DNA of 62,692 nucleotides, counting the filler, from Collodictyon triciliatum (lineage: Eukaryota): NCBI GenBank assembly GCA_043381765.1. It is 6 parts of 6 records of this genome, joined end to end, with 100 filler letters (N's around TTAATTAATTAA, not from the genome) between each part and the next. Parts side by side here need not be neighbours in the genome. Positions count along the whole stretch, not along the records: positions 44,763 to 62,692 come from JBHJMP010000470.1; 5 more parts are not named here. One strand, written 5' to 3'. This document shows, piece after piece, positions 1 to 62,692 of this stretch (within the stretch, counting starts at the first letter, position 1; each line of letters begins with the position of its first letter). The notes below the pieces were generated by a model that had not been told where the DNA came from, ran no database searches, and worked only from the letters and a program-made list of their open reading frames with translations. Both the position numbers and the translations under genes were made by a program.

Positions 1-209
1 AAGATTCTGTCAAATATTGTTTCTCATTCTTTAGCAGAAGATTACTTACATGTCTCGGAAATTACTTTATCATAGAAGTTAACTTCTTTTTCTTTTTCTT
101 TTTCTTGTTTTTCTTTTCTTGTTTTTCTTTTCTTGTTTTTCTTTTCTTGTTTTTCTTTTCTTCATTTTCTTCTTCTCTTATTTCTACCTGTTTCCTTGCC
201 ATATGTCAG

Positions 210-3200
210 AAACTTCCCGTCCTTTTCTTTCCTAACCCACTCGACCTTGAGTTCCAACTTTGTGTTGAGTCATGTCCGAAGAATGGAACTTTTGGAGATG
301 TTACATGCGATGTGGATGATTACGTAATATTTTGTTCTCTCGTCTGATATTTATTTCTAAAATGCTAAAATCCAATATTACAACCAGAACAGAATTATAC
401 TAAGCTTTGTTTGGATGGCGCTTTTTTCATGTGTGATTCGTTATTATTTCTAATACTGATTTATCAATTGGTCTATTTAACCAGATCTGTGATTACAAAG
501 CTGAACGCAAGCTTTCTAATCTAGGAACCCTATGCTTTTGTCCTTATGCCACAACAGAATGTATGTACATATGTATTTATCTTTTGCATCAACTAATTAT
601 TCGAGAAGATTTCTTTTTACCAAACAATAATTTAAGTGTCTTGTTTTGTTCTGTTCTGTAACTCTTGTAATAATTATCTCGTTCCAAATGCATACGCAGT
701 TCTCTATCGCTGCTTCCCAGACGAACTTGCTGAAATCGGGAGCTCTAATGTGACTGAAAGTATCCAAGATGCACTCTCCAGCCGCCCCGAAATTGCCCAG
801 GCCTTCTCTGATATCTCCCAAACCTGGGAAATAATCCTCGGATTCGGTACTATTATGATATCTCACTGTATGTTTTAAAGAGGCTGCCTTATGATTGTGT
901 GCTTTGCTTCCTCTCCCCTTTTTCCATAACCCCTGAGGCATGAATATGTATTTTGAACATAAATTGTAAAAAATAAAAATGACAGGATTTCTCGCTTTCG
1001 GACTTTGTTTCGTATGGCTATTTCTTGTTGCAAGTGAGCATCTAATATTCATCTATATCCGCGGCCTAATAATTTTATCTCTTTTTATCGCTGGCTCAAA
1101 AGACGTGGCCAGGACGTGTATCATATCTAACTCCCAAATTACAGTCTTTGCATCCTTCTTTGTCTGGGTCACTATCCTTGCTGTGGTTGTTGCAAGCTGG
1201 GCTTTTGCTGGATACACTTGGCAAATTTGTAAAGCATATATTCTTTTCTTTTCCCTTTTTTCTAACCCCCTTTTCATTATTCTCAACATTTCATTTTCAC
1301 CTGATCTGCTACTCTGTATCTGTTTGCCGTCATTTGACGGCCTTTTACAATTACAGACAATGATACCAGCAGCCTCACCACAAGCACAGATGAAGCTGAC
1401 TCTTTTGTGAACCAGAAGAATGTATGCCTAGCTCTGAATCGAGTTCAAATTATCCATAACTTTATTATATATACGATAGAATATAAGAGAATATGATAAC
1501 CTCAATTAGGCTGTCCAAGGTATTGCGATTGCTTTGACCATTATCAGTTTTGCACTCACTTGCATCATTATTGCCTTAAGAAAGGTAATAGTGCAGGCCA
1601 AATACAAAAAATATATATGACAGACGGAAGCCTCTTTCATTTCCTGTATTGTCACTTTTGCTTCTCTTGATGACTCTCGGATTTCCCTGTCTTTTGGTTT
1701 TCTTTTTTCTTTTTTTAATAAAAAAAAAAAACTCACATCAGCGTATTCGCTTGGCTATCGGAATCGTGCAAGAAGCCAGCTCTGCTGTGCGTGCGATGCC
1801 CTTGGTAAGTATTTATTGGCTGAGATTTCATGGTGGATTTTAATGTTTGGTTTTCTATTTGCAATTTTTTTGTGGCATGAAAGATATTATTTTTTTTACT
1901 TATACTCCTTGAAAATGGACACATTTGCAGGTTATTTTCTTCCCAGTTTTCATCTTCATTTCCCTGGGTTTGTTCTTCGCTTGGTGGGTTGTTGTGGCTG
2001 TGTATCCAACCATTTCCATTGAACTTTATGGATTTATCATTCATCATATCATTCACTCGTAATATTTTCATTCCAAAATTACTCGTGATCTAACGTTCAT
2101 CCTTGACTGGGAGAAAGATACTTAGCCAGCTACGAAGGAGAGAATTGTATCGATTGCCATCCCTGGGTGACCGAAAAGTATATCGTTCAGGATTGAAAAT
2201 TAGCTTGACATTTGTGGTTAATAGTCTTGTTTTCTCTTCTTTTTTTTTTCTTCGATATATGAACTCATTTAATGTGAATGTGTAACTATAGATCACTGAA
2301 GGCGATGTACATTTATCACCTGGTTGCTTTCTATTGGAATATCAAGTATGTCTATAGATTATGACATCGTGTAATATTCACTCCGATGGTATCTGTTAAT
2401 ATCATATTTTTTTCCCTTTAGCTTCATTATTGCCATCAATCAAGTTACCATCGCTGGTGCCATCGGTTCATGGTACTGGGCTACTGATAAAAAGGTTTTT
2501 TTTATCTGTTTACCCTCGCAACCTTGCCATTCATTCTGTGCATAAACCAGAATGGTATCTAACCATTTCAATGCAGAATTTACCTTCACTTCCTGTATTC
2601 CGCTCCTTTGTTCGTGCTATTCGATACCATCTTGGGTCTCTTGCTCTTGGCTCCCTCATCATTGCGATTGTTCAAACTATTCGCACTATAATCACGTTCG
2701 GTTTATCCCATCGCCTACATTTTCAAACAAACTATCTTCAAGTAAAACATCGTTTGACAAATAATATGAAACTGTTACAAACTGTATCTGCTTTTTTCTT
2801 TTCTTCTCCTTTTTTTCTTCTTCCAAAACAGCTGGTTCCAGCAACAAGCAAAGACTCAAAAGAATAAGGTCGTCGAGGCCATTCTCTGGTAAAATATATA
2901 TATAATTATTAAACCTTGTAATGAGAGTTTTCCGCAGTGAATGTTATATTTCTTCCTGGACTCATCATTACTATAACCAGCTGCATCAACTGCTGCGTTG
3001 CTTGTGTGGAGCGTTTCTTGAAGTTCATCAATAAGAATGCTTATATCATGGTTGTTTTTTTTTTCCCCTTAATTTTAAACTAACCTATTTAGTGGGATAT
3101 TCAATTCAATCACACTGAAAAAATTTAATCCGGTCAGATTGCTATCTATGGAGATTCGTTCTGCTCCAGCGCTGTCACAGCGTTCGAGCTTATCTGGAGT

Positions 3201-4028
3201 AATCTCGTCCGTGTCGCCACGGTCAACTTTGTCAGTAAGTATTCGACTTTTATATTTTTCCGCTAAATTCGATGTATCCTCTTGATGAATTACTTTGAAT
3301 TAATTCTTTTAAAAAAAGGAAAAAGAATTTTTTTTGTTCCTTGGTTTTCTTGCATAGTCACTCAACGAATGGAACCAATTCGATAGGTGAATTCCTCATC
3401 TTCCTGGGCAAGGTGTTTGTCGCGGCTGTGTGTGGTGCTGCTTCAGCCAATGTTTTCTATCAGACACCTGAAGTTGGCTTCTGGATGTTCCCATCGCTGG
3501 TGAGAGCCCACACCCCTAAATTTCATTTATCACAAAGCAGCTCTAGAAGATGGTGTATTAACTTCAACCTTTGGTTCAATTATAATCATCATTTTGCCAA
3601 ATGGAACGCATTTAGCTCGTTATCATCTTCGCTTACATCATCGCCACTGCTTTTTTGGCTGTCTATGATATGGCCATCGACACAGTTTGTTTAATTTTTT
3701 TTTAAAAAAAAAAGTTGTGTATCTACGGGCCAAAGATTGGAATATTTCGTTCACGTATATTATAGATTCTTCTCTGCTTCTTGGATGAGGAAGAGCGCCG
3801 TAAATCCGATCCCAATCTTCCTGTCCATGCCTCAGTATGCTCATTAACAATATTTCTCATCAACGTCCCTGACATCGAATTGCAAAGTAGCAGAAAATGA
3901 CAGGATTTATGGAATAACAAATAATAACTACGAAACAGGAAAATCTGTCAAAGTTCATCAAACGTGTGGAGCTCGCATCCATCCACGGACAAGATGAGGA
4001 TGATGATGAAGCCAATAAGAAATTATAA
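210..4028 (+). CDS. Choline transporter-like (CTL/SLC44) protein, multi-exon, 5' partial
   Basis: GT-AG exons splice to CTL motifs: QLCVESCP, YRCFP, RIRLAIGIVQEASSAVRAMP, RAIRYHLGSLALGSLIIAIVQ, ERFLKFINKNAYIM-IAIYGDSFCSSA, VYDMAIDT-ILLCF. Stop TAA at 4026-4028. Confidence 0.9.
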
Positions 4029-4669
4029 AATCTCCGACCTCATCATTTCGTCGATATTATGTTCTTATCACCAACTATTCAGTGGGCTTCTTTCGAATAT
4101 TCGGCCTTACCCAAGAAACAACTGAATTTGGCCAAAATAAAAGGCGAACTATATTCATGATTGCATGTTTGAAATATAAAAATTTATTAACAGATAGTCT
4201 TTTGGTTTCTGTTTTTCTGATGAATCAAATGGCATCACCCTGCAAAAAGAAAAAAAAAACTATTTCGTGGCATTTGTCTCTGGTTATCTTGAATTGATTT
4301 TAGTCTGCAAATGGAGTGGCATCGAGTTCGTTGGGTAATGAGTCCATCCCCAAAGCGTTTGTACAAGCCCTTATTGTCATCCAGTGTATATATGCATAGA
4401 TTGTCAATTCCCCTGTTCCTGGTGCTTTCGAGCAACAAGCAGGAGTGTTGAACTATGCCTCATACAAACCAATCAGCTCTTTGAGAGGAGGAATTATCAT
4501 AATTGAATATTGCTCAATTCTGCTATGCTTTGACTTGCAGTGAAAAGGGTAGGACTATATGACACACTCAAAACAGAGGCAGATGGATAGTGCGCATGGA
4601 AATCTAAGGAGGCTGTTACTGAGTATACATTTGTTTCTCCTCATATGCGCACTCCGACCACATGCGAGA

Positions 4670-4769
4670 NNNNNNNNNNNNNNNNNNNNNNNNNNNNNNN
4701 NNNNNNNNNNNNNTTAATTAATTAANNNNNNNNNNNNNNNNNNNNNNNNNNNNNNNNNNNNNNNNNNNN
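4670..4769. other. Artificial scaffold linker (N-run, TTAATTAATTAA, N-run)
   Basis: 100-nt spacer whose core gives stops in all six frames. The same structure recurs four more times. Confidence 0.95.
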
Positions 4770-4862
4770 AGCCTTTCCAAGACTTTCCCTTCGTCATATT
4801 GATTTGTAATATTAATACATAGAAATTAAAATATTGAATGACTTTACAAAACTGTATCGAAT

Positions 4863-7800
4863 TTAATTGGATTGGATTCTATGGACAGAAATTGATGATA
4901 ATCTTGAAACTGCAGACTTTTTGATTTTTGGTGCAGGTTTGNNNNNNNNNNNNNNNNNNNNNNNNNNNNNNNNNNNNNNNNNNNNNNNNNNNNNNNNNNN
5001 NNNNNNNNNNNNNNNNNNNNNNNNNNNNNNNNNNNNNNNNNNNNNNNNNNNNNNNNNNNNNNNNNNNNNNNNNNNNNNNNNNNNNNNNNNNNNNNNNNNN
5101 NNNNNNNNNNNNNNNNNNNNNNNNNNNNNNNNNNNNNNNNNNNNNNNNNNNNNNNNNNNNNNNNNNNNNNNNNNNNNNNNNNNNNNNNNNNNNNNNNNNN
5201 NNNNNNNNNNNNNNNNNNNNNNNNNNNNNNNNNNNNNNNNNNNNNNNNNNNNNNNNNNNNNNNNNNNNNNNNNNNNNNNNNNNNNNNNNNNNNNNNNNNN
5301 NNNNNNNNNNNNNNNNNNNNNNNNNNNNNNNNNNNNNNNNNNNNNNNNNNNNNNNNNNNNNNNNNNNNNNNNNNNNNNNNNNNNNNNNNNNNNNNNNNNN
5401 NNNNNNNNNNNNNNNNNNNNNNNNNNNNNNNNNNNNNNNNNNNNNNNNNNNNNNNNNNNNNNNNNNNNNNNNNNNNNNNNNNNNNNNNNNNNNNNNNNNN
5501 NNNNNNNNNNNNNNNNNNATGAACTTCTGCTCCTGACTCGCACTAACACGAGAAGCAGATGGATAAGACAAACAAAATTCAAACCATTTCTTCTGAGATC
5601 CATTAAATAAAAATTCCAGGGGTTTAACAAAACACTAAGGATTTACAATAACAGAAACAAAAACGGCATATAATAAAACATACCGATAGAATTTTTTGTT
5701 CCAATCGAAGTATTATCATTATCGATACATTGACTAACGTATTAATACCTTCGTAGAATAAAACGTCCCACACTCTCATACAAGCCTGCGATCAGCAAAA
5801 AAAAATAAAAAATAAAAAATAAAAAATAAAAAATAAAAAATAAAAAATAAAAAATAAAAAATAAAAAATAAAAAATAAAAAATAAAAAATAAAAAAATAA
5901 ATAAAAAATATAAAAAAATAAATAAAAATATAAAAAATAAAGAATAAATTAAATTTGATTTCTCTGCTATGTTTTGTGTGTACTTTCCGCATAAAAAACA
6001 TTTAAATAAAAATGACAAAAAAATCGAGGTATACTATCTTGTAAAGGTTTACCTCAAATGGAATAATATTCAAGAACAAGCACATAACCCACGGCAAAGT
6101 GACTGTTTCAATGGCCACTCCAAATATTTGGAGCTGGTTGAATAGCTGGAGATATTGTTTTCAGTACTAATGTATTCAAACATATCGCGAACCGGGTTGA
6201 ATTAACCAATCGATTGAACTTTCATTCATTCTCAGACTACCTTAATATGATGATAAATTCATTCTCATATACTTAGCAAACCTGCTGATGGCGATGCTGT
6301 AGAATGTGTTTAATTATCCTACACTCAATTAGTGTTCCTGCAATCTTTGACGAATAAAATGAGCTTGGTAGTATACGGTCAACAAGGTGACACATCATCC
6401 AAAATGCCTCTTGTTCAGACATGAAGAGTAGCATCGCCCTGTTGTAAATATATCAGATCAATTGATAAGTTGACGTCACTTTTTTAAAACAAGGAATTAT
6501 TTCTCAGAGATTTAATTCGAGAACAAATAAGTAATTTCTAATAGTTCTTTTTTTTTTTTTTTGATGATAATTTTTGAATGTATCTATATAGGGATAATTT
6601 TAATTATTCCTGGGTGATAAATTATATTGGAATACTCACGCTACGACGAAATTCATGGATTGACAGTAACCAATGTCTGGCCTAACCCATGCAAAACTCT
6701 GCAACACTCGTTTTAAGTATTTCAAGTGACTGGCTGAACTTAATATTTTATGCTTAGGAAATGTTCTCATCAAATCTTGCTCAATTTGGAGTGTATCAGG
6801 AATGAGGTCTTCTTGGACGGAGACCTAGAAATACAAGTTTTAATTTCTAGAAAAACAAAGAATAAAAATATGGAAGAAAAACGGGGAAAAAAAAGAGTGG
6901 AAATGATCAAGAATATCATGACACTATGTACTTTGAATGTGACTAATATGCAGACTCAAGAATTAGGGTATTTTTTTTCGTGCAAACATAACAAATACCT
7001 TTATATAAGAAATGTTAAAATAGTATTACCAACACATCATGATAGTGAACACCTTGTGTATATTGCTGATGCCTAATATCACATATGACTTGCCAAACCT
7101 GAGTTGAGATTTGTAACATTATTTCTCGCGTATTTTGATTTATCCTCAAAACTTACTCTACAGTCGATAATAATTTTCCTCAATTTTGACTTCTTTGAAC
7201 TGAGGTATTCAGGAAGATCATACCTGTCCTCTGATTTCAGTTGGGATTCCACCTCTAACAAGTTTTTCTAGTCGGTCATCTTTGACCATATTTTTTGTAC
7301 TGCGATTGATAGAAGACAGGTATTCCCTCCACAACCTCTCCTGTTTAACTCGCTTATCAAGAAGACTTTTGTAGACCTTGCTTTTTGCTGATACCTCAGA
7401 GGCCCCTAAAGTAAATCCAAATTCATCTTCAAGAGTAAATCCGCCAGAAAACCTTGATATTTATTACGAAAGTAAATTATTGGGCTCAAAATAATGCTTC
7501 AACAGATTTCCCAAAGCAATTAAATCATATGGAACATAGGCTTTATGAATGATTTTAATAAAACAATATGTGAAAACAACCTAATATTTGTCGCTTCGTT
7601 CCCTCGAGCGCTAGATTTAAAATCAACTTGATCTAGTTTCTCATGAAAAGACCGCGGCTGTAACAAAACAGGTATGAATATGTATACGAGATTATGAGAT
7701 TTGTGAGGAAATCAAACTAAACGTACGTTCATTATTATCTTATGACCTCGGAGTACTGGAATCTCATTGGGACTCTTCTCAGGATTTGATTCTATCTATG

Positions 7801-8466
7801 TTTTGAGCATACTTATATATCTCGATGTATAAATGTGAAATCATGGGACAAGTTTCTACGAATGAAATATTGCAAACTCTATTATTTTAATTTATTTACT
7901 TTCTAGTGAGTTGAGTCAGATATATGGATATATACCTCTCTCCACCGAGAAATAAAAAAGAATAAAAAAGAATAAAAAAGAATAAAAAAGAATAAAAAAG
8001 AATAAAAAAGAATAAAAAAGAATAAAAAAGAATAAAAAAGAATAAAAAAGAATANNNNNNNNNNNNNNNNNNNNNNNNNNNNNNNNNNNNNNNNNNNNNN
8101 NNNNNNNNNNNNNNNNNNNNNNNNNNNNNNNNNNNNNNNNNNNNNNNNNNNNNNTAAAAAAGAATAAAAAAGAATAAAAAAGAATAAAAAAGAATAAAAA
8201 AGAATAAAAAAGAATAAAAAAAGAATAAAAAAGAATAAAAAAGAATAAAAAAGAATAAAAAAAGAATAAAAAAGAATAAAAAAGAATAAAAAAGAATAAA
8301 AAAAGAATAAACAAAGAATAAAAAAGAATAAAAAAGAATAAAAAAGAATAAAAAAGAATAAAATAAAAACAACCATGATAGGATGGACAGTTTCGCCTTT
8401 TCACTATCATATTCCAAACCGTGAGTCGAAAGACAATTCAAAATAGATTTATACCTCTGTCATCAT
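4863..8466 (-). CDS. TBC-domain Rab GTPase-activating protein, multi-exon; both ends uncertain, spans N gaps
   Basis: Spliced exons give DEFGF...LEKLVRGGIPTEIRGQ|VWQ, QIEQDLMRTFP (R-finger), IGYCQSMNFV (Q-finger), EQEAFW, LPWVMCLF, MRVWDVLFYEG. Confidence 0.85.
7951..8366. repeat. (AAAAAAGAAT)n-type simple repeat with internal gap
   Basis: Visible tandem repeat. Confidence 0.9.
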
Positions 8467-9683
8467 TTTCCCGCTCCCAAGGCCTATGATATGGCTGTCG
8501 TCGTGTGGGTAACTGAGCCTATTCGCGTCTATTTCGTGGTCTGGCAAAGTCCTCCCCTAAGAAACAACAGGCGAGACTATGTCAAACAATCTGAGCAATC
8601 TTGACCTGTCCCTCCTTTCACCAAGCCCAGGATTGGTTCCTCAGAACGCAAAAGGCCTACGTACCACACAGGTGGACAGACCGCTCTGATAGTTGAGGGG
8701 AAATATGGGAATGACTGAGCAAGTACCTGGCTTGTCTGCCCCTGCGCGCCAGCAGCAACTCGCGCTGTGCCCGGCATACCAGGCCATATTCTGCGCCCAA
8801 GAGGCGAGGCGCCAAACAGGCGCTCCAAGCTAAGAAACGAATCGCTTCGGGACACCGGCTTTCCCTTGGAGGAGATCTGCGGGCTTCGTGGCTCCATGGA
8901 AGAACTTTGCGGGTTTGGCCGACCGGCAGGGTTGAGAGCGGGGCTGAAAGCGCAAACGGCGAGAAATACGTTCTTTCCTTTTCTTTTCAGTGCCTCTTTG
9001 GCGTTCTATTCGCTTTTTTTTTATTTTTTTTTTTTTATTTTTTTTGCATTCCCTTGTCGGTGAACACCAACGAAACGAACGTTTGGAGTGAAAGGTGTTG
9101 TGTGACAGGAAATGTGTATGAATCGGCAAATAGAGTTGTTGGACACTTTGGTGATTTCTGAGGGCTGTCAGCTGTCACGCAGGGTGTCGCTTGGGAAGGC
9201 AGATACGCGCGCGTCTGGCCTCGCATCTTGGTCTTGCCCCATAGATGCTGCCTCTGAGCAGGCATTTTGCCTGCTTCATGGGCATTGCCGGAGCCTTGCT
9301 GATTCTTTCCTCTGGCTGGAGACACCGGTAAAAGTCTGCCCGCGACGCAGCATATCTAGGACTCTTTTTCAACACCGCAACACACAGACGCGACGAAACG
9401 CCCACACATAACACGGAAACAGGCCAGCGCACAAGATGAAAAAATAAAATAAAATAACGAGAGAAAAAAAAATAACATTAGAACGCAAATGGAGTGATGA
9501 TGAGCACTGAAAAATGGCACGATACAACACGAAGCCTCTTGCGTTGGAGGTTGGCCTCCCATGCATGAAAAAAGCTCGCAAGCCACGCAGGGGACGGACA
9601 AGACCCGAGCACAAAAGAGCATGAACGGGCTTTGATGAAAAAAATAATTATTGGGGGTTGGCTGCGGAGATCGCGAGGGGCGT

Positions 9684-9757
9684 TGTCTTCGGCTGGAATC
9701 GAACCAGCGGGATGTTTCCGCCTAATGAAAATTGCTTAACCACTCGCACACGAAGTA
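9684..9757 (-). tRNA. tRNA-Leu(UAG)-like gene or pseudo-tRNA with atypical structure
   Basis: Minus strand folds as TACTTCG-TG-TGCG-AGTGGTTA-AGCA-A-TTTTC-ATTAGGC-GGAAA-CATCCC-GCTGG-TTCGATT-CCAGC-CGAAGAC-A. A and B boxes are intact and a T-run lies about 40 nt downstream. Pairs 1:72 and 2:71 are mismatched and the variable arm is short. Confidence 0.6.
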
Positions 9758-10019
9758 GCCCCTTCGCTGTGGCCGCACCCAATGATGAGGGTTCAGCAAA
9801 GCATAAATAAAGATGATGTTGGAACCAGTTAAGAACTTTGTTACTGTACCTTGGAAGATTCGCGTTGTATGGGAGGGTGCTTTGCCATTAACACGAGGGG
9901 GGTTTTTTTTTCATTTCATTTTTATCTTCCGCAAGGTGGTGAGTGTAATCAACACAATCCGGGTTGGGTCATGTTCGCCGGCTTTTAGGCATTGGGCACA
10001 TGGTTCGCGGTTGGCATAT

Positions 10020-11252
10020 CTAGTTGATTTTGTCTGGCAGGGACTTTAATTCGGAGTAGCCTGGTTGTTGCGACCTCCAGTAGGCAAGAAATTCCTGTGG
10101 GGTTGTGTTCGGTTGTGTTGATTTAGCTTAATTATACACGTTGAATCCATAAATCCATAAAAAATAATATAATTAGCATACACAAAGGAAAAATTAAAAG
10201 AAATAATCAATCGACAAAAACACCAAACACCAAACACCAAACACCAAACACCAAATACCAAATACCAAAAACCAAATAAATAAAACATAAAGCAATTGGC
10301 TCTATAATAATAACCAGAGAACATAATACACAAACCTGTTTGTCAAGATATCCAAGCTTTACGCGACGCAGCTCATTTATATTGGCGATCAGAGCAGACA
10401 CACTATCCAGCCATTCGTCTGGAGATGACAGATTTGAAAATTCTGGTGTTTCGTGCTCTACCAGAGTCCTTACGATAAGCTTGTTTGATAGCTATAAAAG
10501 AAGGAAAAAGATGAGAATATAAATCCGCAACTGACAAAATAATATGTCTATCGACGTGAAAAGATACCTAACAACATCCTTATATGGGGATGAAAAAATA
10601 CCTGGAAACATGTTTTGAAAAGATGAGACCATATACTCCCAACGACATATGCTGGGGAAAACTTTTCATAGTCAAAGCTGAGACAGAGTTATTTTAATAG
10701 GAATAGTTTAATAGCATTTATAAAATTCTCAAAAAACTTTAGTTTGGGTATAGGGCATATACAGCTTGCCCAGCATTACCAAGAGTGAGAATAAAACATG
10801 AATATTCTAAACAGCATTTCATTCAGATATTTATATAAAAACAATTATATTGCATGAATTTTGAGCAATCACCTGAAAGACATCAAGATCACTTTTGTCT
10901 CCGATGGAATACCTGCCATATTAACAGGAAGAAATTGCATGACAGCCTTTCCATTGGACGTTATTCCCTGGGTTTAAGAACAAAAAAGAAAAAAAGAAAA
11001 AAAGAAAAAAAGAAAAAAAGAAAAAAAGAAAAAAAGAAAAAAAGAAAAAAAGAAAAAAAGAAAAAAAGAAAAGAAGCATTTATACGATTTCTTTTGCAAA
11101 AATTCAATCTGATAATTGCTGTCGTCAAACTAATGAAGCAAAATATTAATGGCGAATGAAGAAGCAGTTAAGCATGCCTCTGGGAAAACAACCACAGGAC
11201 CAAGACGATTGGGCTTTGCATTTGCCAGCAATTTTGCTAGCTGTATCGGCTC
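10020..11252 (-). CDS. Lysophospholipid acyltransferase-like protein (Vps66/Loa1/AUP1 type), 5' partial
   Basis: Five phase-consistent exons give GPVVVFPE|GITSNGKAVMQF (acyltransferase FPEG-x-x-SNG motif) through RRVKLGYLDKQ|EFLAYW...KIN*. The first visible intron uses a GC donor. Confidence 0.75.
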
Positions 11253-11395
11253 CTAATTATTAACATGCAATTCGTAAATGTTATTCACATAATACAGTGG
11301 CAAAAAACCAAAAAACCAAAAAACCAAAAACCAAAAACCAAAAAACAAAACCAAAACAAAACTAAAAACCAAAAAAAAAAACCAAAAAAAACCAA

Positions 11396-11495
11396 NNNNN
11401 NNNNNNNNNNNNNNNNNNNNNNNNNNNNNNNNNNNNNNNTTAATTAATTAANNNNNNNNNNNNNNNNNNNNNNNNNNNNNNNNNNNNNNNNNNNN
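11396..11495. other. Artificial scaffold linker
   Basis: N-TTAATTAATTAA-N. Confidence 0.95.
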
Positions 11496-12237
11496 TGAAT
11501 CTTGCTTTGCGTGAGTATTGCGTGCCATCCACATAGTCCATATTAAATGGCCTCGTGCCACTGCCCAATGTTTTTGCCTCTGGATTCAGCTGTTTCATAT
11601 TGCAAACTTCTCGAGATTTTGAAACAAATTGGAATTAATTACTAAAGTTGATGTACGACTCCAAGTCCAACCTTCCAGGAGCATTTTCTCAATAATTTAG
11701 CACGACATATAAAGCCCTTGAATAGTATGTGCTACCTAAATCTTGTTCATATCCCATCTTAACCCTTCATCTATCAACCCTTGAATCGAATTAAGAAAAA
11801 AAATGTCTCTTATTTATTTTGAATTATTTTTCCTTTTCTTTTGACTCTCCTTCTGTACTTACTGACCCTTTCCCTCTCAATTTTTCTTTTATTCTACTTT
11901 TTGGTTTCTTTTTCTATTGCTTATATTTTCTTATGGCCCTCGATAGTCGACATGCTCTCAAAAGTCGTGATTACTTAAAAAGTTCAGGCAGACCTTTTTG
12001 AATCGAATGAAGGGGAAAAAAAATAAAGTACAGATGGACTTGGCTCAATATTTTGATTAGAGTCGATTTTTGACTCTTTTACATTTTAAAGACAAAAGGT
12101 CATTTATTTATTCAAAGAAAAAGGTGCTGTTGGTTACCCAAAAAAAAAAAGCATCTGGTTCTGTTTGGCTAGTATAACTTTCTTCAGCTTTGTCTCTTTG
12201 CGGTATTGTCGAAATAGCGTCATCACAGTTTCAAATA

Positions 12238-15200
12238 TTACGACTCTACATTTATTTGTTTCAACTGGGACGAAACCTCAGCTATACGAGAATTGAGCGT
12301 GACTATAAGAGCATCGTCCTCGTTGTAAAAGCTAGTGGCCAAAAGTTCATCTCGCTCACTTATCAGACGTTGTATTTCAATGTCCAACTCACGAAACCTC
12401 TTGTGTCTAGAATCTTCAGGTCTAGTGTCGGGAAAAGAATGTAGGGCAGGAACAGAAAAAGAAGTCGTCTGGTAGAATGCTGGTTGGGTGAGGTTATAAT
12501 TGGACCTTTTCGAATTCAGCAGGGCCGCTCTCTCAACCCCAGGTGCGTAGTTGTGAACATTCTCATCTCCACCCCAAGTGCTAGGAATAGGTTTGGTCTT
12601 CAAATCGTCCAATTCCTTTCTCAAAGCAGCCAACTGCTGGCTCTCGCTCTGCAACAGTGACTTTTGCTCCAGTGCATTACACTTGGCCTTCATTTTTTCG
12701 ACTTGTTTGCGCTCTTGCTCCAGGCGCTCCTCTAACGTTTGCTGCTGCGCTCTTCGAAGGCGACTAATTTCTTTCAAGGCTCGAGTTAATTGTAATTTGT
12801 AGTTTTCTTTTGATTGGTTTGAATCAGCATAAAGTTTTTCCAACTCAGATACACGCACTTTGAGAGTATGTATTTCTGATTGCAAGATGCCCTCTGGGGT
12901 TTTGTTCTGTTGTAACCGATAATTTTCAAATTCGCGATGAACTGTCCTTGTTCGTTCATCAGCAGCATCCAAATCATTTTTCATACTGGTGATGCGCTCG
13001 ATTAGATGCACGATTTCTACATCTCGTTGCTGCGTTTCTTGCTTCTGTAGTCCCAACAGCCTATTGAATTCCTCTTGCATGTTTCTCGCAGACTTGCGCA
13101 AATTTTCTTCATGCTCCAATTTTTCCCTGGCGACAAGCTCCCTCTGACGAGTGAGGTCATCTTCAGACTGCTTTATCTTCTTCTCCCTAAGTTCAATATT
13201 AGTCAAAGCCTCCCTAAGCTGCTCTTCCAGACGACTGTATTCGTCCTTGGCTTTTTTCACTATGGCAGCCCTTTCGTTCTCTCTCCTGGCCCATTCATCA
13301 GATAGCGTGCGAATGTGTGATTCTTCTTTTTGTTTCAGTTCCTGGAGCCATTTGACCTCCTCAGCTTTCTTCCACATCTCCAACTCCCATGCTGTTTTGT
13401 ACTCGGGTGTTTGCCTAGGGTCGTAATTTTCTACATCTGAGCTCATAGCACCCATTTGGGTATTTGTTGCGTGATTCTGGCTGGACGACGTTGTCGGATC
13501 GGGCATCCTTCCCAAGTCTTCTAGGGTAATCACTGAGACAATCCGAGCGCGTTGAATCTCCATCTCGTCCTGTTGAATTTCCACAACCCTTCCAATCAGT
13601 GATACTGCTTGAATAGGATGCACAAATCTTTTCGCCTCGGCGATTATTACTGGCGCTGTAAGAACTTGACCAAGATCCATGAAGCATACCCCAACCTTTT
13701 CATCAGCCTCTGCATCGCCCCTGTGCCAAACCTCAACAATCATGGGCTGCCTCTGGAATGTCGAGGCCAGTGCTTTCGGGTCCATCGAAAATTCAAAGTT
13801 TGTGAATCCATTAGCTATGGAATATTCCGCATCAGGACGGCAGTTTGTTGGAATTGTTGTTGGAGGGAGTGTCAGGACGGGTCCAGGAATACCCAATTGA
13901 GGATATCTATATTTTATAAATATTCTTCGAGTGCCACCACCAGAAAAGGACACGTTTGTAATCTTTTGAAAGTCAATTGTCAAGCGATAGTGGTGAAAGG
14001 AGGCTGAGTTGAACGAGCATGGAGACCCTTGCGTCTTTTTACTACCTTTGGTTTTAAGTGGGGCATTTTTTTGGCCATCGGTTGTTCTAATCTTTCTTGT
14101 TGACACCTCTACATCTACTTCAATGTCCTTTGCGTTCAGCTTATGAACACTCTGTAAATCTAAATGGTTTACTAGGGGTTGTTTCTTTGGTTGATCGAGG
14201 TGGACAGAAGTGTGTGATGACATTGGACTACGATTTTCAGATTCGAATTCGTCGTCGTCGTAATCACTGGATGGGTTTGTTGTGGCCGGGAGTTTCGTGA
14301 AAGAGCCTTTTGATATGGGCATATTTTGGCTATGTAGTGAATGCTGATCTCCACTGCCGCTCGGATCTGTATCCGTCAGATTCTCGTCATCACTTGCGTC
14401 TTCTGTTTCGCTACCAGGAGATAGATGGTCGGTTTCTTCTTTGTCTCCGTCACTACAACCCGGATTTATGCCCTTACTACCGTTTGATAAGGGTCGTGAG
14501 GATGAGTGAGACCTAGCAGATGATTTACGCCCAGAGTTCAACGAGACCAAGGTGGTTGAATTACGTTCATCCTCTGTCGCAATGTCTTGCTTTCCAACTA
14601 CACCACTTGAGGGACTTGTCCCCTTCCTAGCGTCTTCTTTTTTATGTAAGTTATGCTTGGCCTTTTCCTTCTGAAGAATGTTAACGTGAGATGTAATATC
14701 AGGATAATTTGTCCCATCCGAATCGTAGCCCTCATCTTTGGGGCGGTTTGTGTGTGTGCTCATAATTGAATGTTGTGATTGGTTGTGCGTAAGAGAGGCC
14801 TGCGATTTCGTGTTAGGGTGATTCGAATTCATATGTGACGTTGATTTTTGATGGGGCCCTGAAGGCTCCTGGAAGGATACTCCTTTACTTCTATCCGAGA
14901 TTCGGCAAGTCAAGAATACCTCGGGTCTTAGATGAGACATCGATTTTGAAAGGGCATGCCACTTGCCCGGATTTCGGAGAGCTTTATTACCTTCTGGTAT
15001 ACTGCGAATATCCACCAAAATGTGCCCCATAGAATCTAAATGCCGAAGAGATTTATCGGTTGAGAAAACTTCAATCTTCAGCTGGGTCCTTTCAGAGCGT
15101 AGGCGATGTATGTCCTGGCCATTCAACTCCCACTCGAAGGGTTCCTAAAGGTGTTAACATGATGAGATGCATGATGTGATGAATGCACTTTTTTTTTGTT

Positions 15201-15672
15201 TTATGTGTTTTATGTGTTTTATGTGTTTTATGTGTTTTATGTGTTTTATGTGTTTTATGTGTTTTATGTGTTTTATGTGTTTTATGTGTTTTATGTGTTT
15301 TATGTGNNNNNNNNNNNNNNNNNNNNNNNNNNNNNNNNNNNNNNNNNNNNNNNNNNNNNNNNNNNNNNNNNNNNNNNNNNNNNNNNNNNNNNNNNNNNNN
15401 NNNNNNTGTTTTTTTGTTTTTTTGTTTTTTTGTTTTTTTGTTTTTTTGTTTTTTTGTTTTTTTATAACTGAGCTCACATTCCAAGCAGGACAAAGCATAC
15501 GATCGGGCTCACCACTTGGTGCGTTGAATACAGCCGTGGTTGTCTGTGGGACTCCCAGAAGGACAGACTGTAGCACAAAGCCGCACTGGGATTTCCTCGG
15601 GAAACGACAACCCTCCTGCACAAGGACCTGAAGTGCATACTTGCTCTCCGTATCGTTGCGTACACGAAACAT
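12238..15672 (-). CDS. CEP120: Centrosomal protein CEP120 (C2 domains plus coiled coil); exons 15672-15478 and 15144-12238
   Basis: N-terminal C2 (VQEGCRFP...WN|EPFEWELNGQDIHRLRSERTQLKIEVF), a second C2 (IFIKYRYP, MIVEVWHR), the CEP120-like PRQTPEYKTAWELEMWK, a long coiled coil and C-terminal RLISERDELL. Confidence 0.9.
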
Positions 15673-16355
15673 TTCCACTGGCGTGTCTCTTTGCTTCTAT
15701 AGAGGAAGGTCACTCTGGCGACGTTTTCGAACTTTTGTTTTTCTGTTCATTTTTCATTCTTTTTCTTCATTCTTTTTCTTCATTCTTTTTCTTCATTCTT
15801 TTTCTTCATTCTTTTTCTTCATTCTTTTTTTTCATTCTTTTTTCATTCTTTTTTTTCATTCTTTTTTCATTCTTTTTTTTCATTCTTGACTTGATTTTTT
15901 TGTCTAACCTGCTAGCTCACAGACATTCCAGTGTTGAAGGCAGGACGGCTCGAAATTAACGGTACACCGTTGTATTTAGCAAATCTATGCAATAATTCGT
16001 ACCGCAATTTAAAAGAGAAGCTGAAAACAGGCTTCATGTCGGTTCAAGTGCAAAAATTATAAATTTATTTTAAAATCCAAATATGGATAGTGCGGTGGCC
16101 AGCTCCAAATACAAACATTTGAATTCCTCTGCACCGAAGCGCAGCCGAACAACAAATCAGTCCGCTGTGTTGGCGAAGCATCGCCGAAATGTCGCGGGGG
16201 CCAAAGCGGCGAGTGTGCCCAGAACATGCCTTTAAAAAAAGAGAGCAAGGAAGAACAGCAACCACAGCAAACCCCGCAATGCTTGGCCACGCAGCGCAAG
16301 CCCGCACACGCCGTTCCCGCCTCTTGGCCGCTCTCACAATTGCACTCGATAGCTC

Positions 16356-16958
16356 ATGTCTGCGCCCCCTGTTCTGAGCGAACGCTCTACACCGCGTGTC
16401 AACGGACGGCTTCTTGCCAGCCACGTCGGCTCGGAGGTCCGCCTTGTAGGAAAGGTTCTGAGCTGCAGCGGAGCCAAGGCCGTCCTGCAGGCCAGTGATG
16501 ATACCCAGGTGCATGTCAACATGAAACCAGGAAGCAGGTTTGTTCTCTGCCGCTGCCGTGGCTATTTTGCAGCCCCACTCGCAGAGCATCTGCCGAGCTG
16601 ATGCAAACCCCACCCCTGTAGGTACGATACTTTTGTTGAAGTTCTCGGGCGGGTGAACGCAGACAGAACCTTGGTAGAACAGTCCTATGTGAACTTCAAC
16701 CCTGAATTCGGTATGTGCCAGATGTTTGCTCACCTTACCTGATGCGCCATGACACATGGTTCTCTGTGCCTCACGCGTGCCTCTTTTCTTCGCCTCCGTT
16801 CACCCGAAGTTTAGCCTGATCCCGAACTAGATTCATTGTTTGGCGCGTACTAACAATTCCCTCGTATCTACCTGGGATGCTACTCTCTCACAGATCTTGG
16901 TGTATATAACGAGCTTGTCATGCTCTCGCGGGACTTTCCTAACATTTTTGGGCAGTAG
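16356..16958 (+). CDS. RPA3: Replication protein A 14 kDa subunit; exons 16356-16537, 16622-16710, 16894-16958
   Basis: Spliced product TPRVNGRLLASHVGSEVRLVGKV...FVEVLGRV...F|DLGVYNELV...FPNIF* matches the RPA3 OB fold. Head-to-head with CEP120. Confidence 0.9.
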
Positions 16959-17675
16959 TCGAGACCATGTCTTCATCTTTGGGATCTTCTGACCTTCATA
17001 TGCTGTAAATAAAAAAATGGCAGCAACACAGGCCTCTCATGCGCCCTTGACGGCCCTCTCCCATAAGAGTTTGAAATAAAATAATGAAAAAAATCGGAAA
17101 TAAACAGAAGTTCTGAGCTCAATTGTTCGGACCGGAGCCTCTGCTCAGCCAGCGGTTAAACCATTTGGTCATCAGACAAAGGAGTGCACAGGGACGACTG
17201 CAGCGACGATCTCTGCGGTACAAGCGTTGCGAATGCACCGAAGGTTGCAGTGTTGCGGTCGGAGTGAAGGGAAGCCTCAAACTCAGCACAGCCGGGGCAG
17301 ATCTGCCCGCGACAGGCGAATGCAACTTGTGAATCGTGACTGTCTTGTGGGTGGGGTGGGAAAACGGATGCGCGTTGCAAAGATTGAAAAAAATTCGCAA
17401 GTCCCTGACAGGCACAGCAACAGGAACGCATGACCAGCCAGATAGCCATCTTTCTATGCTCCCTTTGCATGGCTAGGCCACTCGTACCAAGTGGAAGATA
17501 TATGTGTGTGCTCTTCGAAACAAAAATGATACTCTTGAATGAAAAAAAAAAAAAAGGATTGGGCCAGCAAATGTTTTGTCCCCACTTTGTATTTTTATTT
17601 ATTTTGTGTGCACTTGGTTTCAAACATAAGGAAGAAAGTTGTGTTGTGTTGAGTGAATCTATATTCAGTACAGGC

Positions 17676-19628
17676 TTAAGAAAACACTTGAGGAGACAAC
17701 GTCGACCACTTCCTGCTTTTCTCATCTAACCGCACATGCATAACTGGGGCCGAGCAGTGCCTTATCGCATAGATGATATTGCTGGATAAGCAAGTCGTTA
17801 CTCTGCCAATCATTCGAGTGGAGAAAAATCAAGGCCACACAAAGTTTTTACACTGCAGAAACTAGAGTCAAACCCCATTATTTTGCAAAATTTGAATAAA
17901 AAGATAAAAAAAAAATGGGAGAAAGAGCAAACAAACTGGTCACCTTTGCAATAGTGAATGCCGCCCCGACGAATCTTTACTCCCCAAAACTATAAGGTCT
18001 GAATCGTTTCCTAAGGAGCAAATATGCCCAAACAAAGTTTCACCCGGGGACAAGGCATGCTGTTCTGACGAGTGCGCTACGTGTTGCTCCGTCAGGATTC
18101 TAGCTCCCACATCCAAAGCATTCTGTATTATGACCGTATTTTTTTTCGTGAATATTTTCCTAGGGGAGTGAGCAAGGTGGTCTCAGGAGTGAAGTGATAT
18201 TTTTTTCGGAAAAAAAACATAATTTTTGATAAGGTTACCAGGGTTGCTTTCCCGACTTTGGTGTCTTTGCTTGAAATATAAACCAGGCGAATGGTTCCGT
18301 TCGATATTCTCGCCATCCTGGGCATAAAATAATTACGCAAACAATTTGGAATACTTTAGTATTTTTTTGTTTGATTTAATTTTTCTCTTTTTTTTTTTGT
18401 CATAAATGCGACTTACTCAGCAGCGCATATTAACGCGATGATAGCGGACGGGCTTGCGTCAAAAGGGACGGTGATTATCAACAGGGATGGGAGGTTGGGT
18501 ATAGACTTTGGAACCTCCCCGGAATGCTTTATTGTCATCACAGGTATGTCAGAAGTCTCGATCACAGATTTTGTCAATGAACCCGTCTGGGTAGTGTAGC
18601 ATATTCATTGCAAATAAGCAGGGAATTAAAAATAGAATAGGTTATCTGAATTTTCAGACTGCCTTATCCAAGCAAGATTCACATTAGGATGGAGTTGAAA
18701 GTCTCATGAGAATATGGATATGTGTAAGGTGGACGCATAGTACGCGATGTGCGAACATAATGAAAAGCCCACAAACTTTTTACTATTCTATTCTTTTCTT
18801 TTGTGTTTGGCCTTCATATTCGAGATGATTTGGAGGGAACTAAGACCTGGAAAATTCTGTCGAAATTCGAGCGGTCTTGTGTGCCCATGATGATAAAGTC
18901 AGCCTTTGAGCGGTGGGCGACGGTCACAATGCACTCACGAACAGAGAGAAAACTCGCAAGCTCGATGGAGAAGGCAACACCATGCTTCTTCATCTGAGAG
19001 ACCCAACGAAGATAACCGCGACAAGGAGAACGGCGGTTAGAAAGAGGGAAAGGGGGTTATGATTATTCAGGAAGGGGTCTTTCACAAGTGAGACGAAGGA
19101 GAACATAATAGAAGAATAATGGTGAAAGGACAGGTGGGCAGCCAGCAAGCCTTAGGTGCGGGTGAGGCCCGGCCAGTCCTCACGCTAGCAAAGAGACCTT
19201 CCTGGCGCACCTGTCGAGCAGCGCGCGGGCGTCCTGCAGTTCGTCCCAGCAGCGGCGCCCGTACTTGAGCTGGTCGACCCGGGCAACCTTCTCGGCGAGG
19301 GAAGTACCGGCCTCGTCGGGGATCTGCTGCAGGCAGTGCAGGGTGTGGACCACGGCGCCGGTTCTCTGCGGGGTGCGCGTTGAGAGTGCCGAAGAGAGAA
19401 AAGGGAGCGCCAAAGAGAGAGAAGGAGGCGCCAAAGAGAGAGAAGGGGGCGCCCGAAGAGAGAGGCAACCTTTGCAAGGGCGACACCGTGCAGGAAGCCG
19501 CGGATGCTTGCCGGCGTGTTGGCCACAGGCACGAGTAGGCGCACGGGGCGGTCGCTGTCTGCGCTGTCTGCGCTGTTCACGCTGTGGGTTGCTGTCACTG
19601 CTGTCACTGCTGCTGCTGTCGACGTCAT
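17676..19628 (-). CDS. Universal stress protein with two tandem USP domains, 7 exons
   Basis: Domain 1: RLLVPVANTPASIRGFLHGVALAK...ADFIIMGTQDRSNFDRIFQ|TGSLTKSVIETSDIPVMTIK. Domain 2: ITVPFDASPSA...DSDLIVLGSK...IRHCSAPVMHVR. Exon phases are consistent. Confidence 0.8.
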
Positions 19629-19842
19629 TCGGTCTGGGTCTGTCTCTTCGCTGGCTTTGATCGCTCTGTGCCGCATGCCGCAGGGACGCACGGATAAGAG
19701 AGCTGTGCATTGTTGCTGCGCGCGTGCCCGTGTCTTTGTGTGGAAAATATGTTTATTTCGCATGCAGGGAAAAAGAAGGTTCAGGAAGGGGTCGTGTGCG
19801 TGTGCGTGTGCGTGTGTGTGCGCAGGGCTTCGGGCGGGGCGT

Positions 19843-22800
19843 CTACAGCTCGTCGTGCTCGTCTGAAAGCAACGGGAGGTTAGTGTTGCGACAGGGCTGC
19901 GGGTGAGAGGGGCCCGACCGCAATCGGCGGCAGTGGGGTGGCGGGTGTGGGGTTGGGCTTACAGTCGGACGAGGCAGAGTCCTTTGCTGGCGGCACAAAG
20001 TCGTCGTCGTCCTCCACCGTGGCGCTGGGGTCGATGTTGAGACTCATCTTGATGATGCGGTGGACGCGGCCGGCAAAGTTGGGCAGGTCGTCCACATTGA
20101 AGCCAGATTGCAGCAGCTAAGGCGGCAGTGTGCAAGTCAGTGTTTGTGCCCATCAGCAGCAGGTCCACACACGCACACATCACGCACACAACCGCACAAT
20201 ACACCGCCGCGTGGCGAGGCATGAGGCGGGGCGGCTACTCACGGCTGTCTCGTAGAGCAGGTTGGCGAGGTCCTTGTTGGATTCCTCCGACTGTCCGTCC
20301 TTGACGCGCTTGTTCAGCTCCTTCACAATCGGGTGCAGCGGGTTGATCTCGAGAATCTTCTTGGCGGACATCACCTTTCCACGGCTGGGGTCGGCCAGGG
20401 CCTGAGCCTTCATGATGCGCTCCATGTTGGCTGTCCATCCGTACTGGCTGGTCACAAGGACGGCAGGAGACTCGGCGATGCGGTTGGAGATTGTGACCTT
20501 CTCGACCTGCGCCACAGATGTGGATTTTGGCGACGGACGTAGGTGAGAAAAGAGGCTCTGGGGTAGAGTACACGAGCAAAGAGTTGTTGATTGAGTTACT
20601 GGCGCTCGCCTCACCTTGTCGCCAAGAAGGTCCTTCAAATAGTCGCGGACTGCTCCAAACTCCTCCTCGTAGTGCTTCTCCTTCTGCTTCTGGAACTCCT
20701 CATCTCCAAACTTCAGACCTGGCAACGCATTCACGGTTAGAGGTGGGATAAAGTCTTCATGTGGTTGGGCAGCAGTCCAGTCCTCCTCATCCCCTATTGT
20801 TGGAAGATTCTCTCACCTTCCTTGGCAACATTCATCAGCTTCTTGTCGTCAAACTCCTGCATGTGTTGCACCAGGTACTCATCGATCGGGTCCACCATGA
20901 AAATCACGTCGTATCCACGCTTGCGAAGCTTCTCCAAGAATGGTGAAGTCTGCACAGCCTCGACGCTCTCGCCGGAGATGAAATAGATGTACTTCTGGTC
21001 CTCCTTCATCCTGGGTGATTGTGTGGGTTAGGGTTAGGGGGTCAGCCGTATGACATCGCTATTGGGCAGAATGCGGCCCTGCCTTTAGCGCAATAGACAC
21101 ATCAAAATGGGCAGCATGTATGTATAAAAATTACTTGGAGACATATTCCTCAAGACCAACATATCGGCCGTCAGACTTTGATGTCTTGAATCTGGAATGA
21201 GACAGTGCATTAGCATGAACCGTTCATTTTATGGTGCAGAACCTGCTCAAAAAGCGAGGCGGTTTATGTACTGAGACACCTACCGAAGGAGCTTCGCAAG
21301 GCGCTGGCGGTTGCTGCTGTCATCGATAACACCGAGTTTCAAGCTGATGCCAAAGTTCTGAGGAGTTGAGTTAGAGTGAGCAACACACACCATAGCTGCG
21401 AAATTGTGAATTCTGGCAATTGAACGTGTCTTCCGTGTGTGCAGGTTGATGCAGAAGAGCAGTATCTAAAAGTTTTATAAGGTACCTCGATGAAGGTCTT
21501 GTACTTCTGGATGGGATCGACACCCTCATCTGCTGGGGTTTCCTCGTCGGCATACTCGGAGTCGTCTTCCTGGGCACCGGTGCCTTCCTTCTCCTTCAGG
21601 GCACGCTGTTCGTTCTTGGCCATGATTTGGACCTGGTATCCGAGGCAATCAGAAGTGAGACAAGAATGAAAAATTATCTTTCGAATGATATTTACAATGC
21701 CGTTTTAATTTCAAATTGCCTGACCATCTCGATGGCCTTGCGGATGAGCTTCTTGCGGATGACGCGGAGCAGTTTGTTCTCCTGTTATCGATGTGCACAA
21801 GTGCATGTTACGCCACTACTTCGGGGGTTAGGGTAGTAGAAAAATTGGGCGTGTGTGGCCTGAGGCGTACCTGAAGGGTCTCGCGAGAGATGTTGATGGG
21901 AAGGTCGTCTGAGTCGACAACACCCTTGATGAAGTTCAGGTAGCGAGGGAGCAGGTCTGTGAGTGACGGGGTTAGTGGGCTTCGGGTCGGTTTAGAACAG
22001 GTCGTGTGCATACTGCATCTGGCTCGCCCGATTGGGGCCAACGTAAGATAGGTAGACCATCACATCAAAAGGGAGGTTTCACCTTCAAAGGTATCGGAGA
22101 TGAAGACACGGCGGACATACAACTTGATGTTGTGCATCATCCCGCCCATGCTGTCGAACAGGTTGAGGGGCATGTGGTCAGGGATGAAGAGGAGGGACTT
22201 AAAGTCAACCTCGCCCTCGGCGTTGAAGTGGATAAAGGTCAGGGGATTCTCCGAGTCTTTAGAGATTGTCTGGTAGAATTTGCTGTGGAGAAATCATTCA
22301 GTCAATTTATCTAGTGGTGCTTTTAAAAAGAGACATGTGTGTGGGTGACCAAGATTGGAAAAGTGGAAAGTGAAAATAAATAGGAGGCGCTTACTTGTAC
22401 TCATCGCGTGTGATGTCGGCAGGCTTGCGGACCCAGATGGGCTTCACATCGTTGAGGAGAGTGGACTCGAGTTTCTTGAGGGGAGTGCTGTCCGAGCTGG
22501 CAGAATCAGACTTTTCTTCCTCTTCCTCCTCCTCCTCTTCTTCGGAATCATCAGAGTCGTCTACATTCTCGACCTCTTCTTCCTCCTTCTTGGGCTCATC
22601 TTTCTTCTCCTGGGTGCGCTCGACATCAAGGTAGATGGGGAATGTGATAAATTCAGCGTACTTGTGGACGATCTCCTTGAGTTTGTATTCTTCAAGATAC
22701 TCCTTGGCATCCTGTTCGTTGAAACAAGCATGAGACATTGGGGGTTTCTAAACCAGGCTGCGTTTGAACCACATGAATGTGCATCGGATAATTGTCTAAC

Positions 22801-23912
22801 CTCTTTCAGGTGGAGAATCAGTTTGGTTCCGCGGCCGAGAGGCTCGTTGACTGTATCCTCAGTGATGGAGAAGGTAGACTCGGCGGTGGACTCCCAGATA
22901 TACCTATGTGTGATGTTAGTACAGTACCGCCTCTGACCAACGGGCAGGTTGATTCCTACGAGAGCCATCTATCGATACATATGGATGTAGATGCCTACTG
23001 TTTATCGTCGTTGTGCTTGGTGATGACCTGGACGCGGTCGGCAACCAAGAAGATGGAGTAAAAACCGACACCAAACTGTCCAATGAGATTCACGTCTCCA
23101 CCTTTGCCCAGCTTCTCGAGGAATTCTGGGTTGGTATACACAGAGTTAGCCACATGTTCATCTGGGGTTCAGTTTTCGTGTAGGAGATGAGTGAGCCATA
23201 TGTTACCCTTGGTTCCGGATTTTGCGATGCGTCCGAGATTGTTCACAAGGTCTTCGCGGGTCATACCGATACCAGTGTCGCGGAGATAGAGAAGGCTGTT
23301 ATCCTTGTCAAAAGACAGCTAAACACATGCACAAGTTAGGTTGGGCTTTTGCACGGTACTATCATGCAAAATTAGTTACGTGGATCTCCAGCTTCGCAGC
23401 GTCACCTTCTCCGAGAACGGCGGGGTCTGTCAAAGACTGGAAACGAATCTTGTCCAGAGCCTAAGAAGTAACGCGTGACTTTAGGAGTTTCTGAGTGCCG
23501 GAATCTTGTGAGGATCATGGGCTGATGAGAGCGTTAGGGGGGCAACTCACGTCGGAGGCGTTGGATATAATTTCTCTCAAAAAGATCTCTTTGTTGGTGT
23601 ACAGGGAGTTAATGATGATCTTCATCAGCTGGTTGATTTCAGCTTGGAAGGCGTACTGTTCAGGAGCTGGGGCACTAAAAGGGGTTAGGGTAGATAAGTG
23701 GGAGTGAGGTGGGTGGGGACCGTAGGCACTGGACTGTTGTACTTACTCGGACTCTGAAGCGGCGGTCTCTGTCACAAGGAAACCTGTGATGTGCGTGGGT
23801 TAGGCAAGGCCTGTGATCATAACCAACAGAAGGGCAGAAGGGACTTACCCGGCACAAGCAGAAGCACAGCGAAGATGCTCGCCGCGACAAGTACCTTGCG
23901 GGACGTTCTCAT
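19843..23912 (-). CDS. HSP90B1: Endoplasmin/GRP94 (ER Hsp90), multi-exon
   Basis: Signal peptide [77 protein letters not shown], and C-terminal ER-retention signal HDEL*. Confidence 0.97.
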
Positions 23913-23989
23913 TCTGCGTGGTAGGAGCATCAGGTTAGGATTGGTTGTGTTGCCTTGTGGCGATCCTTGGTGTGTCTGTGTGTTGCGGG

Positions 23990-25689
23990 TCAACGAGTCG
24001 CTAGATCGTGGCAGCACGCCATATATGCGCACCTAGGGGTAACATTCGCAAGTGTTCGATGCTGGTGGTATATACAGCGAATGGCCGCAACCAACCCCAA
24101 TCCGGAATTTGGGGAACATTCCGGAATCTTCCAGGAACAGGACTGCCATATCGAGGGGTTCTCTTCTGGAACAGGGTGGAGCGAGTCTCGGAAGATGCGA
24201 AGCCTGCTGTGTTTATGTTCCGTTGGGTTCGCGAGCGAGTCGGGTGGTGTTGTGGTGCGAACAGAACATGAGAACCTTTGGATACGAATAAGCCGTGAGC
24301 ACACCTCTGGCATTCCAATAGGGAATTTCCTTACTATCAACACGGAGTTTGTGCGATGAAAAATGGTTACGGATTTGCTACTCACGCTGGAAAAGCTGTA
24401 GAACGAATCGCTCAGGTGGGGAATGGTGGCCAGCTGAACCCACTCCGTGAGAAGGCGACGGTGGGTTTCTGGGGCCAAATCCAATTGACAGAATCCACGC
24501 AAGAAGCAAGCTTCCTCCAACTCGTGTTCGTTCAAGGTGTTAACCCCTTCACTCAAGATCATCTGCGGGTCTCGACATCAGAAAAAAAAAAGGGTTGTGC
24601 ATATGCAGGCGCCATATAAACAGGAACAACGAACACCCACAATTGCCATACCAAGGGTGCCAAAACAAGTGCAGTGAGATGCAAGGTAGTAACATAAAGA
24701 GATGCGAAACAACATATACCTTGTCATCCTTTCTGATAAATTGAATGGTTTCATCAAGACGGCTCTTTACGCTGTCTCGGTTGCCTCTCTTTGACACAGA
24801 GAAGAATTGGCAAAGTTTCTTTAGATTCTCGTTGCTGAGGTTTTGGAGAGAAAAATCATTATCAAAGAGCGGGGCGTACTCAACCAAGTCGAAAGGTTTC
24901 ACATCGTGGCTTCCCTCAATCTATTCATAGAAACGTCGTTCTCACTCTTACGTGCAGCTTTCAAAATAGTGCATGGGGACAAAGAAAGCAAATAAAAAAA
25001 AAATATTCAGGGTGCTTCCACACAGACAAATACACGCAATACACTTGCAAATAAAGTTGACATATCTTATTGAAGAGACGAACCTTTTCCATAAACTCAT
25101 AAAACTTTGTGTGCAGTGTAAGATGTGAAATGTGCATAGGATTTTTGCTCATGGTAGCGTTGACAGACTTCAAATAATCTTTCAGGTCTGTAGTGGCAAC
25201 GTCCTTCGACTTGTACATGACTGAAAAGATATCCCCCTGGAGGTCATTTTAGGCAAATAAGTGACGATCTGTTTTTCGATCAATCATGGCTGTTAAAGAA
25301 GAATGAAGAATTATCCGTGTATTTTTTTCTCAATGAGTCACGAATTTATTTATTTTTTTTGTATCTTTCGTACTTTTACTGATGGGTCGACGAATTGTGA
25401 AGGGAGCATGTGAGGGAATGTTTGTATGTAAATTGGAATCAAAAGCGGGGTGAATGGCAGGGCTATGATGACTAAGAAAGGGATGAATGATTTTGTATCC
25501 TTTAATTGGCGACGCAAAAAGGCCGTCTCGTGTCGGTTGAGTTCCTTTCCCTGGGAATGGTACGTGCATCAACAAGGACGAATGTAAAAGGAATCAAAAG
25601 TAAAGGCATGTAAACATACAACTGGGCAACGCTCTCTTGTAATTGACATTTGAACTGCTTGAAAAAATCCACAAAACGGTGCTTGACAA

Positions 25690-25788
<99 letters not shown>

Positions 25789-41800: not shown

Positions 41801-43681
41801 GAAAGAGATGAAAGAGATGAAAGAGATGAAAGAGATGAAAGAGATGAAAGAGATGAAAGAGATGAAAGAGATGAAAGAGATGAAAGAGATGAAAGAGATG
41901 AAAGAGATGAAAGAGATGAAAGAGATGAAAGAGATGAAAGAGATGAAAGAGATGAAAGACATTTAAATGAACAAAAATTTAAGCAAAACCAACAGAGCTA
42001 TTTGCGTGATTAAGGAGATTTTGAGCCCCAACTAAGAGTTCGGGAAGAGCCCCAACAAATAGTTCATTTCCTAGTGTAGATGACCTTCCAAGCGATCCAC
42101 TACTCTTTGATGATGAATAAAGCTATAGCAGACGGGAAGGGAATAATTCAAGATGCTTGAGCGAATCAAGATTTTATGCGTTATAGTTGTTTAATATACA
42201 TATTTTAAAGAAAATACGTGGGATAAGTGCGCTGGATTTTAAGTGACAATCTGAACAAATATTAGCTAATAAAAAAATACATGAAAGATATTCGGATATC
42301 TCTGTCTTGCGTATCTGACGAGAACATTTAATACGATTGGCAAGTGCCACTCGTCCACTTCGTCAATAACACGAACAATCTTAAAAACAATGTAAGTATG
42401 TTACTTGTAAGATTAGTTTCAAAAGGGCATATTCGCGTGTTAAAATTGAAAAGCAAGAAAATTAGGCATCTAATGATAAAAATAACTCAAGAGAAAAAAA
42501 AAGCAAGAAACAGTTCGGCTTGGAAGAAAATGATTACATGCGAAAATCTCGAATCGAGGAAATGAAGCTGGTTGGGGCATATGTTCCACATTGCTGTGAT
42601 AGATGCACTCACAACCTGTACTTCTTCATCACGGAGCAAATATTGTAGGACATCAACAAGATCCTCCTCCGTATCGCGATCCAATTGATATATTGAGGAC
42701 AGAGAAAGTGCGGTGGTCTTTCGAACATAAGGAGAGTCATCCTTTGCCGTTTTCTGTACTGCTGCAACCATGACCTTTGCAAATATGCCATGCATGAGAA
42801 AGTTAATGTACGCATGAAAATTCACACCATTACAACATTACGAAAGGATTTACTTTCATCATCATCGACTGTGAAATATCTTTTTTTTAGTTTCTTAAAA
42901 CATCAGTTTCGAGCGCAGTTCATTTTAAAATTAGCATTCAATTATCACTTGTGATATTTCAGGAATGCGCAAAGATGTCAATGTCTTCAAAGCAGATGCG
43001 CGCACAATTGGAGAATCACTCGACAATTCCTGATTATGATTTTATCGATTAGAGAGAAGTTACATCTAAATAGAAATAAACTCAAGTGTTCTATTTGAAA
43101 AAAAATCATCATCATAGATTGTGGATATCTACTTTGTGAAGGATGTTGACCGATAAAAGCGCGGTTTCTGGGTCGGATTTCGAGGCGTGGACAAGAAAAG
43201 TGTGCACATATCTCTTCATTTCCAGCGACGGTTCTTGCAAAGTTTTCACTACTTCTGGGAATAGAGACTTCACATCCAATCCAGCCGTGTAATACTATAA
43301 ATATGAAGGTAAGAGGCAGGACGGGTGATGTATATTGATTCTGTTACATATTTTCATGCCACCAGGGGACTAATTTCGTGAACCGATCCAATCAGTAAGA
43401 GAAAAAAAATATACTAGTGAACCTTTTTTTATTTATTAATTTATTAATAAAATAAAATAAAAAGAGGAATTATAAAACAGAGAGGAAATCATAGAGTTAA
43501 AAAGGAGGATATGCTAACACACAGCGAGAATCAGTTGCATCGCTTTGCTTTTTTCTCGAGGATCCGGGTTCATAAGCTCGTTTCGCATTTCATCCCACTC
43601 TGTGCGGGTGACACTCAGTTCAAGCGGTTGCTTTTCCTTGTCTGCTCCTTGTAGCAGCTGTGCAAAGCGCAGAATGTCCAT
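38871..43681 (-). CDS. AP3B: AP-3 complex subunit beta (divergent), multi-exon, spans an N gap
   Basis: LFPEVVK, ALLSVN, SPIVRASALKTLTSLRIP, DDSPYVRKT, EVDEWHLPIVLNVLVRYAR, DKNYDVRDMARF, LGSLSFIV...GYHPIP. Last exon is an (ED)n tract ending DDTE*. Confidence 0.85.
41690..41959. repeat. (GAAAGAGAT)n and (GAAAGAGAAATAGAT)n intronic repeat
   Basis: Visible tandem repeat. Confidence 0.9.
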
Positions 43682-44662
43682 GCCTATCTTTGCGCAGGCG
43701 GGGTGTCAAAAGTTGTGTACCTATGGCGTTAAATAGCATTACGCAATAGGATAAATAGACAAATAAANNNNNNNNNNNNNNNNNNNNNNNNNNNNNAATA
43801 AATAATAAATAATAAATAATAAATAATAAATAATAAATAATAAATAATAAATAATAAATAATAAATAGTAAATAAATAAATAAATAATAAATAGCAGAAG
43901 TGGTAGGGAAGGTGCCACAATTGTTGAAGCACGACCTTACGCTGCGGCTCCGATCACACCAAACACACGATCCGTCAAAAAGAATGGTTGTTGTCTGCGT
44001 GTTTTGATTTGGCACTAGAACCTCCAAATAAGGCATGATTCAATCAGTCCTTTCTGATCGAGCGCTGTCGTTCGGTTGTTTGCTTTTTGACAGTTCGGTT
44101 TGGCGCTGTGAGAAATCCGACACCGCAGAATGCCAAGGCCAAAAGTTGTTCTCTTCACCATCTCCTTTGTTTGATTATATAGCCAACAGGGTAATGCCAT
44201 ACAAGGGGCGAGATAGGTGCGCATGGTAGAGAGCAAACGCGAGTAAGAGAAGATGCTACTGTGGAGAGGCTAGCACTGGAAAGAAATCAGTGATGGCGAG
44301 TTGGTCAGGTGGGCGACCCAACTGGTTGATTGGTTGCGTGGGCAGCAGGGGTTGGATATGCTGTGGGAGATATCGCGACCCTCACAGGTGCATAGCGATG
44401 AGCCATGAATCCAGCTTCTGTACCCCGCTGGCCTGCCATCTAGCCAACATGGTCGCTTTTTCAACCAAGGCGCGAACAACAACGCCAGACTGAAGAATAA
44501 TCTAAACCCCCTTCCTTCCCTTTAATCGAAGAAAGGGAATAAAAAACCATTGCACAGCAGGGTTGCTCAATATCGTTTCATGGCTAGACTCCCTGGCCCA
44601 GGCTCCGTTTTCCTGCGCAACTCCCTCGAGTTTTCCCACCCGATGCGCATCGGCGACCACGT

Positions 44663-44762
44663 NNNNNNNNNNNNNNNNNNNNNNNNNNNNNNNNNNNNNN
44701 NNNNNNTTAATTAATTAANNNNNNNNNNNNNNNNNNNNNNNNNNNNNNNNNNNNNNNNNNNN
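44663..44762. other. Artificial scaffold linker
   Basis: N-TTAATTAATTAA-N. Confidence 0.95.
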
Positions 44763-44822
44763 GAAATGATGAACGGATAGATCGTTTGCAGAATTATTTT
44801 ATTTCATATTTGTGTGTGTGTG

Positions 44823-44956
<134 letters not shown>

Positions 44957-45216
44957 TGTGCATAAAGACAGCGTAGCGGTTGAGGTCTACGATGGGTGAT
45001 GTGATACCTATGGCCACAGCACCCTTTCACAAAGGGCATTGAATAAGAAAACGAAAGGTTACATGGTTTTGCATCTCAAAGGAAAGAGAGGAAGAGAGTA
45101 GGGATATGAGAGGATGAGGTTCAGCTGTCTTATATTTCTTATTTTCCTTGCTCACTAGAGAGGCAAACACTCCTTGTGATTGATAACTGTATGTATTTGA
45201 ATGATTATCCAGGATA

Positions 45217-46708
45217 TTAATTGGTGGATTCGTATCTTCCTTCATCATCCGAGTCATCAGAGATGTGACCAAAAACCCCTTTCATCTTTCCCCAGGTATA
45301 TTTGAATCCATCCTACAATGTCCAAATGTTTAATCATAACATATTTCATAAAAGTTTTGTGGTTTCCAAATTCCTGCATATTTTGTCAGGAGGTTCAAGA
45401 TTGGGCAAACCTTCACGTATCCATAGGACCTAATCCAGAATTCAAGGTTGGGAAAGGCCTCTTTGCCTCTCAGCTTCCTCCTGGTCATGTTATACGTAAC
45501 TCCTCCGACGACGTAGATAGTGCTGACTCCAAAAAGTCTGCATAGACATGTGGAAATATGAATATGAGTGATTGTGCAAGGGCTAACGGGGCCTTTGGAA
45601 GGTGGGATGGATACTTCGTATGTGTAAAGGCAAACCCGATGAGGAAATAAAGGCCGACAGTAAAAATGCTTTCTTCCTCGGTGTCTAAGCCAACATATAC
45701 GCCACATGCAGTGGAAGAGTACATACCAGATGCTTTGTATATCGTGCCACTCATTGTCACCTTTTAGATTTGGAAATCCATCTTAACATAAAATCAAAAC
45801 TACTGGTAAAAAAAAAAATAACTAATTTAATGCGTATACATATAGAAAAAAAAAGGTATTCTGTCATGTCACAAACAGATATGGGCGTAGCTGGCTGTAG
45901 AGTGTTTCCGCATTTTATTTCGTAGTAAAAGCTCTTGTTGTTCCCACTGAACTTGATTACAATACCGTCATTTCCGTCGATACCTAAATGATATAATGTG
46001 AGCATCCTTTTTTTTTTCTTCAAAAAAAAAAAAAAAAAAAAGAGCCCGGGATCTTGCTGTAAAATCAAGACTTCTATTCAAATAATAGATTTCTCCATAT
46101 GATTATTTCCAATTCTAAACACTTGGACATATTAACACCTCACGGCACGGGCACGAATACGTGAATGTAATAAATTATTAAATACAACATCTGTATTGGT
46201 ACAATCAGTGTCTAATCAATAATCACCGTTCTTAAATTCGTACGATGGATACCCTGAGGACGAAACAATCCCAGTGCAGGAGTTGCCATCCACAACCTGT
46301 TCGTAAGACATGAAACCACTAGAGAACAGAAAATAAGTGAAATATGGAATGAGGAGGTCAGTCACAAGCGCAAATGATTTCAATCTGGATTTAAATAAAT
46401 ATGAAGACTTGCCTATCACCAGAGCAGGTCGGGGACACAGCATCGGTGCAAAAGTTCAGGTAGTATTGAAAGTATGGCGGCTCAGTTCCTATGTACGAAT
46501 CCCTGCGCAGAGTAATCATCATTCAGAATATAACAAAATTGCATGCAGTTCAAACAATGGTGTTTTTAACTAGTTACGACCGTGAAAAGATCACCATAAA
46601 TATATATATATAAATATTCGTATTTGTCTCACTTAATATACATGTGACAGGGTCATTTCGTTCTGTTTTGTTTTACTTTTATAATGATTGTAGACGTATA
46701 AGGAACCC

Positions 46709-46792
<84 letters not shown>

Positions 46793-47046
46793 GGTATATG
46801 CAAATGAGAAAAAAATTGATCTTTATTAGTTAGCTTATATGAAAGCGGAAAAAAGAAGATGGATTTAAATTAATAATATTAAGGATAATACGACATAAAT
46901 ACAGCGTATTACCCAACTTTCTTGAGGGGAGTAAAGTCGTATCTCCAGCCATTCGGGGCCTTCCACATGCACGGCTGTCCTCCCGCAGCCTCAGAGACGA
47001 GCGCAATAATGACCAAGCTGATCGCGGCCCACGTGTGAGGCTTCAT
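45217..47046 (-). CDS. Cation-dependent mannose-6-phosphate receptor / Atg27-like type I membrane protein
   Basis: Signal peptide, Cys-spaced MRH-like domain (YDFTPL, YYLNFC, YSSTAC), TM segment, YVVGGVTYN...RGKEAFPNLEFW, |DGFKY and an acidic tail ending RYESTN*. Confidence 0.8.
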
Positions 47047-47207
47047 CTTTGGTGTATTCCACACCGGAAAGCTGATTAGAAACGGGCGAGGAAAAGAGGC
47101 GATCTGACTGGCCCAACAGAAACGATTCTTGAAAGAGGACTTGTGAAAGAATATGCTTGTAGTTGAGAGCAGTCGATCATCCACCGGTGCTCTTTTTGAG
47201 TTTTTTA

Positions 47208-47313
<106 letters not shown>

Positions 47314-47804
47314 TACCATTATCATTATCATTATCATTCTTTCTCTCTATACATATTTTATGTTCTTTTCAAAAGGAGGGTGCTTCGCTTTTTGATCGGA
47401 GGACGGTATTCTCTTGCTCCTAACAAGCTGTGATCGGCCAGTGTATTAAATATATATATGTAATTCTCTCACTCGCAAGACTGGCGTTGGTGACATGTTG
47501 ATCGGTTCACATACGAAATCGGGTCACGACAGGCGTTTTGTGTTTCTTTGGATTAATGTTTAATTGGGAAGGAAATTACTTTGCTGAAGGACGAGATAAA
47601 CTGATAATTGGATGATTGGATGATTGGAAAATGAAGGAAGGAAGAATGAAAGAAAAGAAAAGAAAAGAAAAATTAAGCAAAGGCGAATTTAAACATACTT
47701 TTTCTAATTGGATCGCGGCATGTTTGTTTGTTCGACGGGTTTGCGAATGTCCATAATTGGGCGAAGATTCGTCCTGCTTGTTCGGGTATTAAATCGGCGG
47801 ATTG

Positions 47805-47961
47805 TTCACACATCTGGAAATTATAATATGCGGGCTCTGCCTTTCGTATTAAAAAAAGTTATCTTTCGTTACATCAACTGGCAAGAAAGAATATACAATC
47901 TTTCGAATGGTAAACCTGGAGCGCTAGTATCCAACATCTCACCACTTTTTTCACAAAGAGA
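47805..47961 (-). ncRNA. Putative Fanzor omegaRNA scaffold
   Basis: Lies immediately 3' of the Fanzor stop, forms hairpins, and its core is conserved in a second locus at 38300-38359. Confidence 0.6.
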
Positions 47962-49480
47962 TTATGTAGTAGTGAAGGCTGCCAGGGAAGACCCGACAGC
48001 CTGTTTTTTAAAGGAAGGTGTATGCATATTTTGAAGGACTAAAAGAACTTTCTTGAGTATATTTTTAGCGCTGTTAAAGTCCCTTGTGAAGAATACACTT
48101 TGTTTGCTTTCTGAGCGATTACATTCTTGGCATATGAGACATCTATAAACCTTTTTTGAATTTCCTTTCAGTTTCGTATATTCCAGTTCTTTTTCGCAGT
48201 TGCAGCACATCTTGGAGATTCAATATTCATCTACACTAGCTGTTTCAGAACGTTTGGATAATATTTTTCATAATCCTCTTCCGATTGTTGCCATAAAATG
48301 ATTCATCGGACATTTTCTGCTCCAGTCTCCATACGCCAGTACAACATCCTTGCCAAATGTCTTTTCCATTCGGTCCATAAACAACTGTTCACTTCTTTTT
48401 GTATTAACATACTGTCTCCATCTCATCTTTCGAAAAGTTACTTGTTCATAAAATCTAGAAAATTCTATCTGGTATCTTGATTTCAAAGATACGTATTTTC
48501 GAAAATTTATCATAATCGACCGAGCACGAGTTATGTTTACTCAGGTCTATCTCTAAATCGATTAAAGATACTATTGATGTCTCAAACCGCTGATTCTCTT
48601 CAAATGCCATGTGACCAAAAGAAACAGCATTTAGTAAATCTGTCACCATGCATATCCGAAAAGGATTGTACTTTTCTTTCTCGCGCAAGAGTATTTTGTG
48701 ATTTTCAAGAGATTTTCTATCATGTCTTGTTTGGTGTGCCGTATAAAGTAATTTCTTAACTTTCTCATCCACCATGTCAACCAAATTAAACTTGCCCGCA
48801 TCCACTCCAACTACTTTTTTTCCCGCTAATAAATATAACTGCTCTTCGGAAAGTTCATCTATATAAACATATTCTCGGTGTTTTTTTTTATTATATTTGG
48901 ATGTTGAATTTGAAATACCTATCTTTTTAAATAACAATGACACCGCCAAGCCGTCTGTTTGTATCATGTATTTAAAATTGTAGTCTCTTTGATGAAATAC
49001 CCTCTTCATTTCAGAGAAATTATCCCATAGTGTCTCTTTGCATCCTGATATATTCTTCATTGATGATGTTTTCCCAGTTAATAATAGTAGATCTACCAAA
49101 GATGCAGTATCTAGATTAATATAACATGATATTGTTAGTTCTTATAGAGATTGGTTGAAACTGATTGGCTCCAATTTCCCCAAAAATGCGATTCATGTGA
49201 ACTAGACATGGAATGCACTTATTTGGATTGACTTTGACATCTCATTCGATATCTTTTACAATATCGCTGGGAATGATAAGATTCCAATGCATCGTAGCCC
49301 ATTCTTTATATTGTTCCAGTATTTCGAGATTCTTGAAGATGGCTCCTTTTTTTTAACTCTGCTTTGAATCGAATAAAGGAAAAAAAAAGTTTTATAACTC
49401 TGCCTTTTTAATAGCTTCCGTAATATTCTCATCTTTAGGAGCTGCTTGATTATTAAAGACTGGACAATACCCTGTAAACA
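47962..49480 (-). pseudogene. Fanzor nuclease pseudogene (RuvC plus zinc finger)
   Basis: DVKVNP, QFQPI, YINLDTASLVDL, IQTDGLAVSLLF, RuvC-I VVGVDAG, FRKMRWRQY, VVLAYGDWS, VDEY*ISKMCCNC, CQEC, RuvC-III RDFNSAKNI. In-frame TGA at 48268-48270 and 48220-48222; frameshifts near 48505 and 49130. Confidence 0.9.
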
Positions 49481-49758
49481 TGAGTCTTCTTTGTATGTTT
49501 CCACTCTACAGTCGCAAATGGTTGTGGCATCATCCAAATACCCTCGAAGTCATTTTGAAGGAGGCAAAGAAACTTAAAACCGAAAATCAAATAAACAAAA
49601 ATAAACAAAAATAAACAAAAATAAACAAACAGAAAAGAAATTCATATTCAAACTCATTTTATTAACGATAATGCAGCAAGCCAACGTCCGCGTCTATGTG
49701 GAGGCACTTAGATAGCAGCAAGATAGCAAGGGGGAAAAAATGGTAGAAAATGAGAGAA

Positions 49759-52700
49759 CTATCCCTGAAAGCCGGGTCCCTTATAGACCGGATTGATTTC
49801 AAATCTGAATTCGATGGATGAAAAAGAGACAATAACGCCGTCGTACACAGGGGCACACCCATCTCGCACAAGGACGCCGTCCACCTTTGTAGGGTTTTTG
49901 CCATATGTAGTAATCGTGAAGTTTTTTTTGACTTGGTCAAACTCAAGTGTAGCCTGCTTTCTGGAAACCATGCGGGCACGCTTTGCACTGGCCAAATCAA
50001 GGTCATCGGAGCTGAGACACGTTCCGCGGCCGATGGTGACAACATCCCTTTTCATATACAAATCGCAGCATTCATCCGCTACAATTTTGTTTCACATTAT
50101 TTTTGTTAAAATTTTTTGTTGAATTAACCACTCGAGCAGGCGAAATTCTACTTTCACGAGTTGGAGAAGAAATGCAGCTATATCAAGTTTCTTGTAATTC
50201 CTCTCATCAACATTTTTGGTATATGCCATTCACAACACACATCTTTAAAGATACTGAGGGAAATAAGAGGAGGGTGGGGGGATATGGCTATACTTTACAG
50301 CTAAAAAGCAGTACTCACATTTAGAAAGATATTACATAATACGAAAAGAAAAGCACAAATGAAGGCACCATTTGCATGATTATACAAACCATTCAAAGAG
50401 CGTAGAACTGCATAATAGTGGATTGGCGGCAAACTCTTTGGAATCGAACCATGAGCAGGAGGCGGCGGAGTTGATGTTTTTCCTGCGCTTGAGGCGTGGG
50501 TAGCGTCAGGCACAACTGGATGTGTCGGTGAGGGATTTAAGGCATCGGGAGCAGATGTCTGAGACTCTTGCATCGCAGGCGCATCCGTTCTAACTGGGAG
50601 TTCCAAAGTTGTATCTAAATGACCATAATCAATATAAAACAACAACGACTTTCGTTTCATCCATATCGTACAGCGTATATTTTGGTACGTTTAGCCATTC
50701 CTGTGAAAACAAGCTACACATATGAGGTCTTTACCAAGAGCACTCGTGTTACAGGCCCCTGTAGCAGGCTCGTCAGGTTCTAGTTATGGATGGAAAGGTG
50801 AATATAAACATTATCGCCGGTGCTGCGTATATAAAATAATGAAAATAATCTGGGTCAATTTCTTGACTAAATCAAAGGTATTTATTGAAGCTTGTTGAGA
50901 AACAAAAAGATTAGAAAAAAGAAGAAAAAACTCACATATCTGATACACAGATTACGGTTGCGCATTTTCGATGATTGTGAAACAAAAAGAATCTAAAGAA
51001 AAAACGAACCTTGTGGATGAGCTTCAGACACGGACACAGAGACTGAGACTGAGACTGAGGCATAAGACTTGGCCAGGTCATTCAGCACATTGTTTGCACT
51101 ATTATCATCGGCTAAGACGATGCTACCCTGGATGGGTAAAATCGTAGCATCTGCAATTGTATTCGCAGGTGGAGAGAAAACAGACGTGTTTGCCGGATCT
51201 ACCATAGAATTAGTCAAAGACACAGGGTGTTCCACAGGGGCTGGTTTTGTACTCAGCTTTGGAGACAGTTCCAGATTGCCGACTGATTTTATGGAGGCAT
51301 GTCCGCTGTCTTCTGATTCGGGTCTCGCGCGCTTCCTGGAGCCTGGAAGCGGTAAATATGACGGCAAAGTTATAGGGGTTTGATGCATTACTGTAGGGAA
51401 TAGGGCCTGTGGTGCTTGTGGTGTTGAGACAACAAGGGACATAGGAGGAGACATCTTCGGTCCTGGTGCTTGGACCGAGGGTTGTGTCTGCAGTGATGCG
51501 GACGACGGTGTGGGAGATGCAGGCTGATGGGACGGGCGGGTCTGCAAACTGCCCTGAAGGGCTGTGTTTGAATGGAGAACATGAATAGAATCCACGCTGA
51601 CGAGAGTGTCTGTTGTGTGTAAAGGCTGCATTGGTGCGGCTGCAGGCACGTCAAGCGCCATTGAACTGGCCTTTTCTGAATCCGGGATATTGATGTTTAG
51701 TGACGGGGCTGCCATGAGAGATCATTATAATGGTAAGGGATGTTTGTGATATTGTGTATTGCGGAAGTCTAGCAATACCCTGTTGGGTGCCATGCTGCAT
51801 TCCTTGGGTGGATGTAGACAACTGTGGAGACATTTGGGGATGTGGTAGTGCGGTGTGCATTGGAGATGGGATTCTTCTCTGCGCAAATGGACTGTCCAAC
51901 GGTGCTGCAGATAAGTGCGATGGTCTCTGCGTCTGTGCAAAGACAGTCGGGATTGGCTCATGGAAGTGAGATGACATATCCTGTAATCATGCATGAATGC
52001 AGAATGGTGATCAACTTTGGTATTAGTATAATGGAGAAAGCTAAAGAGAAAAAATGACCGTAAAAATATATAGAAAGGAAAGAAATGAGACCCAAATGTA
52101 TAGTGCTATCATCAATTTCTCAGCAGAAGAGTGATAAAAAAAAAGTGTAGTGTGGGAATAATTGTTTTTGTTTAAAAAAAGAACTTGTGATTAATGCAGT
52201 ATACTTACAACTGATTTTACATTCGTTTTTTTTTTTTTTTGGAAAGAATAAAAGGAAGACGGCCCCAAGGTCGTCAAAAGGGCAGAATAAATATGATTTA
52301 GTGCATCAAAAATTATATAGAAACAAAACACGAATAGCTGTAGATGAGAGTAGTATGGTTACATAAGAAATAGAAGAAATTTCACGTGTAGTTTGGGCAA
52401 CATTAGGGGGGTGAATTTCTGGTATTGTGTTCGTAGCTGGGCTCGATATTTGATTCAGTGCATTTGTATGCATTGATATATTCACAGGCATGGTTTGCGG
52501 TGGTGGAGTCGGGACAGGGGTTGTAGTAAGCGTTGGAGTTAGGTTTGGGGTTGGCGTCGGAGTTGGGGATGTTGATAACTGACGGGCTACACGAAAATTA
52601 ACTAAATCATAGTCATTCATAATCATGGTCGTAATCTTAATGGTTTTCAAATCGGATCGTATAAGTATTGTGATATACAGTAAAGTCCTTGAAGAAAATT

Positions 52701-53696
52701 TTCAATATCGAGAGAAATAGTTATATGTGAAAAAAAACCCTTCTTTGACGTTTTCGTCCGCTTATTGAAACTGATATTAAGAGGAGCCTGATTGGAATCT
52801 GATAGACAGGTCAGTGGAATGCTCATATATGTGCTTAGATTTAAATCAATTATGCAGTTATATCTAGCATGGGCTATATGCATTCCAAAAATACAGCATT
52901 TGAATCATATTTTATGCACCCGGCGCTCTTGTCTGGATATCTTCTACCATGGGAGACTTCAGATGTTTCGAGTTTGACTGGTCACGGTCCAGTAAATCGG
53001 TGTGTGTGACATTATGAAAGCCTGGTCCAACAAGAAACGGAAATCCAGTAGGTGGAATAGGAGGGACATGTAATTTTCTACATGTAAATTCTCAATGTAA
53101 GTAAAATTAAGATCGGCATTTTGATATTTGAGAGAGAAATTATCAAATCATATGGCGTAAGAAGAAATTATCAAATCTTATGGAGTAAGAAGAAATATCA
53201 AGGAAATTGGGGAAAAAGAAGAAAAGGAGAAAATAAAGAATGTTGAGAGAGAAGGGAAAGGTACGCACCCATTTTCGAATTCGGGTGGTAACGCTGTGCG
53301 AGTTTCTATGCAATAATTGTATTAGATATGTGTCAGCATAAAATAGACGGTATAAAAAAAAAAGAGAGAGAGAGAGATAATTATATCCATTAATATAGGT
53401 TCATAAATACCCAAATCACCTCCTCCTTGAAAAACAGGCAAGGCACTTGAGTGCTCGTAATTTGTCGAGGAAGGCTTTTACGTTAATTGGTTAGATTGTC
53501 ATTCATAAACGGGATAATGAATGAAGATTGTGAATGAATACAAGTAGCACATATTAGAATTTATTGTGGTGTCCAAGTAAAAGACCTAGGTAAAGCTACT
53601 TACATTGCGCTGATTGCTCTTGGCTAGGCCAGGTTCCCTACTAGCAAATCCTGACACTGCACCATCAGATTGCGCACGCACGTCGGCAAATTTTGC
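49759..53696 (-). CDS. Pro/Ser/Thr-rich protein with C-terminal FHA domain (MCRS1/FOXK-like); 5' end unresolved
   Basis: Last exon LYMKRDVVTIGR...VSRKQA...GKNPTKVDG carries the FHA GR, SR and N motifs. A chain of low-complexity exons with compatible phases extends upstream to about 53696. Confidence 0.75.
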
Positions 53697-53807
53697 TTGA
53701 GTGGACGTTTCACATGAGTTTAATAATATGATGAAACACATACAAGTAATATAACCCCAATATATGACCTTGTTATTTTGAGCAAGTCGACCGCTCACAT
53801 TTTTTCG

Positions 53808-53852
<45 letters not shown>

Positions 53853-53927
53853 NNNNNNNNNNNNNNNNNNNNNNNNNNNNNNNNNNNNNNNNNNNNNNNN
53901 NNNNNNNNNNNNNNNNNNNNNNNNNNN

Positions 53928-53975
<48 letters not shown>

Positions 53976-54034
53976 TCGGATAATAGAATATGTATGATAG
54001 TGAAATATTTCTTGGAATATGGGACCGAACATAC

Positions 54035-54363
54035 CTATATCAACCAGCCATAAAGAAGGAGGGCCTGACTGGCCTTCACCACCAAAGACATATGATTGAT
54101 TTTTCCATGACACAAATGCACCGCCTTCGTAGGATGGTTTTGCTGGGGCGCTATCCGGTATGGACGATATCTTTGACCAGTCAAACGTCCCAGATTCATT
54201 GGATGCACTCAACATCCACGCATCACGCATCCCATAATTGCCATCACAACTCACTCCCCCGTACATAGCAAGTGTACCTTCCAGTGCCATGATGGATGAT
54301 GAACCTCTAGATGCTCTTCTATTCCAATTGTCTCCTATCTTCCATTCAAATGCACCTAATAAC

Positions 54364-54418
<55 letters not shown>

Positions 54419-57400
54419 CATTAGTAACATGCCTGTTCCTTACGTTGGATTGACCACGACAAAAAAAGGACCAGACATAATGCCCAGAAAAATGACGATT
54501 TATGGATTAGGCGTACATTCAAAATATTATTGCTTTCCATACTTTTGTCGAATACCCATATGTCATCTAGGGTACATCCTGATGAAGAAGATCCACTAAA
54601 TATAACAAGGCTATTGGAAATAGCACCTGCCACACTTCCATACTTGGGTGGTAGATATATGACGCCCTCAATGTCAGAATCAACTTTTATTGAACTTACA
54701 ACCTTACAGATATCTAAGTAGTTATTTTGCCCAAAATTATCAGATTATTAATTTTACTTCACAACAAACCAAAGTGTTCAAATTTCAAACAGTACCTAAG
54801 TCTATGAGAAGGATATCGTTCAAAACTGTCGGACCCGAAATACCGCCGTGTGCAATGAGAATATTCCCATTCAAGGTGAATGCACTCATCTGTCTGCTCA
54901 AGGTAAGAGTATACTGATTGAGGGACTGGAAACAACTACTCTTTGTGACACCTCCTTTGTGCTCCCAAGAACCATCCCCTAGAATTGTTTCAAGGATGTA
55001 ATAGATTGAGGAATAAATACATAAATGTATGGTCTCATGTTCAAATAAGACGATTGAGATGGAATTTCTGCTATTAAATGAGATACATTCACATTTTTTT
55101 TTACCAAAATCAAATGTCCAAACACTGCTACTTTCTACTTTCCCATCAAAGCCCCCATATATATACCAATAGTTATTGTAAATGACATGAGCTCCGTAGG
55201 ATAGTGGTGGTGCAGTGGAAGAGATACGAGACCAACTATCTTTTTCTAATAATGCAAAAGATTCTATTGAAACTTTCGAGATAACAGTTACTTTTCAAGT
55301 CATAATCAAATTGTTTGATAAGGAAAAGAGAGGTAGAAATGAACAAAACCTGGAATATACACCCACAGCTCTCTGTTAACTCCGCCAAGTTTCTAAAGAA
55401 TTCATCATGATTGCCATGAAAGAACTGCTGAGAGTGCACATTATATAAGTATTCGCAATATCGGTAGTTTACTCACGGATATGCCTCCAAAGACAAACAT
55501 CCTGGATGATTGGGTGACTGAATGACACCCGGCAAAGTGCACAGGAGACAAAGAGTGACGGACCCAAAGCTTCTTTTTAAATGATATTGAATAAAGATAT
55601 GCATCCGAATCGGATGCAGAGACTCCTCCGTTAACATATGCTTCATCTCCTATCATAGATATACATGATCCATATCGCCCGTGAGGAATTTGACCATGAA
55701 TAGCTGTTTGGTTCCATCGTTGTGCATCTATAAATAAAATTATATTAAAAACGGAGTTATTTATGGGGATGCATGTATTTAAAATCGTGAGAGCAAGCGC
55801 ATCAAGTTTAACTCCTCTCATCTGACAAAGAATAGAATAGAATAGAATAGAATAATAAACAAAAGTTGAATTGGTATGGGACGTTATTTTCTCTATCTTC
55901 CAAGAATGGTGATAATCGATGATAACAAACGCTCATCAGATGTAGAAAAAATCCAAGTCATGTTATAGAATGTCGGGTTGTTGGACTCAGGATTCGAGAT
56001 GCCTCCCAATATATGAAATACGTCATCATAGGAGAAAGATAGTCCAAGATGCATCGGAGGAGGTCGAGACACAGCCAGAATGTGACTTGTTGAAGATGAC
56101 TGAACTTCGGCTATAAATATTGAATGCACAATATATCAACCGTGTAACATTCTCTGGTCTATTTCTGGTCGTATCATACCAAAATAAAATGATATAGGTA
56201 TTGACGGATGTATATAATCGATGCTACCCCTATCCTTTGTAGCTCCATGAATATGGTTATATCGGGTTGAATGGTAAGATAAAATGAGGAAAAGAAAATA
56301 CCAGTATATTTTCCTCATATACTTACAAAAAAAGTCCTTCGATATGGCAGTGCTTTCGTGGCAGTCTCTCTACCAATAGCAACAAAACAAAACAAAACAA
56401 AACAAAACAAAACAAAACAAAACAAAACAAAACAAAACAAAACAAAACAAAACAAAACAAAACAAAACAAAACAAAACAAATTATATTGAAAAAATGTTC
56501 ACATTAGAGGGTATATTACATCTTAAAATTTCTAGAAATGAGCTGTTTCTCTCTCTCCATCTCTCGATTTCGTTACCGTATCACAGGGGAGGCACTCTCC
56601 AACGAAATTAACGAATCTTCCTGTGGGACATACGCATCCGTTTGCCCAAATAAATCCATAAGAGCAGTCTAGAACCGAACATCAATATTTATCCATCAGA
56701 ATGCTTCATTCTTCTATAATTATAAGCTAACTGTCGGCTTTCTCTTTCTCCTCAAAAATAATTACAAGATGATGTTGTCGTGTCTCAAAAAAAATAGAAT
56801 ATCTGACCATGAAAATCGATGTTGAATCCACCATCAGTGCCACGGTGAGAAGGAACGATGAGACGAATCATAACTGTGGCTCCATAGTAAGAAAAGAATC
56901 GTCCTTGATCTTCTCGTTGAATACTCACCTTGACAAATTTAAGTGTTCATATAACATGAATACAAAAGGGATCCTGCTTATTTTAAAAATGCTCAGAGGA
57001 GTATAATTATAAGGGGTTTGGTGGAGTCGTGATGATTACAGTTTGCTTTGGTTCATCTTGGAATGAATTATAACGAGTCATTTTGCATTTCTCCACAACA
57101 TTGATAATAAGCTGACTGTCTGGACTAATATCTACAAAACTAAACTGCAGGATGGAGAGCTCATAAGTAAAAAGAAAGAATGAAAAAAAAACATCTAGAA
57201 TGAATTTTATTTTTATTTTCATCGAGAGGTCAATTTTTTTGAAGACGTATCGAAAGGAAAGATTTAACCTCAAGTAAGTTTGCATTTCTAACAACCCATG
57301 TGCAGTCTGTCTCTGGTAAAACATACAGTTCCTCACTCCCATCATCGAGTCTGACAATTGTGTTTGCATCGATGTAGGTTTTTTTGCGGCAAAAAGCTAA

Positions 57401-60400
57401 GCCAAACCGAACGATGATAAGCCCGGTAGCATATATTGAGTAAATTGTTGATTTTTCGGAGATAAATAATAGTAAATAAATAAATGAAAACGGAAAAATT
57501 CAAACATAACAAAAAGAAACGAAACATGCCCAAAATTCAAACAAACATATGAATTATCAAATGAAAACTAACCAAGAGTCTTTATAAAGGCAGCAGGGAG
57601 TGTAGAAGTGTATCTTGTCAGAGAGTTATATCCTGCGAAATAGATCCACTTATTTCCGATCGAAACGGATGAATATAGAGACTGACCAGGGAGTATGATA
57701 TCTTTCGGAAGCTGCCGGCAATATCGACTGGCTTTAATCGATATATTTTGATAAAAAATATTGTTAATGAAATCTTTTCTTAGGCCCCTGTTTACTTTCT
57801 TTTCAATTGGCTTGAATATGAAAGTAGAAGTGAATAGGAATGCGTACCAAAGTCAAAGACATAAAATCCGATTGAGGCAAATCTCGCAGTGTAAATAAAG
57901 AGGTAGGAGCGAAATACGGATAAAGCTTCTGGAATGCGGGGGCATTGACTTGTGTCGTCATCATATCTTACCCATTCTAAATCTAATTTGTATGTAAATG
58001 TAAATGAAAAGCAAAATTGGCACACTCGTGAAAAAAAGTATCGTTTCTTCCTTGCTTCAAAATAAAAAAAAATTACATACGCTCTTTGTAGCACCAAATA
58101 TCTTTCGTATTAACTCCGTATGATACCCCGCCATAAAGGCATAGACGGTTATCATAGGAAAACAAAGCAGCAGCTTCTCTTGGGCTAGGTTCCACTCCTG
58201 CAGTTTTATAGACCACCCAAGAAGAATTCTGGAACATATACACAAATACGGGTGTATTTTCATTTTGATAGTATCCATATTCAATCGTCCATTTTTTGTT
58301 CCATAGGTACATTTTGTCATCGACAACTAGTGAATTTTTTGACTGGATGGATGTCGGGAGCGTGAACCCTGGATACGGAGTCGCCACGCGTGGTCTCCAA
58401 ATTTTCAGGGCTTTAGAAAAAAATGGTAGTTAATATAATTTTTTGGAAAAAATGGAAAGGAAAAAATGGAAAGGAAAAGGGAAAGGAAAAGGAAAAGGAA
58501 AAGGAAAAGGAAAAGGAAAAGGAAAAGGAAAAGGAAAAGGAAAAGGAAAAGGAAAAGGAAAAGAAAAANNNNNNNNNNNNNNNNNNNNNNNNNNNNNNNN
58601 NNNNNNNNNNNNNNNNNNNNNNNNNNNNNNNNNNNNNNNNNNNNNNNNNNNNNNNNNNNNNNNNNNNNAAAAGGAAAAGGAAAAGGAAAAGGAAAAGGAA
58701 AAGGAAAAGGAAAAGGAAAAGGAAAAGGAAAAGGAAAAGGAAAAGGAAAAGGAAAAGGAAAAGGAAAAGGAAAAGGAAAAGGAAAAGGAAAAGGAAAAGA
58801 AAAGGAAAAGGAAAAAGAAAAGAGAAAGAAAAAGAAAAGTGCATCAAATCTTCTTTCATTTATTCGTAGGACAAAATGATGAACATATATCTTACTCAGA
58901 TCGAAAATGTAGGTGAAATAGGATTTTCGACTATTCATATCATTTCCTCCAATTATATAAATTGCACCACTATATACGGCCAAAGCCTATTTTTTTTTAA
59001 AAAAATAAACTAGTAAAATTCGCAGGAAACCAAAATTAAATTTCAGGAAATGGCGAATAATATTTTGAAAGGGAACATCAAAAAAAATTATTTATTTAAA
59101 TTAAAGCCGAAGGAGGGTCCTTGAAAAAAAAAAAGGTACTAGTGTCCCAGCAGATAAACTTACAGGTCGCAAGATAATAGGAGGAGAGTTCATGTTCACT
59201 CTGTTCACACCAAAAGACATCGGATATAGAAGAACCCATTTCTTCGTCGCTAGGTATATGTTACGACAATAAGGATAACAATAAACTGTTGAAATGAAAC
59301 CAGAAAAAGCGACAATAAGAATAAGGAAAGGGACATGGATACGGATACGGATACAGATACGGATACAGATACGGATAAGGACGAATAGTTTAATTCTGAT
59401 AAAAACGTGAATATGAAGAGGTAAATGAGATGATTCTTTACCAACATCCAAGGACCATAAATCGTTGATGAATCCTAAATATCCGTAGCATGAGGTTCCA
59501 CCAAAAACGTAAACTTTACCATCTTGAACTGCTTTCGGGGAGTTCAATCGTGTCGGAGGAAAAATAGATGAAGAAGACTCCCATAAAAATGAGGCTATTA
59601 AAATAATCCATGAATATTGTATTATCTAATACAAAAGTATGTGTAGGGAGGAATATTAACGAGTTGAACGAACATTTAACCCTTCATGTTCAAATTGAAT
59701 AGAAAAAGAGAAGAAAAATAGACGAAAGGCGCATACTCAAATTTAATTTCCAAATAGTGGAATCAACGCATCCAGTGTATCCATTGGTCACCCACAAGAA
59801 ATTGTTTAGAATATTTAGACTGGGCATACGCTTTCCGTTGGGAGCAGAGATAGGAAGTACTTGATTTACAACTTTCGAGTAGTCGACATAATAAACTGTC
59901 TGCAATTTTTCTATGTTGATATTATGTGTTGGTTATGAAATTAGTTGATTTTTTTGGTGTTATTATCTATTATTGCCATATATCAGGTCTTACATAAGAG
60001 TATGTGTATTGGCTAATAAAAATATGAATAAGATGTAGCATGAAACTGTCTGCAGCTACCTATGTCAATAACAAGTATATCCGAGGTAGGTTGGAATGAT
60101 CCGAATGAAACTGGGGTTCCGGAAAATATATACCAATTTACTCCATTGAGAATATTTCCTCCATATGCTTTTGAAGGGGGTGTCCCATATGCTTGCGATG
60201 TTAAGAACGATAACTGGGTCCAACCAGATGATGCTTTGTAGCAGAGATTTGATTTAGGGTATACTTCATTTCAGGTAATGGCTATCAGTAATGCAATAAA
60301 AGGGAGAGAGAAAAAACGAAAATTCGGTTCAATCAAAAGGCTTCGGGGTAAAAGATATGCCTATATTTATGGGCATTGTGATTTATACAAATAATAAGAT

Positions 60401-61385
60401 TTTCCTATAATTTCAAAGAACAACGTACTTAGATTGAATCTCCATACTTCACTAAAGCACCTAAAACTACATCCCCCATAGTAATATAAGCAATTTTGAT
60501 ATATTGCTCGTTGTCCTCCCGATGCAGAAGGGACACGAATTGATTTTGGAAGCTGAGCCCAGCTGGTTTTCTCTTATTGCATGATGTATTTAAACCGGTA
60601 TTTAGATGTCAAATAATTTTGAATAAATACAAACAAATGAAAACAAAAGCCATGTTCTCAATTTCACTGATATCACTCAAAAAAATATTTAAATATACCA
60701 AGATCAAATCTCCAAACATCACCACTTGAGGTATCATCGACAAAATCATGCGCAAATATTGTATTATTCCATGAAAACATGAAAGAAAATAGTTCTATTT
60801 GTGGCTTAGGCGAATTAAGACTCATTTTGGTCCAAATACGATTGTTCATATCCAGGAAATAAACAAGGCGATCAACTAAGGGAGACATGTAATAAATCTA
60901 AAGATGTCAATATTAGTCTTAGATCCTCAACTATATGTACATTAAAAAAATGTATAGACAAATAAAATGTGCTTGTGAGGTGAGATATGTCATGAAAATA
61001 AAATGGTGTATTTTTAATAAATACTCTGTTTTCCAGAAGAACTGCTGAAAACATGTTTGATAACGCAGGAGTATCACCAAAGAGTTTGACCACAGACCAT
61101 CCATAATTACCTAAATATAAGGCAACCCCGATTTTTTTCAGATTTAGGACAATATTATATAAGAAAGATTAATCATACATACATACATACATACATACAT
61201 ACATACATACATACATACATACATACATACATACATACATACATACATACATACATACATACATACANNNNNNNNNNNNNNNNNNNNNNNNNNNNNNNNN
61301 NNNNNNNNNNNNNNNNNNNNNNNNNNNNNNNNNNNNNNNNNNNNNNNNNNNNNNNNNNNNNNNNNNNCATACATACATACATACA

Positions 61386-61417
<32 letters not shown>

Positions 61418-62247
61418 GACAAGACAAGACAAGACAAGACAAGACAAGACAAGACAAGACAAGACAAGACAAGACAAGACAAGTCAGGTCAGGTCAGGTC
61501 AGGTCAGGTCATCCACAATAAGATTATATGTTGATTTCGTACTTTGATCGTGGAGGACATGGAAATAGTTTATGTAGAGCTGCCCATCTAGCAAATAAGC
61601 AGATCCTCTACAAATGCAAAAGTAGGTAGGTATATAAAATTCAATTTTTTGGGTGAACGGATCAAGTAGTGCATAGACGGAGTTGAAAATTACATGAAAG
61701 AGCATCATGATCATAATGCATTAGAAATAAAGTAATATAATAATTCAAAGGAAACGAAGTTCGTAAAATATGAACGAACGAGTCTGGGAGCATGTACAGA
61801 GAGTAATTCCACATGAATGTTTTTCCGTATGGATAGTTAGGGATGACATCTGGTATCATTTCCCATTGGTCTCCAAGAGAAAGCTGAGCTGTTTTATATG
61901 CATAATCAATGCAAGTAAAAATGATTGCTTTTTTTATACCATATGAAAAATATAACATATCGTAAATATATTGGGCGCGTGCCCTGTACCAAGAAAAAAT
62001 GGTACATGGCATTATTTATCATTTTATTATTAAAAGGTTGGGATTGGTGACAGGGAGAAACAAGAACACTTTTTGACATGTATATAGTAACACGCACAAA
62101 TGACACATGGAAACTCATCCATGAAAGTAGCATTAGATCTATGTACTATCTATAATGGGGATGTGTAGTGGCTACATTACCTCGGACTTCTGTTGCAACA
62201 AGAACGAGCAAAACCAAAGTCAAACACGAAAGTAATTCTTTCGGCAT
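54035..62247 (-). CDS. Signal-peptide Kelch-repeat / CUB / Cys-rich / Kelch-repeat protein (attractin/MEGF8-like ectodomain); 3' end unresolved at N gap
   Basis: Exon 1 MPKELLSCLTLVLLVLVATEVR. Many YVFGG/IYGG...W kelch blades, CUB-like DDGSEELY...DCTWVV...GGFNIDF, and Cys-rich CVCPTG...CLPCD. Confidence 0.8.
58470..58800. repeat. (GGAAAA)n intronic microsatellite with gap
   Basis: Visible tandem repeat. Confidence 0.9.
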
Positions 62248-62692
62248 TTGAACTCAAACCGAGAACCGAAAGAACTTGCCGTATATCCTCTTCCTTCTTT
62301 TGGTTTCCTGGGTGCGAAGAACGATAAATGAAAGTCACCCTTCCTTCTCTTCTGAGTCGACGCTGCAAAAGTTTGATCCCTGCTATGTGCCCTCTCGACA
62401 AAGTCCTATATCACCAGGTTGGTTAATAAATAAAAAGTAAAATGAATACTTGAGTCGAGCGAAGACTTCGCAGTATCAGGGTCAAAGGAATAGGGAATAA
62501 TTTTAGAAATAAGATAAAATTAAAGGAGACAAATAGAATCGTATGTTCCTGTGATCATACGAAAAAAAAACTGTTTCTATTATATTATTATTATTATTAT
62601 TATGATTATGATTATGATTATGATTATGATTATGATTATGATTATGATTATGATTATGATTATGATTATGATTATGATTATGATTATGATTA

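Follow-up and report, generated by a model that had tools for sequence, protein, structure and literature searches.

Fungi, protists, arthropods, plants and giant viruses are known to carry Fanzor1 genes and partial copies of them (PMC10432273, PMC3627910). Fanzor1 is the relative of TnpB and Cas12 that transposons of eukaryotes carry. An intact member binds a guide, the omega-RNA, for which the 3' end of the same element is the template, and cuts guide-matched DNA by a single RuvC site (Asp, relocated Glu, Asp) beside a zinc finger. Several signatures serve to recognise such proteins. Bao and Jurka described the Fanzor1 motif as D-X(125,275)-[TS]-[TS]-X-X-[C4 zinc finger]-X(5,50)-RD (PMC3627910); the RuvC-II motif of Fanzor1 carries Gly or Pro instead of the canonical Glu, with a conserved alternative Glu downstream (PMC10530073); and D-P-G at RuvC-I is a fingerprint of Fanzor1, as T-D-G is characteristic of its WED domain (PMC10711439).

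The window, as we call the whole 62,692-nt stretch of Collodictyon triciliatum DNA analysed here, carries a Fanzor1-derived remnant of 499 codons spread over three reading frames, which was delimited by tblastn of the relatives P0003 and P0159 and matches residues ~157-642 of P0159, an intact protein of 648 aa (Table 1). In the contigs of public sequencing runs mapped to the window, the depth attributable to the repeat family is limited to ~47.9-49.5 kb. The sequence-only reading had joined three short ORFs into one protein of roughly 500 aa, and the homologous span bears this out. The ORFs lie at 48455-49141 (228 aa), 48268-48540 (90 aa) and 47962-48219 (85 aa); of these, the second and third belong to a single frame broken by TGA at 48270-48268 and 48222-48220, and the first connects to them via a +1 shift at ~48505. 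Frame A, upstream of these, shows 50% identity to residues 180-253 of P0159 in tblastn.

Table 1. Features of the Fanzor1-derived remnant, in window coordinates.
Feature	Position	Strand	Evidence
Fanzor1 pseudogene remnant, whole	47962..49458	-	tblastn of P0003 and P0159; contig depth
Frame A: what is left of the N-terminal half (P0159 ~157-253), starting abruptly at the 5' truncation point 49458	49128..49458	-	tblastn, translation
Insertion of 42 nt, in frame and specific to this copy, with two TAA	49353..49394	-	sequence; skipped by other copies
In-frame TGA no. 1, Tyr in relatives	49242..49244	-	tblastn, translation
Frameshift 1, frame A to frame B	49125..49132	-	two tblastn segments abut; translations
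Frame B: Q-T-D-G, RuvC-I GVDAG, 33-residue insertion	48503..49132	-	tblastn
Frameshift 2, from frame B into frame C by a surplus T in a T run	48503..48510	-	tblastn, translation
Frame C: two long helices, AYGDWS, alternative Glu, C4 zinc finger, RDFNSAKNI, TAA stop at 47964-47962	47962..48510	-	homology, model, translation
In-frame TGA no. 2, Arg in 6 of 7 relatives compared	48268..48270	-	alignment
In-frame TGA no. 3, Arg in 6 of 6 relatives covering the position	48220..48222	-	alignment
Similarity past the stop to the C-terminal tail of giant-virus relatives	47929..47961	-	tblastn of P0003

Descent from Fanzor1 specifically is firmly supported by sequence and by fold, far beyond what chance would give. 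A phmmer search of 1,835,955,588 proteins with the C-terminal 192 residues returned 1470 matches at E<=1e-3 (391 at <=1e-10, 12 at <=1e-30; best 3.3e-46), which fall at residues ~440-610 of full-length relatives of ~620-680 aa. Solved Fanzor1 proteins account for three of the four PDB rows at E<=10 found by sequence, namely Parasitella Fanzor1 (2.8e-7), Spizellomyces Fanzor (9.3e-7) and Guillardia Fanzor1 (1.1e-3), the fourth row having an E of 5.5. The N-terminal 228-aa piece gave chance rows only in the same database (E 0.32 and 2.7), and Pfam and NCBIfam searches of the fragments produced sub-threshold matches only (Cas12f1-like_TNB, 13.9 bits with a cut-off of 26.3; guided_TnpB, 16.4 with a cut-off of 100). 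An AlphaFold2 model of the C-terminal 192 residues reached a pLDDT of 83.5, and all seven of its Foldseek matches at E<=0.001 are Fanzor1 structures; Cas12, TnpB and Fanzor2 appear only at E>=6.5e-3. The identification in the sequence-only reading, which had been made to depend on a match to TnpB/Fanzor RuvC profiles or fold, survives this comparison. An alignment of the 634-aa relative P0003 with SpuFz1 runs from one end to the other (E 9.2e-37), and whole-protein affinity places Fanzor1 above both Fanzor2 (9B0L, E 3.2e-2 over 77 columns) and TnpB (8H1J, E 0.18).

The motifs from which the locus was first recognised (GVDAG, AYGDWS, VDEY with its CxxC, and RDxNSAxNI) are all in place on the minus strand, and the three presumed catalytic residues are indeed still encoded. 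The Asp of the RuvC-I motif GVDAG occupies codon 48802-48800 in frame B; in frame C lie the alternative Glu of VDEY-TGA-ISKMCCNC (codon 48228-48226) and the Asp of the RuvC-III motif TRDFNSAKNI (codon 48081-48079), and the second CxxC of the zinc finger corresponds to CLIC/CQEC. The Gly of AYGDWS sits at the canonical RuvC-II position. This residue (Gly71 of the C-terminal piece) and Glu105, which follows 34 residues later directly before the zinc finger, are invariant in an alignment of 62 sequences, in which the four Cys and the R-D of RuvC-III are nearly so. The rearranged RuvC-II of Fanzor1 is present, with Gly, as judged by motif position, replacing the canonical Glu. The motif order, with the Glu just before the zinc finger, had been taken to mark Fanzor; the Fanzor identity stands, but this placement is not exclusive to Fanzor, since a subset of TnpBs also has it (PMC10530073, PMC10711439).

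The spacing agrees with the motif of Bao and Jurka: the T-S position lies 194 codons from the Asp, the four Cys are kept and R-D follows 12 residues past the last Cys. Directly after in-frame TGA no. 3, the T-S pair begins with Thr in relatives but with Ile in the window. At RuvC-I the window reads D-A-G, as against D-P-G in P0003, P0159, P0004, P0008, P0014, P0015, P0160 and the 62-sequence consensus; as a single substitution in a copy decayed elsewhere, this bears on function and not on descent. The T-D-G motif of Fanzor1 is found in frame B, where Q-T-D-G-L-A-V aligns to Q/E-T-D-G of relatives. A subfamily-specific stretch of 33 residues follows RuvC-I at ~48665-48565. It aligns without a gap to P0159 and opposite a 33-residue gap to P0003, so that it is neither intron nor decay; the intron interpretation is ruled out by its presence in the intact P0159.

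The sequence-only reading noted two TGA stops and frameshifts. Both stops were found, but the damage is greater, comprising a third TGA, a second frameshift, the 42-nt insertion and loss of the 5' part. The first ~156 codons of the gene are missing from the truncation point at 49458, past which contigs of other copies extend with one common sequence (three records in run X4, one in X2); translated by eye from the minus strand, the extension gives K-E-H-F-V-K-R-L-L, which matches residues 147-155 of P0159. A 9-nt direct repeat (49403-49395 and 49362-49354) borders the 42-nt insertion, and joints in the contigs of other copies skip ~49345-49394. At TGA no. 2, the seventh relative, P0037, is already out of frame. 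CpG decay behind CGA-to-TGA changes was also considered; the observed/expected CpG ratio is 0.79 in the remnant versus 0.94 in the window, which gives no clear signal of such decay.

A functional gene, with TGA read as sense or with the breaks due to sequencing errors or introns, might be imagined from the retention of the three catalytic residues and the zinc finger, and from the frameshift in the T run, which some other copies do not share: they have one letter fewer at 48505 (run X4, depth 48.4/150.2, 1 contig; run X8, 55.2/67.6, 2 contigs). This homopolymer frameshift could be an assembly error, which would not rescue the gene. No uninterrupted full-length frame is present, given the truncation, three TGA, two TAA and two frameshifts: ~156 N-terminal codons are gone where other copies continue, the insertion holds two TAA, and the second frameshift offers no room for an intron. 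Two of the TGA sites hold Arg in relatives and the third holds Tyr, and host ORFs of 522-968 codons in the window are open under the standard code. We know of no genetic code that reads TGA as Arg, and TGA as sense is ruled out by the Arg, Arg and Tyr of relatives together with the frameshifts and TAA stops. A functional gene is thus barely credible, and the protein cannot be made from the window copy. We conclude, with a probability of about 0.93, that a Fanzor1 gene of a multi-copy family is represented at 47962-49458 by a dead copy truncated at its 5' end. It probably arrived as a single insertion of that family, after which the ~156 first codons were lost and the nonsense codons, two frameshifts and small insertion gained.

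Contigs matching the remnant stretch alone number 279 in run X4 and 323 in run X8, and are 80 to over 99% alike; these contigs on the remnant stretch alone show that the family is multi-copy. The flanks of the window copy lack such coverage by hundreds of contigs in both runs, the remnant stretch being the only part that has it. This repeat-family behaviour supports past mobility, and the proposal that the family was formerly active gains weight from these diverged contigs, some of which are without certain lesions of the window copy. Other decayed copies occur in the protein collection (P0013, 78% identity; P0037, 74%). The closest intact relative is the metagenome protein P0159 at 50-62% identity, and the next-closest relatives, 44-47% identical to P0159, reside in ~3.3-kb Tc1/mariner-type transposons on giant-virus contigs. 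A locus search of metagenome contigs with P0159 alone yielded 184 pattern matches and none confirmed; it succeeded when alignment A2 was used. The largest share of the words in any public sequencing run was 0.12, so that none reached one half, and no RNA run was listed; X4 and X8 may be RNA runs. Peptides specific to the family have no occurrences in the sequence tables of PMC10432273, PMC10530073 and PMC3627910, some cells and files of which are cut short, while the generic A-Y-G-D-W-S-R occurs in oomycete Fanzor1 of the same tables. The absence of the specific peptides from these survey tables suggests that the subfamily may be uncatalogued.

The surroundings of the remnant are cellular and intron-bearing, as befits the eukaryotic residence of Fanzor1. 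Pieces resembling exons of Hsp90, Kelch, FHA, LETM1 and kinase genes occur in the window, with non-coding DNA in between, and the copy lies ~300 nt downstream of the FHA-domain exon. The window also contains a Plasmodium-type thioredoxin reductase gene, and a tRNA scan found one tRNA-Leu, far from the remnant. These cellular pieces, with the FHA exon so near, speak against an integrated giant-virus segment in place of a transposon insertion in host DNA. Such a segment could be suspected because the nearest named clusters of P0159 are 92-100% Nucleocytoviricota and because 358 of 377 candidate stretches of the viral collection encode a relative. Hundreds of diverged contigs for the family, but not for the flanks, form the pattern of an interspersed repeat, and no viral hallmark gene was noticed in a non-systematic look at the window. 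We consider a viral origin of the segment highly improbable.

The window copy is, then, an ordinary genomic fossil of Fanzor1, correctly recognised as such from its sequence; the term "element", which had been applied to it, is less secure. What stands is the remnant of a Fanzor gene; the ends, target-site duplication, transposase and guide-RNA module of an element were not found. Searches for inverted and direct repeats in 45500-52000 gave microsatellite and A/T-rich pairs only, with no credible TIR or TSD; the transposase of the viral relatives matched nothing in the window below E 0.79; and Rfam had no match in the whole window. With no TIR, TSD, transposase remnant or omega-RNA-like module found, an element is indicated by the relatives only, and since the copy is 5'-truncated, one element end is lost by definition.

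The 3' side bears on whether this is a ghost locus, where the 3' end of a dead gene would still yield an omega-RNA that is loaded in trans by an intact Fanzor1, with the flank as guide. Ghost loci with the omega-RNA but without protein have been described for SpuFz1 (PMC10432273). The 3' coding end of the window copy is kept, and the similarity to the viral tail continues past the stop to 47929, so a decayed 3' guide-RNA region may possibly begin in this segment. The giant-virus relatives have a covarying structure in the final ~140 nt of the element, overlapping the ORF end. RNAalifold on the raw MAFFT alignment gave one helix of this module; the rest was set by eye and then counted, giving 25 pairs with 94.6% of cells paired and 16 pairs changed on both sides, a level reached by 0 of 500 shuffles. 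However, the covariance model R1 of the viral module, run over 45000-52000 with filters off, returned 17 rows at E<=10, none significant. The expected place, 47849-47980, scored 5.1 bits (E 7.5) with this model, which was built from viral relatives, and the best matches (E 0.19-0.54) were low-complexity DNA away from it. As the right end of the copy is not definable either and Rfam is silent, an omega-RNA still made here seems quite improbable, and a plain fossil remains the preferred reading.

As it stands, the dead copy adds one locus to the known Fanzor1 family and matters little. It is of use as a pointer to a prolific Fanzor1 family in the source organism or its close kin. The nearest relatives of this family are giant-virus mariner-type elements, and an environmental assembly contains an intact member of 648 aa. 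A bolder version would make the copy a relic of a Fanzor1 family that is still alive and possibly transcribed, with several hundred pieces in two organisms and the 33-residue insertion, sister to the giant-virus mariner-borne Fanzor1 and exchanged between virus and host; it is tentative and on balance rather unlikely. In this version, the Plasmodium-type thioredoxin reductase gene would be a hint that the host may be an alveolate. Any intact copies would provide compact RNA-guided nucleases from a new source that is natively eukaryotic, and would document a transposon bridge between virus and host. That intact family members cleave DNA under RNA guidance may be expected from the literature.

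Among known systems, SpuFz1/SPu-1 of Spizellomyces punctatus (Bao and Jurka 2013, PMC3627910; Saito et al. 2023, PMC10432273; PDB 8GKH, 9CEU-9CEZ) shares family and fold with the window copy. It matches the window piece at E 9.3e-7 by sequence and at E 4.4e-5 to 1.1e-4 by fold, with ~20% identity in the fold alignment, and is similar in length to the window's relatives (~633-648 aa). SPu-1 is likewise multi-copy, with full-length and partial copies mixed (PMC3627910, PMC10432273). The window's subfamily differs from SpuFz1 in the 33-residue insertion after RuvC-I, and the window copy itself is truncated and broken, and no inverted repeats or omega-RNA can be recognised in it. The nearest relatives with DNA (L001, L002, L082 and L083) are elements of ~3.3 kb with 33-nt TIRs, an architecture like that of the giant-virus PGv-1-type elements (PMC3627910). 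They encode a 343-aa HTH + DDE_3 transposase on the strand opposite to Fanzor1 and, with its stop codon 47-48 nt short of the right end, a Fanzor1 of 634 aa. In contrast to these giant-virus Tc/mariner Fanzor1 elements, the window copy has no transposase remnant or matching TIR and sits in cellular, intron-bearing DNA. TnpB (IS200/IS605, IS607; ISDra2) and Cas12f have, as the window copy does, a RuvC fold with an inserted zinc finger, but their fold matches to the window piece are weak (8H1J, E 0.18; Cas12f, E 9e-3 to 0.2), and they fall far below Fanzor1 in every search; they are moreover prokaryotic, ~400 aa long, and have the canonical Glu in RuvC-II where the window has Gly. Fanzor2 (ApmFz2, PDB 9B0L) has the relocated Glu in common with the window copy (PMC10530073), but is shorter and IS607-associated, and its fold match is confined to the 77 columns given above (E 3.2e-2). 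The window, moreover, has T-D-G, a motif characteristic of Fanzor1 (PMC10711439).

The remnant in the window derives from a Fanzor1 gene, as sequence searches, PDB matches and fold agree. It occupies 49458-47962 on the minus strand and comprises about 499 codons spread over three reading frames (A, B and C); frame C carries A-Y-G-D-W-S, V-D-E-Y-(TGA)-I-S-K-M-C-C-N-C, a second CxxC and T-R-D-F-N-S-A-K-N-I. With TGA read as X, its 192-residue product (the C-terminal piece) was searched against 1.84 billion representative proteins, 1470 of which match at E<=1e-3, the best at 3.3e-46; the full-length matches are about 620-680 aa long, and the piece aligns to their residues ~440-610. By sequence against the PDB, it finds the Fanzor1 proteins of Parasitella (2.8e-7), Spizellomyces (9.3e-7) and Guillardia (1.1e-3), which are three of the four rows at E<=10, the fourth being a chance match (E 5.5). 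One relative, P0003 (634 aa), aligns end to end with Spizellomyces punctatus Fanzor1 (E 9.2e-37). The N-terminal piece alone (228-aa ORF, 48455-49141) has no sequence match in the PDB, and curated family libraries gave only sub-threshold matches to the fragments. An AlphaFold2 model of the C-terminal piece, built from 62 aligned sequences, has a pLDDT of 83.5. In a Foldseek search of the PDB with this model, Fanzor1 structures account for all seven matches at E<=0.001, and Cas12, TnpB and Fanzor2 entries rank after them (E>=6.5e-3). The sequence-only reading had called a Fanzor, to be abandoned if no TnpB/Fanzor profile or fold matched; since only Fanzor1 structures reach E<=0.001, that call withstood the test.

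The three catalytic residues claimed at the same time are indeed encoded, and their codons were read in the window. According to PMC10530073, the RuvC-II Glu is replaced by Gly or Pro and compensated by a conserved Glu downstream; Gly71 and Glu105 of the C-terminal piece are invariant in the 62-sequence alignment. The Glu just before the zinc finger, which the sequence-only reading took as part of a motif order characterising Fanzors, is not exclusive to them: the relocated Glu is described in PMC10530073 as common to Fanzors and a subset of TnpBs, and is a marker of that wider clade, not of Fanzors alone. Two further marks come from PMC10711439, the fingerprint D-P-G and the motif T-D-G, which is typical of Fanzor1. 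T-D-G is found in the remnant, whereas the D-P-G site reads D-A-G in the window versus D-P-G in the inspected relatives. The motif as given by Bao & Jurka is matched, but with Ile at the leading position of the T-S pair.

Features in the window and in two loci with Fanzor1 relatives (L002, L013)
Feature	Position	Strand	Basis or remark
Frame C	48510-47962	minus	one frame with two TGA stops, 48270-48268 and 48222-48220
Frame B	49132-48503	minus	Q-T-D-G and G-V-D-A-G
Catalytic Asp	48802-48800	minus	window sequence
Catalytic Glu	48228-48226	minus	window sequence
Catalytic Asp	48081-48079	minus	window sequence
(i) 5' truncation	49458	minus	abrupt homology start at ~residue 157 of P0159
(ii) 42-nt in-frame insertion	49394-49353	minus	two TAA stops; 9-nt direct repeat at borders
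(iii) TGA	49244-49242	minus	in-frame stop
(iv) Frameshift	~49128	minus	alignment to P0159/P0003
(v) +1 frameshift	~48505	minus	extra T within T run
(vi) C-terminal TGA	48270-48268	minus	in-frame stop
(vii) C-terminal TGA	48222-48220	minus	in-frame stop
FHA-domain exon	49759-50091	minus	stop TAG 49761-49759; just upstream of remnant, same strand
AATAAA	49663-49658	minus	3' of FHA-domain exon
10-nt tandem repeat	49589-49638		3' of FHA-domain exon
Kelch-repeat exon-like ORF	53586-59625	minus	
Hsp90 exon-like ORF	20180-20812	minus	
LETM1-like exon-like ORF	23990-24577	minus	
Protein-kinase exon-like ORF	35660-36436	minus	
Choline-transporter-like exon-like ORF	2400-2867	plus	
~140-nt 3' module (example)	L002:5807-5948		
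~140-nt 3' module (example)	L013:2394-2535		

The window copy is dead. Its lesions (i-vii) were mapped by alignment to P0003 and to the closest intact relative, P0159, a 648-aa protein from an environmental assembly that is 50-62% identical to the remnant. The first C-terminal TGA corresponds to Arg in six of seven relatives (the seventh has lost the frame at this site) and the second to Arg in 6/6, and the simplest origin of both is CGA by C-to-T change. CpG observed/expected is 0.79 in the remnant versus 0.94 in the window, too mild a depletion to single out any one mutational process. Relative to P0003, a stretch of 33 residues appears as an insertion; P0159 has the same stretch without gaps, which rules out an intron and makes it a trait of the subfamily. 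The best-supported reading of the window copy is a functionless, intergenic fossil, of small significance unless intact copies turn up.

Contigs of four public sequencing runs (X1, X2, X4 and X8) were mapped onto 47400-49800. Those matching ~47.9-49.5 kb only number 279 in X4 and 323 in X8, distributed over identities of >=99, 95-99, 90-95 and <90% as 57/27/89/106 and 61/54/102/106, respectively; X2, a subsurface metagenome, gave 54 contigs and X1 three. X4 depth over the flanks of the remnant is zero or nearly zero. Past 49458 the contigs of other copies carry one common sequence (three records in X4, one in X2), which by eye encodes K-E-H-F-V-K-R-L-L on the minus strand, a match to residues 147-155 of P0159. 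Since coding thus continues in other copies, the truncation belongs to the window copy, not to the family. Other copies also skip 49345-49394, the insertion region, and have one letter fewer at 48505 (depth 48.4/150.2 in X4, 55.2/67.6 in X8). Among the proteins searched are two relatives that come from NCBI records and are short and decayed (P0013, 78%; P0037, 74%), as well as the fragments P0157 and P0158 (69-70%). Hundreds of contigs across identity classes, together with these decayed relatives, establish that the family is multi-copy and of mixed age. The same protein set includes P0004, a 378-aa metagenomic Fanzor1 fragment 47% identical to the C-terminal piece, whose source name, '6-pyruvoyl-tetrahydropterin synthase', looks like a mis-annotation.

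The exon-like ORFs for Kelch-repeat, Hsp90, LETM1-like, kinase and choline-transporter-like proteins identify the window as cellular, intron-bearing eukaryotic DNA. The remnant lies ~300 nt downstream of the FHA-domain exon and probably just beyond the 3' end of that gene. X8 contig depth over the gene ends at ~49.64 kb, just past the AATAAA, which hints at the transcript end, the runs being only presumed RNA. Downstream of the remnant are two long (TTA)n microsatellites (46712-46790 and 47205-47338); simple repeats abound in the window as a whole (27 rows with a TRF score >=150), and its GC is very uneven (0.16-0.69 across 1.5-kb windows). Elsewhere, an uninterrupted 522-codon ORF (28491-30059, plus strand; GC 0.66-0.69 versus 0.39 for the window) encodes a high-molecular-weight thioredoxin/glutathione reductase (TIGR01438, 641 bits) ending in G-C-G-G-G-K-C-G, given in PMC6272602 as the C-terminal redox centre of Plasmodium thioredoxin reductase, a hint of an alveolate-type host or of a transferred gene.

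Fanzor1 from protists and giant viruses, and families with full plus partial copies, are already in print. Family-specific peptides of the window and its viral relatives have no occurrence in the partially covered supplementary tables of PMC10432273, PMC10530073 and PMC3627910, where only the generic A-Y-G-D-W-S-R occurs, in oomycete Fanzor1; the accessible part of the literature on Fanzor in Apicomplexa and alveolates describes no such family. By analogy with the solved and assayed Fanzor1 proteins of PMC10432273 and PMC10530073, intact members would perform RNA-guided double-strand cleavage by a single RuvC site.

Atlas neighbours of P0159 fall in clusters that are 92-100% Nucleocytoviricota. 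In scans with the alignment A2, a relative was confirmed for 358 of the 377 candidate stretches in viral contigs and for at least 450 among the 599 candidate stretches listed for metagenome contigs. The closest loci among the matches listed (L001, L002, L082 and L083; 44-47% identical to P0159) have a common ~3.3-kb unit (L002:2616-5949), a Tc1/mariner-type transposon with 33-nt terminal inverted repeats (TIRs), a 634-aa Fanzor1 whose stop lies 47-48 nt from the right end and, on the opposite strand, a 343-aa HTH + DDE_3 transposase. Its 74-96% DNA identity between different giant-virus contigs, with differing flanks, shows that it was mobile among these viruses in recent times. Neither a remnant of such a transposase in the window nor a credible TIR around the window copy was found.

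Tails 3' of Fanzor1 were taken from 150 of 160 giant-virus and metagenome loci (120 unique; 114 after re-anchoring at the right end), and 103 were aligned after a filter had removed 10 with aberrant ends and one more had been taken out by hand. The alignment contains a conserved module of ~140 nt whose sequence overlaps the final Fanzor1 codons and takes in the right TIR. Five helices (25 pairs), placed by eye and then counted, pair in 94.6% of cells, versus 83.9% after shuffling and 40-57% after sliding; 16 pairs change on both sides, and none of 500 shuffles reaches any measure. A covariance model of the module gave no detection in the window (5.1 bits, E 7.5 at the expected place, 47849-47980, minus strand), where its top rows are low-complexity DNA. 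In the viral family the module is probably the omega-RNA scaffold, in agreement with PMC10711439, in which TIRs are described as part of Fanzor1 guide-RNA scaffolds, and the ~3.3-kb viral unit has the layout that Bao & Jurka described for Tc/mariner-type Fanzor1.
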